Assembly (NCBI GenBank): GCA_963662945.1
Contig: OY759974.1
Coordinates: 2,433,316 to 2,497,315 of the forward strand
Direction of reading: 5' to 3'
From: Arcobacteraceae bacterium
GTDB lineage: Bacteria > Campylobacterota > Campylobacteria > Campylobacterales > Arcobacteraceae
DNA length: 64,000 nt
Part shown: positions 1-64,000 of the stretch, in pieces
How positions within the stretch are numbered: position 1 is the stretch's first letter
How the letters are laid out: each line of letters begins with the position of its first letter
Program-made: the position numbers and the translations under genes
The notes under the pieces: generated by a model
What the model saw: the letters and a program-made list of their open reading frames with translations, nothing else
Databases searched by the model: none
Told to the model about the DNA's origin: nothing

Positions 1-988
1 TGAGCAAAATGAAGCATTAAATGCACTTTTAAATCCAGATTTTTCTAAAGTAAATTATCCAGATTTTAGTGATGTAGATTCTATGGCAACAAGAGATTCA
101 AATCACAAAATATTAAATGCAATTGCTGGTGCAGTTCCATCATTTTTAGGTGGAAGTGCAGATTTAGCACCATCAAATAAAACTGAGTTGATGGGACTTG
201 GTGATTTCCCAAGAGGAAGAAATATCCACTTTGGTATCAAAGAACACTCAATGGCAGCTATTACAAATGCTATGAATATTTATGGATTATTTAGAGTATT
301 TAGTGCAACATTCTTTATCTTTAGTGATTATTTAAAACCAGCTGCAAGAGTAGCTGCACTTTCAAGTATCCCACAACATTTTGTATGGACACATGATAGT
401 ATTGGAGTAGGGGAAGATGGTGCAACTCATCAACCTATCGAGCAACTAAGCCAATTTAGAGCATTACCAAACTTTTATACATTTAGACCTGCTGATGCTA
501 CTGAAAATATTGAGTGTTGGAAAACTGCATTTACACTAAATGCACCTACAGCTTTTGTATGTTCTAGACAAAAGTTAACTAACTTAAAAGGGCAAAAAGT
601 AGTTGGAGATGTTTCAAAAGGTGGATATCTTGTAACAAAACACGATAAAGCAGATGTAACATTTATGGCAAGTGGGAGTGAAGTATCACTTTGTCTTGAA
701 GCTGCTAAGTTATTAGAAAAAGCAGGAGTATATGCAAATGTTGTATCTGTTCCTTGTTTTGATTTACTTGTAGAGCAAGATATAGATTATATTGATGAAA
801 TCATTGATATGAACAATACTTTTGTAGTAGCTGTAGAAGCTGCAACTGCTATGGAATACTACAAATTTGCTGATGTGGTTATCGGTATGACTGGATTTGG
901 AGAGAGTGGACCTGCTGAGGAACTTTTTGAAAAATTTGGTTTCACACCAGAAAAAATCGCTGCTAGAGTTCAAGAGATAGTAGCGTAA
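1..988 (+). CDS. tkt: Transketolase, C-terminal part (5' end outside window)
   Basis: Frame open from window start; motifs GGSADLAPSN, HFGIKEH, THDSIGVGEDGATHQP, ASGSEV. Confidence 0.97.
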   Translation, partial: EQNEALNALLNPDFSKVNYPDFSDVDSMATRDSNHKILNAIAGAVPSFLGGSADLAPSNKTELMGLGDFPRGRNIHFGIKEHSMAAITNAMNIYGLFRVFSATFFIFSDYLKPAARVAALSSIPQHFVWTHDSIGVGEDGATHQPIEQLSQFRALPNFYTFRPADATENIECWKTAFTLNAPTAFVCSRQKLTNLKGQKVVGDVSKGGYLVTKHDKADVTFMASGSEVSLCLEAAKLLEKAGVYANVVSVPCFDLLVEQDIDYIDEIIDMNNTFVVAVEAATAMEYYKFADVVIGMTGFGESGPAEELFEKFGFTPEKIAARVQEIVA

Positions 989-1004
989 CTCTTAAAATGG
1001 CAGA

Positions 1005-1059
1005 TATCAATAATGCAGTTGTGATTGTCTCAATCGCTGCGTTATTGATAGGCTTTTTT
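1005..1059 (+). terminator. Long hairpin with U-tract after tkt, probably terminating between convergent genes
   Basis: TATCAATAATGCAG (1005-1018) pairs with CTGCGTTATTGATA (1037-1050); inner GATTG/CAATC; TTTTTT follows. Confidence 0.7.
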
Positions 1060-1089
1060 CTTTATATTATTTTTTAACTTATTAAAATA

Positions 1090-1623
1090 TCACTTTGGTC
1101 TAAATCCTATTAAATTATCATTTGTCTTTTGAGTATCTTGTAAGATTTGATGTAAGAGTTCAAAAGCTTCATCTATTCTATGAGTATTGTAGTTTTGATG
1201 TTGTTGGTCAATTTTAATCGTTTTTTCTATCTCTTCTATTCTCTGTGCTATATCTTTATAGTTTAAAGCAAATTCTCTCATTTTTGTAAATGTTCGCATG
1301 ATAGTAAGAGTCACTTCTGTAGCAACTTGACTTTTTAACACCGTTGCCAACATATACACTCCCTGTTCTGTAAAAACTTTAGGTAAATATTTTCTATCTT
1401 TTAAGCTTTCTTTAAAGGTCGCATTTTGCGACCTTAAGATATCTACTTCTTCCTTTGTCATCTCAAAAAATAAATCGCAAGGAAATCTTTCAGGATTTCT
1501 TTTAACAGCTTCATTTATCCTTTTTGTTTCTACATTGTATAAATTTGCTAAATCACTATCTAACATAATATTGAGATTACGAACTTTATATATCTTTGTT
1601 TCTATATTATTTACAATTTCCAT
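1090..1623 (-). CDS. ORF6N-domain DNA-binding protein
   Basis: MLDSDLANLYNVETKRINEAVKRNPERFP and PKVFTEQGVYMLATVLKS are typical ORF6N motifs; ends IGF. Confidence 0.9.
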   Translation of the reverse strand: MEIVNNIETKIYKVRNLNIMLDSDLANLYNVETKRINEAVKRNPERFPCDLFFEMTKEEVDILRSQNATFKESLKDRKYLPKVFTEQGVYMLATVLKSQVATEVTLTIMRTFTKMREFALNYKDIAQRIEEIEKTIKIDQQHQNYNTHRIDEAFELLHQILQDTQKTNDNLIGFRPK

Positions 1624-1710
1624 ATCTGATACTCCTATTTTTTCTAAAGTATCTTATCATCTTTTTTAATTTGAGATTGAAAATATGGCATATTGTAATA
1701 TTTATGTTTT

Positions 1711-1944
1711 TTAGCAGAGTGTTTTTTGTCTGTTTATTTTTTCTTCTATAGTTTTAGTTGTATTATTAATATTGTCGTATAATGATTTTCTTTGGTCATG
1801 TGTAATATCTTCTGATAGTAAATATTCTAATATGTTTAATGTTGTTTCAACAAGTATATAATCCTCTTGAAGGTCTTTTTTATATTTTTCAATTCTTTGT
1901 ATTGATGATTTTATTTTATCTTTCAAAATCATTCTTTTTCTCAA
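1711..1944 (-). CDS. Small hypothetical helical protein (start may be ATG at 1932)
   Basis: ORF only; overlaps the 3' end of the upstream ORF as in an operon. Confidence 0.4.
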   Translation of the reverse strand: MRKRMILKDKIKSSIQRIEKYKKDLQEDYILVETTLNILEYLLSEDITHDQRKSLYDNINNTTKTIEEKINRQKTLC

Positions 1945-2143
1945 TTTCTTTTAAGTAGTATTCAAGTACAAAAATTACATTATCATTTTTTTCTAACCAT
2001 TTATGTATCTCTTTATTTGAAGCATTTGTATTTAGTAAAATATTTATCTTTTTTAATAATATTTTAGTGAATAGATATTTTTCTTGGATTGTTTCATAAT
2101 TTTTATCTATTCTTTGTTTTAGGTTTATTATTGTTTGTTGCAA
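1916..2143 (-). CDS. Small hypothetical protein
   Basis: TTG start preceded by AAAGG RBS; divergent from the XRE gene. Confidence 0.45.
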   Translation of the reverse strand: MQQTIINLKQRIDKNYETIQEKYLFTKILLKKINILLNTNASNKEIHKWLEKNDNVIFVLEYYLKEIEKKNDFER

Positions 2144-2170
2144 ATTTTAGCCTTTGAAAAATATTTCAAA

Positions 2171-2244
2171 TTTATCCTATAGGATAAAGATTTTTTAATT
2201 ATATAACTATAAAGTTTAATTTTAAATTAACTCTATAGGATAAA
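2171..2244. promoter_or_regulatory. Putative operator pair in a divergent promoter
   Basis: Perfect 18-bp palindrome TTTATCCTATAGGATAAA (2171-2188); CTATAGGATAAA repeated at 2233-2244 over the XRE gene RBS. Confidence 0.65.
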
Positions 2245-2248
2245 TAAG

Positions 2249-2500
2249 ATGGAAACCGATTTTAGTAACTCAACAAAAGAAGAAATAAAAAAGTTTTATG
2301 AAAATATTTCAAAAAAAGTAAAGTTTTTTCGAGAAAGTAAAAATATAACTCAATTGGATTTAGCTTTGGATATAGGGATAAAGTCTGTAGCCTTTTATTC
2401 AAATTGTGAAAATAATAAATATGATAAACATTTTAATTTAGAACACTTGTATAAAATTGCCAAGTCTTTGAAGGTAGATATTAATGAGTTTTTTAATTAA
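2249..2500 (+). CDS. XRE/Cro-C1 family helix-turn-helix regulator
   Basis: VKFFRESKNITQLDLALDIG...YSNCEN...NLEHLYKIAKSLKVDINEFF HTH_3 pattern. Confidence 0.88.
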   Translation: METDFSNSTKEEIKKFYENISKKVKFFRESKNITQLDLALDIGIKSVAFYSNCENNKYDKHFNLEHLYKIAKSLKVDINEFFN

Positions 2501-2520
2501 ATGTTATGATTATTTAGTAG

Positions 2521-2655
2521 GTATAACGTCTGAACTGAAGGACGATGACCCCATCAATATGTTTGCTGGCTTCTTTTTTAACTAATACATAAAAGCTAAT
2601 TTAGGCTTAAATATTTGCAGGGGTCACGCGTTCTTTTTCCTGTATTTTGTTATAT
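2521..2655 (-). repeat. attC-like site of cassette 4 (135 bp)
   Basis: + strand GTATAAC (2521-2527)...GTTATAT (2649-2655); internal arms TGACCCC/GGGGTCA. Confidence 0.75.
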
Positions 2656-2677
2656 CTTATATAGTTTATGCTAATTA

Positions 2678-3034
2678 TTACAGTCTATCTGCATAACAAG
2701 TCCCATTGTCTTTTTTACCCCATTTATTCTCAATATAAATATATTCTCTATCCTCAGGTTCATAGTGATGAAATTTATAAGTGTAACTATCATTTTTATA
2801 TATAATGATTTCAGTTTTGAAATCATCATATTCTGATAATTTCTTTGAAAATGAATCAACTTTCCAAACGGTATATTTATTGTTAACAAGAATTTTATTA
2901 CTATCTAAATATCTACCAAATACTTTTATAGTGATATTGTCACCACTTTTCATTTTACATTCTAAATTATATATAAATGCCTTTGCATTTGTAAAAATTC
3001 CAAAGATTAATAATATGCTTAATAAGAACTTCAT
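2678..3034 (-). CDS. Cassette 4 ORF: secreted hypothetical protein
   Basis: Sec-type signal peptide MKFLLSILLIFGIFTNAKA; AAAAGGA RBS; two Cys near the termini. Confidence 0.75.
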   Translation of the reverse strand: MKFLLSILLIFGIFTNAKAFIYNLECKMKSGDNITIKVFGRYLDSNKILVNNKYTVWKVDSFSKKLSEYDDFKTEIIIYKNDSYTYKFHHYEPEDREYIYIENKWGKKDNGTCYADRL

Positions 3035-3074
3035 TTGAATATATCCTTTTATAAAGTAAATAGCTATTTTGTAG

Positions 3075-3207
3075 ATATAACGACCGAGTTGAAAAACAAG
3101 GTGTTATTTTTAATAAGATGTTCAAATCTTCATCTAAGTAATTTTACAAGATAAAGCTTAAATAATTGTAGTGTAACCTTGTTTTTCTTTCCAACGATTT
3201 GTTAGAT
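3075..3207 (-). repeat. attC-like site of cassette 3 (133 bp)
   Basis: ATATAAC (3075-3081)...GTTAGAT (3201-3207); perfect 12-bp arms GAAAAACAAGGT/ACCTTGTTTTTC. Confidence 0.85.
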
Positions 3208-3208
3208 T

Positions 3209-3691
3209 TTATAATATCTCAATATATGAATTATCTTTTTTTATTTCTTGTCTTAAATTTAGAATAAATTCAAGTTTTAATTTTCTGACATATTGTTTTA
3301 AATATTTTTTTGGCAAAAACTTAGTCCACATAGGTAAATCAAATTTATCATTTAAATAATATTTATCAAAATATATTTTAACAATTTTTAAATTTTTTCC
3401 TTTTGTGTTTGTTGGAATAAAACATCTCCATGGTTTTTGATTATATAATATATTATTTTTAAAAGGTGTTGATTCATTCATACTAATTTGTTGAACTTTT
3501 CCAGACCATTTAAATACAAGAACTACACCTTGATTTTGAAATTCCTGTCCGTAGTTATACCCTTGCTTTATAGAACAAAAACAATTTAAACAAGAATCAC
3601 CATTATAAATATTTCTTGAAAAAGGTATAAATTGTTTGCTTTTAATAATATTTAATGCAGAAGTTAAATTTGTAATATGATAAATATACAA
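3209..3691 (-). CDS. Cassette 3 ORF: hypothetical protein with ADP-ribosyltransferase-like N-terminal YHxT motif
   Basis: Start re-called to TTG at 3691 (AAAAGGA RBS 6 nt upstream; track start 3775 lies inside attC); MYIYHITNLTSALNIIKSKQF. Confidence 0.7.
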   Translation of the reverse strand: MYIYHITNLTSALNIIKSKQFIPFSRNIYNGDSCLNCFCSIKQGYNYGQEFQNQGVVLVFKWSGKVQQISMNESTPFKNNILYNQKPWRCFIPTNTKGKNLKIVKIYFDKYYLNDKFDLPMWTKFLPKKYLKQYVRKLKLEFILNLRQEIKKDNSYIEIL

Positions 3692-3732
3692 TGATAGTCC
3701 TTTTTTATTACATAGTAAAATTTGATTTATAA

Positions 3733-3802
3733 ATCTAACGTTTGACTTGAGAAATAGTTGTGCCCGCAGGGTCAACTATTTCTCTCCAAGGTTTTGTTAG
3801 AC
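3733..3802 (-). repeat. attC-like site of cassette 2 (70 bp)
   Basis: ATCTAAC (3733-3739)...GTTAGAC (3796-3802); arms GAGAAATAGTTG/CAACTATTTCTC; centre TGCCCGCAGGGT. Confidence 0.9.
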
Positions 3803-3813
3803 TTTTAATACAA

Positions 3814-4608
3814 CTATCCAATGTATAAATCATTCACCATTAATGGTACTTTGTGTAATTTATAATCAAGTTTTTTCATTAATTTTTCTTGCTCGTTTTG
3901 AATAAAAGGTTCTTGTCTTCTTTGAGTATCTTGTTTATATGTCCTAATTTCTTGTAGCATCTCTCGATTATGCTCTTCTTGTCCTCTTATCATTTCTCTT
4001 AATTGACGCTGATTATGTCTAATTTCATCTTGACCATTTAATAAATCAATGTGAGTTGGTTGCTCATTATGTATATGTATCTCTTGATTTATATTTATAA
4101 TTTGTCTATCTTGAGCAAAGATAGAATCTAATGATGTATTAAGTCCATATATGATAACTCCTTCTGCCAAAATAGCTAACACTTTTTTTCCATTCAAGTG
4201 ATACTTGTGTGGCGAATTTAATTCAATTTTTGTAAAGGACAATGCTTGTTCATCAACATAAATTGGTTCATACTTTCCATGACTATTCCCACACATAATA
4301 ATTGGTCTTTGGAGGCTGTGAAATTTTTTCCAAAATGATTTAGCATCTCTCTCTTTACTTTCAAGAAATACAAAATCATTATAGTTTTCAATAGTGTATT
4401 TTTCAGCTTCTTTTGGAACTGTTGAATATAAATCAAAAGAACGAGTAGCAATGATAAAATCTGAATCATGTGCACCATCTGCATATAGTTTTTCCATGCT
4501 TTCAAGCATAGATAATTTCATATAATATTCACCAAGGAAAGTAACTGTATGTCCCATCATCCAGTGAGGTTGAATTGTTGGTGATTGGAAAACTGTATTA
4601 ATATTCAT
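3814..4608 (-). CDS. Cassette 2 ORF: hypothetical protein with C-terminal coiled coil
   Basis: 264 aa; AAAAGGA RBS just inside the core site; Q/E/R-rich helical tail. Confidence 0.75.
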   Translation of the reverse strand: MNINTVFQSPTIQPHWMMGHTVTFLGEYYMKLSMLESMEKLYADGAHDSDFIIATRSFDLYSTVPKEAEKYTIENYNDFVFLESKERDAKSFWKKFHSLQRPIIMCGNSHGKYEPIYVDEQALSFTKIELNSPHKYHLNGKKVLAILAEGVIIYGLNTSLDSIFAQDRQIININQEIHIHNEQPTHIDLLNGQDEIRHNQRQLREMIRGQEEHNREMLQEIRTYKQDTQRRQEPFIQNEQEKLMKKLDYKLHKVPLMVNDLYIG

Positions 4609-4626
4609 TTATTATGTCCTTTTGTA

Positions 4627-4695
4627 GTCTAACGGTTGAAGTGAGCTAATAAATTGCCCGCAGGGTAATTTATTAGCTCCTCTGATTTGTTAGAC
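4627..4695 (-). repeat. attC-like site of cassette 1 (69 bp)
   Basis: GTCTAAC (4627-4633)...GTTAGAC (4689-4695); arms GAGCTAATAAATT/AATTTATTAGCTC; centre TGCCCGCAGGGT. Confidence 0.9.
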
Positions 4696-4733
4696 ATTAG
4701 TAAAATTTTTCTATATCTATAATTCATTAAGTT

Positions 4734-5657
4734 TTATAGAATTTTTTCTCTATTGATTTTTTCTTGATTTAAAGTAAAACCTTTGTTATTAAACACAGTT
4801 ATTTGTAAATAATCATTAGATTGGTCATCAATATAGTCTCTAAAATTAATAAAATTATTTTCTTCAATAATTTTAAAATCATTACTTATAATTTTTGAAC
4901 TATTATTAGACTCTAAAACTATAGATAAACTTTTAATTAAAAAATATGTAAGTGATTCAGTTATTTTAATTACTGTATTAACCATAGGGTATTCATATAC
5001 ATCAGAATCTATGAGTAGTATATTATCTTCTGTATCTTTAAAGCATGAAAAACAACATTGAATGTATGGTTCAACAGATGATAAGTGGGTAAGTATGTTT
5101 CTAAAGCTTTTTTTATTTCCTTTTTCAAGTAAATTAAATATATGTGATTTTAATTCATCTATTTCTTTTTGGAGTAATTTTATATTATCCTTTGAATGAT
5201 TTTTAACATATGATTCAAATAATTCAAAGTCTGATTGCTTTGGCTTTTTTAATTTTCTAGCAGGTTTTCCAAAATTTTTATAAACAAAGTTGAAAAAGAT
5301 ATCTAAAGTGGATTTAGAATGCATAATAAAAGATCCAAAATCAGATGCAATTGTTACTTCATTAAATAATAATAATTCATTGTTCTCTTTATCTTTTATT
5401 GTTGTTGTGTTATGAGATTGTTTTATTAAATTAATAGATTTTTGTCTGATTTGATAAGAATAATATAGGATAGTAAACATTTTTTCTTTAAATGAGTTAG
5501 TGTCTTGTAAGCTAGAACTATCTAATTCTTTATGTACTTCTTTGTACATATTTAATGCATTTTCATTAGCAAAACCTTCAAAATATGGATATAGTAAGCT
5601 TCTATTATAACTCGTATAGTTTTCACCATTTTTATTAAAATATAAATTCAAGTTCAT
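4734..5657 (-). CDS. Cassette 1 ORF: HEPN-like (RxxxxH) putative RNase
   Basis: Helical DFGSFIMHSKSTLDIFF segment followed by FRNILTH, resembling Cthe_2314-like HEPN domains. Confidence 0.65.
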   Translation of the reverse strand: MNLNLYFNKNGENYTSYNRSLLYPYFEGFANENALNMYKEVHKELDSSSLQDTNSFKEKMFTILYYSYQIRQKSINLIKQSHNTTTIKDKENNELLLFNEVTIASDFGSFIMHSKSTLDIFFNFVYKNFGKPARKLKKPKQSDFELFESYVKNHSKDNIKLLQKEIDELKSHIFNLLEKGNKKSFRNILTHLSSVEPYIQCCFSCFKDTEDNILLIDSDVYEYPMVNTVIKITESLTYFLIKSLSIVLESNNSSKIISNDFKIIEENNFINFRDYIDDQSNDYLQITVFNNKGFTLNQEKINREKIL

Positions 5658-5662
5658 CCTTT

Positions 5663-5691
5663 GTCTAACTCTTTATTGAAGATACATTATA
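5663..5691 (-). promoter_or_regulatory. attI-like core site (GTTAGAC) with candidate cassette promoter -10 box
   Basis: Minus strand reads TATAAT(5691-5686)-16 nt-GTTAGAC(5669-5663)-AAAGG-ATG; no attC-type stem upstream. Confidence 0.6.
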
Positions 5692-6095
5692 TATAAAACA
5701 CCCTGAAAATCAATAAATAACATACATAAAAAATGTTGTTTTATTTATTCGTTATAAAGCCTTTAAATAAAAGTCTTCTTACACATTTTACTGTAAAAAA
5801 CATTGCAATTTAAGATATTTTTTAAATAAATTTTAAGTTTTTGCTACAATTTTTATGTATGTTTAATGTCGATATTTCGATGATAATAGTACATAATGTA
5901 TGTATATTAAGACAATATCGTAATAAACCTGCATTATGTTAAATATATTGGGAGAGATATTATAAGTAAATAAAATCGAATGAACTGTAACCAAACTTTA
6001 CAAAAATATTCTCTTATAATCAATCTAAATCCTTATTAGCAACACTTTATCTCTCTATGCTATAATATCTCATAATTAACTATTAGGAGAGCAGA

Positions 6096-6608
6096 ATGAT
6101 GGGATTTACAAAATTTAAAGGTACAGATGTAACATTAGAGGGAACACAACTAGAAGTTGGGGATATGGCTCCTGTTGTTACTATAGTTGGGGCTGATTTA
6201 GAAGATATTGAAGTTGGTGGTTCAAATGACCAAATACAACTTATCATCTCAGTACCATCTCTTGATACAGCAACTTGTGCAGCTGAAACTCGAAGATTCA
6301 ATGAAGAGGTTGGGGCACTTGATATTTGTACAACAACTGTTATCTCTATGGATTTACCATTTGCAAGTGCAAAGTTCTGTACAACAGAAGGTATAGATAA
6401 CCTTGAAGTTGGAAGTGATTATGTTGATAAAGAGTTTGGAAAAGCTTATGGTGTATTGATGACTGACAATAAACTAAAAGGTTTACTTGCTAGAACAGTT
6501 TTTGTAGTAGATAGAAATGGTATCATAGTATATAAACAAATAGTTCCAGAAGTTACAGCTGAACCAGATTATGAAGAGGTTTTAGAAGCGATTAAAGGGG
6601 CAAGATAA
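6096..6608 (+). CDS. tpx: Thiol peroxidase (atypical 2-Cys peroxiredoxin)
   Basis: SVPSLDTATCAAETRRFN, ISMDLPFA..FC, GLLAR; extended -10 TGCTATAAT at 6058-6066. Confidence 0.95.
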   Translation: MMGFTKFKGTDVTLEGTQLEVGDMAPVVTIVGADLEDIEVGGSNDQIQLIISVPSLDTATCAAETRRFNEEVGALDICTTTVISMDLPFASAKFCTTEGIDNLEVGSDYVDKEFGKAYGVLMTDNKLKGLLARTVFVVDRNGIIVYKQIVPEVTAEPDYEEVLEAIKGAR

Positions 6609-6609
6609 G

Positions 6610-6999
6610 GTGTCTTATCAGTCTTGGCACCAAGAACACGCCCAAAAGCATAAAAAGCTTCTAGAGAAGCTAAAAGATTTAAGTGACAATGAGATTATAG
6701 AGTATTTTAGTTTTGAAAATATGGTTATCAAAGAACCAGATTTTTGCCCTTTATACAAAGAGAATAGAAAATGTCACAATATGGAAAATCTGAATTGCTA
6801 TTTTTGTGCTTGTCCAAACTTTAGAGTAGAGGAAAAACAAAGCACTTGTTCCATAAAAAGTAAAGATGGTGGAAGTATAAAGTCTCCTGATGGTTTTATC
6901 CATCAGGATTGCTCAAAGTGTACAGTTCCCCATAAAGTAGAATATGTCAAAAAACATTTTGATAGAGATTGGTTAAAAGTTATGAAGAATAACTTTTAA
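6610..6999 (+). CDS. Cysteine-rich small-domain (zinc-finger-like) protein
   Basis: FCPLY...CH...NCYFCACP...DCSKCTVPH. Confidence 0.8.
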   Translation: MSYQSWHQEHAQKHKKLLEKLKDLSDNEIIEYFSFENMVIKEPDFCPLYKENRKCHNMENLNCYFCACPNFRVEEKQSTCSIKSKDGGSIKSPDGFIHQDCSKCTVPHKVEYVKKHFDRDWLKVMKNNF

Positions 7000-7611
7000 C
7001 TATTTCTGTACTTCCCAAGTAACTTCAACTAAAAGCTTTGTATCTTCATAGATTTTTCCAGTAAAGATATCCCCAATACTATAAGTTCCTACACCTTTTG
7101 GAGTACCACTCATAATAATATCTCCATCTTCAAAGCTCATAAATGTTTGAATCTCTTCTAACATCTCTAAAGGTTTATATATCATCAGATCATAGTTTGC
7201 GTATTGGACAAGTTTATCATTGATAAAAAGTTCTAGTCTTAGTTTTGTAAGATCACCATTAAACGTCACAAAATCACTTAAAACAGCACTTCCATCAAAA
7301 GCTTTTGCTCGCTCCCAAGGCCAGCCTTTCTCTTTAATCTTATTTTGTATATTGGCTTTTGTTAAATCAAGTCCAAATCCTATACCAGAGATTTGCTTGT
7401 TTTGAATGAGAAAACAAATTTCCCCCTCAAATCTTGTATCTGGTGTGAAGTAGTGTAGTTGATTTGTTATAGCAGAGTTTGGTTTGTTGAATACTACCAT
7501 TGTATCAGGTGTTTCATTGTTTAACTCCTTTATGTGTTCTACATAGTTTCTCCCTATGCAGATTACTTTTGATGGTGTTATACAACTATCGTTAAATACT
7601 AGGGTTTTCAT
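7000..7611 (-). CDS. Fumarylacetoacetate hydrolase family protein
   Basis: KVICIGRNYVEH, GLDLT, WERAKAFD, GDIIMSGTPKGVG. Confidence 0.95.
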   Translation of the reverse strand: MKTLVFNDSCITPSKVICIGRNYVEHIKELNNETPDTMVVFNKPNSAITNQLHYFTPDTRFEGEICFLIQNKQISGIGFGLDLTKANIQNKIKEKGWPWERAKAFDGSAVLSDFVTFNGDLTKLRLELFINDKLVQYANYDLMIYKPLEMLEEIQTFMSFEDGDIIMSGTPKGVGTYSIGDIFTGKIYEDTKLLVEVTWEVQK

Positions 7612-7713
7612 ACTTTATACATCCTTTTAGGTTACCATATTGTATAATGGTAACCATATTTTTAGTATTATACTATAGTTAAGATGTATATTTGTTATAG
7701 ATGATTATCACTT

Positions 7714-9426
7714 TTACCACTGTTTATCTTCCTCTTTTTTCTCTTCATCATCTTCATTAGATATATCAGTTGGTTGATTGTATTTTCCACTTTTCATAGT
7801 ATCAATTCTTTGTTGTATTGCATCTAACTTTGATTCAAAACTCATACCACTAGCTGTTGCAGAATCTGTATCATTTTGTGAAGAATCTTCTTCTCCTACT
7901 TCAATTACTGCTTGTCCATTGAGTCTTTTTTCCAGCTGTAATAGTGCTTTTTCTATAGTTTTTATTTGTTTGTTTATATCTTCATCTGAAATATCTGAAT
8001 TTCCATTGTTTTTCTCTCTAAGAAGTTTTCTAATCTCTTCAAGTAGTTGTTCTATGTATTCTAATTCTGAAACTGTATAACCAGTTTTTAAAACAGAAAC
8101 AATATCTTCAACCAATTCTCGTAATTTTGCAAGTGGATCTTCATCATTGAGGCTTTCTCCATTGAGTGATAGATAGGTTTTATTTAAACCATTGTACATA
8201 TTGAGTATCTCTTGATAATACTCTTTTGTCTCTTCATCTGGTGCTGTATCTACTTTGATTTGATAGCTTGCAATCTGTTTTTGAACAAATTGTCCAGCAT
8301 CTTCTTCACTGTAATCCATAACTTGTAATTCAGGATAAGCTATAAGTTTCTCACTATGTTCAGTACCTGTTAAATCATACATAAAAGTATTTAAAACTTT
8401 TTCATCATCGATTTTCTTTACTGTGTTAAATATCGCTTTATTAAAGTTTGTATTTTCACTAATAGCTGTAGTACTCATCAAAATACCAGCTTTTCTATCA
8501 CTTTTCATCAATGTTTGTTTTATATAGTTGCCATCTTCATCTTTTTGCATTACAAAATCTTTGAGTTGGACAATTTGATCATAAGAAAGGTTTTCTATCT
8601 CTTCATAAGTAACGTATTTGTCCTTTACTATGGATTCATAAATTGCTCTATCTCTTTCACTTATTTCATTTGTAGTGTTTTTAACTTCTGTGAGAGTATT
8701 TGTATCTTCCACAGGAGGTAATTCTGTATTTGTTGTATTATTAGCAGGTGTTGTAGTATTTGTTCTTGTATAGCTAGATAGAGTTGCTTCATTTTCTTTG
8801 ATCTTATTATAATTTTTTGTTAGTAGTTCAAAAAAACTACTTATAGTATTTTTAAACTCAGTAGTTGAATGGGTTTTATTTTTTGGGTCAAGTATAGTTT
8901 CAACACTGTTTTTAATATCTTCATAGGTGTAGTTTTGATATGAGTATACAATCTCTCCATCAACTATTTTAATATTTTTTGGAAACATTGTAATTGAAGC
9001 CATCATAACTTCTCCAAAATCCATAGAGTTAAAGGTTTCTACAAGGGCTTGTTTTGTTGTACTATCCATAGATTGAGGTATCAAACTTTGTGTTTTCCCA
9101 ATGCCATCTTCTACTATTCCATCTTTATTAAAATCATATTTTTCATAGTGATGTACAAGTAGGTTGTATGCACCTTCATCGCTTAAAGAATCTACATCTA
9201 TCTCATTTACAAGTCGTGTATAGTTTTGTAATGTTGAGAGTTCATCTTTTGATAGAGAATTTAAAAACTCTTTTGCATTTGAAACAGTGACATTTTGTGA
9301 TTGGGCTTCTTCATATATCTTTTCAAAACTTTCTTTAAACGGTTCTCTCACTTCATAAAAGCTATCCGCCATTTTGAGATTTTTCATAATAGATACATGT
9401 TCAGAATAATTTGTATTTGTAGTCAT
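7714..9426 (-). CDS. Large acidic hypothetical protein, two parts joined by a T/N-rich linker
   Basis: 570 aa; AAAGGAG RBS; no signal peptide; EF-hand-like DFNKDGIVE. Confidence 0.8.
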   Translation of the reverse strand: MTTNTNYSEHVSIMKNLKMADSFYEVREPFKESFEKIYEEAQSQNVTVSNAKEFLNSLSKDELSTLQNYTRLVNEIDVDSLSDEGAYNLLVHHYEKYDFNKDGIVEDGIGKTQSLIPQSMDSTTKQALVETFNSMDFGEVMMASITMFPKNIKIVDGEIVYSYQNYTYEDIKNSVETILDPKNKTHSTTEFKNTISSFFELLTKNYNKIKENEATLSSYTRTNTTTPANNTTNTELPPVEDTNTLTEVKNTTNEISERDRAIYESIVKDKYVTYEEIENLSYDQIVQLKDFVMQKDEDGNYIKQTLMKSDRKAGILMSTTAISENTNFNKAIFNTVKKIDDEKVLNTFMYDLTGTEHSEKLIAYPELQVMDYSEEDAGQFVQKQIASYQIKVDTAPDEETKEYYQEILNMYNGLNKTYLSLNGESLNDEDPLAKLRELVEDIVSVLKTGYTVSELEYIEQLLEEIRKLLREKNNGNSDISDEDINKQIKTIEKALLQLEKRLNGQAVIEVGEEDSSQNDTDSATASGMSFESKLDAIQQRIDTMKSGKYNQPTDISNEDDEEKKEEDKQW

Positions 9427-9456
9427 AGATTTACTCCTTTAATTTTATATAATAAA

Positions 9457-9502
9457 ATCATATCAAAAAGATGTCACAGTTGTGTCACAGTTGTGTCACA
9501 GT
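9457..9502 (-). promoter_or_regulatory. Three 11-bp-period TGTCACAGT repeats next to an extended -10
   Basis: TGTCACAGT at 9472, 9483, 9494; minus-strand TGATATGAT at 9465-9457. Confidence 0.75.
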
Positions 9503-9505
9503 TTT

Positions 9506-10189
9506 TTATTTTAGTTTACAACCTGTTAGAGGAATAGTTTCTATAAGTTTATATTCTAGCTTACTTCTAAGACGATAGATTAAAGTTCGTAAAGTACTGT
9601 TTGATACTGTATTATATTCCCAAAGGTGATGTTCTATAGTTTCAAATGGTACAGTTTTACCTTTATTTTTATATAAAATATATAAAAGTGAAGATTCTTT
9701 TGTACTTAATTTAATAGGGTTATCTTTGTAGTATAATGTTTGATTTTTTTCATCATAGTAATAATTATTACCCAAACTTTTATACTCTTTATTTCTTATT
9801 TTATTTTGTTTGTTTTTTGATTTAAAAATACCTAAAAGGATGGTAGATTTAAGTTCATCAATTTTAAATGGTTTGAGTAAATATCCTACAGGATTTGTTT
9901 CTATAGCTCTATTGATGGTTTCATCATCACAAAATGCTGTAAGATATATGATAGGAATATCATTTGTTTTTTTGATTTCATAAGCTATGGTGATACCATC
10001 AATACTATTTTCTAAGTTAATATCCATCAAAATAATATCTGGTGTATTTTCTTTGACACAAGCTATTGCTTCTTCAAAAGTTGTAACAGTATTAGTGACT
10101 TCAAAACCTAGATTTTGTATTGCTCTTTTGATATCAAGAGCAACTATTGTTTCATCTTCTACTATTAAAACTTTTGTTTTTAATTCCAC
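9506..10189 (-). CDS. Response regulator, REC plus OmpR-type winged helix
   Basis: VLIVEDE, DIILMDI, YLTA, YLLKP; C-terminal LRTLIYRLRSKL...IETIPLTG. Confidence 0.93.
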   Translation of the reverse strand: MELKTKVLIVEDETIVALDIKRAIQNLGFEVTNTVTTFEEAIACVKENTPDIILMDINLENSIDGITIAYEIKKTNDIPIIYLTAFCDDETINRAIETNPVGYLLKPFKIDELKSTILLGIFKSKNKQNKIRNKEYKSLGNNYYYDEKNQTLYYKDNPIKLSTKESSLLYILYKNKGKTVPFETIEHHLWEYNTVSNSTLRTLIYRLRSKLEYKLIETIPLTGCKLK

Positions 10190-12009
10190 GATATCACCAC
10201 CTTTACCCCATCTTGTGTATTATGTTGAAATTTTCCTTTAAGTTGTTTTGTTGCAAGTGTTTCAACAAGAATTAATCCTAAAGTATTAGCATTGTTTTGT
10301 TGTTCATATCCTATCCCATCATCACTAATTGAGAGTAGATAGTTTTCATTTTCTTTTTTAAGGCTAATATTTATGGTTCCATTTCCATCTACAAAAGCGT
10401 ATTTAAAAGCATTGGTAATAAGTTCATTGACAATAAGTCCACAATATACAGCTTGTTCTGCTTTTATATTAACATTTATGTCAAATTCTATTTTTATATC
10501 TTGTGTTTCAAAACTCTCTTTTAGTTCATCTACAAGTTTTTCAAAATAATCATAAGCATTGACATACGAGGGATTTTCTTGGTTATAAAGAAGTTCATGA
10601 AGTGAACTCATAGCACTAATTCGATTTTGAATAGTTTGAAACATACTTTTAATTTTCTTTTCTTCTATCTCTTGACTTTGAAGTCTTATAAGAGAGATGA
10701 TAGTTTGCATATTATTTTTTACTCTGTGATTGAGTTCTTTTAAAAGAAGATTTTTTTCATCGTAGGCTTTTTTTAAAGCTTTTGTTTTTTCTTTTACTTG
10801 ATATTCTAATCTTTGTTTTTCAAATTGTTGATTAAGAATTAGTTCCATATTTGCTTCATTTTTCTTTTGTTCTAGTTGATTTATCTTGTCTGCTAAAGCA
10901 ACAGAAAATACTAATGCTTCAAGGATTAAAGTGCTTTCTACAAAATATTTAAAATCATCAAAAATATAAAAAATACCTAGACTGGAAAAATACATACAAA
11001 AAGCAGCCATCGCAAATAAAAACCAACCAAACATTACAAAATAAGCTTGTCTATTTTTTTTGAGAGTTGCATAGATTGTGATACTTATTAAAAAAAGTAG
11101 TAATATCACTGAAAAGAAACTTCTATATTGGTTAAATCGATCTGTTATAAGAAATACAAAAGATAATATGATAAAAATTAATAAGTAAATGTTTAAAGTA
11201 TTATTCCATTTTGGATATTGTGAAAGTTTTAAAAATGACTTTACTAGAAGTGCCAACATAAATACAGGGAAAGCCACTAAAATACTTGCATATTTGACTA
11301 ATAATATAGTGATATCTTGATTAAAAATATAAATTGAACCAAAGCCAGTATAGACAAGTTGATGAACAATAATACCTATCATATAAAGAATATAGAATAG
11401 ATAGTTTTTATCATTTGTAATAAAGTATATAAAGAGATTGTAAATTGTGAGTATTAACATAGAAGCAAAAAACATAGCTAGTATCATATTGTGTTTTTCT
11501 ACTTGCTTTTCAAAACTATTTATATCCCAAAGATTTAGTTTCACTATCAGGGTTGTTATATAAGAAGATGCTTTTATATAGTATGTTTTTGTTTGATTTG
11601 GATTTAAAAAGATTTCAAAACTGGGGTTGAGACTTTCTCTTATATAATTTATTTGAAAAAGTCCATCTTCTAAATGGTTTGTATCATAATATAATTCTAC
11701 ATTTGTAGTTAAAGGATTCCCATATTCTAATACTTTTTTTATAGGTTGATTTGACTGATTTGTGAGTGTAAATTTTACCCATAGAGTCAAATATGGAGAA
11801 TATCCAAAACTTAATGTTTCGCTATTGTTTTTTTGAAAACTTTTTGTTTTGATTTCTTCAAAAGAAAGCTTTTGTGTATTATCTATAAATATCTCACTCT
11901 GTGTCAAAATCTCTTGGTTTGAAGTAGTTTGAGTGATAGAAATTGTTTCATTTGAAAACATAAAACTAAATAAAGATAATAGTAAAAAAAGTGATTGCAT
12001 AAAATTCAT
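10180..12009 (-). CDS. 7TM-DISM sensor histidine kinase (HisKA_2 type)
   Basis: DISMED2-like periplasmic domain (LSFGYS..TLWVKF), seven hydrophobic helices, ELNHRVKNNMQ H-box, NELITNAFKYAF, DDGIG. Confidence 0.93.
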   Translation of the reverse strand: MNFMQSLFLLLSLFSFMFSNETISITQTTSNQEILTQSEIFIDNTQKLSFEEIKTKSFQKNNSETLSFGYSPYLTLWVKFTLTNQSNQPIKKVLEYGNPLTTNVELYYDTNHLEDGLFQINYIRESLNPSFEIFLNPNQTKTYYIKASSYITTLIVKLNLWDINSFEKQVEKHNMILAMFFASMLILTIYNLFIYFITNDKNYLFYILYMIGIIVHQLVYTGFGSIYIFNQDITILLVKYASILVAFPVFMLALLVKSFLKLSQYPKWNNTLNIYLLIFIILSFVFLITDRFNQYRSFFSVILLLFLISITIYATLKKNRQAYFVMFGWFLFAMAAFCMYFSSLGIFYIFDDFKYFVESTLILEALVFSVALADKINQLEQKKNEANMELILNQQFEKQRLEYQVKEKTKALKKAYDEKNLLLKELNHRVKNNMQTIISLIRLQSQEIEEKKIKSMFQTIQNRISAMSSLHELLYNQENPSYVNAYDYFEKLVDELKESFETQDIKIEFDINVNIKAEQAVYCGLIVNELITNAFKYAFVDGNGTINISLKKENENYLLSISDDGIGYEQQNNANTLGLILVETLATKQLKGKFQHNTQDGVKVVISWN

Positions 12010-12014
12010 AAGTT

Positions 12015-12049
12015 ATTTTACCAAAAAGATGTCACAATTGCGTCACAGT
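12015..12049 (-). promoter_or_regulatory. Two 11-bp-period (T/C)GTCACA repeats next to an extended -10
   Basis: TGTCACAAT (12030) and CGTCACAGT (12041); minus-strand TGGTAAAAT at 12023-12015; same spacing as at 9457-9502. Confidence 0.72.
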
Positions 12050-12119
12050 TTTGTTATAAGTAGATATAAATAATATAAATATATAATACACAATTAAAAA
12101 TATTTGGCAAAGGGCAGGG

Positions 12120-12329
12120 ATGTTCAATAATACTTATTGGGCTTTGGGTAACGAGGGTTACTATCGAGTAAATGATGGAAAACTATTGTATGCACCTGCA
12201 AATAATGTTGATTATTCTGTTGATGAAGATTATGAAACAGAAGTAGAGATTGTAACACCGCAGCAACTTGAAGAGATAAATAGGATTTTAGGTACACATT
12301 ACACCATAGATGAGATTAATTCTTTATAA
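12120..12329 (+). CDS. Small acidic hypothetical protein
   Basis: 69 aa; purine-rich RBS region; TATAAT upstream. Confidence 0.6.
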   Translation: MFNNTYWALGNEGYYRVNDGKLLYAPANNVDYSVDEDYETEVEIVTPQQLEEINRILGTHYTIDEINSL

Positions 12330-12380
12330 TTTAATTCTTTTTAGTTAAAATACAAAATCAAAATAATATAAGAGTAATCA

Positions 12381-13025
12381 ATGAAAAATAAAATAGCCAA
12401 TTTCTTTACAACATCTTTACAAGGATTCTTTTGGTTAATACCAATTGTAGCGATAGGGATAATTCTTGTAGTTGTGTTTGAGAAGTTAGCTTCAATAAAT
12501 GCTATTATTGCAAGTTTTTTAGGAATTCAAGCTAGTTCAAATAGTATCTTATTTGTATTGTGTGGTTTAGTATGTATTGTAATAGTATGTTATATAGCAG
12601 GACATATTCTCAATACTTTTTTAGGAGAATGGTTTAATAAAATTATCCATAAAATACCATACTATAAAAATATAGCAGATTTTTTTGAACTGTTTAATTC
12701 TGCCAAATCAGGTGATCAAGATGTCCTTGTAGTTGCTATAAAAGGTTTTGGAGTAAATAGTTACAATATAGGACTTATGTACAATACAAATGAATCACTT
12801 ATAAAAGGTCACTATTCTGTAGTATTAAGTCATATGCCACTACAAGGTGGATTTATCTTTGAAGTACCAGGTGATGAGATATATGTGATAAAAGAGGCAA
12901 AATTCAATCATAATTTAGAATATCTTCTAACATCAGCTAGTCGTTCAATGGCAGATATACTAAAAATAGAACCAACAGAAATAGATTCTTTGATAACATT
13001 AGTAAATTATAAAAAAGGAAAGTAA
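12381..13025 (+). CDS. Membrane protein, DUF502-like
   Basis: Two N-terminal TM helices then IHKIPYYKNI and a beta-rich tail. Confidence 0.65.
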   Translation: MKNKIANFFTTSLQGFFWLIPIVAIGIILVVVFEKLASINAIIASFLGIQASSNSILFVLCGLVCIVIVCYIAGHILNTFLGEWFNKIIHKIPYYKNIADFFELFNSAKSGDQDVLVVAIKGFGVNSYNIGLMYNTNESLIKGHYSVVLSHMPLQGGFIFEVPGDEIYVIKEAKFNHNLEYLLTSASRSMADILKIEPTEIDSLITLVNYKKGK

Positions 13026-14095
13026 TGAATAGATTTATAAAATTGATGATACTCGTGAGTATTACATCTTTATTTGCAACATCATCGTTTGGAGCAAAAA
13101 AAGTCAAATGGAAACTTGCGATGACATGGCCAAGTACTTTAGCACCACTTGCAACGTCACCACAAAAGTTAGCAAAACTCCTAGAAGAGATGAGTGGAGG
13201 TAATTTTATTATTGAAGTGCATGGAAAAGAGAAACATAAAGCAGCTCTTTCTATTTTAGATATGGTAAAAAATAAACAATATGAGATGGGACATACTTCT
13301 TCTTACTACTACAAAGGTAAGAGTATAAGTACAGCACTTCTGACAACTACACCTTTTGGTATGACAAGTAGTGAACAGTATGCTTGGTATTATTATGGTG
13401 GAGGAGAAGCTTTGACAAAAAAAGTGTATGATCCATTTAAAGTAGATTGTTACCCAGGTGGAAACACTGGAGTTCAAATGGGTGGATGGTTTAGAAAAGA
13501 GATTAAGTCACTTGCAGATTTACAAGGACTTAAGATGAGAATACCAGGTATGGCTGGAGAAGTTTTTGCTAAACTTGGAGTTAATGTGACAAATATTCCA
13601 GCAGGTGAACTTTATACAGCACTAGATAGAGGGACTATAGATGCACTAGAATGGGTTGGACCTGGTATGGATATTAAAATGGGATTTCATAAAGTAGCTT
13701 CTTTTTATTACACAGGATGGCATGAACCAGCTTCAGAGATGCATTATTTTGTAAATCAAAGAGCATTTACAAAATTGCCACCAGAATATCAAACAATGTT
13801 AAAAACTGCTATTAGAGCGGTAGCAGCAGATATGACTTATGATAATTTTGCTATGAGTGTTGATGCGTGGGAAAAAATGAAAAAAGAGTATCCCGATATT
13901 AAAGTGAAAACATTTCCAGTAGAAGTTCTAAAGGCTATGAAAAAAGCAACTGATGATGTTATGAACTCTTATGCTAAAAAAGATAAGTTATTTGATGAGG
14001 TGTACACTTCACAAATAAATTATATGAAGAAAGCTAGAGAGTGGACAAAAATATCAGAGTATGATTATATTACCACTACAGAAAAGGTAAAATAA
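13025..14095 (+). CDS. dctP: TRAP transporter substrate-binding protein (TakP/2-oxoacid-like subfamily)
   Basis: Signal peptide; GNTGVQMGGWFRKEI, GLKMRIPG, DALEWVGP, GWHEP. Confidence 0.93.
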   Translation: MNRFIKLMILVSITSLFATSSFGAKKVKWKLAMTWPSTLAPLATSPQKLAKLLEEMSGGNFIIEVHGKEKHKAALSILDMVKNKQYEMGHTSSYYYKGKSISTALLTTTPFGMTSSEQYAWYYYGGGEALTKKVYDPFKVDCYPGGNTGVQMGGWFRKEIKSLADLQGLKMRIPGMAGEVFAKLGVNVTNIPAGELYTALDRGTIDALEWVGPGMDIKMGFHKVASFYYTGWHEPASEMHYFVNQRAFTKLPPEYQTMLKTAIRAVAADMTYDNFAMSVDAWEKMKKEYPDIKVKTFPVEVLKAMKKATDDVMNSYAKKDKLFDEVYTSQINYMKKAREWTKISEYDYITTTEKVK

Positions 14096-14096
14096 A

Positions 14097-14630
14097 TTGC
14101 ATCACGATAAACCAAATATTGCTAGGTTAAAAAGGGTTGAAAGTTTTTTCAACTCTTTTATTGATATTATAGGAAGAGTAATGGGAATATTGTTACTTCT
14201 TATGATATTTAATGTTTTATTTGATGTGCTTATGAGATATTCCTTTCATAATTCTTCTGTTGGAATGCAAGAGTTAGAATGGCACCTTTTTTCAGTAATA
14301 ACACTTTTTGGACTAGGGTATGCACTTAAAGAAGAAGCTCATGTAAGAGTTGATTTTTTGTATGATAATTTTTCTAAAAAAACAAAAGCGTATATCAATA
14401 TTTTTGGTACAGTTTTATTTTTATTTCCTCTAGCATTATTAATCATTTTTGGTTCTTACGAATATGTGATGGACTCTTATAGTATGAATGAGATTAGTCC
14501 AGATCCAGGTGGATTAACTCATAGATGGATTATAAAAGCTATGATACCTTTTGGATTTATATTTCTTATTTTAAGTGGATTAGTGTATATATTAAAAAAT
14601 ATTATCGTATTAAAAGAGTTAAAAAAATGA
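14097..14630 (+). CDS. dctQ: TRAP transporter small permease
   Basis: ELEWHLF, HVRVDFLY, SPDPGGL; 4 TM. Confidence 0.92.
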   Translation: MHHDKPNIARLKRVESFFNSFIDIIGRVMGILLLLMIFNVLFDVLMRYSFHNSSVGMQELEWHLFSVITLFGLGYALKEEAHVRVDFLYDNFSKKTKAYINIFGTVLFLFPLALLIIFGSYEYVMDSYSMNEISPDPGGLTHRWIIKAMIPFGFIFLILSGLVYILKNIIVLKELKK

Positions 14631-15955
14631 TAGGTATATATATGTTTTTTACTGCACTGCTACTTTTAGCAGTTGGTTATCCAGTTGCTTTTAGTTTTGG
14701 GGCTATATCTGTTATTTTTGGATTTATCGCTGCTTTTTTTGCAATATTTCCAGATGGTGGGACACTTGTAGAAGTTGGTGAAGAGTTTTTCTCTATGTTT
14801 TCTATGATGCCTTTTAGAATTTATTCTACTATGACAAATAAACTTCTAATGGCAATACCACTTTTTATATTTATGGGAATAGTTTTAGAAAAATCAGGTC
14901 TTGCTGCACGACTTTTAGAGTCTATGGGAACACTTTTTGGAAAAGTAAGAGGTGGATTGGCTATAAGTACCGTTTTAGTTGGTTCATTATTAGCTGCTTC
15001 AACTGGTGTTGTGGGTGCAAGTGTAGTAGCTATGGGTATTATAAGTTTACCAGTGATGTTAAAATATGGGTACTGTAAAAAACTAGCAACTGGAACTATT
15101 TGTGCTTCAGGAACTTTAGGGCAAATAATACCACCATCAATCATACTTATTATTTTAAGTGATGTATTTGGACAGGCAGCTGGAGATATGTTTAAAGCGG
15201 CTATTATTCCAAGTGCTATTTTGGTTGGGGCTTATATTGTATATATATTAGTGATAGCAAATTTAAAAAAAGAGTTAGCACCTATTATTGAAGCTCCAAT
15301 TTCAGATCATGCAATCAGAGATGCAATATTTGCCATAATTCCTCCTTTATTGCTTGTATTAGTTGTTTTAGGTTCTATTTTTGCAGGTATAGCAACACCT
15401 ACAGAATCTGCATCTGTAGGTTCTGTTGGTGCAATTGTTTTGGCAATAATGTATAAATCATTTAGTTGGAAACTTTTAGAAGAAGCTGCACTTGAAACTG
15501 TTAAAGTAACTGCTATGGTTATAGCTATTCTTATAGGTGCAACAGCTTTTTCTATGGTTTTTGTATATACAGGTGCTGATGCTCTTGTAGAAGAGTTTAT
15601 GCTTGGACTTCCTGGAGAGAAATGGGGATTCTTGATTTTATCTATGGCTGTTATTATGATTCTTGGATTTTTTATTGATTTTTTTGAGATATCATATATT
15701 GTTGTACCTATTTTAATACCTATAGCAAATACAATCGGCATTGATCCAATTTGGTTTGCAATATTAATTGCTATGAATCTACAAACCTCATTTTTAACTC
15801 CACCTTTTGGATTTAGTTTATTTTATCTTAAAGGTGTGGCACATAAGGGTGTAAAAACTATAGATATTTATAAAGGTGTTGTGCCATTTATTTTAATACA
15901 AATTGCTGTTTTAGCTTCTATTATTATCTTTCCAGAAGTTTACGGTTTTGGTTAA
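14627..15955 (+). CDS. dctM: TRAP transporter large permease
   Basis: AIPLFIFMG, GTLGQIIPPS, TPTESA, TPPFG; start re-called to ATG 14627 overlapping the dctQ stop. Confidence 0.93.
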   Translation: MIGIYMFFTALLLLAVGYPVAFSFGAISVIFGFIAAFFAIFPDGGTLVEVGEEFFSMFSMMPFRIYSTMTNKLLMAIPLFIFMGIVLEKSGLAARLLESMGTLFGKVRGGLAISTVLVGSLLAASTGVVGASVVAMGIISLPVMLKYGYCKKLATGTICASGTLGQIIPPSIILIILSDVFGQAAGDMFKAAIIPSAILVGAYIVYILVIANLKKELAPIIEAPISDHAIRDAIFAIIPPLLLVLVVLGSIFAGIATPTESASVGSVGAIVLAIMYKSFSWKLLEEAALETVKVTAMVIAILIGATAFSMVFVYTGADALVEEFMLGLPGEKWGFLILSMAVIMILGFFIDFFEISYIVVPILIPIANTIGIDPIWFAILIAMNLQTSFLTPPFGFSLFYLKGVAHKGVKTIDIYKGVVPFILIQIAVLASIIIFPEVYGFG

Positions 15956-16838
15956 GACATATTTTTTTTTAATACTATGTGTATTGTTTTGGTCTGGTAA
16001 TTTTGTATTAGGCAGATTTGTTAAAGATGATATATCTCCACTTGAATTAGCATTTTTTCGGTGGTTTTTTGTATTAGTTATAGTAATGCCAATTTTAGTA
16101 TTGAATTTTTCAAAACTTTTAAAAATAGTAAAAGAAAAATTTGGAATACTTTTAGTTTTAGCATTATTGGGAATTAGTGGGTTTAATACTATACTCTATG
16201 TTGGTTTGACTATGACTACATCAACGAACGCTTTGATTATAAACTCTAGCGTACCAATTCTAATACTTCTAATGGCTTTTCTTATTCTTAAACAAAATAT
16301 CACGAGAAATCAAATACTTGGAATATTACTTTCAACATTTGGAGTAGTTTTTTTAATCCTTCATGGAAAGATAGAAAATATTTTATTATTAGAGTTTAAT
16401 AAAGGAGATCTTTGGATTATTTTCTCTTGTATTGTTTGGGCTTTATACTCAGTATTAATGAGATTTAAACCAAAAGAATTAAATGATATTGAGTTTTTTG
16501 CAGTGATTGTTTTGATTGGTTTTATAGCACTTGTACCTTTATATCTTTCTCAAGGATATACTGTACAAAAAGAGATAGCACTTTTAAAGTCAAATTATTA
16601 TATTTTTATTTATGTATCAGTTTTTGCTTCTACACTTTCATTTTATTTCTGGCATTATGGAATAGATAAAATAGGTGCGACAAAAACTGGGCAATTTACT
16701 CATCTTATGCCAATATTTGGAAGCTTTTTGGCGTATGTATTTTTAGATGAAGTATTACAGATTTATCATATTATAGGAATGATTTTAATTTTTATTGGAA
16801 TATATCTTTCATTATTTTATAAACCACAAACAAATTAG
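15948..16838 (+). CDS. DMT/EamA family transporter
   Basis: LFWSGNFVLGR, LAFFRW, two EamA repeats. Confidence 0.92.
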   Translation: MVKTYFFLILCVLFWSGNFVLGRFVKDDISPLELAFFRWFFVLVIVMPILVLNFSKLLKIVKEKFGILLVLALLGISGFNTILYVGLTMTTSTNALIINSSVPILILLMAFLILKQNITRNQILGILLSTFGVVFLILHGKIENILLLEFNKGDLWIIFSCIVWALYSVLMRFKPKELNDIEFFAVIVLIGFIALVPLYLSQGYTVQKEIALLKSNYYIFIYVSVFASTLSFYFWHYGIDKIGATKTGQFTHLMPIFGSFLAYVFLDEVLQIYHIIGMILIFIGIYLSLFYKPQTN

Positions 16839-17626
16839 TTGTTTTCTAATTGTTGTAGTTTTGTAAAATATACATGCCCTAAATAAATAATATAAAATAC
16901 AGAGATAAAAAAAGCTACAAATGGAATAAGAGAGATTACATATAAAAATATTGTACGAAGTCTCATACTCCCTTTATCATTATAATAAATTTGAATAAAC
17001 TGCTCTTTTGATGTGATAGTAGAAGCTATATCAAAATGAAGCATCTTGTGAAAAAAGTAATAAAAAGGTAGATTGATAGCGATAATATTTACTAATGGTA
17101 TAAAATAAAATGGTATTAAAACAATAAGTAAAAGTATCATCACTAAAGCTGTTTTTATAATCTTTCCTATACCATCTATGATACTAAAATTTGATTCAAC
17201 TTCTAAATTCTCATAATGTCGTTTATGGATGATTGCTAATATTCTTGGAGTTAAAAATCCTATAATGATAAGTGAAACAAAAATAGAAAGATACCCTATG
17301 GCAAAAAGTCCAACAGTATAAACTAAAAAGCTTACTATCCAAGATGTGACAGTATATTTCAGTAAAAAGTCTAAGATATTATTCCCTGTGTAACTTTCAT
17401 GAGTACTTGATTCTATCACTTCAGCATTTTGTACTTGAGTTTGGTGTTGTTCTATTTGTATTTGTGCATTTTCTAAAGCATCAAGTCCAAAACTTGCTGC
17501 TGAGAAAAATACTATATATAAGACCAATGCACTTCCAAGAAGTGGATAGAGTATCATTGTGAGCATCTCTTTTGTTAAATAGTCTTCTATACTTTTATTA
17601 AATATTTTAATTTCACTCATTATCAA
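16835..17626 (-). CDS. EI24/CysZ-like membrane protein
   Basis: Multi-TM; IIGFLTP..IHKRHY and IPFYFIPLVN pattern. Confidence 0.7.
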   Translation of the reverse strand: MIMSEIKIFNKSIEDYLTKEMLTMILYPLLGSALVLYIVFFSAASFGLDALENAQIQIEQHQTQVQNAEVIESSTHESYTGNNILDFLLKYTVTSWIVSFLVYTVGLFAIGYLSIFVSLIIIGFLTPRILAIIHKRHYENLEVESNFSIIDGIGKIIKTALVMILLLIVLIPFYFIPLVNIIAINLPFYYFFHKMLHFDIASTITSKEQFIQIYYNDKGSMRLRTIFLYVISLIPFVAFFISVFYIIYLGHVYFTKLQQLENN

Positions 17627-17634
17627 CCTTAATA

Positions 17635-18300
17635 TTATTGATGAAAAGTTGCAAAATCATCTAAAGATATTCTAGGTGTTCTGTAATTATTGATTATATT
17701 ATTTGTATCTTCATAACCTAAAGCCATACCACAAAGTAGTATTTTATTATTTGGTATATTGAGTTCTTCTTTTACAATATCAGGATATTGGGCAAGTGCA
17801 GCTTGTGTACAAGTTCCAAGTCCAAGTTCTACAGCACTTAACATAACAGATTGTAAAAACATTCCATAGTCTAAATAAGAACCTTTTTCTAAGAAATCAT
17901 CAATAAAAAAATACAAAACAACAGGTGCATCAAAAGCTCTATAGTTTTTAAGCCATTGATTGAATTGTTTTTCTTTATCTTCTCTTTTAATATCTAAAGT
18001 TGAATACATCAAAAGACCAGTTTCTTTTCTACGTGTTTTATAAGGTTCTTCCCATTTTAAAGGATAGTAATTATAATCCATTCTTTCAGGTTCATTTTGC
18101 GTAAAAGCTTCAACCATTTTATTTTCAATAGTTTTCTTTTTATCTCCACTTACTATTGCTACTTGCCATGGTTGCATATTTACCCCTGATGGAGCGTGTT
18201 TTGCAGTTTTAAGAATTGTGTTGATTTTCTCTTGCTCAACATCTTTTTTTAAAAATGCTCGTACAGATTTTCTTTGTTTAATTGTTTCTAATATGTTCAT
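17635..18300 (-). CDS. Nitroreductase family protein
   Basis: RKSVRAF, APSGVNMQPW, GLGTC, MALGY. Confidence 0.95.
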   Translation of the reverse strand: MNILETIKQRKSVRAFLKKDVEQEKINTILKTAKHAPSGVNMQPWQVAIVSGDKKKTIENKMVEAFTQNEPERMDYNYYPLKWEEPYKTRRKETGLLMYSTLDIKREDKEKQFNQWLKNYRAFDAPVVLYFFIDDFLEKGSYLDYGMFLQSVMLSAVELGLGTCTQAALAQYPDIVKEELNIPNNKILLCGMALGYEDTNNIINNYRTPRISLDDFATFHQ

Positions 18301-18378
18301 GGTGAGTATTATACCTAAAATTCATTTTCATTTCATTTAGATTTAATAAAATCCATTTTTTTAAGATTAGGAGAAAAA

Positions 18379-19986
18379 TTGAGAAACATATCACAAGGAA
18401 AACTAGTATTTCTAGTTGCTTTATTTTTAGTTATTTTTGATAATGTATCATTTTTTACAAATGTTACAGAAGTGTATCCATTGAGTGGAAATAACATATA
18501 TTTTATTGGTTCATTAGTAGTTGTTTTATTATTCTTTACCAATATATTATTAACATTGTTAAGTTCAAAATATACAACGAAATTATTCTTAATACTAATA
18601 GTTTTAATTTCAGCGTTTACAAATTATTTTATGAATACCTATAGTGTTGTTATTGATGATAGTATGATACAAAATTCATTGCAAACAAACTTTGCAGAGT
18701 CTTTAGATTTGTTTAGTTTACAGCTTCTTGCGTATGCCTTTTTTCTAGGAGTAATTCCCGCATATATTATATATAAGCTTCCAATTGAATATAAAAGTTT
18801 TAAACAAGAAAGTTATGCAAAATTCAAATCAATTATACTCTCTTTGATCATTATAGTGATATTGGTATTGAGTTTTAGTAAATACTATACTTCATTTTTT
18901 AGAGAACATAAAACACTAAGATACCATACAAATCCTACTTACTGGATGTATAGTTTGGGAAAATATATTAATACAACTTTTAACAGTGCACCAACAGTAG
19001 TACAATCAATTGGAGATGATGCAAAAATTTCAGAAACAATGAATGAAAAAAAAGAATTAGTTATTCTTGTTGTTGGGGAAGCAGCCCGTGCTGATAGATT
19101 TTCATTAAATGGTTATGAAAAAGAGACAAATCCATTATTGAAAAAAGAAGATATCATAAATTTCTCAAATGTCTCATCATGCGGAACTTCTACAGCTGTA
19201 TCAGTGCCTTGTATGTTTTCAATTTTTGGAAAAGATGATTATGATTATAAAAAAGGAATTGGTACACAAAATATTTTAGATGTGATTTCAAAATCTGGAG
19301 TTGAAGTACTTTGGAGAGATAATAATTCAGATTCAAAGGGTGTAGCTTTAAGAGTTTCGTTTGAAGATTATAGAACACCCCAACGAAATACTATTTGTGT
19401 AGATGGAGAGTGTAGAGATATAGGTATGCTTGTGGGACTTGATAAGTTTATTGAAAAAAATAAAGGGAAAGATATTCTCATAGTCTTACACCAAATGGGA
19501 AATCACGGACCAGCATATTATAAAAGATATCCAAAAGAGTTTGAAAAATTTACGCCAGTTTGTAAAACAAATCAGTTAGAACAGTGTACAAAAGAGGAAT
19601 TGAGTAATGCTTATGATAACGCAATACTCTATACAGATTATTTTCTTTCTCATGTGATTAATTTTTTAAAACCTTATGGAAATACACATGAAACGGCAAT
19701 GATATACTTAAGTGATCATGGAGAGAGTTTAGGTGAAAATGGATTATATTTACATGGTATGCCATATTTTATGGCTCCTGAGTCTCAAACAAAAGTTGGA
19801 GCAATGATGTGGTTTGGTAGTGAAGATATAAAAGAAGATGTGAATGTAGATAAATTAAAAACATATAGAGATAAACCTTTTTCTCAGGATTATTTATTTA
19901 GTACTTTATTAAATATTTTTGAAGTTGATACAAAACTTTATGATAAAAAGTTAGATATATTATATGACGCTACAAAATCTCAATAA
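18379..19986 (+). CDS. eptA: Phosphoethanolamine transferase (EptA/MCR family)
   Basis: 5 TM then VVGEAARAD, SCGTSTAVSVPCMFS, LHQMGNHGPAY, SDHGESLGENGLYLHG. Confidence 0.94.
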   Translation: MRNISQGKLVFLVALFLVIFDNVSFFTNVTEVYPLSGNNIYFIGSLVVVLLFFTNILLTLLSSKYTTKLFLILIVLISAFTNYFMNTYSVVIDDSMIQNSLQTNFAESLDLFSLQLLAYAFFLGVIPAYIIYKLPIEYKSFKQESYAKFKSIILSLIIIVILVLSFSKYYTSFFREHKTLRYHTNPTYWMYSLGKYINTTFNSAPTVVQSIGDDAKISETMNEKKELVILVVGEAARADRFSLNGYEKETNPLLKKEDIINFSNVSSCGTSTAVSVPCMFSIFGKDDYDYKKGIGTQNILDVISKSGVEVLWRDNNSDSKGVALRVSFEDYRTPQRNTICVDGECRDIGMLVGLDKFIEKNKGKDILIVLHQMGNHGPAYYKRYPKEFEKFTPVCKTNQLEQCTKEELSNAYDNAILYTDYFLSHVINFLKPYGNTHETAMIYLSDHGESLGENGLYLHGMPYFMAPESQTKVGAMMWFGSEDIKEDVNVDKLKTYRDKPFSQDYLFSTLLNIFEVDTKLYDKKLDILYDATKSQ

Positions 19987-20671
19987 ACAGATACTTATAA
20001 CTTTTATTGTTTTAGTATTTATTATTATATTATTTGGTATAACCAACATTGATGAGATTGTACAAGATAGTTTTTATAATTTTAGTACAAATCAATGGAT
20101 TTTAGATAGAGAGTTACAACCATATAAGTTTGTATTTTATGATGGAATTAAAAAGTTTTTAATTTTTATAGTGGTTATATTAATTACTGTATCTTTATTA
20201 TTTTGGAAAACAAAATTAATACAAGAGTATAAAAAAGGTATTTTTGTGGTTGTATTATCTTCAATTTTTATTCCACTTATAGTGGGTGGATTAAAAAAAT
20301 GTACAAATATGCCTTGTCCAAAACATCTAGTAACATATGGTGGTGAGTATCCTAAAACAAAAGTATGGGAAACATATCCTGACTCATTTCAAATAGAAAA
20401 AAAAGTGAAATGTTGGCCAGCAGGACATGCAAGTGGTGGATTTGCATTATTGAGTTTATTCTTTTTATTTAAAAGTAGAAAAAATAAATTGCTATCATTA
20501 ATCTTTGCATTAGGTATAGGATGGAGTATGGGAACTTACAAAATGCTCATCGGTGATCACTTTTTAAGTCATACTATTTTAACTATGATTATTGCTTGGT
20601 TAATTATACTATGTATTGTAACCATTACAGAAAAGTTCAATAGAAAAAATATGAAGGAATCAAATGAATAA
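19964..20671 (+). CDS. PAP2 family phosphatase
   Basis: KKCTNMPCP, CWPAGHASGG, GDHFLSH. Confidence 0.9.
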   Translation: MTLQNLNKQILITFIVLVFIIILFGITNIDEIVQDSFYNFSTNQWILDRELQPYKFVFYDGIKKFLIFIVVILITVSLLFWKTKLIQEYKKGIFVVVLSSIFIPLIVGGLKKCTNMPCPKHLVTYGGEYPKTKVWETYPDSFQIEKKVKCWPAGHASGGFALLSLFFLFKSRKNKLLSLIFALGIGWSMGTYKMLIGDHFLSHTILTMIIAWLIILCIVTITEKFNRKNMKESNE

Positions 20672-21014
20672 TAAACCAAAATACCATTTATTTAAAAATA
20701 CACAATATGCACTCGATGGTTTAAAACATATTTTAAAAACAGAGAACTCTTTTAAACTAGAACTAATACTGGGTATTTTTATATTTAGTGCAATATATAT
20801 TATTGACATAGCATTGATTTACAAATTAGTGTTGGTTGTAACTGCATTTATTGTTTTGATAACAGAATTATTAAATAGTGCAATTGAAAATGTCGTAGAT
20901 TTGGTTACAAAAGATATACATCCACTTGCTAAAACTTCGAAAGATATAGGTTCAACTGCTGTTATGTTTAGTATTATCTTACATCTTTTATGTTGGTTTT
21001 TTATTTTAATATAA
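20664..21014 (+). CDS. dgkA: Diacylglycerol kinase
   Basis: ELLNSAIENVVD, AKTSKDIGSTAV. Confidence 0.93.
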   Translation: MNNKPKYHLFKNTQYALDGLKHILKTENSFKLELILGIFIFSAIYIIDIALIYKLVLVVTAFIVLITELLNSAIENVVDLVTKDIHPLAKTSKDIGSTAVMFSIILHLLCWFFILI

Positions 21015-21062
21015 TCATTAAGCTAATTTAGATAGTATAAGTAATTATTATACTTTAAGGAT

Positions 21063-21458
21063 ATGATTATGAAAAAACTATTTATATTACTAATGTTAAG
21101 TTTACCTTTTCTAGTAGCAAATGCCAATGAAGATGCCGCAATTGCAAACTATAAAAAAACCTGTAAAAAATGTCACGGTAGTGCTTATTATGTTGCTAAA
21201 GAAAGAACAACGCAGGAGTGGAAAGAATTATTTGATAATAATGGTAAAAAACTTTATGAGGCACATTTTAAAGATAAAAAAGCTACTCAAAAACTCAATT
21301 CAAATTATTTTATTAAACGAAGAGAAGATTTACAAGAATTTCTTATGAAAAATGGGAAAGATAGTGGAGTAGTTCCTCCTTGTAATAGTACAACTTGTGG
21401 TTTTTATGTTAAAGTCCCACCAAAAGATAAAAAGCCAACACCTGGACTTTTTAAATAG
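21063..21458 (+). CDS. Periplasmic monoheme c-type cytochrome
   Basis: Signal peptide; CKKCH heme motif; DSGVVPPC tail. Confidence 0.85.
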   Translation: MIMKKLFILLMLSLPFLVANANEDAAIANYKKTCKKCHGSAYYVAKERTTQEWKELFDNNGKKLYEAHFKDKKATQKLNSNYFIKRREDLQEFLMKNGKDSGVVPPCNSTTCGFYVKVPPKDKKPTPGLFK

Positions 21459-21473
21459 ATAAAATTAAAATAA

Positions 21474-21500
21474 TTAGCACTTGAATTACAAAAGTGCCAA
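21474..21500. promoter_or_regulatory. CIRCE-like element (HrcA operator) upstream of htpG
   Basis: TTAGCACTT-N9-AAGTGCCAA versus consensus TTAGCACTC-N9-GAGTGCTAA. Confidence 0.8.
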
Positions 21501-21594
21501 TTATTTTTAAAACTTTAGCTTTCTTTTATAAACTTATGTTAATATTTCAGTTCAATAATTTAAAATATTAATTAAGTAATAAAGGAAAAATAAT

Positions 21595-23499
21595 ATGGCA
21601 AAACATGAATTTCAAACTGAAGTAGGGCAGTTGTTACAACTTATGACTCACTCTTTATACTCAAATAAAGAAATTTTCATAAGAGAGTTAGTATCAAATG
21701 CAAGTGATGCTATTGATAAACTAAACTATTTAAGACTAACAGAAGATAATTTAAAAGAAAAATACGCGGACTTTAAAGGTCAAATCAATATTAAACTTGA
21801 TGAAGAAGACAACTCTATAACTATTGCAGATAATGGTTTAGGGATGAATGAAGAAGATTTAATTGCTTCTATTGGTACTATTGCAAAATCTGGTACAAAA
21901 TCATTTGTTGAAGCTTTAAGTGGAGATGCTAAAAAAGATAGTAACTTAATCGGTCAATTTGGTGTTGGTTTTTACTCTGTATTTATGGTAGCAGATAAAG
22001 TTGATGTTATCTCTAAAAAAGCGGGAGAAGAACAAGCTTACAAATGGACAAGTGATGGAACAGGAAGTTATGACTTAAATCCTTGTGTAAAAGATGAATC
22101 AGGTACTGTAATTTACATCAAGTTAAAAGAAGAAGAAAGAAGTGATTATACTTCAAAATACAGAGTTGAATCTGTAGTTAAAAAATACTCAAATCATATT
22201 GCATACCCAATTTTCTTGAACTACAACGAAGAGGTAACTGAAGAGTTAAGTGAAGAGGATAAAAAAGCTGGTAAAGAGGCTAAAAAATCTATTGAGAAAA
22301 AAAGAGAACAAATCAATGAAGCTACAGCACTTTGGACACAACCAAAAGCTAACTTAAAAGCTGAGGATTACAACGAATTCTATAAAACAATCTCTCATGA
22401 TAGCGATGAGCCACTTGTTTATGTACACACAAAAGCAGAAGGTGTAAGTGAATATACAACATTATTTTATATTCCTAAAAAAGCACCAATGGATATGTAT
22501 AGAGTAGATTTCCAACCAGGTGTTAAACTCTATGTAAAAAGAGTATTTATCACAGATAGTGAGAAAGAGTTATTACCTACATATTTAAGATTTGTTAGAG
22601 GTATTATTGATAGTGAAGATTTACCATTAAATGTTTCAAGAGAGTTATTACAAGAAAACAGAGTTATGGCAAATATCAAACAATCTTCAGTGAAAAAGAT
22701 CCTTTCAGAGATTAAAAAGCTAGCTAAAGATGAAGAAAAATATAAAGATTTTATAAAAGAATACAATAGACCTTTAAAAGAGGGTGTTTACCAAGATTAT
22801 ACAAATAAAGATGCAATTTTAGAACTTCTAAGATATAAATCTACAAATGATACAGAAGCTATGACTTCACTAGCTGCATATAAAGAGAGAGCCAATAGTG
22901 AACAAAAAGCTATTTACTATATTATTGGAGATAATGAAAAAGTTCTTAGAAATTCACCATTACTTGAAAGTTACAAGAAAAACAATATAGAAGTTTTAAT
23001 TCTTGATGACAAAGAAATCGATGAGATTATCACACCATCGATTGGTGCATATCAAGAGTGGGATTTAAAAGATATTACATCTTGTGAAGCTCCAAAAACA
23101 GAGCAAACAGAAGAAGAGAAAAAAGAGGTTGAAGAAAAATTTAAATCAATCATCGAAAAAATCAAAGGTGTATTAGGTGAAGCAGTAAAAGAGGTAAAAA
23201 CAACTACTAGACTTTCTGATTCTCCATCGTGTGTAGTAAAAGATCCTAATGATCCTATGGCTTCAATGGCACATATGTTTAGACAAATGGGACAAGAGAT
23301 TCCAGAATCTGCACCAATTCTTGAAATTAACCCAGACCATGCAATTGTACAGTCTTTAAACGGTTGTGCAGATGATGCAATGATTGAAGATGTTTCTTGG
23401 TTACTGTTAGACCAAGCAAAAATGTCTGAAGGAATGGAGATAAAAGATTCCGTTGCATTTACTCAAAGATTAAATAGAGTTATGGCTAAAGCTTTCTAA
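21595..23499 (+). CDS. htpG: Hsp90 family chaperone
   Basis: YSNKEIFIRELVSNASDA, IGQFGVGFYS, DSEDLPLNVSRE, LEINP. Confidence 0.98.
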   Translation: MAKHEFQTEVGQLLQLMTHSLYSNKEIFIRELVSNASDAIDKLNYLRLTEDNLKEKYADFKGQINIKLDEEDNSITIADNGLGMNEEDLIASIGTIAKSGTKSFVEALSGDAKKDSNLIGQFGVGFYSVFMVADKVDVISKKAGEEQAYKWTSDGTGSYDLNPCVKDESGTVIYIKLKEEERSDYTSKYRVESVVKKYSNHIAYPIFLNYNEEVTEELSEEDKKAGKEAKKSIEKKREQINEATALWTQPKANLKAEDYNEFYKTISHDSDEPLVYVHTKAEGVSEYTTLFYIPKKAPMDMYRVDFQPGVKLYVKRVFITDSEKELLPTYLRFVRGIIDSEDLPLNVSRELLQENRVMANIKQSSVKKILSEIKKLAKDEEKYKDFIKEYNRPLKEGVYQDYTNKDAILELLRYKSTNDTEAMTSLAAYKERANSEQKAIYYIIGDNEKVLRNSPLLESYKKNNIEVLILDDKEIDEIITPSIGAYQEWDLKDITSCEAPKTEQTEEEKKEVEEKFKSIIEKIKGVLGEAVKEVKTTTRLSDSPSCVVKDPNDPMASMAHMFRQMGQEIPESAPILEINPDHAIVQSLNGCADDAMIEDVSWLLLDQAKMSEGMEIKDSVAFTQRLNRVMAKAF

Positions 23500-23521
23500 G
23501 GGAAGATTTAACTAATCTTAT

Positions 23522-23558
23522 AAAGGGTTTCTAATATTTATTTAGAAGCCCTTTTTTT
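23522..23558 (+). terminator. Rho-independent terminator after htpG
   Basis: AAAGGGTTTCTAA...TTAGAAGCCCTTT followed by a T run. Confidence 0.8.
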
Positions 23559-23597
23559 ATGCACCAAAGAGTAAAATTCAATAAAAAAGGATTTGTC

Positions 23598-24170
23598 ATG
23601 GTTAAATATATTTTGTATATCTCTACTCTTCTTATATTGTCTGGTTGTGTAAAACCTTATTTAGAACATACACAAGAGCATCAACTGACTATTAATAATG
23701 ATAATAAATCATTCAATATTCCAATTACAAATCAAAAAAAGCATAAGTTTAATTACGCAGTCTCAGATGGTTTTACTTTGAGTGAAAAAACATTTCATTT
23801 AGAATATATTGAGTTAAGAAGCGGATATGATTGGGCTGGTTTGGCAGATGGGTATTATCAAGACTTATTAAGAAAAAGAATCAAAGGGTTAAAAAAAGTA
23901 TCTCATGAAGTAGTTGATCTAGCAGATATTTTTTTATTTACAAAAGATGGAAAATATTTCTATCTAGTAACTTTATATGGTGGGAGTAGTAATACTTTTA
24001 TTATAGACTACACTGGGGATATTGTTACAAAAATAGTAGGAAAAGATAAATATATTGCAAAAAGTGAACAATTTGATACACGATTTGAAGAAAGTATGAT
24101 TGATAATGATATAATTGCTCATTATTTTAAAAGTAATGATGGCAGTGAACAAGATGGCGTATTACCATAA
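23598..24170 (+). CDS. Hypothetical lipoprotein
   Basis: Start re-called to ATG 23598 (AAGGA RBS); lipobox LILSGC. Confidence 0.75.
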   Translation: MVKYILYISTLLILSGCVKPYLEHTQEHQLTINNDNKSFNIPITNQKKHKFNYAVSDGFTLSEKTFHLEYIELRSGYDWAGLADGYYQDLLRKRIKGLKKVSHEVVDLADIFLFTKDGKYFYLVTLYGGSSNTFIIDYTGDIVTKIVGKDKYIAKSEQFDTRFEESMIDNDIIAHYFKSNDGSEQDGVLP

Positions 24171-24185
24171 TAGGGAGAAAAAGTA

Positions 24186-24569
24186 TTGAAAAAAGTTGAA
24201 ATAGAGAAGCCAGAAGAATATCTAGCTTTAGTTGCACAAAAAGCAAAAGAGTATTTATATCATGATCATCCAACGGAAGGGATTGATTTTTTTTGTGATG
24301 ATGAATTAGAAGATATTGGTTGGCACTCTAGTGTTTTTGAGTTTATAACATATCGAGATATTGCAGAGTTTATAGAAGAAAACTGTGAGGGTACACTTAC
24401 TTTTAATGACCATCCAATGGGATTTAACGGTTTTGTAGAAGTTGATAATATCGAAGATGTACGGCAAAAAGTAAAACAATTTGTTGTTGAAAAAATAAAA
24501 AGTAATAAACTAGATGAATATGATGATGATCAACAAGAGTCGTTACAGTTTTTTGGTATTGCGATTTAA
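24186..24569 (+). CDS. Acidic hypothetical protein
   Basis: 127-aa ORF, GGGAG RBS, TTG start. Confidence 0.7.
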   Translation: MKKVEIEKPEEYLALVAQKAKEYLYHDHPTEGIDFFCDDELEDIGWHSSVFEFITYRDIAEFIEENCEGTLTFNDHPMGFNGFVEVDNIEDVRQKVKQFVVEKIKSNKLDEYDDDQQESLQFFGIAI

Positions 24570-24612
24570 TTGGTTTGAATTACTAGTTTAATTAGAATTT
24601 GAAGGGGAAGAA

Positions 24613-24819
24613 ATGAAATCAACAAAAAAATATTCAGACAAAGAAAAAAGTTCTATTTTTGATAAGATAATAGATCCCAAAGACAAAGATAGAAGTTTAA
24701 AAATATTTGCAATAAGTTCAGTTGCTATTTTAGTGTTGCTTGTATTGATATCTTTATTATTTGGGAATGGTGGTTTTTCTGGTGACTTTGGAACTATTGT
24801 AAATACTTATAAAGAATAG
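24613..24819 (+). CDS. Small single-TM hypothetical protein
   Basis: AAGGGG RBS; one hydrophobic helix. Confidence 0.6.
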   Translation: MKSTKKYSDKEKSSIFDKIIDPKDKDRSLKIFAISSVAILVLLVLISLLFGNGGFSGDFGTIVNTYKE

Positions 24820-24897
24820 AATTTTATTTTACAGATAAACTTTAAAAAACAGTATCAAGTTAAATGCATCGTGTTATTATAAAGTAAAACAGAAGGA

Positions 24898-26109
24898 TTA
24901 AAAATCCTCTATTTTTATAGTTGTTTCTTCTTGAGTAGTTAAGTTTTTTACCCAAATAGTGTTATTTGAAATTTCTGTCTCTCCTACTAGAGCAACAGTT
25001 GTGGCACCTTGTTTTTGTGCGTTGTTTAAGTGTTTTGAAAAGCCTCTACTTTTATAATCTGTTATTACTTTACCTTGTGCTCTTTTTGTATTTACTAAAG
25101 AAAATACTCTATCAAGTGCTTCTTCACTCATAGCACCTATGTATAAAACTTCTTCTTGTGTTTGTTTCATCACGATAAGTTCAAGAAGTCTTTCAATTCC
25201 TATAGCAAACCCAACAGCAGGTGTTGTTTGTCCACCTAAAAACTCTACAAGTCTATCATATCTTCCACCACCAGCTATGGCACTTTGGGCTCCAATATTA
25301 TCACTTACAAACTCAAAAGCTGTTTTTGTATAGTAATCAAGTCCACGAACTAAATTTGAGTCAATTTGATAAGCTACACCATTTGTATCTAAAATCTTTT
25401 TGAGTTTTTCAAAATCAGCATCACAAACACCACATAAATTATCTGTGATTTTTGGTGCATCTGTTAAGTTTGTTTGACAATTTTCATTTTTACAATCAAG
25501 TACTCGTATAGGATTTAATGATTTTCTTCGTACACAATCATCACATAAATCAAGTGTATCTAAATGTTCTACTAAACTATCTCTATATGCAGGCATACAC
25601 TCTTTACATCCAAGAGAATTTAACTGTAGTTTGTATCCTATTTCAAAGAATTTTAACATCTCATCTATCATCAAAATAATTGAAGCATCTTCATAAACGC
25701 TAGCTTCTCCAAATGATTCACAACCAAATTGGTGAAACTCTCGAAGTCTTCCTTTTTGTGGTCTTTCATATCGAAACATTGGTCCTGTGTAATAAACTCT
25801 TTGTATACCACCAGCTCTGTCTTTTTTGTTTTGTACGAACCATCTTACAACCCCAGCAGTTCCCTCTGGTCGTAAACAAACATCGTTTTCACCTTTGTCT
25901 ATAAACTGATACATCTCTTTTGAAACGATATCACTACTTTCTCCAACACTTCTTTTAAAAAGTGCTGTCTCTTCTAAAATTGGTGTTTCGATATAACTAT
26001 ATCCATATTTTTTTGCAATTCTTGAACAGTTTTCTATAAAATATGTAAATAGTTCACTTTCATTGTCTATAATATCTTTCATACCTCGTAGGCTTTGAAT
26101 ATTTGCCAT
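24898..26109 (-). CDS. hisS: Histidine--tRNA ligase
   Basis: LRGMKD, LRPEGTA, FRYERPQKGRLREFHQ, LVRGLDYY, GGGRYD. Confidence 0.98.
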   Translation of the reverse strand: MANIQSLRGMKDIIDNESELFTYFIENCSRIAKKYGYSYIETPILEETALFKRSVGESSDIVSKEMYQFIDKGENDVCLRPEGTAGVVRWFVQNKKDRAGGIQRVYYTGPMFRYERPQKGRLREFHQFGCESFGEASVYEDASIILMIDEMLKFFEIGYKLQLNSLGCKECMPAYRDSLVEHLDTLDLCDDCVRRKSLNPIRVLDCKNENCQTNLTDAPKITDNLCGVCDADFEKLKKILDTNGVAYQIDSNLVRGLDYYTKTAFEFVSDNIGAQSAIAGGGRYDRLVEFLGGQTTPAVGFAIGIERLLELIVMKQTQEEVLYIGAMSEEALDRVFSLVNTKRAQGKVITDYKSRGFSKHLNNAQKQGATTVALVGETEISNNTIWVKNLTTQEETTIKIEDF

Positions 26110-26164
26110 CAGTCTCTATTCCTTACTTTGTTATTTCTAGTGCTTATTATATTTTGGAAGGGTA

Positions 26165-26959
26165 TCACAAACTTGCTTTTAAGTTGATATAATGGCTTTT
26201 TAATTCATCATTTCCATGTTTGATAGCACCATTTATCAAAATATCACATCTTTTTATGACTTCTTGTTTCACTTCGTTTTTATAGTTACTTTGAAGATGT
26301 TTTAGTAATGCTTGGATTCTATAACTATCCATAAGAGGTGTTTCAAATGAAAGTTGTCCACTATGACCTGCTATTTTTGTGATAAGTTTTTCATTGATTA
26401 AGCCTAGCTCATACTTATCAAGTATTCTAAGCCACAAATCATAATCTTCACAAGCTTTTAACGCTTCATCAAATAATCCAACATCATCAAAAATAGATTT
26501 ATGACACATCACAGTTGATGCACCTATAAGTGTATTTAGTATATTTTCTTTAAAGCAAAATCCACTAGGTTTAAGCTGGTGTTTTTTTTGTTTGATGATT
26601 TTGTTATTAAATAGCCAAAGTTCATCAGTGTGTGAGAAAAGAATGTGTGAATTGGTTTTATGAAAAGCTATTTGTTTTTCTATCTTATTTGACTCCCAAA
26701 TATCATCACTATCTAAAAAACATATCCAATCATTTTGTGCTTTTTGTATCCCTTGGTTTCTAGCACTGCTTACCCCTTGATTTTCTTGGTAAATATATTT
26801 GACTGGATATTTGTCTACAAGTTGCTTTGTATTATCTGTTGAACCATCATCTACAACTATAATTTCATCCACTTTTACAGTTTGATGAAGGGCTGAAAGT
26901 AGGGTGGTTTCTAAATGTGTTGCACGATTATAGGTTGGAATTATAAGTGATATTTTCAT
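26165..26959 (-). CDS. Glycosyltransferase family 2
   Basis: IIPTYNR, VVDDGSTD, FLDSDD, EDYDLWLR. Confidence 0.95.
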   Translation of the reverse strand: MKISLIIPTYNRATHLETTLLSALHQTVKVDEIIVVDDGSTDNTKQLVDKYPVKYIYQENQGVSSARNQGIQKAQNDWICFLDSDDIWESNKIEKQIAFHKTNSHILFSHTDELWLFNNKIIKQKKHQLKPSGFCFKENILNTLIGASTVMCHKSIFDDVGLFDEALKACEDYDLWLRILDKYELGLINEKLITKIAGHSGQLSFETPLMDSYRIQALLKHLQSNYKNEVKQEVIKRCDILINGAIKHGNDELKSHYINLKASL

Positions 26960-27771
26960 TAGTATAAGATATATCTTACATATATTTTTATTTGTGTAGG
27001 TTCTGTAGGTCGTGGATAATCTTTATAGGCTAATTGAATAGTTTCTACAGTATTTTGGTCAAGTGCTGTATAGTTTGAACTATCAGTTATTCGCACATTT
27101 GAGATATCTCCATTTGGATGGAGAATAAATTCAATGACATTTATACCACTTTGTCTTGTTTTGATAGAAAGTCCAGGATATACAAGATATCTTTGTGTTA
27201 TCATACCGATACGGCTTAGGTTGTTTTTAATATATGTTTTTTGCTCTTTAGAGAAAGTAAAATAAGTATCTCCATAAAGTTTAATATAGTTTTGTGTTAT
27301 TTGGTCAAGTTGTTTTATCTCTTGTATCTCTTTGTAAATCTCTTGATTTTGTTTCTCTCGCTCTTTTTTTTCCTCTTCCATTCGTTTTAAATCCTCTTTA
27401 GAAACAGTAAAAAAACTTTTTAAGTCTGGTTGTTGTGTTTTAGGAACTTGTATAGCTTTTGGCTTTGAAGTTTTTTGTGCAATAGGCTTTTTTACTGGCT
27501 TTTCAATTGGTTGTAAAATTTTCTTAACCTCTTTATTTATAGTTGGCTTTTGTTTTACAATAGGTTTTTCTTTTGGAGTTTCTGGTTTTAGTTTCACAAA
27601 CTTTACACTTGAAAAACCTTTTTTTGGAGATGATTTTTTTTGTACATTTGTAGTAGGATATGTTAATTTCATATTTGCTATTTTTTTATTTATCAAATCA
27701 AATGCAATAAAATGGATGATAAGTGATATTATAAAAGCTGCTATAAGTGTGATAAAAATATTTTTTTTCAT
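26959..27771 (-). CDS. Energy transducer TonB family protein
   Basis: N-terminal TM with SxxxH, K/P-rich linker, TonB_C (YP...G...SS...LD). Confidence 0.85.
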   Translation of the reverse strand: MKKNIFITLIAAFIISLIIHFIAFDLINKKIANMKLTYPTTNVQKKSSPKKGFSSVKFVKLKPETPKEKPIVKQKPTINKEVKKILQPIEKPVKKPIAQKTSKPKAIQVPKTQQPDLKSFFTVSKEDLKRMEEEKKEREKQNQEIYKEIQEIKQLDQITQNYIKLYGDTYFTFSKEQKTYIKNNLSRIGMITQRYLVYPGLSIKTRQSGINVIEFILHPNGDISNVRITDSSNYTALDQNTVETIQLAYKDYPRPTEPTQIKIYVRYILY

Positions 27772-27872
27772 ATTTGGTATTTTATTGAAAACTAGATTAA
27801 AACACTATGTTTTAATTTTGATTTTGTAATGTTTTGATATAATCGCCTCAAATAAAATAGATAGGAAATATA

Positions 27873-29153
27873 ATGTTCGAAAAAAGTATACAAGCTTATG
27901 AAGATGCAAAAAAAGTTATTCCAGGAGGTGTTGATTCTCCAGTGCGAGCTTTTGGAGGAGTTATTGGAACACCAGCTTTTATAAAAAGAGGAGAGGGAAG
28001 TTTCATGTATGATATTGATGGGAATAAATATCTAGATTTCGTACAAAGCTGGGGACCACTTATATTTGGACATTGTGATAAAGATATAGAAAATTCTGTA
28101 TTAGAAACAGTGAAAAATGGTCTTTCATTTGGAGCACCAACAGAACTTGAAACACAACTATCAAACGAAATAGTAGAGATGTTTGATAACATCGACAAAG
28201 TAAGATTTGTATCAAGTGGAACTGAAGCAGTTATGAGTGCCATTAGATTAGCACGAGGTGTTACTGGGAAAAATGACATCGTAAAATTTGAGGGAAATTA
28301 TCATGGTCATAGTGATAGTTTACTAGTTGCAGCAGGAAGTGGTATGGCTACATTTGGTGCTCCTAGTTCTCCAGGTGTTCCAGCTGATTTAACAAAACAT
28401 ACACTACTTACAGAATACAATAATATTGCACAACTAGAAAAATGTTTTTCAGAGTCTAGTGATATAGCGTGTATCATCATAGAACCAATAGCTGGAAATA
28501 TGGGACTAGTTCCAGCAACGCAAGAGTTTTTAGCTAAGTGTAGAGAGCTATGTGATGCAAATGGTGCATTACTTATCTTTGATGAAGTTATGAGTGGATT
28601 TAGAGCTTCTTTAAAAGGTGCACAAGGGATAGTTTCTACTGTTCCAGATATTGTAACATTTGGTAAAGTTATCGGTGCTGGTATGCCTGTAGGTGCATTT
28701 GCTTCACGGCAAGAGATTATGTCACAACTAAGCCCAGAAGGGAAAATCTACCAAGCAGGAACACTAAGTGGAAATCCAGTAGCTATGGCAGCTGGGTTAA
28801 CAAGTCTAAAGAAACTAAAAGCAGATAAAGATATCTATACAAGACTCAATGCAAAAGCGGTCAAACTAACATCTGGACTAAAAGAGGTAGCTACAAAACA
28901 CAACATCCCACTTCAAGTAGATACAAGAGGAAGTATGTTTGGATTTTTCTTCTGTGAAGATGCTCCATCAAATATGAAAGAGGTTGGGAAATGTGATTTT
29001 CCTAGATTTGCAAAGTTTCACAATGAGATGTTAAAAAGAGGTTTTTACTTCGCTTGTAGTCAATATGAAGCAGGATTTATTTGTGATAGTATGACAGATG
29101 GGGATATTGACGCTACTATTAAAGCAGCTGATGAAGTTATGAAAAAATTATAG
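27873..29153 (+). CDS. hemL: Glutamate-1-semialdehyde 2,1-aminomutase
   Basis: [47 protein letters not shown]. Confidence 0.98.
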
Positions 29154-29202
29154 AAAGTTCGTCAAGAATTATAGATAGTTTATTTAAAAAGAGGAAAGAT
29201 AA

Positions 29203-29817
29203 TTGTATAAAAAGTTAGTGTTAAAGTCAGTTTCACTTTTTAGTATAATATTCTTATTCTCAGGGTGTTTTAACATAGGTGTTTCTACGGTAGAAACAGA
29301 ATATCATATTTTAAAATATGAAGAATTATCTTCATTTTCATTATTGGATGATGTAGTTATTCCTAAAAATAGTTTTTTGCTCCCTAGGTGTTGTACTGCA
29401 AAACCTTTACAAAATAAAAAAGGTTATTTTAGATCAAATTATCCACCTAAAAAACATTATACAAAACAAGAATTTATTTCTTTTTGGGGATTGCCTGATA
29501 AAAAAGAGATAAAAGGAAAACTTGAATATTGGATTTATAATAGGGGATTGTCTTGGAATGGATTAACAGTTTGGTTAGTTTTACCTATTCCTATTTTAGT
29601 TCCTACAGGTTATAGAAAAACAACACTTATTTTTGAAAAAGATATTGCGAAATATAGTATTTTCGAAACAAGTAGAACACCTTTTTTAGGTTTGTTTATT
29701 CCTTTTGGATATAAGGCAGAGCTTGGTTTTGTTGATAGAATGGATCATGTATTTCGTAAAAAGTTTGAATTAAAATATGAAGATTCTTCAGATTATAAGA
29801 TAGAGAAGATAAAATAA
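29203..29817 (+). CDS. Hypothetical lipoprotein with SmpA/OmlA-like segment
   Basis: Lipobox LFSGC; FWGLPD...EYWIY motif. Confidence 0.65.
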   Translation: MYKKLVLKSVSLFSIIFLFSGCFNIGVSTVETEYHILKYEELSSFSLLDDVVIPKNSFLLPRCCTAKPLQNKKGYFRSNYPPKKHYTKQEFISFWGLPDKKEIKGKLEYWIYNRGLSWNGLTVWLVLPIPILVPTGYRKTTLIFEKDIAKYSIFETSRTPFLGLFIPFGYKAELGFVDRMDHVFRKKFELKYEDSSDYKIEKIK

Positions 29818-30096
29818 GATAATAATTTTAAAAGGTTCCATCAAGTATTTCTAACTAAAAAAAGGGGACAGGTACAATAAAATAAAAAACCTTTCCTTAT
29901 TCTACTCATTTTCTAAAATATGATGAATACTAAAAACTCATCACTTTAAACAAACACAACTAACCCACTTAAAGAAACAATATATATCATTTTGATAAAA
30001 TAATGTATATTTTAAATATTGGAGTTTATTATGACAGCACCAAAACAAGAGGCAAAAAAAATCATTGATTCATTTTTTTAGGTATATAAATTTCTA

Positions 30097-30159
30097 TTAC
30101 TTCGGAATTGCAATAGTAAAACATACACCATCTTTCATATTCTCAACTGATAGTTTTCC
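30097..30159 (-). pseudogene. Remnant 3' end of a histidine kinase gene
   Basis: Minus strand translates GKLSVENMKDGVCFTIAIPK*, similar to GTISVKNNDKGALFIISIPK* at the end of 51681-53813. Confidence 0.6.
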
Positions 30160-30291
30160 ATATATGTACAAGATACTTTATAATAAAAGATTTAAAATAA
30201 AATAGGATTAGGCATAAATTATCTATAAATTAACTGGTTAAAAAGAAATTTTTCTTATATACTTTTTCTATAAAATAAAAAGGAAAATATT

Positions 30292-31035
30292 ATGAGTCAA
30301 CAAATAGATAGTAAGGTAGCCATAGTGACTGGTGCATCAAAAGGAATAGGAAAGCAAGTTGTTATTCAATTAGGAAGATTGGGAATAACTACAGTTATAA
30401 ATTATAATTCAAATGAAAAAGAAGCCCAAGAAATAGTAGATGAAATTATTTTTGATGGTGGGAAAGCTCTAGCTTTACAAGCAGATATATCTAAAATTAA
30501 TGCACTAGAAAAACTTTTTGAGCAAACAATTAAAATCTATGGAAAAGTAAATATTCTTATTAATAATGCAGGATTAATGATAAATCATCCAATAGCAAAT
30601 GTTAGCGAAGAAGAGTTTGATAGACAAATTGCAGTCAATGTAAAAGGGACTTTTTTTGCCTGTCAACAAGCTATGAAACATATGGAAAACAATGGAAGAA
30701 TTATAAACTTTTCAACTTCTGTTACAAGTGCAATGTTTCCAGCATATAGCGTTTATGCTGCTTCAAAAGGCGCTGTTGAACAAATCACTAGACAACTAGC
30801 CAAAGAGTTTGGAGAAAAAGGGATAACTATAAATGCAATTGCTCCAGGACCTGTGAAAACAGAGCTATTTATGAAAGGAAAAACTGAACAGCAAATTGAG
30901 ATGTTAAGCAAAATGAACTCTTTTGGACGGCTAGGAGAGAGCGAAGATATAGCAGATGTGATTGAACTTTTAGTTAGTGAAAAAGCACATTGGATTACAG
31001 GACAAACTATAAAAGTAAATGGTGGGTTTATTTAA
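30292..31035 (+). CDS. SDR family oxidoreductase
   Basis: TGASKGIG, NNAG, YAASK, NAIAPGP. Confidence 0.95.
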   Translation: MSQQIDSKVAIVTGASKGIGKQVVIQLGRLGITTVINYNSNEKEAQEIVDEIIFDGGKALALQADISKINALEKLFEQTIKIYGKVNILINNAGLMINHPIANVSEEEFDRQIAVNVKGTFFACQQAMKHMENNGRIINFSTSVTSAMFPAYSVYAASKGAVEQITRQLAKEFGEKGITINAIAPGPVKTELFMKGKTEQQIEMLSKMNSFGRLGESEDIADVIELLVSEKAHWITGQTIKVNGGFI

Positions 31036-31078
31036 AGAAACATATCATAAAATATGGAAATAGGCAAGGAATTTTCAC

Positions 31079-31960
31079 ATGAATATATTAGATGAATTTA
31101 AAAATATAGTTCAAAAGATACCTTTGGAAGAAGGGATAAATGGAACAAATATTCCTTTTGTCAAAATTTTTAAATCCCTAAGTAGTGGAGAGGTACTTCA
31201 TACTGTCTATGAGCCATCACTCTTTATAATCTTGCAAGGCACAAAAACTGTATTCATAGGAGATAAAATCTTTGAATATGACAGTTCATCATATTTTGTC
31301 TCTTCAACTTTTTTAGCAGTATCAGGGAAGATTATCCAAGCAAGTCCAAAAGAGCCTTTTCTATCTATACAAATACTCTTTACCCAAGAGCAAATTTTTC
31401 AGGCTCTTGAGGAGTTTTCTATGAGTTTGAATAAAGTAGATACTACAAACTTTTCTGCTTCAACGTACTATTTAGACGATGATTTAAAAGGTTCTATTTT
31501 AAGACTAGTAAAATTGAATGATAGACCAAATGATATAGAGGTATTATCAAAGATATATCTAAAAGAGATACTCTATCGACTCCTAGTGTCAAACCAAAAT
31601 ATAGAGTTACAACAACTAGCTTTCATAGAAAGCAACTCATATAAAATATCAAAAGCAATCTCTTTTATAAATCAAAATCTTCACGAAGCTTTTTTGATAG
31701 ATGATATAGCAAAATCAGTCAATATGAGTATCTCCTCTTTTCACAAACATTTCAAAACTATCACAGGTATAAGCCCACTTCAATACGTAAAAAAACTTAA
31801 ACTTTTAGAAGCAAAACGATTGATGACTTTAGAAAATATGGATATAGAAGGAGCTTCTTTTTATGTTGGTTATCAAAGTACTTCTCAATTTTCTAGGGAG
31901 TATTCAAGTTATTTTGGAATGGCTCCAGGTAAGCATAAAAAGCTTTTGAAAACTGTTTAA
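31079..31960 (+). CDS. AraC family regulator (YqhC-like, AraC_N domain)
   Basis: YEPSLFIILQGTK, MSISSFHKHFK..SPLQY, VGYQSTSQFSREY. Confidence 0.93.
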   Translation: MNILDEFKNIVQKIPLEEGINGTNIPFVKIFKSLSSGEVLHTVYEPSLFIILQGTKTVFIGDKIFEYDSSSYFVSSTFLAVSGKIIQASPKEPFLSIQILFTQEQIFQALEEFSMSLNKVDTTNFSASTYYLDDDLKGSILRLVKLNDRPNDIEVLSKIYLKEILYRLLVSNQNIELQQLAFIESNSYKISKAISFINQNLHEAFLIDDIAKSVNMSISSFHKHFKTITGISPLQYVKKLKLLEAKRLMTLENMDIEGASFYVGYQSTSQFSREYSSYFGMAPGKHKKLLKTV

Positions 31961-31991
31961 ATAGAGTCTTAATAAAGGACTCTTATTTAAT

Positions 31992-32825
31992 TTAAAAATC
32001 AGTACTTAAGATTAACTCTTTATTTTTTTCTAATGCTTGCTCTATGGTATCTATTTTATCTTTTGCATAAGAGTATGAATCAGAACCTAAAAAAAGATGG
32101 AAAGGAACCTCATCTAATAAAGATACTCCATAAATTACTTTTGCAAGTTTTTCTGGATTGCCTGGTTGATTTTGATTGATATTATCTTTGTGCATTGTAA
32201 TCATTTTTTTAGCTTCTTTATAATCTAAAATCTCATTTGCAGGAGCTTTCATTGAGGTGGATTCTAAAAAGTCTGTTTTAAAATAACCTGGATATACTAG
32301 TGTTACCTTTATACCAAACTCCTCCACATCGGCTTTTAAACCTTCTGTTAATCCTGCAACAGCAAATTTAGTAGAACAATAAATACTAGAACCAGGAAAA
32401 GTACCAATAAAACCACCAATACTTGAAATATTGAAAATATGTCCAGATCTTTGTTTTCTCATGATTGGTAAAACTGCACTTAGTACATTAAGTAATCCAA
32501 AAACATTTATGTTAAAATTATCTTGTATTTCAATTTCAGTAAGTTCTTCTACAACGCCAAATAAAGCATAACCTGCATTGTTTACAAGAACATCAATCCT
32601 ACCAAATTTTTCAATTATTTGATTAACTGAAATCTCAATATCTTTTCTATTTGATAAATCAACTTTTAGTGGTAAAAAATCGACATTTGTATTTAAAGAG
32701 TTATCTATCTTATCCACATCTCTGGTTGTCCCCACTACTATATGACCTTCATCTAAAAAATATTTTGCCATTTGATAGCCTAAACCTTTAGATACACCTG
32801 TTATAAAATAAACTTTTTTATTCAT
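31992..32825 (-). CDS. SDR family oxidoreductase
   Basis: TGVSKGLG, VNNAGY, YCSTKFA, PGYFKTDF. Confidence 0.95.
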   Translation of the reverse strand: MNKKVYFITGVSKGLGYQMAKYFLDEGHIVVGTTRDVDKIDNSLNTNVDFLPLKVDLSNRKDIEISVNQIIEKFGRIDVLVNNAGYALFGVVEELTEIEIQDNFNINVFGLLNVLSAVLPIMRKQRSGHIFNISSIGGFIGTFPGSSIYCSTKFAVAGLTEGLKADVEEFGIKVTLVYPGYFKTDFLESTSMKAPANEILDYKEAKKMITMHKDNINQNQPGNPEKLAKVIYGVSLLDEVPFHLFLGSDSYSYAKDKIDTIEQALEKNKELILSTDF

Positions 32826-32930
32826 TGTATTTCCTTAATATGTATTTTAAATAATAAAGTAAGTATATTTAATCTATAAGCAGATGTAAATACATATTTC
32901 TATGAACTTCTTGCCTAATTCTATATCTAC

Positions 32931-33158
32931 ATGAAGTTTTTTTTGATAGATGATATTGCAAAATCAGTCAATATGAGTATCTCCTCTTTTCACAAGTACT
33001 TTAAAACTATTACGGAAATTAGCCCTTTACAGTACACAAGAAAACTAAAACTCCAAGAAGCAAAACGATTAATGAACTTAGTAAAATCCGAGGACAGTAT
33101 ACTAATTAATTTAATTACAAATTGCAATATATTTAATTTTGTATCATTTTTAATCTAA
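32931..33158 (+). pseudogene. Fragment of a second YqhC-like AraC gene (first HTH only)
   Basis: About 32933-33080 closely repeats 31685-31830 (IDDIAKSVNMSISSFHK...SPLQY...EAKRLM); N-terminal domain and second HTH missing. Confidence 0.8.
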
Positions 33159-33278
33159 ATAATGGAGATTCAATGATATGTGACTTTGTAGATTCTAAAA
33201 AAATAGCTTTGATAAAAGAGTATTGCCATTAAGTGACTTTAATCTGATATTTAAATATTAAGTGTATATAATGTTTAT

Positions 33279-34415
33279 ATGAAAAATATAGACAAAAACA
33301 TTATCGCTTTGGGTTGGGTGAGTTTTTTTACCGATATGGCATCTTCTATGGTCACGATTTTGCTTCCTATTTTTGTTGTGTATATACTCAATGAAGGGGT
33401 GGATATGCTTGGTGTTATCATAGCTATTGCCACTTTTGCATCATATATATTTAGAATACTTTTTGGGTACCTAAGTGACAGATATAAAATCGTCAAACCT
33501 TTTGTGGTTTCAGGCTACCTTATCTCAGCCATCACTAAACCACTTTTGGGTTTTAGTGAAACATTTTCAAGCGTAGCATTTTTAAGAGCCTCTGAAAGAT
33601 TAGGAAAAGCAGTGCGAAGTGCATCAAAAGATTCACTTATAAGCACTTATGCAAAAGAGAACTCTCATGGCAAAACATTTGGTTTTCATAAGATGATGGA
33701 TATAGCAGGGGAACTTAGTGGTGCAATCATTATATTTATCCTATTTTTGTATCTTGCAAAAGATGAAAATACAATTAGACTTATATTTGAATCTACTATT
33801 ATTCCGGGTTTTTTAGCGGTTTTCATAATGATTTTTTTTGTAAAAGATTCACCTAAAACAACTACAGAGAATACAGCTGTACTTAACAAAGAGGACTACA
33901 AACTTTTTCCTCTTTTATTTATCTATTTTGGATATTTGTTTTTTGTTGTCAGTGAACAGTTTTTTATAGTATATGCAAAAGAGGAGGGATTTTCTTTATC
34001 GACCATCCCGCTTTTTATTATTCTATTTACTTTTGTACAAACTATTGTGAGCTACTACGGAGGTTTACTGGTTGATAAAATCGGAAGTTTTAAAATCATC
34101 TTTGTATCTTTTATATTTGGGATATTATCAATACTTAGCGTAAAGTTTAACCTTTGGCTCTCTTTTGCATTTTTAGGTTTATTTACCGTTTTGAGTCTTA
34201 ATGCTATAAGAATTTATATTTCATTAAATGCGAAATCAAAAGCTTTTGTATATGGTGTATTATATGGAGGTGTAGCAATATTTAGTGCACTAGGAGCTTT
34301 AGTTGTAGGTTATATTTGGCAACATTATGGGATGGAAAGTGTTTTAGTATTTAGTACTACTGGAATGATATTTGTAACTATCGTGCTTATCATTGTTTCA
34401 TATAATAAAAACTAG
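33279..34415 (+). CDS. MFS transporter
   Basis: SFFTDMASSM, GYLSDRY, RLGKAVRSASKD; about 12 TM. Confidence 0.92.
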   Translation: MKNIDKNIIALGWVSFFTDMASSMVTILLPIFVVYILNEGVDMLGVIIAIATFASYIFRILFGYLSDRYKIVKPFVVSGYLISAITKPLLGFSETFSSVAFLRASERLGKAVRSASKDSLISTYAKENSHGKTFGFHKMMDIAGELSGAIIIFILFLYLAKDENTIRLIFESTIIPGFLAVFIMIFFVKDSPKTTTENTAVLNKEDYKLFPLLFIYFGYLFFVVSEQFFIVYAKEEGFSLSTIPLFIILFTFVQTIVSYYGGLLVDKIGSFKIIFVSFIFGILSILSVKFNLWLSFAFLGLFTVLSLNAIRIYISLNAKSKAFVYGVLYGGVAIFSALGALVVGYIWQHYGMESVLVFSTTGMIFVTIVLIIVSYNKN

Positions 34416-34418
34416 ATG

Positions 34419-34447
34419 AAACTAAAGAGTAAAAATCTCTTTAGTTT
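34419..34447. terminator. Bidirectional terminator between convergent genes
   Basis: AAACTAAAGAG-N7-CTCTTTAGTTT perfect stem. Confidence 0.75.
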
Positions 34448-34450
34448 TTA

Positions 34451-35290
34451 TTATTTCACATCATAACATAAAATTCTATTATCAAAAAATGTAGGGATAT
34501 AGAGTTTTTTAGTTCCCATATCGTACCAAATATCAGCTGCATTTATTTTATCAGCAGTTCCATCTATAATTTGTTCACTTTTTGTTTGACTAGAGATGAA
34601 AACTCTTCCAGCCCAATCTGAAGTGATGTAGCTTTTTTCATCAAATGGTAGGATTCCATCTATACCATTGATACCAATTTTAGCTTTAAAAGTAGAGATT
34701 CTTTTGTTTTTTTGATTTACTGTAAAGATTGTTCCCTCTTTTGTCCCTATGATAAGTTGCTCATCTTTTATCCATACACCATTTGGTCTCTCTCCCATTA
34801 GGTTTCCACTATTGAGCCATTTTGTCATATTTTTATTTTGAAGTTTATATATAGCTTTGTTTGTTGGAGAATAATCAGATACATAGATAACCCCATCTTT
34901 TGTAGCAACTACATCATTTAAAAACTCTGCTTCTTTTATATAGTAGTTTTCGATAATATCTCCAGTAGATAAATCAACGACTCTTAGGGTATCTATATCA
35001 CTTACATACAGTTTATTATCATATATAGCCATTCCTTTTGGTGCATCAAAACCTTTTGAAAACTCTAGAGTCTTTACTTTTCCTGTCAGGTCTAAAATAC
35101 TGATGAAACCATTGCCATCTTTATCGGTTGGTTTTCCATTGATATTTGCTACAAAAAGTTGATTGTTTTTATTGTCAAGAAGAACACTTTCTGGCACTTT
35201 TAATACAGGTTCAGATTCCCATACTTTAGTTACTTCTACAGCTGTTGCATATGAGATGAGAGTTGTTGCTAGTAATAGTTTTTTAAACAT
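34451..35290 (-). CDS. Secreted beta-propeller protein (SMP-30/gluconolactonase-like)
   Basis: Signal peptide; PESV, APKGM, FLNDV, PNG, DG, AADI blade motifs. Confidence 0.85.
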   Translation of the reverse strand: MFKKLLLATTLISYATAVEVTKVWESEPVLKVPESVLLDNKNNQLFVANINGKPTDKDGNGFISILDLTGKVKTLEFSKGFDAPKGMAIYDNKLYVSDIDTLRVVDLSTGDIIENYYIKEAEFLNDVVATKDGVIYVSDYSPTNKAIYKLQNKNMTKWLNSGNLMGERPNGVWIKDEQLIIGTKEGTIFTVNQKNKRISTFKAKIGINGIDGILPFDEKSYITSDWAGRVFISSQTKSEQIIDGTADKINAADIWYDMGTKKLYIPTFFDNRILCYDVK

Positions 35291-35407
35291 TATTTACCCC
35301 TTTTGATTTGATAAATAATTTTATCACAAAAATTTTAAAGAAACTTTGGTTTTATATCTTAAGTGATAACTTGATATACTCCCAAAAATATTATAGAGGA
35401 AAACAGA

Positions 35408-36022
35408 ATGATAAAGCATATAGTTTTTTTAAAGCTTTCAGATGAAGGTATGAAACACAAAGATGATATGATAGTGAAGCTAAACAGCTTAAAAGATAAT
35501 ATTGATTTTATTCGAGCATTAGAAGTTGGAGTAAATTTTGCACAAGAGGATAGAGCGTATGATTTGGCTTTAACTGTTATGGTTGATGATAAAGAAGCAT
35601 TAGACAAATATGCAAAACATCCTTACCACTTACCAATTATAGAATTTATCAAATCACTTGGAACTATCTCTAAAGTAGTTGATTATGAACTTCCAAAAAC
35701 AGTTGAGGGTGAATTTAACAATGCAAAAGTAACGAAAAAAGCAAATATCTATTTTGGTGGACAAGTTACAAGTAGAACAGTTATAGATAGTGATGGTACA
35801 AGAAAAACTTTAGGTATCATGATGCCAGGAAGCTATACTTTTGGTACAGAACTTGCCGAACATATGGAAATCTTAGCTGGAGAGGTTGAAGTTGAACTTA
35901 AAGGTGAAGAGATGAACTGTGAGACTATAAAAGCTGGTGAGTACTTTGAAGTTCCTGCAAATAGTAGTTTTGACATAAAGGTTAAAGAGATCACAGATTA
36001 CTGTTGTACTTACATCAAATAG
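35408..36022 (+). CDS. ppnP: Fusion of a Dabb stress A/B barrel domain and pyrimidine/purine nucleoside phosphorylase PpnP
   Basis: N-half MIKHIVFLK...YAKHPYH...VVDY (Dabb); C-half ANIYFGGQVTSR...KTLGIMMPG...EHMEI...DYCCTY (PpnP/DUF1255). Confidence 0.85.
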   Translation: MIKHIVFLKLSDEGMKHKDDMIVKLNSLKDNIDFIRALEVGVNFAQEDRAYDLALTVMVDDKEALDKYAKHPYHLPIIEFIKSLGTISKVVDYELPKTVEGEFNNAKVTKKANIYFGGQVTSRTVIDSDGTRKTLGIMMPGSYTFGTELAEHMEILAGEVEVELKGEEMNCETIKAGEYFEVPANSSFDIKVKEITDYCCTYIK

Positions 36023-36026
36023 GTTT

Positions 36027-36356
36027 ATGATGGAAGAAAATAAAGAAAACATAGAACAAAAAGAGGTTCCAAAACATAGAGATAAGATAGAAGCTTTAGA
36101 CAATATGTCTTTAGGTATCTCTATAGTTGTTGCCATAGCTTTAGGGGTAGGGCTTGGACTTCTTTTAAAAAGTTGGACGGGATATACTTGGACACTTTGG
36201 GTAGGTGTTTTTTATGGTGTAAGTGCAGCGATTTTAAATGTATATAAAGCCTATAAAAAAGCTAAAAAAGATTTAGATAAACTAGCCGATGATCCAAAAT
36301 ATGCTCATCTAAAAAAATATGGTTATAACGACCAAAAAGATGACGACGATAAATAG
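36027..36356 (+). CDS. AtpZ/AtpI family membrane protein
   Basis: SLGISIVVAIALGVGLG...AAILNVYKAYK...LADDPKY. Confidence 0.85.
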   Translation: MMEENKENIEQKEVPKHRDKIEALDNMSLGISIVVAIALGVGLGLLLKSWTGYTWTLWVGVFYGVSAAILNVYKAYKKAKKDLDKLADDPKYAHLKKYGYNDQKDDDDK

Positions 36357-36358
36357 TA

Positions 36359-36883
36359 ATGAATTTTAATACTGTCAAGATATTATTTATAGTTGATTTT
36401 ATAGTTATTTTAACTTGTGTGATTTTTGGTCAGTTTCAATGGCTTTTAAATACACAGTTAGCTTTTGTAAGTTCACTACTTGTAACTATGGGGTCTTACT
36501 ATGGTTACAAAAAAAATGTAGAAGCAAGAGTTGAAGATCATATAAATGACGATGATAACTATGATGAACTAGATAAGATGGATGATAAGCACGATTTATA
36601 TTCTCCTGAAGTTGAAAATATAGAAAAAAAAGAAGAATATACAAAAGAAGAGATAAAAGAGGCTATGAAGCCTATTAAACAAAACTATTTTGCAAATTTT
36701 AAATCAGGTTTTAGTGGTATGGCTTCTTTGTATAGACTTTCTGGATATGTATTTTTAATTATTTGTTTCTTTTTTCTTAACAACAACGGATATTTGCATA
36801 TCTGGTCATATATGTTTGGATTTTTAATAGTTCCAATCGCTTCACTCATTTTAACTTTATACCTAAAAAATAAGAATATATAA
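36359..36883 (+). CDS. Membrane protein typically paired with the AtpZ/AtpI gene in Campylobacterota
   Basis: 4 TM with acidic loop ELDKMDDKHDLY. Confidence 0.75.
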   Translation: MNFNTVKILFIVDFIVILTCVIFGQFQWLLNTQLAFVSSLLVTMGSYYGYKKNVEARVEDHINDDDNYDELDKMDDKHDLYSPEVENIEKKEEYTKEEIKEAMKPIKQNYFANFKSGFSGMASLYRLSGYVFLIICFFFLNNNGYLHIWSYMFGFLIVPIASLILTLYLKNKNI

Positions 36884-37027
36884 TATATCTTTTATTCCAA
36901 AATTAGTTTGTAATTTTTTTAATAGACTAATATCCATAGGTATATACTTCCTTAATAAAAGTTTTAGTTGTTAATATAAAGAATCTTTTCTATATTAACT
37001 TATTTTAAACTATGTAAGGAGTTTATC

Positions 37028-37345
37028 ATGGATACTAGAGGTACACAACTTAGACAAGTAGCTTTGATGCAATATGCTTGTGATGAAGAGGAAAAAATGT
37101 CAAAACTCAATGTTTTATGGGCTTTGAGTATGGATTTAAAACACGACAATATGTTGGTATATCCGTTGGATATTATGGTTGAAGATGTAAACGATGTTTG
37201 TCAAAGAAAATATGTAGATGGGGATAACTTTTATGAGTATCATGCAGAAAATGGCTCACATTGGTTAGTATCAGAATCTATTGAAGTTCAAGACCTAGAT
37301 GCATTTTTTCAAATTTATTTTCATACAGATGAAGTAGCGGCTTGA
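37028..37345 (+). CDS. Acidic hypothetical protein
   Basis: AAGGAG RBS; terminator at its 3' end. Confidence 0.7.
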   Translation: MDTRGTQLRQVALMQYACDEEEKMSKLNVLWALSMDLKHDNMLVYPLDIMVEDVNDVCQRKYVDGDNFYEYHAENGSHWLVSESIEVQDLDAFFQIYFHTDEVAA

Positions 37346-37361
37346 TAATCAAGCCGCTTTT
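37336..37361. terminator. Terminator hairpin between convergent genes
   Basis: AGCGGCTTGA-TAA-TCAAGCCGCT then T run. Confidence 0.8.
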
Positions 37362-38040
37362 ATTTGTAATAGCCTGATTTAAATCCCTTATCTTCTGGGT
37401 ATTTGTGGAGTTTAAATTCTTTATAAACTTTGACACAAGTTGGAATTTTCTTTTCATAGCCTTCTTGTGCTAATTTTCGTGCTCTTCCAAAATTTGGAAA
37501 TACTCCATAACCATTTGCAAACATTATAGCTAGATTACAACTTGCTGGTTGGTATTGATGTACAAAAAGTGCTTGTTCAAACCATTTAACTGCCATCTTA
37601 TAGTCTTTATCTACACCTAGACCGTGCAATAAAAAGATTCCAACTTTATTTTGCGCTTTTGCGTATCCTTCTTGTGCTAGTTCTAGAAATATATCATAAG
37701 CTTTTTTATAGTTATGTTTTTTATAGTTTTTATTTGCATAGATGATTGCTGTGTTGTATTTTGCTTTTTGATTTCCATATACAGCAATTTTTGAAAAATA
37801 AAAAAGTGCTTTTTCTAAATCTTGTTTAACATATTTTCCATTGTAGTATATTTTTCCAAGAATAAAAATAGCTTCATCATTTCCTGTAATTGCAGATTTT
37901 TTATAAAAGTAGAGTGCTTTTTCAATATTTTTTTCTTCAAAAGCTTTTGTAGCATCTTCAAAATAGCTGCAAAAAGACTGTGTGAAAAAAACAATAATGA
38001 TTAAAAAAATTATTCGTAAAATCACTTGTCCTTTTTTCAA
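37360..38040 (-). CDS. Sel1-like repeat protein
   Basis: Repeated A...LG..Y..G..V..D..KA..(W/Y)F..A units; hydrophobic N-terminus; exact start uncertain. Confidence 0.9.
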   Translation of the reverse strand: MKKGQVILRIIFLIIIVFFTQSFCSYFEDATKAFEEKNIEKALYFYKKSAITGNDEAIFILGKIYYNGKYVKQDLEKALFYFSKIAVYGNQKAKYNTAIIYANKNYKKHNYKKAYDIFLELAQEGYAKAQNKVGIFLLHGLGVDKDYKMAVKWFEQALFVHQYQPASCNLAIMFANGYGVFPNFGRARKLAQEGYEKKIPTCVKVYKEFKLHKYPEDKGFKSGYYK

Positions 38041-38080
38041 TTATTTTATAACATTTTACTCAAATTTTATTAAATTTAAG

Positions 38081-38345
38081 TTTTTCACATCTACAAATTT
38101 TGTATACACTTTAAACCCCTTAACAAAGGGAATTATTAACAATTAAAAATTCAAAAAAACATAATATACATTTCTTTTAAATAGATTAAAATATTAAAAA
38201 AGTCTTTATAAAGCCCTTTGTTAAGGGATTATAAGATTAAGTGTGAAAAAAAATTATTAATGAAAATTTCTAATAAATTTTTAAATTTGTGTTATATTTT
38301 ATAGTTTTTTAAGGTTAAATGTTCATGTGAATAGTGTGTGAATAA
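38081..38345. promoter_or_regulatory. AT-rich intergenic region with DnaA-box-like 9-mers and a 14-bp inverted repeat
   Basis: TGTGAATAA (38337-38345), TGTGAATAG (38326-38334), TGTGAAAAA (38242-38250), TTTTTCACA (38081-38089); CCCTTAACAAAGGG/CCCTTTGTTAAGGG. Confidence 0.5.
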
Positions 38346-38367
38346 CTTCTAAAAAGATGAAATTTCT

Positions 38368-40179
38368 CTAATCCCTTTTGTTAAGGTGTTCATGAATAAT
38401 TTTTGCATCTTTTTGATTAAGTACAAGTGATAATTGTTCTATGTCCGAATGATAAATTTCTTCAAATGTTCCAAAATAGTCTAATAGTTTTTTTATTTTT
38501 GCTTCACCAATTCCATGAATATTTAAAAGTGAGATTTGTTTATCTTCTCGTCGTTTTTGTTTTTTATGAAAAGTGATAGCACTTCTATGTGCTTCATCAC
38601 GAAGTCGTTGGCAAAACTGCAATCTTTTATCAGAAGGTTCTAGTCTAAAAACTTCATCTTTTGTATAAAGAATATCTTTTGCACTTCCTTTTGCTCTATG
38701 TGCCTTTGCATCAACTTTTTCTTTTGCAATTGCTACTATATCTAAATTTACTCCAACACTTTGTGTTATATCATAAGCTAGATTGAGAAGTGCCTGTCCA
38801 CCATCAAGTACCCACAAATCTGGTGGTGGGTTTTCATTAAATCTTTCAACTCTTCTTGTTAGCATCTCTTTCATCTGCCCATATTCATCTAAAGCATCTA
38901 AGTTGTATAATCTATAATCCTCTTTACAAAACTTATCTTCATCCCATACAATCATAGCACCAACTTTAGCTTGTCCCATCATTTGTGAGTTGTCGTAACA
39001 TTCAAATCGTGTTGGTGTTTTGTATAATCCAAATAGCTCTTGAAGTTGCTTATAAATGATGTTATTTGTATTTGTTTTATCTAACTTTAATAGCTCTACA
39101 CAGTTATTTTTAGCTACTTCAATAAGTTGTTTTTTTATACCTATTTTTGGAAGATTTATTGAGATGCTTTTACCATATCTTTGGCTTATAAAAGATTCTA
39201 ATTCTTCTATATCTTCTATCTCATCTGCTATTAAAATGGTTGATGGAATTGTTGGTAAATCTTCGTTATAGTAGTTTACAATTGCTGTTTTATATATCTC
39301 ATCAATAGTTGTAATCTCTGTAATATTGACATAGTTATGAATAGTAGAGATAAGTTTTCCTTCTCGTATAAACATTTTTATTACAACTGCTTTGTTTACA
39401 CCTAGTTCTACTGCAAAAAGGTCTAGGTCTTCATTGTTAGCAAAGTCCAGTGTTGATTTGATTTGTGATTTTGAGATGGTTTGGATTCTATCTCTCATTT
39501 TCATAGCTTCTTCAAAACGGAATTGTTCACTATATGTTTCCATTTTTTTTGTAAGGGTTTCTATGATTTTTGATTTGTTATTAATATATTCTAAAGCTTC
39601 TTCTATCAGTTTTGCATACTTTTCTTTTGTGATTTTCCCTTCACAAGGGGCAAGACACTTTTGTATCTGATAAAACATACAAGCTTTACCACCTTTAACA
39701 CAAGCTTTTTTTTGTACCAAAGGAACTATTTCATAGATAGTATCTAGTAAGTCTCTTGCCCCACTACTAAAAGGACCAAAGTATTTGATATTTTTTCCTT
39801 TTAGAACTTTTCTAGTAATCTCTAATCGTGGAAAAGTTTCATTATAATCTATGTAAATATATGGAAATGTTTTATCATCTCTTAGAAGTATATTGTATTT
39901 TGGTTTGAGTTGTTTTATAAGAGAGTTTTCAAGTATAAGTGCATCATTTTCACTTTCTACAACGATATAGTGCATATTGTCAACTTCAGTTATCATCTTG
40001 TAAATACGACTTCCTAGTCTATCTGAAGGTGCTAATGTAGGGGTGAATTTAAAATAACTTTTCACTCTATTTTTAAGCACTTTAGCTTTTCCTATATAGA
40101 GAAGTTTTCCATTTTTATCAAAGTATTGATAAATTCCTGGTTGTGCTGGTAGATTTTGAAGTTTTTGCTCTAAAGTCAA
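38368..40179 (-). CDS. uvrC: Excinuclease ABC subunit C
   Basis: PGIYQY..YIGKAK..RVKSYF, LLRDDKTFPY, ECYDNS, LDGG, RLRDEAHR, HhH; start re-called to TTG 40179 with AAGGGA RBS. Confidence 0.97.
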   Translation of the reverse strand: MTLEQKLQNLPAQPGIYQYFDKNGKLLYIGKAKVLKNRVKSYFKFTPTLAPSDRLGSRIYKMITEVDNMHYIVVESENDALILENSLIKQLKPKYNILLRDDKTFPYIYIDYNETFPRLEITRKVLKGKNIKYFGPFSSGARDLLDTIYEIVPLVQKKACVKGGKACMFYQIQKCLAPCEGKITKEKYAKLIEEALEYINNKSKIIETLTKKMETYSEQFRFEEAMKMRDRIQTISKSQIKSTLDFANNEDLDLFAVELGVNKAVVIKMFIREGKLISTIHNYVNITEITTIDEIYKTAIVNYYNEDLPTIPSTILIADEIEDIEELESFISQRYGKSISINLPKIGIKKQLIEVAKNNCVELLKLDKTNTNNIIYKQLQELFGLYKTPTRFECYDNSQMMGQAKVGAMIVWDEDKFCKEDYRLYNLDALDEYGQMKEMLTRRVERFNENPPPDLWVLDGGQALLNLAYDITQSVGVNLDIVAIAKEKVDAKAHRAKGSAKDILYTKDEVFRLEPSDKRLQFCQRLRDEAHRSAITFHKKQKRREDKQISLLNIHGIGEAKIKKLLDYFGTFEEIYHSDIEQLSLVLNQKDAKIIHEHLNKRD

Positions 40180-40238
40180 ATATTCCCTTAAAAGTTTTGA
40201 TTTGGTATTATACAACATTAGAATTAAATAGGAAATCA

Positions 40239-40814
40239 ATGACTAACTTAAATATAGAAAATTTTGAGATAACAAAACTAACAAATCCTTCATTTGTAAA
40301 GCCAGTTCGACTAAACTATAGTATAAACCAATCAGAAAAAACATGGGAAGCTGTAAAATCACACGATAGTGTAGCAGTGCTTTTATATCATACAACAAAA
40401 GATGCCTTTTTGCTTGTAAAACAATTTCGAGCACCAGTTTTTATGAACCATGATAATTATAAGTTTACTTATGAATTATGTGCAGGGATTGTTGATAAGA
40501 ATATTTCTTTAGAAGAGATAGCCAAAGAGGAGATAGAAGAGGAGTGCGGGTACGAAGTAAAGAGTGATTCTATAGAAAAAGTATCTTCTTTTTTTACAAA
40601 TGTAGGAGTAAGTGGAGCGAAACAACATCTTTTTTTTACTACGATTGATGAAAGTATGAAAATAGGCGAGGGTGGCGGAGTAAATGACGAATATATAGAA
40701 ACAGAGTTTGTTTCTATTCTTGACTCAAAACAGTTTTTATTTGATGAGTCAAAAGCAAAAACACCAGGGCTTATGTTTGGATTTTATTGGTTTTACGAGA
40801 AGTTTAAAAGATAG
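40239..40814 (+). CDS. NUDIX hydrolase (NDP-sugar pyrophosphatase-like)
   Basis: KQFRAP, ELCAGIVD...AKEEIEEECGY Nudix box, GGG; start re-called to ATG 40239 (AGGA RBS). Confidence 0.92.
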   Translation: MTNLNIENFEITKLTNPSFVKPVRLNYSINQSEKTWEAVKSHDSVAVLLYHTTKDAFLLVKQFRAPVFMNHDNYKFTYELCAGIVDKNISLEEIAKEEIEEECGYEVKSDSIEKVSSFFTNVGVSGAKQHLFFTTIDESMKIGEGGGVNDEYIETEFVSILDSKQFLFDESKAKTPGLMFGFYWFYEKFKR

Positions 40815-40815
40815 T

Positions 40816-41607
40816 TTACTCGTAAATCTCTTCTACAAAGTATCTATTGTTTTTTACATTGATTTTAAGCTTTGTATCAAAAATAGTTGAGAGATTTTCA
40901 CTTGTAAGTATCTCCTCTTTTGATCCACTTTTATAGAGAGTATGGTTGTGCATTAAAGCTATGTTTGTAATATCTTCAAATATCTCTTCAAGATGATGTG
41001 TCACTAAGATAATAGAGCTTTCTTTTGCTAGTTTTTGCAACATCTTCAAAAAATTGATTTGTGCTTTTATATCAAGTCCAACTGTTGGTTCATCGAGAAT
41101 AAATGCTTGTGGACTATGGATAAGTGCGCGGGCTATGATACACTTTCGTAACTCCCCTGTAGACATAGTACTTACTCTTTTATCTTTCAAGTGTAGTATC
41201 TCTAAAAATTCCAATGTTTCACGAACTTTTTGGTGCTGTTGTTCTGTAAAGTCCTGATGTTTAAAGATACTAAAACTACTATAAAATCCACTTTGTACAA
41301 CTTCATAACCAGTGAGAAAAGGAACTTTATCGTGGAAGAAGTTATGCAAGTCGTTGCTGATAACGCCTATTTTTTCTCTTAAATCAAAGAGTGAATATCG
41401 AGACATACCAAATATCTCTTTTGTAGAGTTTTTATCAAATCGTGGATGAATTTCTGACTGGATAAGTTTCATCAAGGTAGATTTTCCAGAACCATTCGCC
41501 CCAAGTATTGCCCAATGCTCCCCTTGTTTTATAGTTAAGTTAAGATTTTGTAAGATGATTTTTTCATCATAACCTACATTGATGTTTTTGAAGTTTATTA
41601 TGTTCAT
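40816..41607 (-). CDS. ABC transporter ATP-binding protein (ModF/YlmA-like)
   Basis: GANGSGKST, MSTGE, ILDEP, VTHH. Confidence 0.92.
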   Translation of the reverse strand: MNIINFKNINVGYDEKIILQNLNLTIKQGEHWAILGANGSGKSTLMKLIQSEIHPRFDKNSTKEIFGMSRYSLFDLREKIGVISNDLHNFFHDKVPFLTGYEVVQSGFYSSFSIFKHQDFTEQQHQKVRETLEFLEILHLKDKRVSTMSTGELRKCIIARALIHSPQAFILDEPTVGLDIKAQINFLKMLQKLAKESSIILVTHHLEEIFEDITNIALMHNHTLYKSGSKEEILTSENLSTIFDTKLKINVKNNRYFVEEIYE

Positions 41608-41611
41608 ATTA

Positions 41612-41941
41612 TTACTTATTATTGATTAATCTTTGAAATAAGATATCTTCTAAATTTCTACTTGAATCTACAACTATTAAGATATAAATTTTTGTATTAT
41701 CAATTTTATAGATTATTCGCCATCTTTTATGGATAATTTCTCTATATTTCAAAATTCCTATTTGCTGGAGTTCGGGTACAACTCTTTTTCGTTCTGGAAA
41801 ACAATATAGATTGTCGCACTCTTGTTTTATCTCAAAAAATATCTTTTTTGCTATATCTATACTATCAGTTTTAATGTACTCAATAATAGCCTCTAAATCA
41901 AACTGGGCACTTTTTGTCCATAATACTTCAAATTTTTTCAT
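41612..41941 (-). CDS. Type II toxin, RelE/ParE family
   Basis: VLWTKSAQFDLEAIIEYI...RVVPEL...YREII..WRIIY. Confidence 0.9.
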   Translation of the reverse strand: MKKFEVLWTKSAQFDLEAIIEYIKTDSIDIAKKIFFEIKQECDNLYCFPERKRVVPELQQIGILKYREIIHKRWRIIYKIDNTKIYILIVVDSSRNLEDILFQRLINNK

Positions 41942-41947
41942 AAGTTG

Positions 41948-42220
41948 TTAGTTAAATAATTTTTTTTCTAGATTTGTAAACATATCGTCTTGTTTAATAA
42001 TATTATTGTTTTCTATATCATTTTCACTTTGTACAATTAGTTTTAACAAATTCAAAGAATTTTGTAAATTTTCATAACTTTTTATATCTTGAACAACTGC
42101 TTTTGCTTCACCATTTTGCGTTATGATAACAGTTCTTTGTGTTTCATTGACATTGTTTATAACATCAGCAGTTTTTGCTTTGAGGTAACTAATTGGTTTT
42201 ATATCTTGACTTAAATTCAT
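41948..42220 (-). CDS. Type II antitoxin, Phd/YefM family
   Basis: DIKPISYLK...IITQNGEAKAVVQD..SYE. Confidence 0.92.
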   Translation of the reverse strand: MNLSQDIKPISYLKAKTADVINNVNETQRTVIITQNGEAKAVVQDIKSYENLQNSLNLLKLIVQSENDIENNNIIKQDDMFTNLEKKLFN

Positions 42221-42355
42221 ATAATCAACCTTTTATTTAAATATGCTATATTGTATCAAATTTAGATTTAATTTGGTATTAGTTAAATTGCTTTATAATA
42301 TAAAGTAGTTCTATGTTAATATACTACCTAATATCTTAGAAGAGGGTTTCAACCA

Positions 42356-42868
42356 ATGATACTTATCCACACCGCACTTTTAAGTGAAGCACAAACTTTT
42401 ATCGAAAAATATAAATTGACAAAAGTGAACTCTACACCTAAAATATATGCTAATGAAAAGATCGTAGTCGTTATAGGTGGTATTGGGAAAGAGAATACTT
42501 ATAATTCTTTAGACTATATATTTGAAAACTATGCTATCTCAAAAGCTTTTAATATTGGAATCGCTGGGTGTAGTGATACAACTATAGAGATGGGGGAGTT
42601 ATTTTGTACCAACAAAGAGTTAGAAGATATAAATACTATGCAATGTAAAACAGTAGATGCGCCACAACTTCCATCAAATACAACACCCAATACTCTTTAT
42701 GATATGGAAGCTTCTTATTTTTTAGAGATAGTGCAAAAATATTTATATGAAAAAGATATTTATGTATTCAAAATAGTATCAGACTATCTTGATAGTACAA
42801 TTCCAAAAAAAGACTTTGTAAAAAAGCTCATCAATGACAAATTTACTCAAATCTCAAAATATCTCTAA
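42356..42868 (+). CDS. Nucleoside phosphorylase/MTA-SAH nucleosidase-like protein
   Basis: ALLSEA, GIGK, NIGIAG, DMEAS, KIVSD. Confidence 0.82.
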   Translation: MILIHTALLSEAQTFIEKYKLTKVNSTPKIYANEKIVVVIGGIGKENTYNSLDYIFENYAISKAFNIGIAGCSDTTIEMGELFCTNKELEDINTMQCKTVDAPQLPSNTTPNTLYDMEASYFLEIVQKYLYEKDIYVFKIVSDYLDSTIPKKDFVKKLINDKFTQISKYL

Positions 42869-43058
42869 AAAAGGATTTACACTTTTTGAAGTGCTTATTT
42901 CTCTCGTAATATTAGGTGTAGTTCTTGCAAGTGTTTCAAAGCTTTTTGTAAAAAATGATGATATAGAAATATATTATGAACTCCAAAAAATCGAGAACAA
43001 TTATATAGAAACTAAAACTATACAAAACAGTGAAAATATCAAATTTCAATCTCAATAA
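42834..43058 (+). CDS. Prepilin-type N-terminal cleavage/methylation protein
   Basis: KKGFTLFEVLISLVILG. Confidence 0.85.
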   Translation: MTNLLKSQNISKKGFTLFEVLISLVILGVVLASVSKLFVKNDDIEIYYELQKIENNYIETKTIQNSENIKFQSQ

Positions 43059-43122
43059 ATCTATGCCTTAGTGAGTTTTTGATACAATATCAGACTAAAT
43101 TTTATCAAAAGGTTTCATCAAT

Positions 43123-44661
43123 ATGGATAACATCTATTCTTTGAATATCGAACGAGCAGTGTTAAGCTCAATACTGTTTGATCATGAGATTATTGAAGAT
43201 ATTTTAGGTGTTTTAAAACCTTCTGATTTTTATCTCCCTGCACATCAAAAAGTATTTGAAGTTATGGAAGCACTTAACCATGCTGATATGCCTATCGATG
43301 AAGATTTTATACGAAAAAGAGTCGATAGCAAAGAGGTAAGTGATAGTGTCCTTATCGAGATACTTTCAGCAAATCCTATTTCAAATACAATGTCATATGT
43401 AAAAGAGATAAAAGATGGTGCAGTTAAAAGAGAGTTAGCAACACTAGCAACCGAGATAAAAAAACTTACAGTTGAAGATAACATTACAGCTTTAGAAGCA
43501 GTTGACCAAGTACAAAACAAGCTTTATAGTATCACTATGGATAGTGCAAGTAGTGATCTTAAAAATATGCAAACAGTCATCGAAAACACACGAGAACATA
43601 TACGAAAAATGCAACAACGAGGGACTAGCTATCTTACTGGACAAACTACAGGTTTTACAGCTCTTGATAAAAAAACGACAGGATTTAATCCCGGAGATTT
43701 AGTTATTATTGCAGCTCGTCCAGCTATGGGAAAAACTTCTATAGTTTTAAATACAGCATTGCAAAATCTAGAACGTGGTGACGGTGTTATCTTTTTCTCA
43801 CTAGAGATGCCAGAAACGCAGCTTATGATAAGACTTATTAGTGCAAAAACTGGTATACCTTTACAAAATGTAAGAAAAGGGGAACTAGACCCAGACCAAG
43901 CACAAAAAGTAGAACAAGCATTTCAAGACTTAAGTACAAAAAAACTTTTTGTTGACGATGGTGGAAGTGTAAATATTAACCAATTACGGGCTCGTGCAAG
44001 AAAAATAGCACAAATCGAATCAAATAATATTAAACTTATTATCGTGGATTATTTACAACTTATGAGTGGTACAGGTGGAAGTGATAGACGACTTACAGTA
44101 GATGAGATTAGTAGGGGATTAAAACTTCTAGCACGAGAGATGCAAATACCTATCGTTGCTCTTTCTCAGCTAAATAGGGGATTAGAAAGTCGTCCAGATA
44201 AACGACCAATGTTAAGTGATATTAGGGAGTCTGGGGCTATTGAGCAAGATGCAGATATTATTATGTTTGTATATAGAGATGATATCTATAAAGAAAGAGA
44301 TGAACAAAGAAAAGAAAAAGAGTCTTTAGATAAAGGAGAAGTTCCTCCATATAAAAGTGCTTTTATTGATAAACCTATAGAGGAAGCGGAGATAATCATA
44401 GGAAAGCAAAGAAATGGTTCAACGGGAACAGTAAAACTAGACTTTCATAAAGAACTTACAAAGTTTATGGATAAAGAGGAGCCTTTTGGTGCTGCTCCTA
44501 TTATTACTAGTTATGAAGCTGTTGCTGATGCTTCTGTTGATACTGTTATTGATATACCAGAAGGTATGCAACCTTTAAATCAATCAAACAATCAGCAACC
44601 AAATAACCCGCCTCAACCACCACCATCAAATTTAGATGTGGATATACCAGATATTTTTTAA
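43123..44661 (+). CDS. dnaB: Replicative DNA helicase
   Basis: AARPAMGKT, FSLEM, VDYLQL, LSQLNR, RESGAIEQDAD, KQRNG. Confidence 0.98.
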   Translation: MDNIYSLNIERAVLSSILFDHEIIEDILGVLKPSDFYLPAHQKVFEVMEALNHADMPIDEDFIRKRVDSKEVSDSVLIEILSANPISNTMSYVKEIKDGAVKRELATLATEIKKLTVEDNITALEAVDQVQNKLYSITMDSASSDLKNMQTVIENTREHIRKMQQRGTSYLTGQTTGFTALDKKTTGFNPGDLVIIAARPAMGKTSIVLNTALQNLERGDGVIFFSLEMPETQLMIRLISAKTGIPLQNVRKGELDPDQAQKVEQAFQDLSTKKLFVDDGGSVNINQLRARARKIAQIESNNIKLIIVDYLQLMSGTGGSDRRLTVDEISRGLKLLAREMQIPIVALSQLNRGLESRPDKRPMLSDIRESGAIEQDADIIMFVYRDDIYKERDEQRKEKESLDKGEVPPYKSAFIDKPIEEAEIIIGKQRNGSTGTVKLDFHKELTKFMDKEEPFGAAPIITSYEAVADASVDTVIDIPEGMQPLNQSNNQQPNNPPQPPPSNLDVDIPDIF

Positions 44662-44670
44662 GGATGATTT

Positions 44671-45420
44671 TTGAGTAAATATATACTTTTTGATACAGAA
44701 ACAACAGGTGCAGCAGTAGAAGATAGAATTATCCAAATTGGTGGAATGATAATCAATAGTAAAACAGATATTGAGGTGTACGATGAACTTTGTAGTGCAC
44801 CATTAGAGATAAAACTTGAAGCTATGGAAGTTCATAATATTACACCTGATTTACTAGTAGGGAAGCCACCATTTATACAAACTACTTTTTATGGAAAACT
44901 TCAAGAGGTAAACAATCCATCAAACTATCTTATTGCCCATAATATAAATTTTGATTTAGATATGTTAAAAAAAGAGGGGTTTGTAAATCAATTTACACTT
45001 ATAGATACTCTTAGATGTGCAAAACATTTGTATCCAGAACTTCCGTATCATCGATTACAATATATTCGATATGCACTTGATCTGTACAAAACAGAACAAC
45101 AAGAAGCTGATAGTTTAAATATCACTATTAAAGCTCATGATGCTATTGGGGATGTTTTAGTTATGAAACTTTTTTTACGACAGTTAGTTGTGCGATGTAA
45201 TGAAGTTTATCCTGATTTTAATACTATGGAAAAGTTAGCTGAACTAACTCAAACACCTGTATTTATCAAAACTTTTAGATTTGGAAAATATAAAGGACAA
45301 GATGTATTAGCAGTTGCAGCTCAAGATATTGGATATTTACAATGGATGCGTTCTAATATGGCTGATCTTGATGAGGATATGAGATATACTTTAGATAAAG
45401 CTATCGGGCAACCTAACTAG
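44671..45420 (+). CDS. DEDDh 3'-5' exonuclease (ExoX-like)
   Basis: FDTETTG, AHNINFD, AHDAIGDV, FGKYKG...YLQW. Confidence 0.93.
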   Translation: MSKYILFDTETTGAAVEDRIIQIGGMIINSKTDIEVYDELCSAPLEIKLEAMEVHNITPDLLVGKPPFIQTTFYGKLQEVNNPSNYLIAHNINFDLDMLKKEGFVNQFTLIDTLRCAKHLYPELPYHRLQYIRYALDLYKTEQQEADSLNITIKAHDAIGDVLVMKLFLRQLVVRCNEVYPDFNTMEKLAELTQTPVFIKTFRFGKYKGQDVLAVAAQDIGYLQWMRSNMADLDEDMRYTLDKAIGQPN

Positions 45421-45428
45421 AAAAAGTT

Positions 45429-48017
45429 CTAGTTAGTTAGCTTATTTGCCAGTTTTTTAATATCTAGTATTGTTAGAAGTTGGTTATCTCCATTTTGTTC
45501 TACGGAAACTATACTTTGGATTAAAGCACCACCAGTAATAAGATTGTGCTCTAGTGGTTTAAGTTTTTTTGTTTCTATATCAATGATATTTTCTAATTTA
45601 CTTACTAAAAGTCCTACAAAGTGGTGTTCTTCACTATCTTCATAATCCACTATTACGATTTCATTATAGTTTGTATCTACAGGTTCTTTAATAAATGATG
45701 AAATATCTAAAACACTTACCGCCATTTTGTTATAGATGATGGTACCTTTGAAACAATTTGTATCGTCAAAGTTAATTGCTGTTTCTAGTTCATTTATACT
45801 TACTGATTTTACAACATCTTTACAATATGAACCAAGATATTTACTTCCGATTCTAAAAGTAGCTATCTCTTGACAGTCATTACAATCTGATTTTGTGATT
45901 TCATTACTTAAGAGTTTTGGTTTTGTTGTTTCAATTGGTATGTTTGCTTCACTAATATATGAAAAGAAAAATGAATATACATCATTTTTATAATCATCAC
46001 TACCATTTTTAAACTCTCTATATCCGTTTGAACATTTTACACCTATAGTGTAAAATTTGTTATCTAAAGTGATAATTTCACTATATGTTTCACCATTTTT
46101 AAGATTGAAAAATTTATCATCTATATCTAAAAGTGTACCAACTTTATATTCCTCTTTTGATGAAGAAATAATTGTTTTATCTTTTGAAGTAAATACCCCA
46201 AATACACCATTTTTAACTTCATCTTTTACAGTTCTTGGCATTGATTCATCTATCATAGCTTTAAATTCAACTTCTGAATCAAATACAATACCAATACCAC
46301 CTACAATTATATTTTCATTTTTAGCTGATTTGATTGGTGCGTTGTAAATATAGGTTGGTCTACTATCATATAATTCTGTTTTTTCAAAATCAGAAACACA
46401 ATATTTTGAAGCATCTTTCATAGTTAATGTTTTATTTGACCAAATAGTATCTAACTTTTTACCAATAAAGTGTTGTTGGTCATCTTGTGAAACAGCTATT
46501 ATTACCCCATTTTTATCGTATATAAATAAATTTGTATATACTGTATAGAGATTGTTGATATATTTTAAAGTTGATGAGAGTTTTTCTTTTTGTGTATTTG
46601 TAATACTTTCATTATCAAGAGTACTTCTAAATTCTGAATTTAATGCCCACCATCTACAATCATTTGCTCTTTCATAAAGATTTCTATCCATAATATCAAT
46701 CATAAGTGAAGCTATAGAGATAGTATCATTTAAAATAATTGTTTTTGTAAGATTAATGATTGATGACTTGAAGATATTTTTTGTCTCTTCCCCTGTTTTT
46801 GCAATCTCATTTAAAAGCAATCTTGAAAAACCTTTATCTGAATCTTTATCTTTACTTTGCGATACATTACCATTCCATACAGCACGGTTTAGATTTTCTT
46901 GAATATTATTTGCTTGAATTGGTATTTGTTTTAATTCATCTGAGAAATTATCTCCATATTGTAAAATAGCCTGAAGAATATCATCAGAGATATCAATATC
47001 ATTTTGATCTTCTAAAAATGCGTGTTCTAATGGAACCATAATATGACCATACCAATCAAGACCTTTAAATCCTTGATATCCCTTGGTAGCAGCTGTTTTA
47101 GAAAGATAATATCTTCCCCCAAATGATACAATTTTATGCATACCTTGTGTTGCAATCTCTAGTTTTGCATCAAGAGGTATTTGGTATTTGTCACTACTTG
47201 CTATTACAAAACCATTTTTATCTAGAAGTGTAAGACACTCTTGATTGTTTTTATCAACAAGATTGTTAAATATACCATTCATTTCATCAGTAAATCTAAA
47301 ACAAAGAGCTAATACACCAATCGCTTCTGAATCTTTTTCATTTGTCTTTGTTACCTTATAAGAATAAACTAATGTTTTTTTATACTTCGGTGAAAAATCA
47401 TGGTATTTGTATGTTTCTATATAGTCTTCATGTGTATTTAAAGCTAATTGTATAATCTCATCATGTGATTGTTTTAGTTTTGTTGATTCATCTAAATTTA
47501 CTAAAACATTTCCATGTGTATCCATAAGAACTATATCAAAATAAACACTATATTTTTTTACATATTCCTCAAATCTATTTTTAAGAGAACTAATATTATT
47601 TTCATAAGATTCATCATATTTTGAGATAGTTTTATTTAAAAAATCTCTTATCTCATCATCTGTAGCTAAAAAACCAATATCTGCTGTTCTTTCAAAAAGA
47701 TTTCGTATAACAATATCAACTGCAATCTGTGCTTTTGCTTGCATTTGTCTTGATGTTTTTTTGATTGTTTCGATTCCTAAATGATTTAACAATTGTTCTG
47801 TTAAATTTGCAAAACTCTTTTTTGTAGAATTCATATCAATATTATTTCCGCCAAGTTGCCCCATAATTGTTAGGTTGTCCCAGCTTTTTTCTAATAATTG
47901 TAAATTTTCTCTATAATCCTCTACAGATTCCATATGTTTAATATAAGGTGCTATATTTTCAAATATTCTTAACCCCTTATAGATTTTCAAGCTTTTATTT
48001 AATCCGCTATTACTCAC
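45429..48017 (-). CDS. Soluble protein with two Cache-like repeats and a C-terminal CheW-like domain
   Basis: Repeats RNLFERTADIGFLA and RNLYERANDCRWWA; C-terminal ATFRIG...GLLVSKLENI...ILDI; no TM helix. Confidence 0.82.
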   Translation of the reverse strand: MSNSGLNKSLKIYKGLRIFENIAPYIKHMESVEDYRENLQLLEKSWDNLTIMGQLGGNNIDMNSTKKSFANLTEQLLNHLGIETIKKTSRQMQAKAQIAVDIVIRNLFERTADIGFLATDDEIRDFLNKTISKYDESYENNISSLKNRFEEYVKKYSVYFDIVLMDTHGNVLVNLDESTKLKQSHDEIIQLALNTHEDYIETYKYHDFSPKYKKTLVYSYKVTKTNEKDSEAIGVLALCFRFTDEMNGIFNNLVDKNNQECLTLLDKNGFVIASSDKYQIPLDAKLEIATQGMHKIVSFGGRYYLSKTAATKGYQGFKGLDWYGHIMVPLEHAFLEDQNDIDISDDILQAILQYGDNFSDELKQIPIQANNIQENLNRAVWNGNVSQSKDKDSDKGFSRLLLNEIAKTGEETKNIFKSSIINLTKTIILNDTISIASLMIDIMDRNLYERANDCRWWALNSEFRSTLDNESITNTQKEKLSSTLKYINNLYTVYTNLFIYDKNGVIIAVSQDDQQHFIGKKLDTIWSNKTLTMKDASKYCVSDFEKTELYDSRPTYIYNAPIKSAKNENIIVGGIGIVFDSEVEFKAMIDESMPRTVKDEVKNGVFGVFTSKDKTIISSSKEEYKVGTLLDIDDKFFNLKNGETYSEIITLDNKFYTIGVKCSNGYREFKNGSDDYKNDVYSFFFSYISEANIPIETTKPKLLSNEITKSDCNDCQEIATFRIGSKYLGSYCKDVVKSVSINELETAINFDDTNCFKGTIIYNKMAVSVLDISSFIKEPVDTNYNEIVIVDYEDSEEHHFVGLLVSKLENIIDIETKKLKPLEHNLITGGALIQSIVSVEQNGDNQLLTILDIKKLANKLTN

Positions 48018-48133
48018 TTGTTACCCTTTATACTATTTAATTATTTTTCATAATGAATTATATAAATCTTCTTTATAAAAGTAAACGAATATGTTGTATA
48101 TAAAGTAAACATTTACAATTATGTAAAAAATTA

Positions 48134-49372
48134 TTATTTTATAAATAGAATAAAATTAAAGGTTAAAAATAAAATATTCAGTAGAATAAAATTTTTTTTA
48201 CTAAATATAGAAAAAATACTTATGAGTATATAAAAAAGGAAAAAGACTAAAGGTGTTGCAACTTCTATAGGCTTGATAGGATAATTAATAAGAAAGAGTA
48301 AAATATTATCCAATAAATTACCAAGTTGTAAAATATGTAACAAGGCAACTAAAGGATAAAAAAGAGTAAATAAAAGTGTAAAAATAGGGGAGTACAATTG
48401 TTCTATAGTTGTTGTAGGAAAGAAAAAATGTACTATAGGGTTCATTGCAAGATAAATCCAAAAGTTAAATAAAATAAATTGCAGATATTTATTAAAGTTT
48501 TTAAAATAATGTAGAAATAAAAAAATATAAAATACACCCGCTACACTAAACCATAAAGAAAGTGAAAATAATAATTTAGGAAAGAGGGCGATTATAAAAA
48601 GTACTACGATAAATAGTGTTTCAAAAGAAAGAAGTTTAATATTATTACGTAAAAGAAACAAAGCAAATACAAACATTATAAATGCTCTTAAAAGTGATGG
48701 AACCATATCAACAAAAATAAGATAACTAAAAAGTATGATACTAACTACAATCATAATATCAAATCTTTTATTACGATATGGAAAATAATTTTGATGAAAA
48801 GAATTATAAAGTAAATGAAGTATAAAATAAAGTACTAAGCTTACGACACCTAGATGAAAACCTGAAAGTGCTACAAGATGTGATATCCCAAAATTTGAAC
48901 AAACATCTCTCATTGTTTTATCAACAGGTGTTGCTAAAAAAAGTGCATTATAAAGTGATCCAATACTTTTGTTTTCATGTTGATTACTTATAAAATGAGA
49001 AAGAGTAGTTTTTGTATTTGAATTCTCTAGTATGGTAATATTAAAGCTTTTTGTATAAAACCCTTTTAAATAATCATAAAAAGTGATTTTTTTTGTAACA
49101 ATAAAAATATTGATTGTTTGTAATGTTTGATAAGATGTGTTTTTATTTACTGAAGTAAAAAATGTAAAATCAGTTGTGTGTATTTTTAGTATATTATAAT
49201 CTACTTTGTCATAAATATTTACTATCTCACCCTTTGTTTGAAATATTTCATTAGTGGTAAATTTTTGATATTGGAAAAAATTAAGAGATATATTAAAGAG
49301 AAAAACTATAAAAAGAAAAAGAAAGAGGTAGCCCCTCTCTTTAGTGTTTTTAAAGAGAGGTAAATGCTCCAT
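48134..49372 (-). CDS. comEC: ComEC/Rec2 competence membrane protein (no beta-lactamase domain)
   Basis: GISHLVALSGFHL, PSLLRAFIM, SLWFSV. Confidence 0.92.
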   Translation of the reverse strand: MEHLPLFKNTKERGYLFLFLFIVFLFNISLNFFQYQKFTTNEIFQTKGEIVNIYDKVDYNILKIHTTDFTFFTSVNKNTSYQTLQTINIFIVTKKITFYDYLKGFYTKSFNITILENSNTKTTLSHFISNQHENKSIGSLYNALFLATPVDKTMRDVCSNFGISHLVALSGFHLGVVSLVLYFILHLLYNSFHQNYFPYRNKRFDIMIVVSIILFSYLIFVDMVPSLLRAFIMFVFALFLLRNNIKLLSFETLFIVVLFIIALFPKLLFSLSLWFSVAGVFYIFLFLHYFKNFNKYLQFILFNFWIYLAMNPIVHFFFPTTTIEQLYSPIFTLLFTLFYPLVALLHILQLGNLLDNILLFLINYPIKPIEVATPLVFFLFYILISIFSIFSKKNFILLNILFLTFNFILFIK

Positions 49373-49381
49373 TAAATAAAA

Positions 49382-50569
49382 TTATGTTAGTGATGATGTT
49401 TGATAAAGATGCATCAATCCATCATAGAAATCTTCACATTTAAATTCATCTATAACACCTGATGATGTTGATAGATTTTGATAGATTTTTTTCAATGTAG
49501 CTTTTCTTGATGGATAAAGTTCACTTAAAATTATCGCTGAAACTTCTTTTCTCATTAAGATTGCTGGAGGAATAATTCCTAGTCTAAAAAGCTCCATAAT
49601 TGATTCATTGTGATATTTTACATGATGATGACTACCATGTGGACAAGCATTTGTACTAACAAGTGTTGTACACTTATCACAATACACAAATTCACTCATA
49701 ATTTCTATTTTAATATTGAGTGTTTCAAGGGTATCAACTATAGATACAAATTCATTATGATCCCAGTATGCACCAAGTCCAGCATGGTTTTGTCCAATAA
49801 TAAGTTTTGTAGCACCATAATTTTTTGACACTATTGAGTTAAGTGTAAGCTCATTTAATCCACCAAAAATGTAAGTATTTTCTAAAGGAAGAAGTATCAC
49901 TCTATCTTTTGGTATAAAATTATCTAAAAAGTATTTAAGTGTTTGATATCTTACTTTGTAACTTAATCTTCCATCATCGTGATATGGTTTTTGTAAGAAG
50001 ATAATTAATAAATCACACTTTACAAGTGCTGTTCTTATAAGTCTTTCATGAACTCTATGAAATGGTTTTCCTGATAAAATGATAGAAGAAACATTTTTTG
50101 CTTCAAGATTTACAATAGTTTTATTGATTTTTTTGATATTGTTTCTAATATCATCAAATTCAATTGTATATTCTCCACAAACAGCAATATTCCCAAGTCT
50201 TTTATACGTATCTTTTACACCAGGATGTTCTGGATTATTTGTTCCATAGATTTTTTGAATTCTTTCATCTTTATTGATGTGAAATATCTCATCAACAATA
50301 AGTTGTCCACACTCTTTATCTTCACATATAAGAGTCAGAACATCTCCTTTTTTAGCATTTTGTAAAACAATGTTGTTTCTTTTTCCTGCAGGTGAAAGGA
50401 TAAAAGAGAAAGGGAAAATAGAACCATTGTAAAGCCCAGTTGCATTTACCTCTTCTGATTCTTTTTTATTCATCAATTTTGTAACTGGTTTTAGTAAACC
50501 ATCTCTTGCCATAGCAAGTGTTGCTACAGCTTCTCTATCGATATAAAGTAAGTTATTTGAAGTTTTCAT
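49382..50569 (-). CDS. ATP sulfurylase-like protein with altered active-site motifs
   Basis: PUA-like N-terminus (GLLKPVTKLM, HPGV), PFHRVHE, NYGATKLIIGQNHAG, CDKC...CPH. Confidence 0.85.
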   Translation of the reverse strand: MKTSNNLLYIDREAVATLAMARDGLLKPVTKLMNKKESEEVNATGLYNGSIFPFSFILSPAGKRNNIVLQNAKKGDVLTLICEDKECGQLIVDEIFHINKDERIQKIYGTNNPEHPGVKDTYKRLGNIAVCGEYTIEFDDIRNNIKKINKTIVNLEAKNVSSIILSGKPFHRVHERLIRTALVKCDLLIIFLQKPYHDDGRLSYKVRYQTLKYFLDNFIPKDRVILLPLENTYIFGGLNELTLNSIVSKNYGATKLIIGQNHAGLGAYWDHNEFVSIVDTLETLNIKIEIMSEFVYCDKCTTLVSTNACPHGSHHHVKYHNESIMELFRLGIIPPAILMRKEVSAIILSELYPSRKATLKKIYQNLSTSSGVIDEFKCEDFYDGLMHLYQTSSLT

Positions 50570-50574
50570 CAGTT

Positions 50575-51492
50575 TTACTTAAATGCCGGTTCTAAAAATG
50601 GAATAATTTGTTTTTTTCTACTTAAACAACCTTTTAGCCAGAATTGATCATTTTCTATTTTTACATCCCAAGCTTTTTCAACTACATCAGGACTATCTGT
50701 TGCTACTAAGATTTGAGAACCCATTTCAATAATATCTGTTAATACTAAAAGAACAGTATCATTTCCATCTTCCTCTTTTAGTTTTTTGATATCTGCTATT
50801 AGCTCATCTTTAATGCTATCAAAAATTGATAAATCTACAACTTCAAGTTGTCCAACTCCAACTTTATGACCATACATATCAAAGTTTTTATAATCTCGTT
50901 TTACAAGTTCTCGTGTAGGTACACCTTCTACTTGTGATTTTACTTTAAACATCTCCATACCAATTGCTTTAAAATCTTCAATTCCAGCAATAGCAGCTAA
51001 TTCTTTACAAGCTTTTGTATCTATTTTTGTACAAGTAGGTGATTTAAAAATTACTGTATCACTTAAAATTGCACACATCATAGCACCAGCTAAATCTTTT
51101 GGAATTTCTACTTCATAGTAGTCAAACATCTCTTTAATAACAGTATTTGAACATCCAACAGCTCTAATCCAAACATCAAGAGGACCAGCAGTTACTAGAC
51201 CACCTAGCTTATGATGATCAGCAATCCCAACTAGATTTGCTTCTTTTAAATCATCAGGTCCTTCTGTGTAGTTATTATAATCAACCATAAATAGGTCACA
51301 ACCAGCAAAAGATGTTTTAAGTTCAGGAGTTTCAAGATTAAATTTTTCTAAAATATAAGCAGTTTCAGGGTTGATATCACCTTGTCTTACTGCTTTTGTT
51401 TCTTTCCCAAGTTTTTCCTGTAAATAAGCCATAGCAATTGCACCAATTATACTATCGCTATCTGGTATTTTGTGTCCACATGTGTATAACAT
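50575..51492 (-). CDS. ppaC: Manganese-dependent inorganic pyrophosphatase (family II, DHH)
   Basis: GHKIPDSD, DHH, AILSDT..FKSPT, SRKKQ. Confidence 0.96.
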   Translation of the reverse strand: MLYTCGHKIPDSDSIIGAIAMAYLQEKLGKETKAVRQGDINPETAYILEKFNLETPELKTSFAGCDLFMVDYNNYTEGPDDLKEANLVGIADHHKLGGLVTAGPLDVWIRAVGCSNTVIKEMFDYYEVEIPKDLAGAMMCAILSDTVIFKSPTCTKIDTKACKELAAIAGIEDFKAIGMEMFKVKSQVEGVPTRELVKRDYKNFDMYGHKVGVGQLEVVDLSIFDSIKDELIADIKKLKEEDGNDTVLLVLTDIIEMGSQILVATDSPDVVEKAWDVKIENDQFWLKGCLSRKKQIIPFLEPAFK

Positions 51493-51680
51493 TTATTATC
51501 CTATAATTTGATTTTTCGTTATTGTAATATAGTTGTATTAAAAATATGGTTAATTATAGAGTAATTTACTGCTTCTATTTAATAAAATTTCTTTATTTAA
51601 GCTTTAAAATAAAAAGTAATATTTATTATAATTATATAAAGTTTAAGTTATAATTTTTCACTGAATAGTGGAGAGTATAA

Positions 51681-53813
51681 ATGGAAAAAAGAAAAATTAT
51701 TTTAACTATTATATTTGCAGTTATTATTGTGATTCTCTATACTATGATGAGTCATGGAAGTAAAAGAAAAATTGAAGAGTTTAAATTATCTAAAATAAAA
51801 CAATATGAATTGATTTATGAGTCTATATATAATAAATATGAGCAAAGAGCAGAAATAATTTTAGATACAGTAGTAGATGATAAAAAAGTTTTAGAGTTGT
51901 TTTCCAAGCGAGATAGAGAGGGACTATATTTATACTTAAAAAATAAATGTGAAATTTTTAGCAAATATAATCTAAATCAATTTCATTTTCACTTACCTAA
52001 TAATGATAGTTTTTTAAGATTTGATAGACTTAATTTATATGGAGATAGTCTAAGTGGTATTAGAGAAACAGTATCTTATGTAAATAAAAATAAAGTAGCA
52101 ATAGATGGATTTGAAGAGGGAAAAATTTTTAATGGATATAGATATATTTATCCATTATTTTATGATCAAGAACAAAAAAAATATCTAGGTAGTGTAGAAG
52201 TTTCCTTTTCTGCATATGGTATGATAAGTGAAATTATGCAGCTTTATGATGCAAAGGCAAACTTTATTATTTCAAAAGAGATAGTTGATAAAAAAGTATT
52301 AGAATCAGAAATGACAAATTATATTGATTCTCCATATCCAGATTATTATTATTTGAAGGCTATAAAGGACAAATTAACTATTGAGTATAGTAGCATTGAT
52401 ACAAATTTGCCAAAAACTATTACTGATGAAGTTACTAAAAAGATAAAAGATAAAAAAACTTTTGCTATATACAATAATGATAAAGAGATGTTAGAGATAA
52501 TTATTCCAATACTCAATCCTATATCTACAGAGGCAGTAGCAGCAATAATTATAGAAGTAGAATCAGAGTTTATTCAAAATAAAAAAGTAAATTTTTTTAT
52601 AATCTTTTTTATTATAGTACTATTATTAAGTATAATCTACTATATAATTTTTAGACTTTTTACACTCAATAGCAAACTTTCAGACAATCAACAAAAACTC
52701 TATTCTATTATAAATGAAGCAAATAGTGGTATCGCTACATTAGATAAAGAGGGAAATTTTTTAGAAGTAAATTATATGTATACTAAACTTTTAGGATACA
52801 CAAGAGAAGAATTTAAAACTTTAAATTGTATAGAGTTAAGTACTGCTAAATATGAAAAATCATCAAGACTAATATTAAGAGAAGTTCTAGAAACTGGAAA
52901 AGTGATAAATATAAGAAAAGAGTGTATATCCAAAGATGGTACTATTATACATATGGAACTTTCGTTCAATAGATTACCAGATCGTAAATCTTTTGTAGTT
53001 GTAGCAAATTCACTTGATGAAAAATTAAAATTAGAAGCAGCACATAAAGAATTAAAATTATTAAATGAAAACTTATATGAAAAAGTGAAAGAACAAGTAG
53101 CTAAATTAAGATTACAAGATAAAATGCTGTTCCAACAATCAAAATTAGCTGCTATGGGAGAGATGATGGATGCAGTTGCTCATCAATGGAAACAGCCATT
53201 AGGGGTGATTCAATTAAAGGCAAATGAGATTGAAATGATGGTTAGTTTTAATGAGCTAACAAATGAATATGGATTGGATGTATCAGAAAAAATACAAAGA
53301 CAAGTGAATCATCTTATTGAAACAATTGATGAGTTCCGAAGTTTTTTTAGACCTAAAATGAATTTAGAAGAGATAACCATAAAAAAACTTATAGATTCAA
53401 CCTTGTTATTAATGAAAGATGAACTTGTTAAAAATACGATACAAACTACATTTATTGGTGATGAAACTTTAACAGTTAATCTTATCCCAAATGAGTTTAA
53501 ACATGTACTTCTTAATATAATCAGTAATACAAAATATGAATTTGAGAGACAAAATAAAAAAGATGCAAAGATAGAGTTTATGGTGGAAACATTCAATGAT
53601 ACAATACAATTAAAAATTCAAGATAATGCAGGAGGTGTTCCTGAAGACTTAATCTCTACTATTTTTAATGTAAATGTCACTACTAAACCTGAGGGAAAAG
53701 GTACTGGGATAGGGCTTTATATGTCTAAAAATATTATAGAAAAAATTCATGGAACAATTAGCGTTAAAAATAATGATAAAGGTGCATTGTTTATCATATC
53801 TATACCAAAATAG
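51681..53813 (+). CDS. Sensor histidine kinase (Cache periplasmic domain, PAS)
   Basis: 2 TM; FHFHLP..SFLR, GFEEGK; PAS; AHQWKQP, DNAGG, GTGIGL. Confidence 0.95.
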   Translation: MEKRKIILTIIFAVIIVILYTMMSHGSKRKIEEFKLSKIKQYELIYESIYNKYEQRAEIILDTVVDDKKVLELFSKRDREGLYLYLKNKCEIFSKYNLNQFHFHLPNNDSFLRFDRLNLYGDSLSGIRETVSYVNKNKVAIDGFEEGKIFNGYRYIYPLFYDQEQKKYLGSVEVSFSAYGMISEIMQLYDAKANFIISKEIVDKKVLESEMTNYIDSPYPDYYYLKAIKDKLTIEYSSIDTNLPKTITDEVTKKIKDKKTFAIYNNDKEMLEIIIPILNPISTEAVAAIIIEVESEFIQNKKVNFFIIFFIIVLLLSIIYYIIFRLFTLNSKLSDNQQKLYSIINEANSGIATLDKEGNFLEVNYMYTKLLGYTREEFKTLNCIELSTAKYEKSSRLILREVLETGKVINIRKECISKDGTIIHMELSFNRLPDRKSFVVVANSLDEKLKLEAAHKELKLLNENLYEKVKEQVAKLRLQDKMLFQQSKLAAMGEMMDAVAHQWKQPLGVIQLKANEIEMMVSFNELTNEYGLDVSEKIQRQVNHLIETIDEFRSFFRPKMNLEEITIKKLIDSTLLLMKDELVKNTIQTTFIGDETLTVNLIPNEFKHVLLNIISNTKYEFERQNKKDAKIEFMVETFNDTIQLKIQDNAGGVPEDLISTIFNVNVTTKPEGKGTGIGLYMSKNIIEKIHGTISVKNNDKGALFIISIPK

Positions 53814-53816
53814 TTG

Positions 53817-56800
53817 TTATGATTTTGGTAGTGTTATTGTAAATACTGCCCCAGTATATTCATTATTTTCATATGAAAATGTTTCATTTGCAGCTATTAA
53901 TGTACCTTTAAAACTGTTTTTTATAATTTGGTAGCTCATATAAAGTCCAATACCTGTACCAATACTTTTATGTTTTGTAGTAAAATAAGCATCAAATATT
54001 TTTGGTAAAATTTCATTTTGAATACCACCACCATTATCTTTAATAGAAAGTATTATATTTTCATCTGTAGTGTATAAATCTATAAATATAAAGTTGTTTT
54101 CTAAATTTTTAGAAATCAAAGCATCTTTTGAGTTGTTAATTATGTTGATTATTACTTGGAGTAATTCATTTTCATTCCCAATAATTTCTAAATCATCAGC
54201 ATTGGTAAGAATTTTTATATTATGACTTGTAAAGTTCTTCCCAAACATTTGAATTGTTTTACTAATAATATTTTTGATATTAAAAACTTTATTCGTTTTT
54301 TCAGGATTTAGGAAGTTTTTAAAATCATCAATTGTTGCTGAAAGATAATGTGTAGATTCTAAAAGGATATCTAAGTTTTTTATCTCATCTTCTTTATTAA
54401 AGATATTGTATTCTAGTTTTAACTTAATACCACTTGCAACTGTACTAATTACACTCAATGGCTGTCTCCATTGATGTGAAATATTTGCTATCATTTCACC
54501 TAGTGCTGCCATTTTTGACTGCTGTATTAATAATGTTTCTTTTGATTTTAATTCAGTTAAATCCATAACAGTAGTAATTCTTACAAGTTTATTTGTTTTT
54601 ACTAAGTTATTGCCTCTTACAAAAGATGGGAAAGTACTACCATCGTATCTTTTCATATAGATTTCATATGGTTTTGTGTAGTTTTGTCCAATATTTGTTG
54701 TTACAATATTTATATAATCATCTGCAACAAACTCTATAGCTTTTTTTCCTAACATAAGAGACTTTTCAGGATAACCGTATAAATGTATTGCTTCTTCATT
54801 GACATCTACACAATACCCGTTTTCAAAAATAAATACTGCTTCCATTGTAGAGTTTAAAATATGTCTTATTTCATTATAAGATTCATTGAGCTCTTTGGTT
54901 CTTTGTGCTACTTTTTTTTCAAGATTTTTATTAAGATCTTGAAGCTCTTTTGTTTTTTCATCAACTATGTTTTGTAAATTTTTATTTGCTTTTTTCAGAA
55001 TAATTTGTCGATAAACTATAAATAAAGCGACAATAAAAATAACTACCAATATTTGCCATAAAATTGTATAGTCAATTTTTTGTTCATATTTTATTGCTAA
55101 CCAATTATTCAATATATTTTGACTTTGTGTTTTATCAATACTTTGAACAACTTTTTCCATAATGTCCAATAAAATTGTATCATCATTCCTTACACCTATT
55201 CCAAGTTCCCATTTTTCATCAAATTTACCTGCAATTTTTAATTCACCTGTAAATTGTGTTTGAAACATATACCCAACACTTGCAAGTGTTCCTATATAAC
55301 CAAAGAGTTGCCCATTTTTTACTTGCATCAATCCTTTTTCAAGGGTATCAACTTCAATAATATTTAAAAATGGATATTTTTGCTTAAAAATTTCAACAAA
55401 TGCATACCCTTTTGGAATTCCAATTTTTTTCCCCTTTAAAGCCTTGATGTCATTTATAAAAGTAACATGAGTTTGAGTAGCTATTACAAGAGGAACACTT
55501 AAATAGGGTGTTGTAAAATTCATATATTTTTTTCTTTGTGGGGTTTCCATTACCAGCGAAAGAAGATCACATTTTCTTTGCTTTGCAAACTCTAGTGATT
55601 GTTCCCAAGTTTTAGTTGGTATAACTTCTATTTTTTTCCCAAGATTTTGTTCAAATATTTTAAAATAATCAGCACTTATTCCTATATATTTCCCTTTTTC
55701 AAACCTTTCAAAAGGCATCCAACTAGGATCTATACACATAGTAATTGATTTTTTATTTTTTAAATGTTCTATTTCAAGTTTTGTAAAATGAATTTTATTT
55801 ATTTTTGATAGGGTTTCATTAACACCTAACCATCGTTTTGTAATATTGTTTTTTTCTTCTTGAGTGACATTATCCATAGCTTTTTGTAAGATATTTTTTA
55901 ATAAAGGTTTATCTTTTGCTACACCTATGCTTATATCAAAGTTTAGAGCTTTTTCAATATCAAGTTTGACATTTTTTATATATAAGTTGTATTTTTGTAA
56001 GAAATAATTAATAACTGCAAAGTTTTCAATTAAAGCATCAGTTTTACCTTCAATAACAGAATATATACATGCTAAAGTGTCATCATATGTTTTTATTTTA
56101 ATCTCTGGATAGTTTTTTTCTAAAAATTGAATTAAATAAAAATCATCAGGTATAGCAACTATTTTTCCATTTAGATCTTTTAATTCATTGATATTGTCGA
56201 GATTAGTAAATATGGATTTTGTTAATCCTTTATAGGGTGTAGTTAAGTTAAGAAATTCCTCTCTTTTTGAAGACTTTACAATATTTAACATTACGTCGAG
56301 TTGCTTATTTTTTATCATTTTTATAAACTCTGCCCAACTAGGACCTGTAATATATTCAATTCTTAGACTTAATTTTTTTGCTAATAGATTCATATAATCT
56401 ATAGAAAAGCCCTTTGGTGTATCATTTTCGTTATAATTAAATGGTGCCCAATTTTTCTCATTGTGTACTCTAATTGTTGGATGAGATTTTAAATAATTTT
56501 TTTCTTCATCCGTTAAAATTATTTTCTTTTCATCTGGATTATAAATAAAATCTGTAATTGCTATATTACCTTTAATAAGTCCCATAAGGTTATAAATATC
56601 GATAATCCTCTGAATTTTAGACTCTTCTATCTTCCCAAGAATAGGAGTATTGTAGTAAGCAAGTTTTTTTAATGTATTTGCTTCATAGAGTAAAGCTTTT
56701 TGTGTTTTATGTTGTGTATTATATTTTTTTAGTATAACATTAATTGTTTCATCAATATTATTAAAAGCATATTCCCATCCCATTAAGGAAGCTTTTTGAA

Positions 56801-57479
56801 AGTCTTTTACTAGTTTTGGGTTTTTATCTATAAGTTTCGTAGAGGTAAAAAGAATATTATCATAAAAACTAAATCCATAATCTTTAGGATCCCAAATATT
56901 ATAAGCAATATTTTTTTCTTTTAATTTAAATATTTCATTAGAAAGATAAACAGATTGAATATCAGTTTCCCCTTTTAATAAAGCATCAATGCCATATTCA
57001 AATTTTTGAATTTTTATATCATCTAATGAAACTTTTTGTGAATAAATCATACTTTTAATATTGGCTGTTTTACTATGACTATTTGTTAGAGAGATTGTTT
57101 TACCTTTAAAGTCTTTGATTGACTTTATGTTTGATGATTGCAAACTCACTAACACATGAGGTGATGATTGATAAATAGCATTTAATAATTTTATATCAGC
57201 ACCTTTGATTTTATCTAAGATAATTCCAGAATAACCTATAGCAAAATCTACTTTTTCGTCGGTTACATCTTGAGATATATTTGAACCAAGTTTATATTCC
57301 TTAAACTCTACATCAATTCCAAAGTCTTTATAAAAACCTTTCTCTTTTGCCATATAAAAACCTGCAAATTCAAATTGATGTTTCCATAAAAGTTGCAATG
57401 ATACTTTTTGATTTTCGTTTGCTGAAATAGAACCTATGAAAAAAAGTGTTAATAATAGTAGTATTTTATAATATTTCAT
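53817..57479 (-). CDS. Large sensor histidine kinase with NMT1/THI5 and two SBP_bac_3 periplasmic domains, PAS
   Basis: LLWKHQFEFAGFYMAKEKGFY; NWAPFN and SWMPFE SBP starts; SHQWRQP, DNGGG, GTGIGL. Confidence 0.95.
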   Translation of the reverse strand: MKYYKILLLLTLFFIGSISANENQKVSLQLLWKHQFEFAGFYMAKEKGFYKDFGIDVEFKEYKLGSNISQDVTDEKVDFAIGYSGIILDKIKGADIKLLNAIYQSSPHVLVSLQSSNIKSIKDFKGKTISLTNSHSKTANIKSMIYSQKVSLDDIKIQKFEYGIDALLKGETDIQSVYLSNEIFKLKEKNIAYNIWDPKDYGFSFYDNILFTSTKLIDKNPKLVKDFQKASLMGWEYAFNNIDETINVILKKYNTQHKTQKALLYEANTLKKLAYYNTPILGKIEESKIQRIIDIYNLMGLIKGNIAITDFIYNPDEKKIILTDEEKNYLKSHPTIRVHNEKNWAPFNYNENDTPKGFSIDYMNLLAKKLSLRIEYITGPSWAEFIKMIKNKQLDVMLNIVKSSKREEFLNLTTPYKGLTKSIFTNLDNINELKDLNGKIVAIPDDFYLIQFLEKNYPEIKIKTYDDTLACIYSVIEGKTDALIENFAVINYFLQKYNLYIKNVKLDIEKALNFDISIGVAKDKPLLKNILQKAMDNVTQEEKNNITKRWLGVNETLSKINKIHFTKLEIEHLKNKKSITMCIDPSWMPFERFEKGKYIGISADYFKIFEQNLGKKIEVIPTKTWEQSLEFAKQRKCDLLSLVMETPQRKKYMNFTTPYLSVPLVIATQTHVTFINDIKALKGKKIGIPKGYAFVEIFKQKYPFLNIIEVDTLEKGLMQVKNGQLFGYIGTLASVGYMFQTQFTGELKIAGKFDEKWELGIGVRNDDTILLDIMEKVVQSIDKTQSQNILNNWLAIKYEQKIDYTILWQILVVIFIVALFIVYRQIILKKANKNLQNIVDEKTKELQDLNKNLEKKVAQRTKELNESYNEIRHILNSTMEAVFIFENGYCVDVNEEAIHLYGYPEKSLMLGKKAIEFVADDYINIVTTNIGQNYTKPYEIYMKRYDGSTFPSFVRGNNLVKTNKLVRITTVMDLTELKSKETLLIQQSKMAALGEMIANISHQWRQPLSVISTVASGIKLKLEYNIFNKEDEIKNLDILLESTHYLSATIDDFKNFLNPEKTNKVFNIKNIISKTIQMFGKNFTSHNIKILTNADDLEIIGNENELLQVIINIINNSKDALISKNLENNFIFIDLYTTDENIILSIKDNGGGIQNEILPKIFDAYFTTKHKSIGTGIGLYMSYQIIKNSFKGTLIAANETFSYENNEYTGAVFTITLPKS

Positions 57480-57496
57480 GTTATATTTTACAATTT

Positions 57497-59215
57497 CTAA
57501 CTTGAAAAGTTACTTTTAAAGTTATTATTCTTTGAGACAACAATCTCTTTTTGTTTCTCTTTTCTACGAGTATCTTTTTCTACAAAAATTTTCTTACGAG
57601 TTACTGGATCCATTTCTGTATAATACATTACAGCAGAATAGGTTCCAGGAGTAGGGGTAAATACTTGTGCCTGTTCTGGATTCATTTTTAGTTCTTGTGT
57701 TGTAAATCGTTTAAGTTCATACATATCTTTCTCTTCACATCCAGGATGAGCGGCTATAAGATAGTATGTTAAAAACTGCTTTTTCCCAGCCTCACGATTG
57801 AGTTTATCGTAGAGTTTTTTAAAATCAATTAGTGTTTGTTTCCCTGGTTTTCCCATAAGATCAAGTACATGTTGTTCTGTATGTTCAGGTGCTACTTTCA
57901 TTTGACCTGAGATATGGTGATTTACTAAAGACTTGAGGTAATCATATCCAAATACTTTATCTTCAGTAATAAGATCATAGCGAATACCAGAAGAAACAAA
58001 AGCTTTTTTTACTCCTTCTATTTGTCGAACCTTTTTATTCATATTTATTACTCGAGAGTGATTTGGTTTCATAGAATTACAAAGATGTTTTGAGTCTACA
58101 CATCTTTGGTGGTCACAAGTTCCAAGTTTAAGTTTTTTATCACATTCATAACCATACATATTTGCAGTAGGACCCCCAAGATCTGAGATGATACCTTTAA
58201 AATCTTTGTACTCTTTGAACTCTTTTACTTCATCTACGATAGAATTTTCACTTCTTGTTCGTATGGTTCTTCCTTGGTGTACACCAATGGCACAAAAATT
58301 ACACTCTCCCCAACATCCATGGTGTGTTTGAATAGAAAATTTTATAGTTTCAAGGCACTTTACTTTTCCATCTTTTTGATGAAAGGGGTGTAACTCTCTC
58401 ATAAAAGGCAAAGCTGCAACTTCATCCATCTCTTTTTCATCTAAATAATCACATGGAGGATTTTGTATTGCATATCTTGTATCTACTTTTTGACAGAGTC
58501 CATTGGCACTTATTGGGTCATTGTTATCATAGAAAAGGTCAAATAAGTCAATATATTTTTCTTTGTTTTGTAAACATTCATCGAAAGAGGGGAGTTGATG
58601 GTATGACTCAACAGGTTCTTTACTTACATAACAAATCCCTCGTATATTTGTATAATCTTCTCCACTATCAAGTGCAAAAGTAAGTTCTTTTAATGCAATC
58701 TCACCCATACCATAGATGAGTATGTCTGCTTTACTATCAAAAAGAATTGGTTTTTTGAGTTTATTTTGCCAATAGTCATAGTGTGTTACTCGTCTAAGAC
58801 TCGCTTCAATGCCACCTAAAACTATAGGGACGGTATTTTTAAAATATCTTCGTACTAAATTTGTATAGACAAGAACTGCTCGGTCTGGACGTTTATTGTT
58901 TTTCCCACCAGGAGTATAGTCATCTGTATTTCTAAACTTTTTAGTTGCTGTGTAGTTAGCAACCATAGAGTCGATACTTCCACCGCTAATACCCCAAAAA
59001 AGTCTAGGTTCTCCAAGTCTTTTTATATCTGTATCACTATTGATATCAGGTTGTCCAATTATACCAACTTTGTAACCTAGTTTTTCAAGCATTCTACCAA
59101 CAACTGCAACACCGATAAAAGGACTATCGATATAAGCATCACCACTTACAAGTATTACATCACATTGAGACCAACCAAGCTTTGTCATCTCTTCTTTTGT
59201 TGTAGGTAAAAACAT
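57497..59215 (-). CDS. ygiQ: YgiQ family radical SAM protein
   Basis: MFLPTT, GDAYIDSP, CWGECNFC, DLGGPTANMYG, AAHPGC, QVFTPTP. Confidence 0.95.
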   Translation of the reverse strand: MFLPTTKEEMTKLGWSQCDVILVSGDAYIDSPFIGVAVVGRMLEKLGYKVGIIGQPDINSDTDIKRLGEPRLFWGISGGSIDSMVANYTATKKFRNTDDYTPGGKNNKRPDRAVLVYTNLVRRYFKNTVPIVLGGIEASLRRVTHYDYWQNKLKKPILFDSKADILIYGMGEIALKELTFALDSGEDYTNIRGICYVSKEPVESYHQLPSFDECLQNKEKYIDLFDLFYDNNDPISANGLCQKVDTRYAIQNPPCDYLDEKEMDEVAALPFMRELHPFHQKDGKVKCLETIKFSIQTHHGCWGECNFCAIGVHQGRTIRTRSENSIVDEVKEFKEYKDFKGIISDLGGPTANMYGYECDKKLKLGTCDHQRCVDSKHLCNSMKPNHSRVINMNKKVRQIEGVKKAFVSSGIRYDLITEDKVFGYDYLKSLVNHHISGQMKVAPEHTEQHVLDLMGKPGKQTLIDFKKLYDKLNREAGKKQFLTYYLIAAHPGCEEKDMYELKRFTTQELKMNPEQAQVFTPTPGTYSAVMYYTEMDPVTRKKIFVEKDTRRKEKQKEIVVSKNNNFKSNFSS

Positions 59216-59333
59216 ATTTCTCTTTTGTTGAATTTTTTGGATTATAGCTAAAGTGGAGGTATAAAAAGCTTAACTTTTAAATTAGGGGTGTAAATATATT
59301 ATTTTTTAAAATTATTAATTATTGTTAAACGAA

Positions 59334-60806
59334 TTAATCTATGAAATTATTTTCTAAAGGTAAAGTAATTATAGTTTGAGCTCCTGTGTAATTTTTATTA
59401 TTATACATATATGTTTTATTAAATGTTTCAAGAGAACCCTTCATATGGCTAACTATAAGACTATAAGACATGTGAAGTCCTAGTCCTGTTCCTTGTGATT
59501 GGTGTTTTGTTGTAAAATATGGTTCAAATATTTTATCAATGATATTTTCAGGAATACCTCCTGCATTATCTTGAAAAGTTATAACTATGGAGTTATTTTC
59601 AATTTTTTCTGAAATAAAAATATATCTTTCATTTTCTGGATTATTTTCTATTAATGCATCTTTTGAATTATTAAAGATATTGATAAAACACTGAAGAAGT
59701 TCATTTGGAAAACCTTTTAGTTCAATATTTTCATCAAGATCCAATATTACTTGAATATTGTGTTTTTTTATTGTTGCATTAACAAGTTTGATAAAACTAT
59801 CTGTATCACTTTTTAAATTAAATAAAACAGGTTTAGAATCTCCTTTGATAAAATTTCTAAAATCATTGATAGTTTGTGAAAGGTATTGTGCATTATCGTT
59901 AATAAGAGTACAAGTTTCTTCCAGTGTTTCATCACTTAGGTTTCCAAACTGTTTTTGTACTAACATACCAGTAGCTCCACTTGATATTATAGAGAGTGGC
60001 TGTCTCCATTGGTGGGCAATATTTCCTATCATTTCACCCATAGAAGCTAATTTTTCTGATTTGAATACTTGTTCTTGCGCTCGTTTATTTTTTTCAACTT
60101 CTTGTTGAATTTTTAACTCAAGTTCATTATTAATCTTTTTTAATTCTTCTGAATATTGCATAATACTATGTTGCATATCATTAAGAGCAAAGGAAATTAA
60201 TCCAATTTCATTATTTTGATTATTAAATGGTATATTAATATTTTTATCGGGAGAATAATTGTTTAATAACTTTGCAATTTTTCGTAAAGGGAACAGAAGT
60301 TTTTTAACATATAAACTAAATAGTAAGAAAAATATTATAAATAAAAATAACACTTTGATTAAAAGATTTGTATAGCTGTTTATAAGCTTTTGATAATTTT
60401 CACTAGAATATGTCAGGATTATTGTTCCTATGATTTTTTTAGAATTTGGTTGATAAATGGTATTTTCAACAACAAAAGAATCTCGAATATTATTTTCAAA
60501 TTTTTCTGATTTTCTCTCATTGATGAGTTTATTACCTCGTAGTACTTTTATATCCAAAATATTAGGATTTACGATAAGCTGCTCAGTTAATTGATCAATT
60601 CTATCGTTTAGATTTAAATAAATATTTACAGCAATAAGAGGTTCGATAGTACTTAATACCAATTTTGCTTTTTCCATCTCGACATTATAAAATGCTTCTT
60701 TGTTTATTTTCCCAAAAACATAAAAAATAAGTAAAATTGAAAATAGGGTTGCTAAAGCAATTAAAAAAACAATTTTACTAGAAAGTGATTTTATATTTTT
60801 TTTCAT
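59334..60806 (-). CDS. Sensor histidine kinase (2 TM, HAMP)
   Basis: PLRKI...NEIGLIS HAMP; AHQWRQP, DNAGG, GTGLGL. Confidence 0.94.
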   Translation of the reverse strand: MKKNIKSLSSKIVFLIALATLFSILLIFYVFGKINKEAFYNVEMEKAKLVLSTIEPLIAVNIYLNLNDRIDQLTEQLIVNPNILDIKVLRGNKLINERKSEKFENNIRDSFVVENTIYQPNSKKIIGTIILTYSSENYQKLINSYTNLLIKVLFLFIIFFLLFSLYVKKLLFPLRKIAKLLNNYSPDKNINIPFNNQNNEIGLISFALNDMQHSIMQYSEELKKINNELELKIQQEVEKNKRAQEQVFKSEKLASMGEMIGNIAHQWRQPLSIISSGATGMLVQKQFGNLSDETLEETCTLINDNAQYLSQTINDFRNFIKGDSKPVLFNLKSDTDSFIKLVNATIKKHNIQVILDLDENIELKGFPNELLQCFINIFNNSKDALIENNPENERYIFISEKIENNSIVITFQDNAGGIPENIIDKIFEPYFTTKHQSQGTGLGLHMSYSLIVSHMKGSLETFNKTYMYNNKNYTGAQTIITLPLENNFID

Positions 60807-60825
60807 TTTTTTACTTTATGTCAAA

Positions 60826-61461
60826 CTATTCTTTATATTTTTGAAAAACACTATTACGTAAATCTGCATATAAGTTTTTTGAATCTAACTTATAAAGATT
60901 CTTTTCATTCCCTGATGGCACATAATCTTTCTCAATAAATCGAACCATTTGTAGTAAAGCATCTACAAAATCTATTTTTTTAGTATGTAGATTCTCTTTT
61001 TCAAGATAAAGTACAGTTGATTTTTCAATTACAAGTGAAAACATTAAACCTTTTTTGAGATTATTAATATCATATGAAAAAGAGATAATTCCCTTCTCTT
61101 TAGCTATTGTAGCAATCTTTTCAATATGTTCTTCTAAATTAAGAACATAAATTGCAGAAGCTTCAGTTTGCTGTGAGAAGTTTGTAAAATCAACTAAGTT
61201 AACTTTATAGTTATATTTATCTAATTGACCATTAAAATTGTTATTAATAAACTTTTCAATTGACACAGCAGTTTGATAATCCGATTTATTGTAAACAATA
61301 GTGTAAATTATTTTACCATCAATAAGTTTATCCTCTATTTTTTTATCCAAAAGGAGAATTTTAGGGAAAATAGATGCTTGTGCTTTAAGTATAATATCAT
61401 CATAATTATATCCAAAGGCAAAAGAGAGAAGTGTTAAATAAAGAAATACTATTTTTTTCAT
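60826..61461 (-). CDS. Periplasmic YfiR/HmsC-like (DUF4154-like) protein
   Basis: Signal peptide; IFPKILL, KGIISFS..KGLMFSL, IDFVDALLQM; lies between receptor and kinase. Confidence 0.65.
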   Translation of the reverse strand: MKKIVFLYLTLLSFAFGYNYDDIILKAQASIFPKILLLDKKIEDKLIDGKIIYTIVYNKSDYQTAVSIEKFINNNFNGQLDKYNYKVNLVDFTNFSQQTEASAIYVLNLEEHIEKIATIAKEKGIISFSYDINNLKKGLMFSLVIEKSTVLYLEKENLHTKKIDFVDALLQMVRFIEKDYVPSGNEKNLYKLDSKNLYADLRNSVFQKYKE

Positions 61462-63579
61462 CTAAAACTCCTTTCTTAAAGTTATAAAGAAAGTTCTACC
61501 ATCTTGAAGGTAGTCTTCAGAATAATAATATGGATAACGTGCTGATGGATATTTTACAGTTGCATCACAAATATTTTTTACACCTAAAGTTAGATCATAG
61601 TTATATTTAGAGTTTTTATAGTTTAGTGTGACATCTAAAGTAGTATAATCAGGTACTTTATCACGTGTATCCTCAAGTACTCTATCTTTTGAACTGACAT
61701 ATTGGACAATACTACTAAGCGATAAGGCATTATTGAGATTGTAAATATAATAACCTTTAGCTAGATGATGTGCAACATTTGTTAAATCTGTCTTTACTCC
61801 TGTATCTTTTATCATTGAACTACCAGTTACATAAGAGTAATTCAAATATAACTTATCAACAGAAGATAAATGACCAGAATACTCAATTTCTAAACCATAT
61901 AAATCTGTATCTAACGCATTTTTATATATAGGATTAGCAGCTGAATGATATATTTGATCTTTGTTGATTAAGTAAAAAAGATTTGATTGTAAATATGTGT
62001 CACTTGAAAATTTTTTAATATATGCCAGTTCAAATGCATCTACTTTTTCTGGTTCCAAATCAGTGCTACCTCTTCTAGCACTATTATTCTTTGTAAACAT
62101 CTCTTGCCATGATGGATTTCTATGTGCACGAGAGTAGCTTGCTTTAAATATATTGTTTAAATCTTGTTGATATACCATTGATACTCTAGGTTCAAGTCCA
62201 GCATCTTTATAAGATGTTTTTTCATAGTTAAAACCATACATAAAGTTAAGATTATTGCTATATTGAAATTGATCTTGCAAAGAATATATCTGAATATTCC
62301 GTTTTGCATTTTTATCAAAGAATGGATAAGTATCTGTATAATCAACAAGTGTCACATCACCTGTTGACCAGTTTGATAGTTTCGAGACCATATCTACAGT
62401 TTCCTCTTTAAGTAGTCGATAACCAGTAGTGATAATATGTTGATCAAATCCATTATATGTAAGATAAGAAGATTGGTAAAGTGTTCGCTGTTTAGCTAGA
62501 TGCTCTCCATAAATTCCATCAGGAAAGTTTACTACACTAATAGTTCCATCTACACTATATTGATATGCATCTATAAATCTAAGACCATTTGGAGCTAGTT
62601 TTGCTTTTGAGTCAAAGGCATCATATTTAACCCCAGCTTTTATCTCAACATTGAAATCATTAATATCTTTGTTAAGCCCAAGTTCAAGATAATAATTTGG
62701 TATCTTTACCCTATCGTCATCTTGTGGCAATGAGTAGTTGATACCATAAGCACTTCCTTGTGTGTGGTCTAGGTAACGTCCCTTAACAAAAAAGTCTTTG
62801 TATTTAAGATTTAGACCTAAAGAATAATCTCTTAACCAAACTGGTGCATCACCAGTTTGGGAAAGACCTCTATTATCAAATCCGGTAATACTCATAGAGC
62901 CAGTAGAGTACCCATCTGGACCTGCATAGAGTTTTTTATTATCTTCCTGATAATAAAAATCTATTGTAGCATCAAGATTTTCTGTTTTAAATTTTTTAAT
63001 AAATCCACCCATTCTATAATCATCTGAACCAGATTTAAAAACGAGTTTGTCTGGTGACTCGAAATCTTTAAAGTCTTCCGCATATGTAATTACTTTAATA
63101 GAGCCTGCATAAGCATTGACTCCGTTTGTTTTACTTCCCGGACCTCTAACTACTTCTATTCTTTTTATCATCTCTATTGGCATTCCAAGGTATTCGGAGT
63201 ATGAATCAAAAAAGAGATTGTTAACTAATACATCATCAATGAAAAGTTTTGATTGACCGTATCCAAGAGAGTTTGAACCACGAAAGATCGGAGTTTTAAT
63301 ATTCATATTGTCTGTAGCCATATCTACTCCAGGAACAAGTTGAAGTGCTTCTTGTAGGTTTAATACACCTAGCTTTTCTAACTCTTTTCCCTTAAATACT
63401 GAGATTATATAAGGTTGATAATGTTCATTTTGTTTTGTAACTGTAGCAACAGTATTGAATCTATTCATATCCTGTGAAATAGAATTTAATATATCATTAG
63501 TTTGAGCATTTAAGTATGTAAAACTACTGAGTGAAAGTGAACCAGTAATTAAAATATTTTTAACTAATTTAAACTTCAA
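61462..63579 (-). CDS. TonB-dependent receptor
   Basis: Plug: LQEALQLVPG, IKRIEVVRGPGS...AGSI; C-terminal KNICD...GRTFFITLRKEF. Confidence 0.95.
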   Translation of the reverse strand: MKFKLVKNILITGSLSLSSFTYLNAQTNDILNSISQDMNRFNTVATVTKQNEHYQPYIISVFKGKELEKLGVLNLQEALQLVPGVDMATDNMNIKTPIFRGSNSLGYGQSKLFIDDVLVNNLFFDSYSEYLGMPIEMIKRIEVVRGPGSKTNGVNAYAGSIKVITYAEDFKDFESPDKLVFKSGSDDYRMGGFIKKFKTENLDATIDFYYQEDNKKLYAGPDGYSTGSMSITGFDNRGLSQTGDAPVWLRDYSLGLNLKYKDFFVKGRYLDHTQGSAYGINYSLPQDDDRVKIPNYYLELGLNKDINDFNVEIKAGVKYDAFDSKAKLAPNGLRFIDAYQYSVDGTISVVNFPDGIYGEHLAKQRTLYQSSYLTYNGFDQHIITTGYRLLKEETVDMVSKLSNWSTGDVTLVDYTDTYPFFDKNAKRNIQIYSLQDQFQYSNNLNFMYGFNYEKTSYKDAGLEPRVSMVYQQDLNNIFKASYSRAHRNPSWQEMFTKNNSARRGSTDLEPEKVDAFELAYIKKFSSDTYLQSNLFYLINKDQIYHSAANPIYKNALDTDLYGLEIEYSGHLSSVDKLYLNYSYVTGSSMIKDTGVKTDLTNVAHHLAKGYYIYNLNNALSLSSIVQYVSSKDRVLEDTRDKVPDYTTLDVTLNYKNSKYNYDLTLGVKNICDATVKYPSARYPYYYSEDYLQDGRTFFITLRKEF

Positions 63580-63743
63580 ACTATTTCCTTACAAGTATAT
63601 TTTCATAGTACAAGGAATATTCTAACATATGAAAACTGTTTTATCACTTTAATTATTATTATTATTTTATATAAACTTATTAATTTTTCAGTTTAATACA
63701 GTATTTATATGAGCGATAATATCAGTATAGTAATTATATTTAG

Positions 63744-64000
63744 TTATATAATCACTTGTTCTGGTCTAATTTTTGTATCAAGGTGTAAAATAGAAACTTT
63801 TTTATATTTTTTCCAGTATTTTTCAAGTTGAGGGTTTAGCTTCTCAAGTTCTTTTACAAGCATCATACTAGGATATTTAAATTTATCATAGTCTTGTTGA
63901 ATTTCACCAATAGGTTGATATGGAATTTTAAACATATTGACAAGTTTTATAAATTTTTGTTCCATCATGCCATAACAATACTCAATGCCATGTTCTTTCA
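63744..64000 (-). CDS. C-terminal fragment of a possible GNAT-fold N-acyl synthase (FeeM/LuxI-like); 5' end outside window
   Basis: Frame open to window edge: KEHGIEYCYGMMEQKFIKLVNMFKIPYQPIG...YP. Confidence 0.45.
   Translation of the reverse strand, partial: KEHGIEYCYGMMEQKFIKLVNMFKIPYQPIGEIQQDYDKFKYPSMMLVKELEKLNPQLEKYWKKYKKVSILHLDTKIRPEQVII

Follow-up and report, generated by a model that had tools for sequence, protein, structure and literature searches.

How four gene cassettes came to stand between a transketolase gene (tkt) and a thiol-peroxidase-type gene (tpx), with no integrase gene beside them, is the question raised by the 64,000-nt stretch of Arcobacteraceae DNA analysed here (the window). 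In integrons, the integrase gene intI normally adjoins the attI site. An earlier note on this sequence had described an array of four cassettes without integrase gene and proposed that it was built by an integrase acting in trans or since deleted. With a probability of about 0.8, positions 2521-5975 of the window represent a genuine integron platform whose integrase gene has been lost, comprising attI and four promoterless cassettes, with an IntI acting in trans as the likeliest source of recombinase.

Four cassettes and their attC sites

An inserted segment of about 5 kb (~1078 to ~6080) lies between a small ORF behind tkt and tpx, and the tkt flank is kept in all relatives searched. The features of the locus are the following:

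2-988, plus strand: tkt, transketolase, 3' half (Pfam Transket_pyr E 1.5e-44, Transketolase_C_1 E 4e-32)
997-1077, plus strand: conserved hydrophobic small ORF of 26 aa; homology to insert-free relatives stops at its stop codon (1077)
1090-1623, minus strand: ORF6N-domain gene (PF10543 E 1.2e-31; PADLOC candidate defence family PDC-S05 E 1.5e-60)
1711-2500: three-gene module beyond the last attC, small ORFs and a divergent HTH regulator
2527-3080, minus strand: cassette 4, ORF 2678-3034 (118 aa) and attC4 2521-2655 (long type, 135 nt)
3081-3738, minus strand: cassette 3, ORF 3209-3697 (162 aa) and attC3 3075-3207 (long type, 133 nt)
3739-4632, minus strand: cassette 2, ORF 3814-4608 (264 aa) and attC2 3733-3802 (70 nt)
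4633-5668, minus strand: cassette 1, ORF 4734-5657 (307 aa) and attC1 4627-4695 (69 nt)
5666-5691, minus strand: attI core, TATAATGTATcTTCAATAAAgAGTTA, ending at the G|TT crossover (G = 5669)
5669-5975, minus strand: orphan attI platform, comprising the whole stretch that once separated intI from attI, including two conserved palindromes, plus ~12 nt of the intI 5' end
5686-5713, minus strand: candidate cassette promoter Pc (TTGATT, 16 nt, TATAAT), inside attI
5976-6095: platform-tpx spacer of ~120 nt, common to the sister species G013 and absent from empty-site relatives
6096-6608, plus strand: tpx, thiol-peroxidase-type (Pfam Redoxin E 2.6e-22, AhpC-TSA E 6e-13)

The four ORFs are co-oriented and mostly promoterless, and each is followed by one attC, a palindrome with xxxTAAC...GTTAxxx ends that begins 38, 11, 1 and 22 nt after the stop codon (cassettes 1 to 4); cassette content varies among relatives. 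All coordinates that the earlier note had given for ORFs and palindromes were confirmed, and its cassette limits fit the G|TT crossover exactly. In cassette 3, a TTG start at 3697 behind AAGGA is likelier than the longest frame (3209-3775), which reaches into attC2.

On the minus (top) strand the core boxes read GTCTAAC...GTTAGAC, GTCTAAC...GTTAGAT, ATCTAAC...GTTATAT and ATATAAC...GTTATAC, in keeping with the RYYYAAC...GTTRRRY pattern, with two R' boxes and one R'' box carrying T/A against strict R/Y. Two covariance models of attC were used: R1, built partly from two window sites, and R2, whose training set was 21 attC matches next to intI in Campylobacterota genomes other than this one. When R2 was run over the whole 64-kb window with filters off, its best four sites were the four attCs, all on the minus strand: attC1 (90.6 bits), attC2 (75.4 bits), attC4 (29.9 bits, E 9e-4) and attC3 (28.4 bits, E 0.002). 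The sole extra row among the top sites was the plus-strand reading of attC1 (46.8 bits), which illustrates the strand preference of this site, and the next-best site (53290-53354, 23.7 bits) was judged a chance match since it lies inside a 710-aa ORF. The R2 test is not fully independent, because its training sites were chosen by R1. An absence of attC-model hits, which the earlier note had named as evidence against the array, was not what R1 and R2 gave as stand-in models: the sites were matched. With 21 matches, R1 found 20 sites in 29 intI-centred Campylobacterota loci, one site being matched in both readings; apart from that one reverse reading, every match lay opposite the intI strand. 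First attC scans by regular expression and by folding proved overly strict or noisy. A half-site weight-matrix scan gave 13 matches versus 7 in a reversed-genome control; its in-array matches alone were used.

As single-stranded DNA, attC1 folds with z of -6.4 to -7.1 and attC2 with z of -4.7 to -5.1 (0 of 200 shuffles as good); in these short sites the R-box and inner stems are predicted, with the spacer unpaired. The long sites attC3 and attC4 fold weakly as whole sites (z -0.6 to -2.3). Sequence homology extends to both types. Over 134 nt, attC4 shows 81% identity (E 2e-27) to an attC next to the genome's intI (C1:547491-547624). For attC2 the figure is 90% over 69 nt (E 2e-16), relative to another attC beside the same gene (C1:548551-548617), and attC3 has homologues in relatives (76-90% identity). 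The recombinogenic bottom strand of the attC sites is the plus strand of the window and lies on the lagging-strand template (GC-skew minimum 1.27 Mb, dnaA 1.34 Mb), an orientation that has been tied to easier folding and small arrays (Loot et al., 2017, PMC5371416).

The palindromes might also be terminators or REP-like repeats standing by chance behind four ORFs, and one site was indeed detected as a terminator-like hairpin as well. This explanation is hardly credible, since the same site family flanks intI-adjacent cassettes, always in one orientation, both here and across Campylobacterota. Moreover, genome-wide R1 matches (E<=0.01) were all located in arrays headed by the attI core, as were the eight clear sites of a strict-motif scan.

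The four cassette proteins had no match in Pfam, NCBIfam, PADLOC or PHROGs and have no assignable function, and no resistance or virulence gene was seen in the four-cassette array. The cassette 1 protein has one relative besides itself (40% identity), and that of cassette 2 has four relatives among 5.8 billion proteins and occurs in 3 of 151 family genomes, its own genome counted. The cassette 3 protein is one of an unnamed family of ~160-aa proteins, of which 103 representatives were found (E<=0.001). The protein atlas gave a weak pointer to ADP-ribosyltransferases (scores 0.90-0.91). Tox-ART-HYD1 was reached by just one of 40 family members (E 0.089), and in the PDB no relative emerged with a 40-member profile (best E 0.31), so that this activity is a lead only. 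The AlphaFold models of the cassette 2 and 3 proteins were unusable (mean pLDDT 38.6 and 36.8). The cassette 4 protein carries a signal-like segment at its N-terminus.

An orphan attI platform and a distant integrase

The core at 5663-5669, which the earlier note had taken for a lone one, is genuine; it is not isolated, however, but forms the end of a full attI with a promoter-like element. The attI core pattern is found with zero mismatches here and at all six copies in the genome, five of which are without intI. The 26-nt core is located 240-292 bp upstream of a divergent intI in the present genome (G000) and in G008, G013 and G037, and it also adjoins the intI pseudogenes of G009 and G017. 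Its assignment as attI is based on its position between intI and the first cassette and on the end of homology at the G|TT crossover; IntI-binding repeats could not be assigned in attI by eye.

Window positions 5666-5961 are homologous to the entire intI-attI intergenic region of the genome's own integron, and the ~12-nt remnant of the intI 5' end sits behind the intI ribosome-binding site. In blastn the platform matched C1:3447-3741 (86%), 1876333-1876612 (76%), 1981777-1981936 (80%) and 1431227-1431328 (81%), while its identity to the intI-linked attI copy (546697-546898) was only 67-79% outside the core; it is also 81% identical to the region abutting intI in G008. Among 16 attI copies, the last 30 nt ahead of the crossover are 93% identical; the sequence upstream of these reaches ~70%, and that right after GTTA 40%. 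The intergenic region and intI start preserved at 5666-5975 support the deletion of a local integrase. The idea that an RYYYAAC-like ATTTAAC motif close to where intI once began is a second recombination site bounding the platform was rejected, since most orphan copies extend beyond it. In the spacer 5976-6095, CTATAAT and AGGAG stand upstream of tpx, and sequence comparison and IntI tblastn revealed no recognisable intI remnant there.

The TTGATT/TATAAT element, with 10 of 12 consensus matches, probably serves as the promoter of the array. Because the promoter scan overall was not above chance in this A+T-rich DNA (45 found versus 41 expected), the support for the candidate Pc is the conservation of its hexamers across aligned copies. 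Cassette 1 adjoins attI and so occupies the best expression position among the cassettes.

The earlier note had seen no tyrosine recombinase in the 64 kb. Profiles agree, as the genome's seven PF00589 and nine TIGR02249 matches all lie outside the window, and IntI tblastn against the window gave nothing better than E 9. The genome search for IntI-type recombinases that the note had suggested revealed a single intact IntI (C1:545688-546632), ~610 kb from the array. It scores 403 bits with TIGR02249 against a cut-off of 265 bits, which was exceeded in none of 14 control genomes, and it aligns end to end with the Vibrio cholerae IntI4 structure 2A3V (E 4e-83), including a segment absent in other tyrosine recombinases and the HxxR and Y motifs. 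This gene heads an integron that has an attI of its own and three cassettes whose attC sites are of the type seen in the window array. That the chromosome also encodes an intact integrase, accompanied by attI and attC sites homologous to those of the array, supports the building of the array by an integrase acting in trans.

The cassettes could instead have been placed singly by IntI at a secondary site (attG), with no integron ever present at the locus. Such insertion has been proposed as a source of small CALINs (Loot et al., bioRxiv 10.1101/2022.09.11.507474) and of single cassettes, and the top strand of the far junction reads G|TT at 1078/1077. However, it would not bring ~300 nt of intI-attI intergenic homology including the intI ribosome-binding site and first codons, and no attC adjoins the G|TT at 1078, which makes this origin very improbable. 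Insertion of the whole segment in an IntI-type reaction, suggested by the same junction, was set aside as well; the G|TT is regarded as a coincidence, because no attC is adjacent and the empty site of G001 reads T|TT.

Other genes fill the far part of the segment. The ORF6N gene at its very end has the same orientation as the cassettes; it could be the first of them to have arrived, or it could have resided at the locus before them. It also stands at the far end of the arrays of G013 (same locus) and G006:C1 and, truncated at attC, of the PhoH-side array of G000. The three-gene module comprises a pair of overlapping small ORFs on the minus strand (1916-2143 and 1711-1944) and the HTH regulator on the plus strand (2249-2500; HTH_3 E 5e-8); between them lie two copies of a palindromic TATCCTATAGGATA-type operator, detected as direct repeat D2 (2163-2188, 2219-2244). 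As a unit it is 82% identical to G015:C1:1476477-1477244, and R2 found no attC for it between 900 and 2518. The 26-aa ORF had no Pfam match.

[quoted passage not shown] With four attC sites, the nearest intI ~610 kb off and no PF00589 or TIGR02249 match in 64 kb, the array belongs to this class; the attC models and the homology to intI-side attCs bear out the cassette architecture and CALIN-like status assigned in the earlier note. It is not a complete integron, in which intI stands next to attI and array, as just ~12 nt of the intI 5' end are left. Nor does it qualify as a sedentary chromosomal integron, for which Cury et al. (2016, PMC4889954) require an attC count above 19 or occurrence in every genome of the species: it has four attC sites, and the species is represented by three identical assemblies.

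Cassette content at platforms without intI

Among same-genus genomes, nine have tkt and tpx adjacent, two carry unrelated inserts at the locus and one carries the same platform with other cassettes. Together with the scarcity of the cassette 2 protein in the family, the nine sites without insert mark the segment as accessory. Gene content between tkt and tpx therefore differs among relatives, which is the opposite of the identical content that the earlier note had set against its own reading. In G013, the same intI-less platform lies between tkt and tpx as in G000; the two share a common intI-less junction and flanks (85-86% identity). The G013 array has five attC sites and five ORFs, none of which is related to the window's four proteins (tblastn, E<=1e-3). 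Because the same intI-less platform carries different cassettes in G013, the cassettes were turned over after the loss of intI. Content also differs on two more orthologous intI-less platforms, the PhoH-side (G000, G013, G006) and dnaK-side (G000, G006) ones. The anatomy, the homologies, the single intI and the differing cassette sets at orthologous intI-less platforms are direct observations.

Service in trans by IntI would be the likeliest route of this turnover. As judged from sequence comparison, IntI probably catalysed it at the orthologous platforms and probably still does. The local intI has been lost, with attI and the promoter-like element kept and pointing into four promoterless cassettes. 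The genome's single IntI would act in trans on all six attI sites, excising cassettes by attC x attC recombination, whereupon attI x attC recombination would place the resulting circles at any attI. In this way, the orphan platforms would each offer an additional 'first position' where a cassette gets transcribed. The weak whole-site folds of attC3 and attC4, the chance-level promoter scan and the 67-79% identity of the intI-linked attI to the orphan platforms outside the core count against this reading.

The isolate assemblies X1, X4 and X5 carry an identical array, so no within-species variation was seen among these assemblies. 'Joints' in public contigs, considered as excision products, were really the genome's other arrays matching shared attC/attI sequences; X7 is a mixed, low-depth sample.

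The family, which includes food- and water-borne Arcobacter relatives, contains many such platforms. The attI core was matched 276 times in 99 of 184 Arcobacteraceae genomes, with up to 15 copies per genome, and IntI was found in 58 of the 184. The assembly of G006, 99% complete, contains six attI cores with varied arrays, and intI was not found there (E<=1e-30); in genus g23, attI cores occur in 18 of 44 genomes and intI in none of the 44. Since cores are present in both with no intI found, platforms persist without any IntI, and cassette turnover could proceed by homologous recombination with foreign DNA. Multiple intI copies in G064 were set aside as a view of platform multiplication, a strain mixture being possible (two contigs share 5.3 kb at 98.6%; assembly contamination 4%).

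The window array might accordingly be a fossil, that is, a dead platform with fixed cassettes on which IntI is inactive, the species differences being due to homologous replacement, e.g. by transformation, with attI and ORF6N or other flanks as homology arms. The identity of the three isolate arrays, the conserved ORF6N and attI arms that flank several arrays, and the varied arrays where no intI was found (G006, G015, G011, G038 and genus g23) are consistent with this. It is nevertheless unlikely, as the attI core is kept at 93% where the unit is otherwise at ~70%, the attC sites are undamaged and score as high as intI-side attCs, and an intact IntI with the same site types is present in the same cell. 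Moreover, three orthologous platforms changed content after intI loss, with all cassette boundaries at attC. An orphan platform served in trans by IntI is the preferred reading.

Relation to known integrons and significance

The sedentary integrons of Vibrio (IntI4/VchIntIA, VCR) have one attI and one large array, with attC bottom strands on the leading-strand template. The present system resembles them in its chromosomal location, in an IntI that aligns end to end with IntI4, in cassettes mostly of unknown function and in toxin-antitoxin-like or defence-like genes in or beside the arrays. [quoted passage not shown] The likeness to these decayed integrons is a chromosomal platform that outlives its integrase (bioRxiv 10.1101/2025.06.18.660453).

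Like other CALINs, the window array is small, with at least two attC sites and no nearby intI, and its genome encodes IntI elsewhere, as is the case for half of all CALINs (Cury et al., 2016, PMC4889954). According to the IntegronFinder papers, 95% of CALINs are without recognisable intI pseudogene nearby, and attI is poorly described and undetected outside class 1 (to 3) (PMC4889954, PMC9024848). In contrast to the CALINs portrayed there, the window array keeps a complete conserved attI, a candidate promoter and a trace of the intI start, and five such units exist in the genome. A limited literature search found no description of a CALIN with attI and promoter kept. SALIN/attG cassettes likewise lie away from the integrase on the same chromosome, but they are without attI, which the window array has (Loot et al., bioRxiv 10.1101/2022.09.11.507474).

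The origin of a CALIN is thus readable from sequence here, as whole platforms minus intI with attI and candidate promoter kept, and two species that share an intI-less junction while carrying wholly different cassettes offer a natural test of whether integrases act in trans. Should the platforms be active, a single integrase would serve many expression sites, which would alter the usual view of a lone attI and promoter followed by increasingly silent cassettes, and the Arcobacteraceae would provide a compact model with arrays of 1-5 cassettes and six defined attI sites. A plausible, still tentative extension is a distributed integron of the Arcobacteraceae, in which the attI-promoter unit multiplies after intI loss and one IntI, or a transient one from outside, serves all units. 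If so, several cassettes would be expressed in first position at once, and the CALINs of the family would be working satellites rather than debris.

The cassette array between tkt and tpx

The earlier note described four co-oriented minus-strand ORFs between tkt and tpx, each with an imperfect palindrome behind it whose ends read xxxTAAC...GTTAxxx, and all of these elements are present. The cassette limits that it proposed also agree with the crossover (G|TT) in the top-strand GTTRRRY box. The array is flanked by the C-terminal half of the transketolase gene on one side and by a Redoxin/AhpC-TSA gene on the other.

Features of the tkt-tpx interval (window positions)
997-1077 (+), hydrophobic 26-aa ORF MADINNAVVIVSIAALLIGFFLYIIF, immediately behind tkt; kept in two relatives (G001 and G013)
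1090-1623 (-), ORF6N gene
1711-2500, three-gene module: divergent HTH regulator and two overlapping ORFs (75-77 aa), with two TATCCTATAGGATA-type operator repeats
2678-3034 (-), cassette 4 ORF; palindrome after 22 nt
3209-3775 (-), cassette 3 ORF; palindrome after 1 nt
3814-4608 (-), cassette 2 ORF; palindrome after 11 nt
4734-5657 (-), cassette 1 ORF; palindrome after 38 nt
5663-5669, fifth GTCTAAC
6610-6999 (+), 129-aa cysteine-rich protein behind tpx; GTG start one base past the tpx stop

The four cassette proteins had no match in Pfam, NCBIfam, PADLOC or PHROGs. The cassette 1 protein has one relative besides itself, and the cassette 2 protein has four among 5.8 billion proteins. The cassette 3 protein falls in an unnamed family with 103 representatives, ~160 residues long, in which His7, Thr9, Asp34, Asn38, Trp64, Gly66 and Trp90-Arg91 are near-invariant; a link to ADP-ribosyltransferases is a weak lead. 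The cassette 4 product is small, and its N-terminus is signal-like.

The HTH module, positioned between the last attC and the ORF6N gene, has no attC of its own; it recurs whole in G015 (82%) and in pieces in several other genomes, and may represent a toxin-antitoxin unit or a small defence module. Four attI-headed arrays end on the far side in a co-oriented ORF6N gene (PADLOC candidate family PDC-S05): that of the window, and those with the gene at C1:1980649-1980972 of the same genome (G000) and in the loci L030 (1366-1902) and L125 (3089-3619). In the PhoH-side array of G000, the last attC cuts this gene at domain position 27. ORF6N could be the founder cassette of platforms lacking intI, or a preferred neighbour. 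An apparent tkt terminator hairpin sits within the 26-aa ORF, and the insert with the integron begins right past the stop codon of this ORF. The cysteine-rich protein behind tpx scores 26.6 bits with a Pfam zf-like model, slightly below the cut-off of 27.

Folded as single-stranded DNA, the two short palindromes far outperform shuffled versions (z -4.7 to -7.1; none of 200 shuffles folded as well), and the two long ones, taken whole, are unremarkable (z -0.6 to -2.3). Homology to the attC sites of the genome is the stronger evidence for their identity. The fourth and second attC of the window resemble, respectively, the first (81% identity over 134 nt) and the second (90% over 69 nt) attC beside the intI of this genome, and attC1 of the window matches two other sites in the genome at 86-88% identity. 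A covariance model (R1) made from five short sites of G000 was run against 29 intI-centred loci of other Campylobacterota and gave 21 matches at 20 sites, 20 of them on the strand opposite intI and the last being the reverse reading of one such site. A second model (R2), built from those 21 matches alone and applied, without filters, to the full 64 kb, placed the four palindromes of the earlier note on top, all on the minus strand (90.6, 75.4, 29.9 and 28.4 bits), in a test that is not fully independent because R1 chose the training set of R2. Ranked among these four, R2 otherwise reported just site 1 read on the plus strand (46.8 bits); the best site after them (23.7 bits) falls within a 710-aa ORF and was judged chance. 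The palindromes of the window are attC sites.

The GC-skew minimum is found at 1.27 Mb and dnaA at 1.34 Mb, so that the origin was placed there and the terminus near 0.09 Mb. The bottom strands of the window attC sites (plus strand) therefore lie on the lagging-strand template, which is the orientation of four of the six arrays in the genome. Loot et al. (2017, PMC5371416) link sites oriented in this way to small arrays, to more excision and to folding that comes more easily.

One integrase and six attI sites

The fifth GTCTAAC, regarded in the earlier note as a lone core, is in fact the end of a full attI, the site at which cassettes dock. Window positions 5666-5961 (minus strand) align with the stretch that separates intI from the first cassette in the integron of this genome and, at 76-86% identity, with four more genome copies. 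In the relatives G008 and G037, whose intI-linked copies are the closest, the same 300 nt spans the distance from the cassette junction to the intI start codon. The window platform still carries the ribosome-binding site of intI and some four degenerate codons and is divergent beyond. Pairwise comparison of 16 attI copies gave a mean identity of 93% over the last 30 nt ahead of the crossover, 85% over the 30 nt preceding those and ~70% out to -290, compared with 40% directly after GTTA.

The conserved part contains TTGATT, 16 nt and TATAAT, directed toward the cassettes. This element is a candidate cassette promoter on account of its conservation across copies, the promoter scan by itself not exceeding chance in this DNA. 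Two palindromes of the TACATTATGTA and TCGAAATATCGA types, conserved in all attI units, lie where the intI promoter used to be (window 5850-5945) and are retained in the orphan platforms, i.e., attI units that head an array without intI. They may be operators through which a regulator controls intI or the cassette promoter.

The absence of a tyrosine recombinase from the 64 kb, as claimed in the earlier note, was borne out: the PF00589 (n=7) and TIGR02249 (n=9) matches of the genome all lie outside the window, and tblastn of the genome's IntI against the window gave no match. The genome-wide search that it had proposed revealed one integron integrase, C1:545688-546632 (TIGR02249, 403 bits; cut-off 265), which aligns over its full length with V. 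cholerae IntI4 (2A3V; E 4e-83), including the segment special to integron integrases. Three cassettes adjoin its gene. The third (L009 11150-11500 = C1:549149-549499) has an end that resembles only the 5' half of an attC, followed by ~330 nt that contain the inverted repeats CACCTCTCCTGAGGTG and CCACCTCAGGAGAGGTGG as well as TCTAACAAAAC for a second time; it may be an insertion into an attC or a very long site. The genome has six matches to the 26-nt attI core pattern, and the reversed control has none. One core lies beside intI and five head small arrays.

Orphan platforms of the genome
Window (tkt-tpx), 4 cassettes
C1:3447, about 3 cassettes
C1:1981777, 1 cassette
C1:1876571, about 2 cassettes
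C1:1431272, 1 ORF, no attC found

The single cassette of the PhoH-side array (L011; C1:1981013-1981748) comprises a 96-aa ORF and then a 146-aa protein that looks, by eye, like a GNAT acetyltransferase, a layout resembling toxin-antitoxin pairs of the GNAT type. The fourth cassette of the orthologous array of the sister species, G013, encodes a relative of the 96-aa protein.

Platforms in the genus and family

In the same genus, IntI scored above the cut-off in 12 of 28 genomes, as single full-length copies, to which G007 and G017 add extra matches that are partial or broken, and the attI core was found in 15 of 28, with up to six per genome. Across 184 genomes of the family, Arcobacteraceae, 276 core matches (8 in the control) were distributed over 99 genomes and 17 genera, with a maximum of 15 copies in one genome; IntI was detected in 58 at E<=1e-30 and above the cut-off in 44. 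In one genus (g23), 18 of 44 genomes carry cores and none carries IntI. Many family cores adjoin intI 5' fragments of 105-210 codons, and the aligned orphan copies retain from ~95 nt of intI down to none. Judged from these remnants, this looks like a stepwise loss of intI with attI kept. In G064, a truncated platform (attI and ~250 nt of intI) is present three times (L131, L133 and L134) with a common end point and 95-98% identity, near a ~210-bp repeat of at least seven copies, in an assembly that is possibly a strain mixture. Such platforms may have been duplicated as units, with the small repeat element possibly involved.

The window array fits the IntegronFinder definition of a CALIN in an IntI-positive genome; the 2016 IntegronFinder paper (PMC4889954) places half of all CALINs in such genomes. 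However, it differs in keeping attI, the promoter-like element and a trace of intI, and in the number of such platforms. Among the papers listed by a limited literature search, those on integrons in Arcobacter were of the resistome type, and none described such intI-less attI platforms or combined an integron integrase with Campylobacterota, which is thin evidence for novelty. Summarizing, the window holds a genuine integron array and a genuine, conserved attI with no integrase beside it, in support and extension of the reading in the earlier note.

Cassette turnover at platforms without intI

The comparison of relatives suggested in the earlier note showed that gene content between tkt and tpx varies, with empty, other-cassette and unrelated-gene versions. 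The two genes are adjacent in nine same-genus genomes. The empty site of G001 reads tkt, the conserved 26-aa ORF, 12 nt and tpx, and the window insert therefore extends from 1078 to about 6080. At the far junction the insert reads G|TT on the cassette strand (window 1076-1078), where the TT comes from the stop codon of the small ORF. This would suit an IntI-type crossover, but no attC adjoins, and the match is probably chance. G006 and G009 carry unrelated genes at this locus, with no attC and no attI.

In G013 the flanks are 85-86% identical, and the insert ends, the intI-less junction and the ORF6N gene at the far end are the same. In between it has five attC sites and five ORFs, none of which tblastn related to the four of the window. 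Since the intI-less junction is common to both species, intI was lost before they split, and the cassettes changed later. Orthologous orphan platforms whose cassettes differ between species were found at two other loci, on the PhoH side (G000, G013 and G006) and on the dnaK side (G000 and G006). The cassette change after the loss of intI is the main argument for an integrase acting in trans, by which IntI would have changed the cassettes at intI-less platforms; the alternative is homologous replacement. Activity in trans is likely, as far as sequence comparison can tell.

The first cassette of the PhoH-side array of G006 (L125 268-2345), a genome in which no intI was found, has two ORFs, and by eye the start of the second resembles a C-5 cytosine DNA methyltransferase. 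If this ORF is a methyltransferase, a restriction-modification pair would be carried as one cassette in a genome without a detected intI.

What the first reader, a model, noticed from the sequence alone, without database searches (positions are those of the whole stretch)
2521..5669. Core-site register supports cassette-by-cassette integration
Seen: on the minus strand the entry cores are GTTAGAC, GTTAGAC, GTTAGAT and GTTATAT (cassettes 1-4). The inverse cores of the same cassettes' own attC sites are GTCTAAC, GTCTAAC, ATCTAAC and ATATAAC, a 7/7 complement in all four. Within the linear array, three of the four attC sites have mismatched ends (GTCTAAC/GTTAGAT, ATCTAAC/GTTATAT, ATATAAC/GTTATAC). 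Established: crossover between G and TT of a circular cassette yields exactly this shifted register. Inference: these are intact, excisable units rather than terminators or REP hairpins, and the array has decayed little.
Basis: partly seen in the sequence, partly recalled or inferred. Interest (0 to 1): 0.72.

Follow-up and report, generated by a model that had tools for sequence, protein, structure and literature searches.

The report
Integron cassette array without its integrase
This is a row of four mobile integron gene cassettes that were inserted one at a time, sitting behind an integration site whose own integrase gene has been deleted; the mechanism is textbook, seen here in a little-studied bacterial family.

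Summary
On the minus strand, window 5669-2521 carries four cassettes, each ending in an attC site (69, 70, 133 and 135 nt). Each cassette's own inverse core complements its entry core 7/7. In the linear array, 3 of 4 sites mismatch by one base.

The rule generalises. Over 29 attC sites from the genus, the own-cassette register matches 80/87 variable positions and the linear register 42/87. Permutations average 38.2±4.3, and 0 of 100,000 reach 80.

A metagenome contig carries the same 894-nt unit (body 97%, attC 91%) in another context, with both flanks at background.

There is no integrase next to the array, so it is a CALIN. The ~300 bp upstream is the genus's attI/promoter region, and it ends in a 12-nt stub of intI. 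One intact intI lies elsewhere in the genome, and four further orphan heads each carry at least one cassette. A sister species has the same integrase-less head at the same locus but five different cassettes.

This is known biology: a new member of a known kind. Excision today is inferred, not shown.

The parts
5663..5669 (-). Entry core GTTAGAC at the attI/cassette-1 junction; the crossover lies between G5669 and T5668.
   Evidence: In 29 distinct heads, conservation ends right after GTTA.
5670..5961 (-). Head: the attI plus promoter intergenic region of the genus's integron, here without an integrase gene.
   Evidence: Matches the sequence that abuts intI in G020 and G014 at 81-83% over ~308 nt. 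The last ~29 nt are 93% identical to the site next to this genome's own intI. It is a dispersed repeat, with 43 matches in 14 of 28 genus genomes.
5686..5713 (-). Candidate cassette promoter (Pc): TTGATT-16 nt-TATAAT, about 17 nt upstream of the crossover.
   Evidence: Consensus match 10/12. The -10 block is conserved in at least 90% of 29 heads. Promoter-like sites are not enriched in the region (45 against 41.3 in shuffles), so function is inferred.
5962..5973 (+). 12-nt stub of the deleted intI gene: ATA AGT AAA TAA, where G020, G014 and G018 have ATG/GTG GGT AAA AAA after the same ribosome-binding site.
   Evidence: tblastn with IntI finds no further remnant in the 64-kb window or behind any orphan head.
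4633..5668 (-). Cassette 1 (1036 nt): ORF 4734-5657 (307 aa) plus attC1.
   Evidence: Boundaries. No Pfam or PADLOC match. Small family with invariant R186, H191 and D217. The predicted fold is nearest HEPN toxins at Z 8.2.
4627..4695 (-). attC1, 69 nt, GTCTAAC...GTTAGAC.
   Evidence: Bottom strand -17.2 kcal/mol, z -7.06, 0 of 200 shuffles as stable. R box 7/7, spacer 5/4.
3739..4632 (-). Cassette 2 (894 nt): ORF 3814-4608 (264 aa) plus attC2.
   Evidence: The same 894-nt unit occurs in L153 directly behind a head. An 889-nt version occurs in L154 behind a different cassette.
3733..3802 (-). attC2, 70 nt, GTCTAAC...GTTAGAT.
   Evidence: Bottom strand -14.2 kcal/mol, z -5.05. 90% identical to the second attC of the intI-linked array.
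3081..3738 (-). Cassette 3 (658 nt): ORF 3209-3691 (160 aa, TTG start) plus attC3.
   Evidence: No family match.
3075..3207 (-). attC3, 133 nt, ATCTAAC...GTTATAT.
   Evidence: The R box closes only in the circularised register (-15.8 against -13.5 kcal/mol). As it sits in the array, the fold is not better than shuffles (z -1.95).
2527..3080 (-). Cassette 4 (554 nt): ORF 2678-3034 (118 aa, hydrophobic N-terminus by eye) plus attC4.
   Evidence: No family match.
2521..2655 (-). attC4, 135 nt, ATATAAC...GTTATAC; the last site of the array.
   Evidence: 81% identical over 134 nt to the first attC of the intI-linked array. The R box closes only in the circularised register. Linear fold z -1.32.
1078..6094 (.). 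The whole insertion relative to the empty tkt|tpx site of relatives. It comprises the ORF6N gene, two small ORFs, an XRE gene, the four cassettes, the head and 121 nt of unassigned spacer.
   Evidence: In G027 the tkt end (query 1077) and tpx (query 6095) are 8 nt apart. G010, G013, G011, G024 and G006 are similar.

Best explanation
Window 2521-5669 (minus strand) is an integron cassette array of four complete cassettes that has lost its own integrase. It is a CALIN, headed by the integron's attI/promoter region.

How each cassette got there (established integron mechanism). Each cassette entered as a circle. IntI recombined the folded bottom strand of the cassette's attC with the attI site, cutting between G and TT. 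The last six bases of the cassette's own R' therefore now lie at its upstream end. This is why each R'' complements the core in front of its cassette and not the core behind it.

What happened to the integrase. The intI gene that once sat behind the head was deleted, leaving a 12-nt stub.

What probably happens now (inferred). An intact IntI is encoded elsewhere on the same contig, 1.89 Mb away along it. That is about 0.6 Mb the other way round, if the contig is a closed circle. This IntI can probably still excise and insert cassettes here in trans. A conserved promoter-like element in the head probably transcribes the array.
For: Shown:
1. Cores and register are exactly as described. The register rule holds for 80/87 variable positions over 29 sites, against 42/87 in the linear register. 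0 of 100,000 permutations reach 80.
2. All four sites fold on the bottom strand with a 7-bp R box and a 5/4-nt unpaired spacer. All four have G after AAC and more unpaired bases on the R''-L'' arm. In the short-type alignment, 3 of 12 predicted pairs show compensatory changes.
3. attC2 and attC4 are homologues (90% and 81%) of attC sites in the array beside the genome's true intI. That intI scores 403 bits on TIGR02249 (cut-off 265) with no stops. It aligns over its full length to VchIntIA, PDB 2A3V, E 4e-83.
4. The head is the sequence that abuts intI in G020 and G014. The homology runs 12 nt into the intI reading frame and then stops.
5. A second locus shows the same event. G018 has head-intI-aspS, while this genome has head, a five-codon stub and then aspS.
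6. Cassette 2 is a discrete unit. L153 holds the same 894-nt G-to-G unit with body 97% and attC 91% identical. Its flanks are 52% and 56% identical, against a background of 51±3.7%.
7. G018 has the same integrase-less head at the same tkt|tpx locus, contiguous over query 5666-6998. It carries five cassettes there, and none matches the window's four at DNA level.
Against: - No excision or circle junction was observed. The public runs are kept as contigs, which cannot show rare forms.
- As they sit in the array, attC3 and attC4 do not fold better than shuffles (z -1.95 and -1.32).
- The classical conserved extrahelical G is not evident. The extra bases on the R''-L'' arm are pyrimidine bulges of 2-5 nt. 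Over the wider set, the arm carrying the extra bases was inconsistent in minimum-energy folds (9 of 19 against 10 of 19).
- Beyond the last ~30 nt, the head next to this genome's own intI differs from the orphan heads. Recognition of the orphan attI by the resident IntI is therefore assumed.
- Complete genomes with no intI hit (G025, G019, G021, G022) also keep heads. Arrays with intact register were mapped in loci from all four. Intactness therefore does not prove current activity.
- 7 of 29 sites match only 2 of 3 variable positions.
Confidence: 0.85

Rival explanations
1. Fossil array. The cassettes were inserted one by one while intI was still in cis. Since the deletion the array has been frozen and is kept only for its expressed cargo.
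For: - The integrase at this locus is gone.
- Genomes with no intI hit keep arrays with intact register.
- The resident intI has a different head type beyond the last ~30 nt.
- No excision products were seen (contigs only).
Against: - The deletion is shared with G018 (contiguous homology over query 5666-6998). Yet the two species share none of their 4 and 5 cassettes at DNA level.
- All four attC sites and registers are intact.
- The core ~30 nt of attI is 93-100% identical between the orphan heads and the intI-linked head.
Confidence: 0.3
2. Cassette content at this locus changes by homologous recombination, not by IntI. Incoming DNA carrying a whole array replaces the resident one, using the conserved head and the tkt/ORF6N flank.
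For: - Both flanks (query 1-1711 and 5666-6998) are conserved at ~85% between G000 and G018, while everything between differs.
- Heads and attC types are shared across the genus and provide homology.
Against: - This does not explain the per-cassette register, although it is compatible with it.
- Cassette 2 recurs as a single unit in three different contexts. That shows unit-level mobility, not whole-array mobility.
Confidence: 0.2
3. The cassettes were inserted at a secondary genomic site (attG route), not at a true attI.
For: Integrase-less clusters and single cassettes can arise this way (Loot et al. preprint 10.1101/2022.09.11.507474, passages read).
Against: - The sequence in front of cassette 1 is the genus's intI-proximal intergenic region, with a stub of intI.
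- Conservation across 29 heads stops at the crossover.
Confidence: 0.03
4. The hairpins are intrinsic terminators or REP-type repeats, and the core complementarity is chance.
For: One of the four (attC1, read on the + strand) scores as terminator-like in a simple scan.
Against: - The register statistics.
- Homology to intI-linked attC sites.
- Unit boundaries at G|TT in L153.
- The hairpin with the T-run lies on the strand opposite to the genes.
Confidence: 0.01

Closest known systems
CALIN, cluster of attC sites lacking an integron integrase (Cury et al. 2016, PMC4889954; passages read)
   Same: - At least two attC sites with no intI nearby.
- The genome encodes IntI elsewhere, as in about half of CALINs.
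- Small size.
- The proposed origin by integrase loss fits.
   Different: The origin can be read directly here. The attI/promoter head is still present and ends in a stub of intI. The paper found recognisable intI pseudogenes near only 15 of 279 CALINs. It could not search for attI, because attI is unknown for most integrons.
Sedentary chromosomal integrons with homogeneous attC families, such as the Vibrio cholerae superintegron and its VCR sites (recalled; VchIntIA structure 2A3V matched)
   Same: - Chromosomal location.
- A few conserved attC sequence types shared across a genus.
- Cargo of unknown or defence-type function.
- A related IntI (E 4e-83).
   Different: Instead of one large array beside intI, this genome has at least six small platforms of 1-4 cassettes, and only one has intI. 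The attC bulges are pyrimidine-rich and lack the classical G and T extrahelical bases (criteria from Bouvier 2009, PMC2727003).
Xanthomonas integrons and their CALINs at conserved loci (preprint 10.1101/2025.06.18.660453; passages read)
   Same: - Ancestral platform with progressive loss of integrase.
- CALINs at conserved chromosomal positions away from intI.
- The statement that CALINs can be mobilised in trans.
   Different: In the passages I read, attI sequences at the heads of those CALINs are not described. Here the heads are demonstrable, and two loci show clean deletions of intI.
SALIN / attG insertion of cassettes outside integrons (Loot et al. preprint 10.1101/2022.09.11.507474; passages read)
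   Same: Cassettes found away from an integrase. A lone attC-like site at G000:254810-254941 may be of this kind.
   Different: The window's array sits behind a true attI-type head, not a generic genomic GTT site.

Membership tests
Integron attC site / gene cassette | Imperfect inverted repeat bounded by R'' (ends in AAC) and R' (starts with GTT) | tested here: met
   4 of 4 sites.
Integron attC site / gene cassette | Shifted register: R'' complements the core upstream of its own cassette, as expected from crossover at G|TT | tested here: met
   Window 12/12 variable positions against 9/12 in the linear register. Genus 80/87 against 42/87, with 0 of 100,000 permutations reaching 80.
Integron attC site / gene cassette | Bottom strand folds into an R box, an unpaired central spacer, an L stem and a variable terminal structure | tested here: met
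   In the own register, 4 of 4 window sites have the R box paired 7/7 and a 5/4-nt spacer. Terminal structures range from a 3-nt loop to ~80 nt. Across the set, the R box closes in the minimum-energy fold in 19 of 29 sites.
Integron attC site / gene cassette | Extrahelical bases on the R''-L'' arm, with a conserved G in L'' and a T 6-8 nt downstream (Bouvier 2009) | tested here: inconclusive
   In 4 of 4 window sites the R''-L'' arm carries more unpaired bases (2>1, 4>2, 14>0, 9>7). These are pyrimidine bulges, and no conserved G is evident. In the wider set the arm with more unpaired bases was the R''-L'' arm in 9 of 19 and the other arm in 10 of 19.
Integron attC site / gene cassette | G immediately after AAC of the R' box on the bottom strand (in most attC sites; Bouvier 2009) | tested here: met
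   4 of 4 window sites read CGTT on the top strand. The 29/29 count is partly circular, because the caller scored that position.
Integron attC site / gene cassette | Mobility as a unit bounded at G|TT | tested here: met
   Met for cassette 2 only, through L153. Cassette 1 had no relative in the metagenome scan. Cassettes 3 and 4 were not tested.
Integron attC site / gene cassette | Recognition by the IntegronFinder attC covariance model | not testable with these tools
   The model is not available here. Rfam has no matching family.
Integron attC site / gene cassette | Recombination by IntI (excision or integration) | not testable with these tools
   Needs an experiment or raw reads. Only contigs were available.
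Complete integron | intI adjacent to attI and the array | tested here: not met
   No IntI similarity in the 64-kb window (best tblastn E 9.0). Only a 12-nt stub remains.
CALIN | [quoted passage not shown] | tested here: met
   Four attC sites. The nearest intI is 1.89 Mb away along the contig.
Integron integrase (the trans candidate at G000:C1:545688-546632) | Tyrosine recombinase with the IntI-specific extra domain, full length and uninterrupted | tested here: met
   TIGR02249 403.1 bits (cut-off 265), model positions 1-313 of 315, no stops. Aligned 1-318 to VchIntIA 2A3V, including the IntI-specific stretch.
attI site (the head) | Lies between the intI start and the first cassette, and ends at the crossover GTT | tested here: met
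   Met by homology to the intI-abutting sequence in G020 and G014. Conservation in 29 heads ends after GTTA. Binding by IntI was not tested.
HEPN-domain protein (cassette 1 ORF) | R-x4-6-H dyad (recalled definition) in a helical HEPN fold | tested here: inconclusive
   R186 and H191 are invariant in 23 aligned relatives. The best structural match is a HEPN toxin, 8XDJ: Z 8.2, rmsd 2.9 Å, 125 of 130 residues. That Z can arise by chance for helical bundles. Foldseek found nothing at E ≤ 0.001. 0 of 23 members match a HEPN family in Pfam.

The most novel reading that the evidence does not exclude
This genus runs a distributed integron. A single IntI serves several orphan attI/promoter platforms scattered round the chromosome, and each platform has lost its own intI by clean deletion. 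This genome has five such platforms. The platforms go on capturing and exchanging cassettes in trans, many of them defence genes. If so, integrase-less arrays are working outposts of an integron rather than wreckage.
Probability: 0.4. Interest if true: 0.65.

Novelty: new member of a known kind. Interest (0 to 1): 0.45.

Why it matters
The finding itself is a clean textbook example of how integron cassettes are inserted. It confirms that the mechanism operates in Arcobacteraceae. My one search for integron work on this group returned 8 papers, and by their titles and abstracts all are resistome or microbiome surveys.

The context is the more useful part. The attI head can be recognised here, so the origin of integrase-less arrays can be read directly from the sequence: clean loss of intI at two loci. 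Surveys have mostly had to guess at this origin.

The pair G000/G018 is also a natural experiment. Both share the same integrase-less platform, yet their cassette sets do not overlap. This makes 'are CALINs still active in trans?' directly testable.

Sibling arrays carry SIR2, TIR and PD-T7-4 defence-type genes. The four unannotated ORFs in the window are therefore reasonable candidates for new single-gene defence or toxin functions.

Tried and rejected
- **Own structural attC scanner.** It failed its control, with 228 real hits against 359 in the reversed genome. Discarded.
- **MAFFT alignment of the long attC type.** It gave no consensus structure, so no covariance model was built.
- **Head motif as a fuzzy regex over the whole genome.** Not specific (12 hits against 9 in the decoy). 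Genome-wide head counts rest on BLAST instead.
- **Rfam.** Only a chance snoRNA match at E 0.34.
- **Public runs.**
  - All four runs laid are kept as contigs, and no listed holder is on record as RNA.
  - No circle junction was seen (5668→4633, 4632→3739 and so on). Contigs cannot show rare forms, so this says nothing.
  - The joint 4692→5666 with 761 letters between is the paralogous array at G000:1.98 Mb.
  - A 'goes back 72' joint at attC1 in X5 rests on one contig and was left uninterpreted.
  - X7 (59% of words) looks like a fragmented assembly of the same array, not a variant.
- **Cassette 2 ORF in 184 family genomes.** One 32%-identity homologue lies beside what looks like a tRNA or tmRNA end (by eye), with no attC. 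It is too distant for a boundary test. A second hit falls in what reads as a response-regulator gene (by eye) and is taken as spurious.
- **Cassette 1 ORF in metagenomes.** No relative found.
- **Protein Atlas.** Nothing usable for cassette 2. Only unnamed clusters and a faint HEPN lead for cassette 1.
- **Cassette 2 structure.** pLDDT 51.7; not used.
- **Foldseek on the cassette 1 model.** No match at E ≤ 0.001.
- **Extrahelical-base arm test on 29 sites.** Inconsistent.
- **XRE module after attC4 as a fifth cassette.** Rejected, because in G019 the same module has no attC or head beside it.
- **Literature search for orphan or multiple attI.** Useless, because 'attI' at word start matches 'attitude'. 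I therefore make no claim that attI-headed CALINs are absent from print.
- **Earlier scan notes.** Nothing to show.


Full report
**1. The observation**

- Entry core: GTTAGAC, 5669-5663.
- attC1: 4695-4627, GTCTAAC...GTTAGAC.
- attC2: 3802-3733, GTCTAAC...GTTAGAT.
- attC3: 3207-3075, ATCTAAC...GTTATAT.
- attC4: 2655-2521, ATATAAC...GTTATAC.

Cutting between G and TT gives cassettes of 1036, 894, 658 and 554 nt. Each holds one main ORF on the same strand, of 307, 264, 160 and 118 aa. Each cassette's own R'' complements its entry core 7/7. Inside the linear sites, attC2, attC3 and attC4 each have one mismatch.

The core motif alone is not informative. GTTRRRY occurs 106 times in the window against 147±11 in shuffles.

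**2. Structure of the sites**
- Folded as single-stranded DNA, the bottom (+) strands of attC1 and attC2 are far more stable than shuffles (z -7.06 and -5.05; 0 of 200 shuffles fold as well).
- As they sit in the array, attC3 and attC4 are not (z -1.95 and -1.32).
- When the last six bases are replaced by each cassette's own entry core, all four close a 7-bp R box and have a 5/4-nt unpaired spacer. All four also carry more unpaired bases on the R''-L'' arm.
- For attC3 and attC4, the R box closes only in that circular register.
- All four read CGTT on the top strand, which gives the G after AAC on the bottom strand that Bouvier et al. 2009 describe for most attC sites (PMC2727003, passages).
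- The classical extrahelical G is not evident. The bulges are pyrimidine runs.
- Over the wider set, the arm carrying the extra bases was inconsistent (9 of 19 against 10 of 19).
- In eight aligned short-type sites, 3 of 12 predicted pairs keep pairing through changes on both sides.

**3. The integrase**

There is none in the window (best tblastn E 9.0). The gene beyond the head reads by eye as a thiol peroxidase (tpx, 6096-6608, + strand).

The genome does have one true integron integrase, at G000:C1:545688-546632. It scores 403.1 bits on TIGR02249 (cut-off 265) with no stops. It aligns over its full length to the Vibrio integron integrase 2A3V at E 4e-83.

That intI has its own small array. 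Its attC sites are homologues of attC4 (81% over 134 nt) and attC2 (90%). Its first two cassettes obey the same register. For its third I read 6/7 by eye, and that attC is interrupted.

**4. The head**

The ~300 nt upstream of cassette 1 (window 5670 to about 5973) is a dispersed repeat, with 43 matches in 14 of 28 genus genomes and 1-6 per genome.
- In G020 and G014 the same sequence directly abuts the intI start. Homology to the window runs 12 nt into the coding sequence and then stops.
- The window reads ATA AGT AAA TAA where G020, G014 and G018 read ATG/GTG GGT AAA AAA after the same ribosome-binding site.
- The head is therefore the integron's attI/promoter region, and intI has been deleted from behind it.
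- Across 29 distinct heads, conservation is highest in the last ~30 nt and stops immediately after GTTA, the crossover.
- A TTGATT-16-TATAAT element lies about 17 nt before the crossover, and its -10 block is conserved in at least 90% of heads. Promoter-like matches are not enriched in this AT-rich region (45 against 41.3), so its function is inferred.

By my comparison of coordinates, 6 of the 43 head matches lie beside an intI match or fragment. The other 37 do not, though some of those sit at contig ends.

**5. Other platforms in this genome**

Besides the intI-linked head, four further orphan heads each carry at least one cassette.
- After the gene I read by eye as aspS (aspartyl-tRNA synthetase): three cassettes, the last attC truncated.
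- At 1.98 Mb: one cassette.
- At 1.88 Mb: one cassette.
- At 1.43 Mb: one cassette with a decayed attC.

At the aspS locus, G018 has head-intI-aspS. This genome has the head, the same ribosome-binding site, ATG GGA CAA AAT TTT TAA, and then the same downstream terminator. This is a second clean deletion of intI.

**6. The locus**

In several relatives the gene I read as transketolase (tkt) and tpx are adjacent; they are 8 nt apart in G027. Window 1078-6094 is therefore an insertion.

G018 shares both flanks with this genome: query 1-1711 (tkt plus an ORF6N-domain gene) and query 5666-6998 (head, stub region and tpx), each at about 85%. Between them it carries five different cassettes. By eye, these match their entry cores at 7, 6, 7, 5 and 7 of 7 positions.

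The integrase-less state is shared between the two species and the cassettes are not. The content has therefore turned over at a platform without intI. Either IntI acted in trans, or whole arrays were swapped by homologous recombination. I cannot separate these two with the data in hand.

**7. The register rule tested widely**

I built a half-site caller from 14 sites and left the variable triplets out of the score. It made 35 calls against 0 in reversed decoys over 204 kb of held loci. Over the whole genome it made 10 calls against 0.

| Measure (29 distinct sites with an upstream core) | Own register | Linear register | Permuted |
|---|---|---|---|
| Variable positions matched | 80/87 | 42/87 | 38.2±4.3 |
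| Sites perfect (3/3) | 22/29 | 2/29 | – |

- 0 of 100,000 permutations reach 80.
- Of 27 informative sites, the own register beats the linear one in 26 and ties in 1.
- Outside the window, 18 of 25 sites are perfect.
- Seven sites match only 2 of 3 positions.
- Kin genomes are not independent, so the permutation count is not a true probability.

**8.

A metagenome scan with the cassette 2 protein found two contigs.
- **L153.** The cassette sits directly behind an orphan head (no IntI by tblastn). Its G-to-G length is 894 nt, as in the window. Identity is 97% in the body and 91% in the attC. It is 52% in the 80 nt upstream and 56% in the 80 nt downstream, against 51±3.7% for unrelated 80-mers.
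- **L154.** The cassette (889 nt, body 87%) follows a different cassette. It starts at the same G|TTAGAC. It ends in an attC of another sequence type (62% identical), so on that side sequence homology stops about 50 nt before G|TT.
- In both contigs, by eye, the next cassette's R'' complements the new downstream core at the three variable positions.

Cassette 2 is therefore a unit bounded at G|TT and found in three contexts. Cassette 1 had no relative in the metagenome scan. Cassettes 3 and 4 were not tested.

**9. Reads**

The four runs laid are stored as contigs. They show breaks at module edges (1077, about 4692, 5666) and the paralogous array, but they cannot show circles.

**10. Cargo**
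- The four window ORFs match nothing in Pfam or PADLOC.
- Sibling arrays carry defence-type genes:
  - a SIR2/ThsA-like gene;
  - a CAP12/Pycsar-type TIR gene;
  - a GNAT acetyltransferase;
  - a TIR-TM gene;
  - PD-T7-4 (E 1e-85).
- This fits the report that chromosomal integron cassettes often encode anti-phage systems (preprint 10.1101/2024.07.02.601686; only the start of its abstract seen, in the listing).
- ORF1 belongs to a sparse family, with 25 representatives at E ≤ 0.001 among 1.84 billion.
  - Its only invariant residues are R186, H191 and D217.
  - A confident model (pLDDT 87.3) is nearest to HEPN toxins. The best is 8XDJ at Z 8.2, rmsd 2.9 Å, over 125 of 130 residues.
  - That Z is within the chance range for helical bundles, Foldseek found nothing significant, and no member matches a Pfam HEPN family.
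  - HEPN-like is a moderate lead only.

**11. Comparison with what is known**

This is an integron cassette array of the CALIN class (Cury et al. 2016). The shifted register is the established consequence of attC × attI recombination at G|TT.

Trans-mobilisation of CALINs is stated as accepted in the Xanthomonas preprint. IntegronFinder does not look for attI outside class 1, because such sites are poorly described (PMC9024848).

What is less usual here is that the attI head can be recognised, that intI loss can be seen as clean deletions at two loci, and that one genome holds six small platforms with a single intI. I did not find this described. My searches were limited (the last was uninformative), so I do not claim it is unpublished.

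**12. Verdict**

It is a new member of a known kind. Present-day excision and the role of the distant IntI remain inferred.

Noticed in passing
G000:C1:1-3760 (L022), 1980950-1981936 (L023), 1876333-1878345 (L024), 1431227-1431975 (L025): Four more integrase-less heads in the same genome, each followed by 1-3 cassettes. With the window's head and the intI-linked one, that makes six platforms for one intI. The cassette at 1.43 Mb has a decayed attC (no AAC, and GTC in place of GTT).
   Followed up: partly
L022 3725-3790 against L034 1489-2500: At the aspS locus, G018 has a full intI between the head and the aspS terminator. This genome has only ATG GGA CAA AAT TTT TAA there, which is a clean deletion of intI.
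   Followed up: yes
L022 2286-3425 and 1029-2144; L027 4139-4894 and 3427-3999; L023 5014-5454: Sibling arrays carry single-gene defence-type cargo: SIR2_2/ThsA-like, CAP12/Pycsar-type TIR, TIR-TM and PD-T7-4 (E 1e-85). There is also a GNAT acetyltransferase.
   Followed up: partly
window 4734-5657 (-): The cassette 1 ORF belongs to a sparse unannotated family whose only invariant residues are R186, H191 (an R-x4-H dyad) and D217. Its confident predicted fold is nearest HEPN toxins (Z 8.2). It may be a new HEPN-like nuclease.
   Followed up: partly
window 1090-1623 (-); L027 about 2200 and below; L023 4650-4940 (-): An ORF6N-domain gene (PF10543, E 1e-31) lies at the distal end of the array in this window. 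The same is true at the same locus in G018, and a truncated copy (read by eye) follows the array at 1.98 Mb. The reason for the association is unknown.
   Followed up: no
window 1731-2500: A module of an XRE-family HTH gene (2249-2500, +) and two small ORFs recurs at 82% in G019 (L155 1478-2245). No attC or head lies beside it there, so it is a separate module and not a fifth cassette.
   Followed up: yes
L009 about 11229-11485; L027 about 2385-2425: A short element with hairpin-containing inverted ends (…CACCTCTCCTGAGGTG…) interrupts the third attC of the intI-linked array. A related end follows the last attC in G018. It looks like a MITE that targets or accumulates at array ends.
   Followed up: no
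L154 1004-1068: The cassette 2 homologue in this metagenome contig carries an attC of a different sequence type (62% identical to attC2, closer to attC1). The ORF and the cassette start are conserved. attC sites therefore seem to be exchanged between cassettes.
   Followed up: partly
L153 about 3307 and 3893: Two consecutive attC sites in this contig have R'' ending in AAT instead of AAC (GTCTAAT, GTATAAT). The variable triplets still match their entry cores.
   Followed up: no
L028, L029, L030 (G025, G002, G020 at tkt|tpx): Three close relatives carry 1.1-3.4 kb of other, non-integron content between tkt and tpx. The caller found no head or attC there. The intergenic site is an insertion hotspot.
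   Followed up: no
G000:C1:254810-254941 (L026 2811-2942, -): A lone attC-like site (GTATAAC...GTTAACT, 132 nt) has no head or neighbouring attC. It is a possible single cassette inserted at a secondary site.
   Followed up: no
L155 2300-2530 (-): In G019, a G+C-rich stretch that looks structured lies just upstream of the XRE module. It was not examined.
   Followed up: no

Follow-up and report, generated by a model that had tools for sequence, protein, structure and literature searches.

The window analysed here, a 64,000-nt stretch of an Arcobacteraceae chromosome, contains a cassette array headed by a non-coding leader at a place where an integron would normally carry its integrase gene, intI. 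This arrangement raises the question of whether the leader is a stand-alone attachment and expression platform served by a remote integrase, or what remains of an integron that has lost its intI. An initial annotation, made from the sequence alone, proposed the former, i.e., an attI site with a cassette promoter (Pc), and reasoned that recurrence of the leader at the head of other arrays would indicate a distributed integron system rather than a decayed integron. The reading that we favor overall, without holding it firmly, is a decayed integron whose attI/Pc platform seems to have stayed in use.

The leader occupies a 438-nt gap between a minus-strand ORF (4734-5657) on the left and a plus-strand gene with a Redoxin domain (6096-6608) on the right (Table 1). 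The core, the TATAAT, the ribosome site with its ATG, both pairs of inverted repeats and TACATTAT were all found where the initial annotation had placed them. The TATAAT (5691..5686, minus strand) lies 16 nt ahead of the G of the core, and an AAGGA ribosome site and an ATG at 5657..5655 open the 307-aa ORF of the first cassette. The 14-bp repeat pair is perfect and is the longest inverted repeat within 5663-5945; its length was reached in 2 of 300 dinucleotide shuffles of the leader (mean 9.3). The second pair, ACATAATGTA (5891-5900) and TGCATTATGT (5930-5939), is complementary at 9 of 10 positions, TACATTAT is located at 5683-5690, and the ATGTATGTT motif is also present twice near the core in direct orientation. 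The promoter TTGATT-16-TATAAT is the joint-best match (10/12) in 5560-6140, tied with one other site, and the scan of that region gave no overall enrichment (10 sites vs 6.0 +/- 2.5 in shuffles). Rfam gave no credible family in window 1-8000, with one chance-level snoRNA match.

Table 1. Features of the window and leader copies elsewhere in the genome. Positions are those of the window unless they begin with C1; identities and lengths of leader copies are from blastn of 5640-6100 against the genome.
Feature	Position	Strand	Remarks
Transketolase gene, 3' part, flanking	2..988	+	
ORF6N-domain gene	1090..1623	-	far array end, common to sister species
Array tail without attC	1712..2515		HTH_3 gene (2249-2500, +) and two small minus-strand ORFs
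attC 4, long form	~2520..2660	-	weak model match, 21.4 bits; fold not significant
Cassette 4 ORF	2678..3034	-	118 aa, no Pfam family
attC 3, long form	~3070..3205	-	by eye, ATAACG...GTTAGAT; partial model match, 19.6 bits; fold not significant
Cassette 3 ORF	3209..3721	-	170 aa as scanned, no Pfam family
attC 2	3733..3800	-	covariance model 80.2 bits (by construction, training site); fold z = -4.4
Cassette 2 ORF	3814..4608	-	264 aa, no Pfam family
attC 1	4627..4695	-	covariance model 95.6 bits (by construction, training site); single-stranded DNA fold z = -7.9
Cassette 1	4696..5665	-	ORF 4734-5657, 307 aa, no Pfam family
attI core GTTAGAC	5669..5663	-	crossover G/TT between 5669 and 5668; leader homology stops at A5666
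attI-proximal block, 28 nt, TATATAATGTATcTTCAATAAAGAGTTA	5666..5693	-	nearly invariant; six genome copies at <=3 mismatches
Putative cassette promoter Pc, TTGATT-16-TATAAT	5713..5686	-	10/12 consensus match; predicted start ~5679-5677
Arm 1 of 14-bp inverted repeat, AACATACATAAAAA	5719-5732		AACATACAT motif
Arm 2 of 14-bp inverted repeat, TTTTTATGTATGTT	5850-5863		ATGTATGTT motif
Conserved leader, very probably attI, Pc and former intI promoter region	5666..5954	-	from column conservation and homology
Probable relic of intI ribosome site and first codons	5951..5975	+	GGAGAG 5951-5956; ATA 5962-5964 for ATG; then AGT AAA TAA
Thiol-peroxidase-type gene (Redoxin domain)	6096..6608	+	chromosomal context outside the element
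Leader copy	C1:3447		86% identity, 297 nt; E = 1.7e-81
Leader copy	C1:1876612		76% identity, 292 nt
Leader copy	C1:1981777		80% identity, 162 nt
Leader copy	C1:1431323		73% identity, 160 nt
intI-linked leader copy			62% identity, 290 nt; most divergent copy

The array behind the leader was examined with a covariance model of attC built from five short attCs of the genome (22 base pairs), and attC 1 and attC 2 are two of these training sites. The aligned short sites have the imperfect palindrome, the RYYYAAC...GTTRRRY ends, the unpaired spacer and the inner stem that define attC, and attC 1 and attC 2 fold as imperfect hairpins in single-stranded DNA far better than shuffles; for the long pair, z is about -1.8. 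Of these two long sites, attC 4 has ~81% identity with the attC that opens the intI-linked array of this genome (G000 C1:547491-547624). Simple regex scans of the genome for attC were too noisy or too strict, and the whole-genome search with the model scored 150 of 601 candidates. With two strong and two weak attC matches within 2516-4699 and intI ~605 kb from the window core, the array falls under the definition of a CALIN, i.e., two or more attC sites that lack an intI in their vicinity; in the survey of PMC4889954, about half of the genomes with CALINs are reported to encode an IntI elsewhere.

The 307-aa protein of the first cassette was found in none of the 183 other family genomes, and a search of these genomes with window 1712-5665 (two candidates scored per genome) returned mostly attC sites and the HTH region, which makes it hardly informative on the spread of the cassette ORFs. 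DNA contigs of four runs over 900-6700 gave no cassette polymorphism, with 0 differences across 1266-5879, and contig joints in these runs reflect only the other leader and attC copies of the genome. The tail segment 1712-2515 is missing in the sister species and 82% identical to a locus of genome G132, and its HTH part is widespread in the family. A second ORF6N-domain gene, truncated where the window copy is full-length, ends the array at the PhoH flank (L012 6649-6894, -).

As to the remote integrase, the genome is a single contig of 2,497,315 bp with exactly one integron integrase match above the TIGR02249 cut-off (C1:545688-546632; 403.1 bits vs cut-off 265), so that the claim of no intI adjoining the leader holds. 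The match covers model positions 1-313 of 315 without stops, and every other tyrosine recombinase match in the genome scored at most 56.5 bits. IntI residues 1-318 align with the Vibrio IntI4 structure 2a3v, including the IntI-specific extra region near patch III, and the gene's locus has its own spacer and three cassettes. The window thus lacks the intI adjoining attI that defines a complete integron. SOS control of integrons is known elsewhere. It is unlikely here because a search of the genome for a LexA DNA-binding domain found none; the palindrome TACATnATGTA has 11 genome-wide occurrences.

Within the genome there are six leaders, one adjoining intI and five orphan, and the suggestion that the leader might recur was borne out, since it heads four other cassette loci without intI. 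The 28-nt block ending in AGTTA has six copies at <=3 mismatches, where 0.14 would be expected by chance even at <=5. At every copy, the homology stops at GTTA; beyond it the sequence is unrelated, with a ribosome site and ATG. The window leader shares scattered blocks with the intI-linked spacer, with 26 of 28 positions identical in the core block. The orphan at C1:3447 lies beside a class II aspartyl/lysyl/asparaginyl-type tRNA synthetase gene and heads three cassettes; that at C1:1876612 is followed by an ORF of 512 aa and an attC scoring 28.5 bits; that at C1:1981777, beside a PhoH/PIN gene, heads two ORFs (one a GNAT acetyltransferase) and an attC whose 88.8 bits are those of one of the five training sites of the model. 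The fifth orphan, at C1:1431323 beside an M23 peptidase gene, heads one lipoprotein-like ORF, and no attC was found behind it by the covariance model. Altogether, at least one attC at E < 0.01 stands behind four of the five orphan leaders, two of which (C2 and C4) involve training sites scored by construction.

What these leaders derive from is seen in the relatives. The leader (window 5664-5961) matches 118 of 184 family genomes at E <= 0.001, in 18 of 22 genera, typically at 80-86% identity over query positions 3 to 286-291; since four candidates were scored per genome, copy numbers from this search are lower bounds. Among the 19 best leader loci from other genomes, each with ~1.5 kb of flank, four have a full intI (321 aa, 84-88% identical to that of this genome) starting ~5 bp past the distal end of the leader, one has a broken intI, three retain N-terminal pieces (residues 1-121, 1-35 and 1-29), and 11 have nothing of intI detectable within 1.5 kb. 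In the relatives' complete integrons, the leader therefore fills the spacer between intI and the first cassette, as expected of attI by homology. Among 24 distinct homologous leaders aligned, column conservation is 0.77-0.97 over 5669-5953 and drops outside, to 0.60 toward the cassettes and to 0.52-0.65 toward the former intI; it ends right after AGTTA, at the GTT crossover, with unrelated cassettes beyond. The conserved unit, 5666 to ~5954, is slightly longer than the 5663-5945 first marked.

On the cassette strand, the canonical junction reads ...TTTTTTACCCATAACACACCTCC followed by the leader; reverse-complemented, it gives the ribosome site and start codon of intI. In the window, the junction is TTTACTTATAATATCTCTCC, identical to the canonical GGAGGTGTGTTATGGGTAAA region at 14 of 20 positions in an alignment read by eye, and this mutated stretch of ~20 nt is probably what is left of the ribosome site and first codons of intI. 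The initial annotation had expected no remnant of intI at the leader. At the protein level this stands, as tblastn of IntI against 5600-6100 gave only non-collinear, stop-containing matches, none of them credible (best E = 0.014); the probable start relic is all that is left of the gene there. Window 5666-5954 is very probably the attI/Pc leader of a chromosomal integron, left behind when intI was deleted, because the leader is the spacer beside full intI in relatives, because the intI truncations there are graded, and because of the ~20-nt relic. For the same reasons, the opposition of a distributed system to a decayed integron is false. In genome G115 (L020, C29), a canonical leader stands with about four intI codons left at a locus flanked by threonine synthase, where the present genome keeps its intI (L009 5580-6650), so that the two form a natural before-and-after pair. 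Deletion of intI that spares the leader has therefore happened repeatedly.

The -10 TATAAT is essentially invariant in the 24 leaders. The first repeat keeps 8-14 of its 14 complementary positions and every change is one-sided; in the second, 6-10 of 10 stay complementary (7 in 13 of the 24 leaders), and no compensatory change was found in either among the aligned leaders. Because the changes are one-sided and pairing is poorly kept, the repeats have the look of a binding-type motif, ATGTATGTT, copied in opposite orientations, rather than that of a selected hairpin, and the copies may be where IntI binds. The window copy alone among the 24 leaders has a deviant segment of 21-24 nt at about 5738-5760, the reverse complement of which resembles the consensus, and which may reflect micro-inversion or decay.

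Across the family, 120 of 184 genomes contain the core pattern (25 nt, <=2 mismatches), with ~350 matches (150 listed and 200 unlisted) against 29 for a reversed control, and there are up to 18 copies per genome, then 13 and 8; the present genome has 6. IntI above the cut-off was found in 44 of the 184 genomes, usually as one copy, and orphan platforms therefore far outnumber integrases. Genus g2 has the core in 25 of its 44 genomes, and the five TIGR02249 matches listed for this genus are short C-terminal ones below the cut-off. Some genomes have platforms without a detectable intI, e.g., G138, with six cores at 99% completeness. Persistence of the core therefore needs no resident integrase.

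The history of the locus can be followed in the genus. In two members, a spacing of ~90 bp between the transketolase and peroxidase genes represents the empty site, and the leader stands beside the peroxidase gene in 2 of 28 genus genomes only, the present one and that of the sister species, G131; none of the 28 was found to have intI there. G131 has the same locus (transketolase, array, leader, peroxidase) with the same deletion junction, relic and spacing to the peroxidase gene, and intI was therefore already lost in the common ancestor. The two are collinear over 1-1711 and 5666-7010 of the window at ~85% identity. Between 1711 and 5666, only two attC sites match; the ORFs of the G131 array are different ones, and it contains three or more attCs scoring 51-66 bits. 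A similar break is seen at the platform flanked by PhoH/PIN, where G000, G131 and G138 share flank and leader (87-90%) until 1-3 nt past GTTA, and their first cassettes are unrelated. Because homology breaks at the crossover twice, as insertion by an integrase or attI x attC deletion would leave, we consider it fairly probable that cassettes were exchanged at the orphan platform in trans after intI was lost.

This interpretation has to be weighed against an inert fossil, i.e., an ordinary CALIN that kept its attI and has undergone no recombination since intI was lost. Differences between species would then come from homologous replacement of the whole array, with the leader and the far flank as anchors, or from import of arrays from strains with intI at the locus. 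The origin by intI deletion is clear and fits such a fossil, as do the orphan cores in genomes where no intI was found, the private altered segment of the window copy, and the description of CALINs as degraded integrons in PMC9024848 and PMC4889954. The closest pair adds to this, with the leader no more conserved than neighboring non-coding DNA: identity between the window and G131 is 84-88% in the leader vs 83-90% in adjacent non-coding DNA (four-fold sites: 67.5% in the peroxidase gene, 85.6% in the transketolase gene), and no extra constraint on the leader is detectable in this pair. Nevertheless, two independent orphan platforms lose homology within 1-3 nt of the GTTA crossover, which is the signature of site-specific rather than homologous exchange, the 28 genus genomes offer no donor with intI at the peroxidase locus, and the first cassette is unique to this genome. 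On balance we think the inert fossil less likely than not, though it deserves serious consideration.

Other explanations deny that the leader is attI at all. The ~290-nt repeat could be a regulatory RNA gene, or one end of a different mobile element, that just happens to adjoin cassettes, for which one might cite its multiple copies, 80-86% identical across genera, and the horizontal spread apparent in four copies from four genera that are 92-95% identical. This is very unlikely, given that the repeat adjoins the start of intI at four of the relatives' 19 loci and pieces of the gene at another four, that its opposite edge is always a GTTA junction with a ribosome site and ATG behind it, and that there is no Rfam family match, no compensatory change in the repeats, and no transposase or terminal repeat at the copies read. 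Finally, IntI is described as able to insert cassettes at non-att GTT sites (bioRxiv 10.1101/2022.09.11.507474), and the array might have arisen by off-target insertion at a chance GTT (an attG-type secondary site), the likeness of the leaders being AT-rich noise. We give this essentially no credence: it is refuted by the second copy, 86% identical over 297 nt (E = 1.7e-81), by six cores where 0.14 are expected, and by the leader's position beside intI in relatives.

The intI gene very probably lay directly to the right of the leader and was deleted almost exactly, leaving ~20 nt of mutated ribosome site and start. If this decayed integron has stayed in use, its working can be pictured as follows. 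IntI made elsewhere would bind the conserved core block and recombine an incoming attC with G/TT at 5669/5668, inserting or removing cassettes, and the TATAAT 16 nt upstream would transcribe whichever cassette stands first, such that one integrase would serve several docking and expression sites in the genome. Cognate recognition of the window leader by the resident IntI is assumed here, and it speaks against this picture that the genome's intI-linked leader has an identity of only 62% with that of the window outside the core. We suggest tentatively, falling somewhat short of believing it ourselves, that the family runs an integron of one integrase and many platforms, in which orphan attI/Pc leaders at housekeeping loci are live docking sites. 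Equally tentative is the corollary that the serving integrase might be made elsewhere or brought in transiently, with many first cassettes expressed at once, each from its own Pc, rather than the head of one array alone. If so, several cassettes, including defence-type SIR2/TIR ones, could hold the expressed first position simultaneously. Should an orphan attI capture in trans, counts of "active" integrons that depend on an adjoining intI would underestimate the capacity for capture. The family offers a recognizable attI/Pc sequence, a visible series of intI deletions and natural before-and-after pairs at fixed loci, and capture in trans by an orphan attI is therefore directly testable.

Relative to known systems, the window element resembles a CALIN in being an attC array without intI in a genome that encodes IntI, with an origin by integrase loss, which is one of the origins proposed for CALINs in PMC4889954. 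CALINs are usually treated as degraded integrons in the account of PMC9024848, and in the 2016 survey of PMC4889954 attI was not searchable, as its sequence was unknown for most integrons; these sources describe attI sites outside class 1 as poorly characterized. Compared with CALINs as those accounts present them, the window retains attI and a putative promoter and shows a visible deletion junction, several platforms stand at housekeeping loci in one genome, and comparison of genomes points to turnover of cassettes at platforms of this type after they had lost intI. In Xanthomonas, according to the account in PMC12444791, an ancestral integron sits at a fixed locus, deletions or stops have frequently disabled IntI, and CALINs occur at conserved positions and are said to be mobilizable in trans. 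Arrays there appear frozen once intI is inactive, with the same cassettes across a pathovar, whereas orthologous orphan platforms here have unrelated cassettes; moreover, the repeated unit here is the attI leader itself, with up to 18 core copies per genome.

The canonical platform (intI, PintI, attI, Pc; e.g., Vibrio cholerae) likewise has a GTT crossover, the IntI-specific region, and cassette ORFs mostly without known families, and its promoter toward the first cassette would correspond to the putative Pc here, but the window has no adjoining intI, and the -10 of that putative Pc falls within the conserved attI block at 16 nt from the crossover. Insertion at attG sites, as presented in bioRxiv 10.1101/2022.09.11.507474, also puts cassettes outside a complete integron by an integrase acting from elsewhere; the sites there are degenerate GTTs without a conserved leader, whereas a 290-nt homologous attI region stands ahead of every array here. 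Cassettes of the Delta-attI type, in the description of PMC12901181, similarly involve attI sequences, extra or partial, that stand elsewhere than next to the integrase, but within arrays of class 1-type mobile integrons rather than as whole attI/Pc leaders at separate chromosomal loci. In the literature searched, no paper was found that treats chromosomal integrons in this family or attI platforms lacking intI. The present case is set apart from the descriptions cited by a leader that is identifiable and retained, its multiple copies in genomes and family, and orthologous platforms with differing cassettes.

Several observations were made at individual loci. The array at C1:3447 (L010, just past the window end) has consecutive defence-type cassettes encoding SIR2_2-domain and CAP12/Pycsar TIR-domain proteins (2286-3425 and 1029-2144, both -) and terminates in a truncated attC. 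A hairpin, TTCCACCTC-N4-GAGGTGGAA, is found at array ends in two genomes (L009 9150-9500; L037 8878-8905), at L009 within an ORF-less stretch of 350 nt with two CTAACAAAAC boxes and no matching GTTA end; Rfam gave no family in L009 or L037. The leaders L027, L032, L033 and L035, from four genera, are 92-95% identical to one another and have in common ~65 nt of extra flank, which resembles a diverged start of intI with a palindrome behind it; a platform that was already orphan may thus have spread horizontally in recent times. Among the core matches listed for G048, none of five is near its intact intI (C1:2181057-2182001), which may have its own attI of another type. G066 has three intI copies with in-frame stops, each beside a core copy (C15:4807-5736, C2:166389-167318 and C23:29443-30372), and looks like a duplicated integron with a pseudogenised integrase. 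Among the matches listed, a variant core, TATAATGTATTACTAATAA(A/G)TAGTT, is seen in G030, G050, G055, G056, G083, G086 and G087, and it may represent a second attI subtype.
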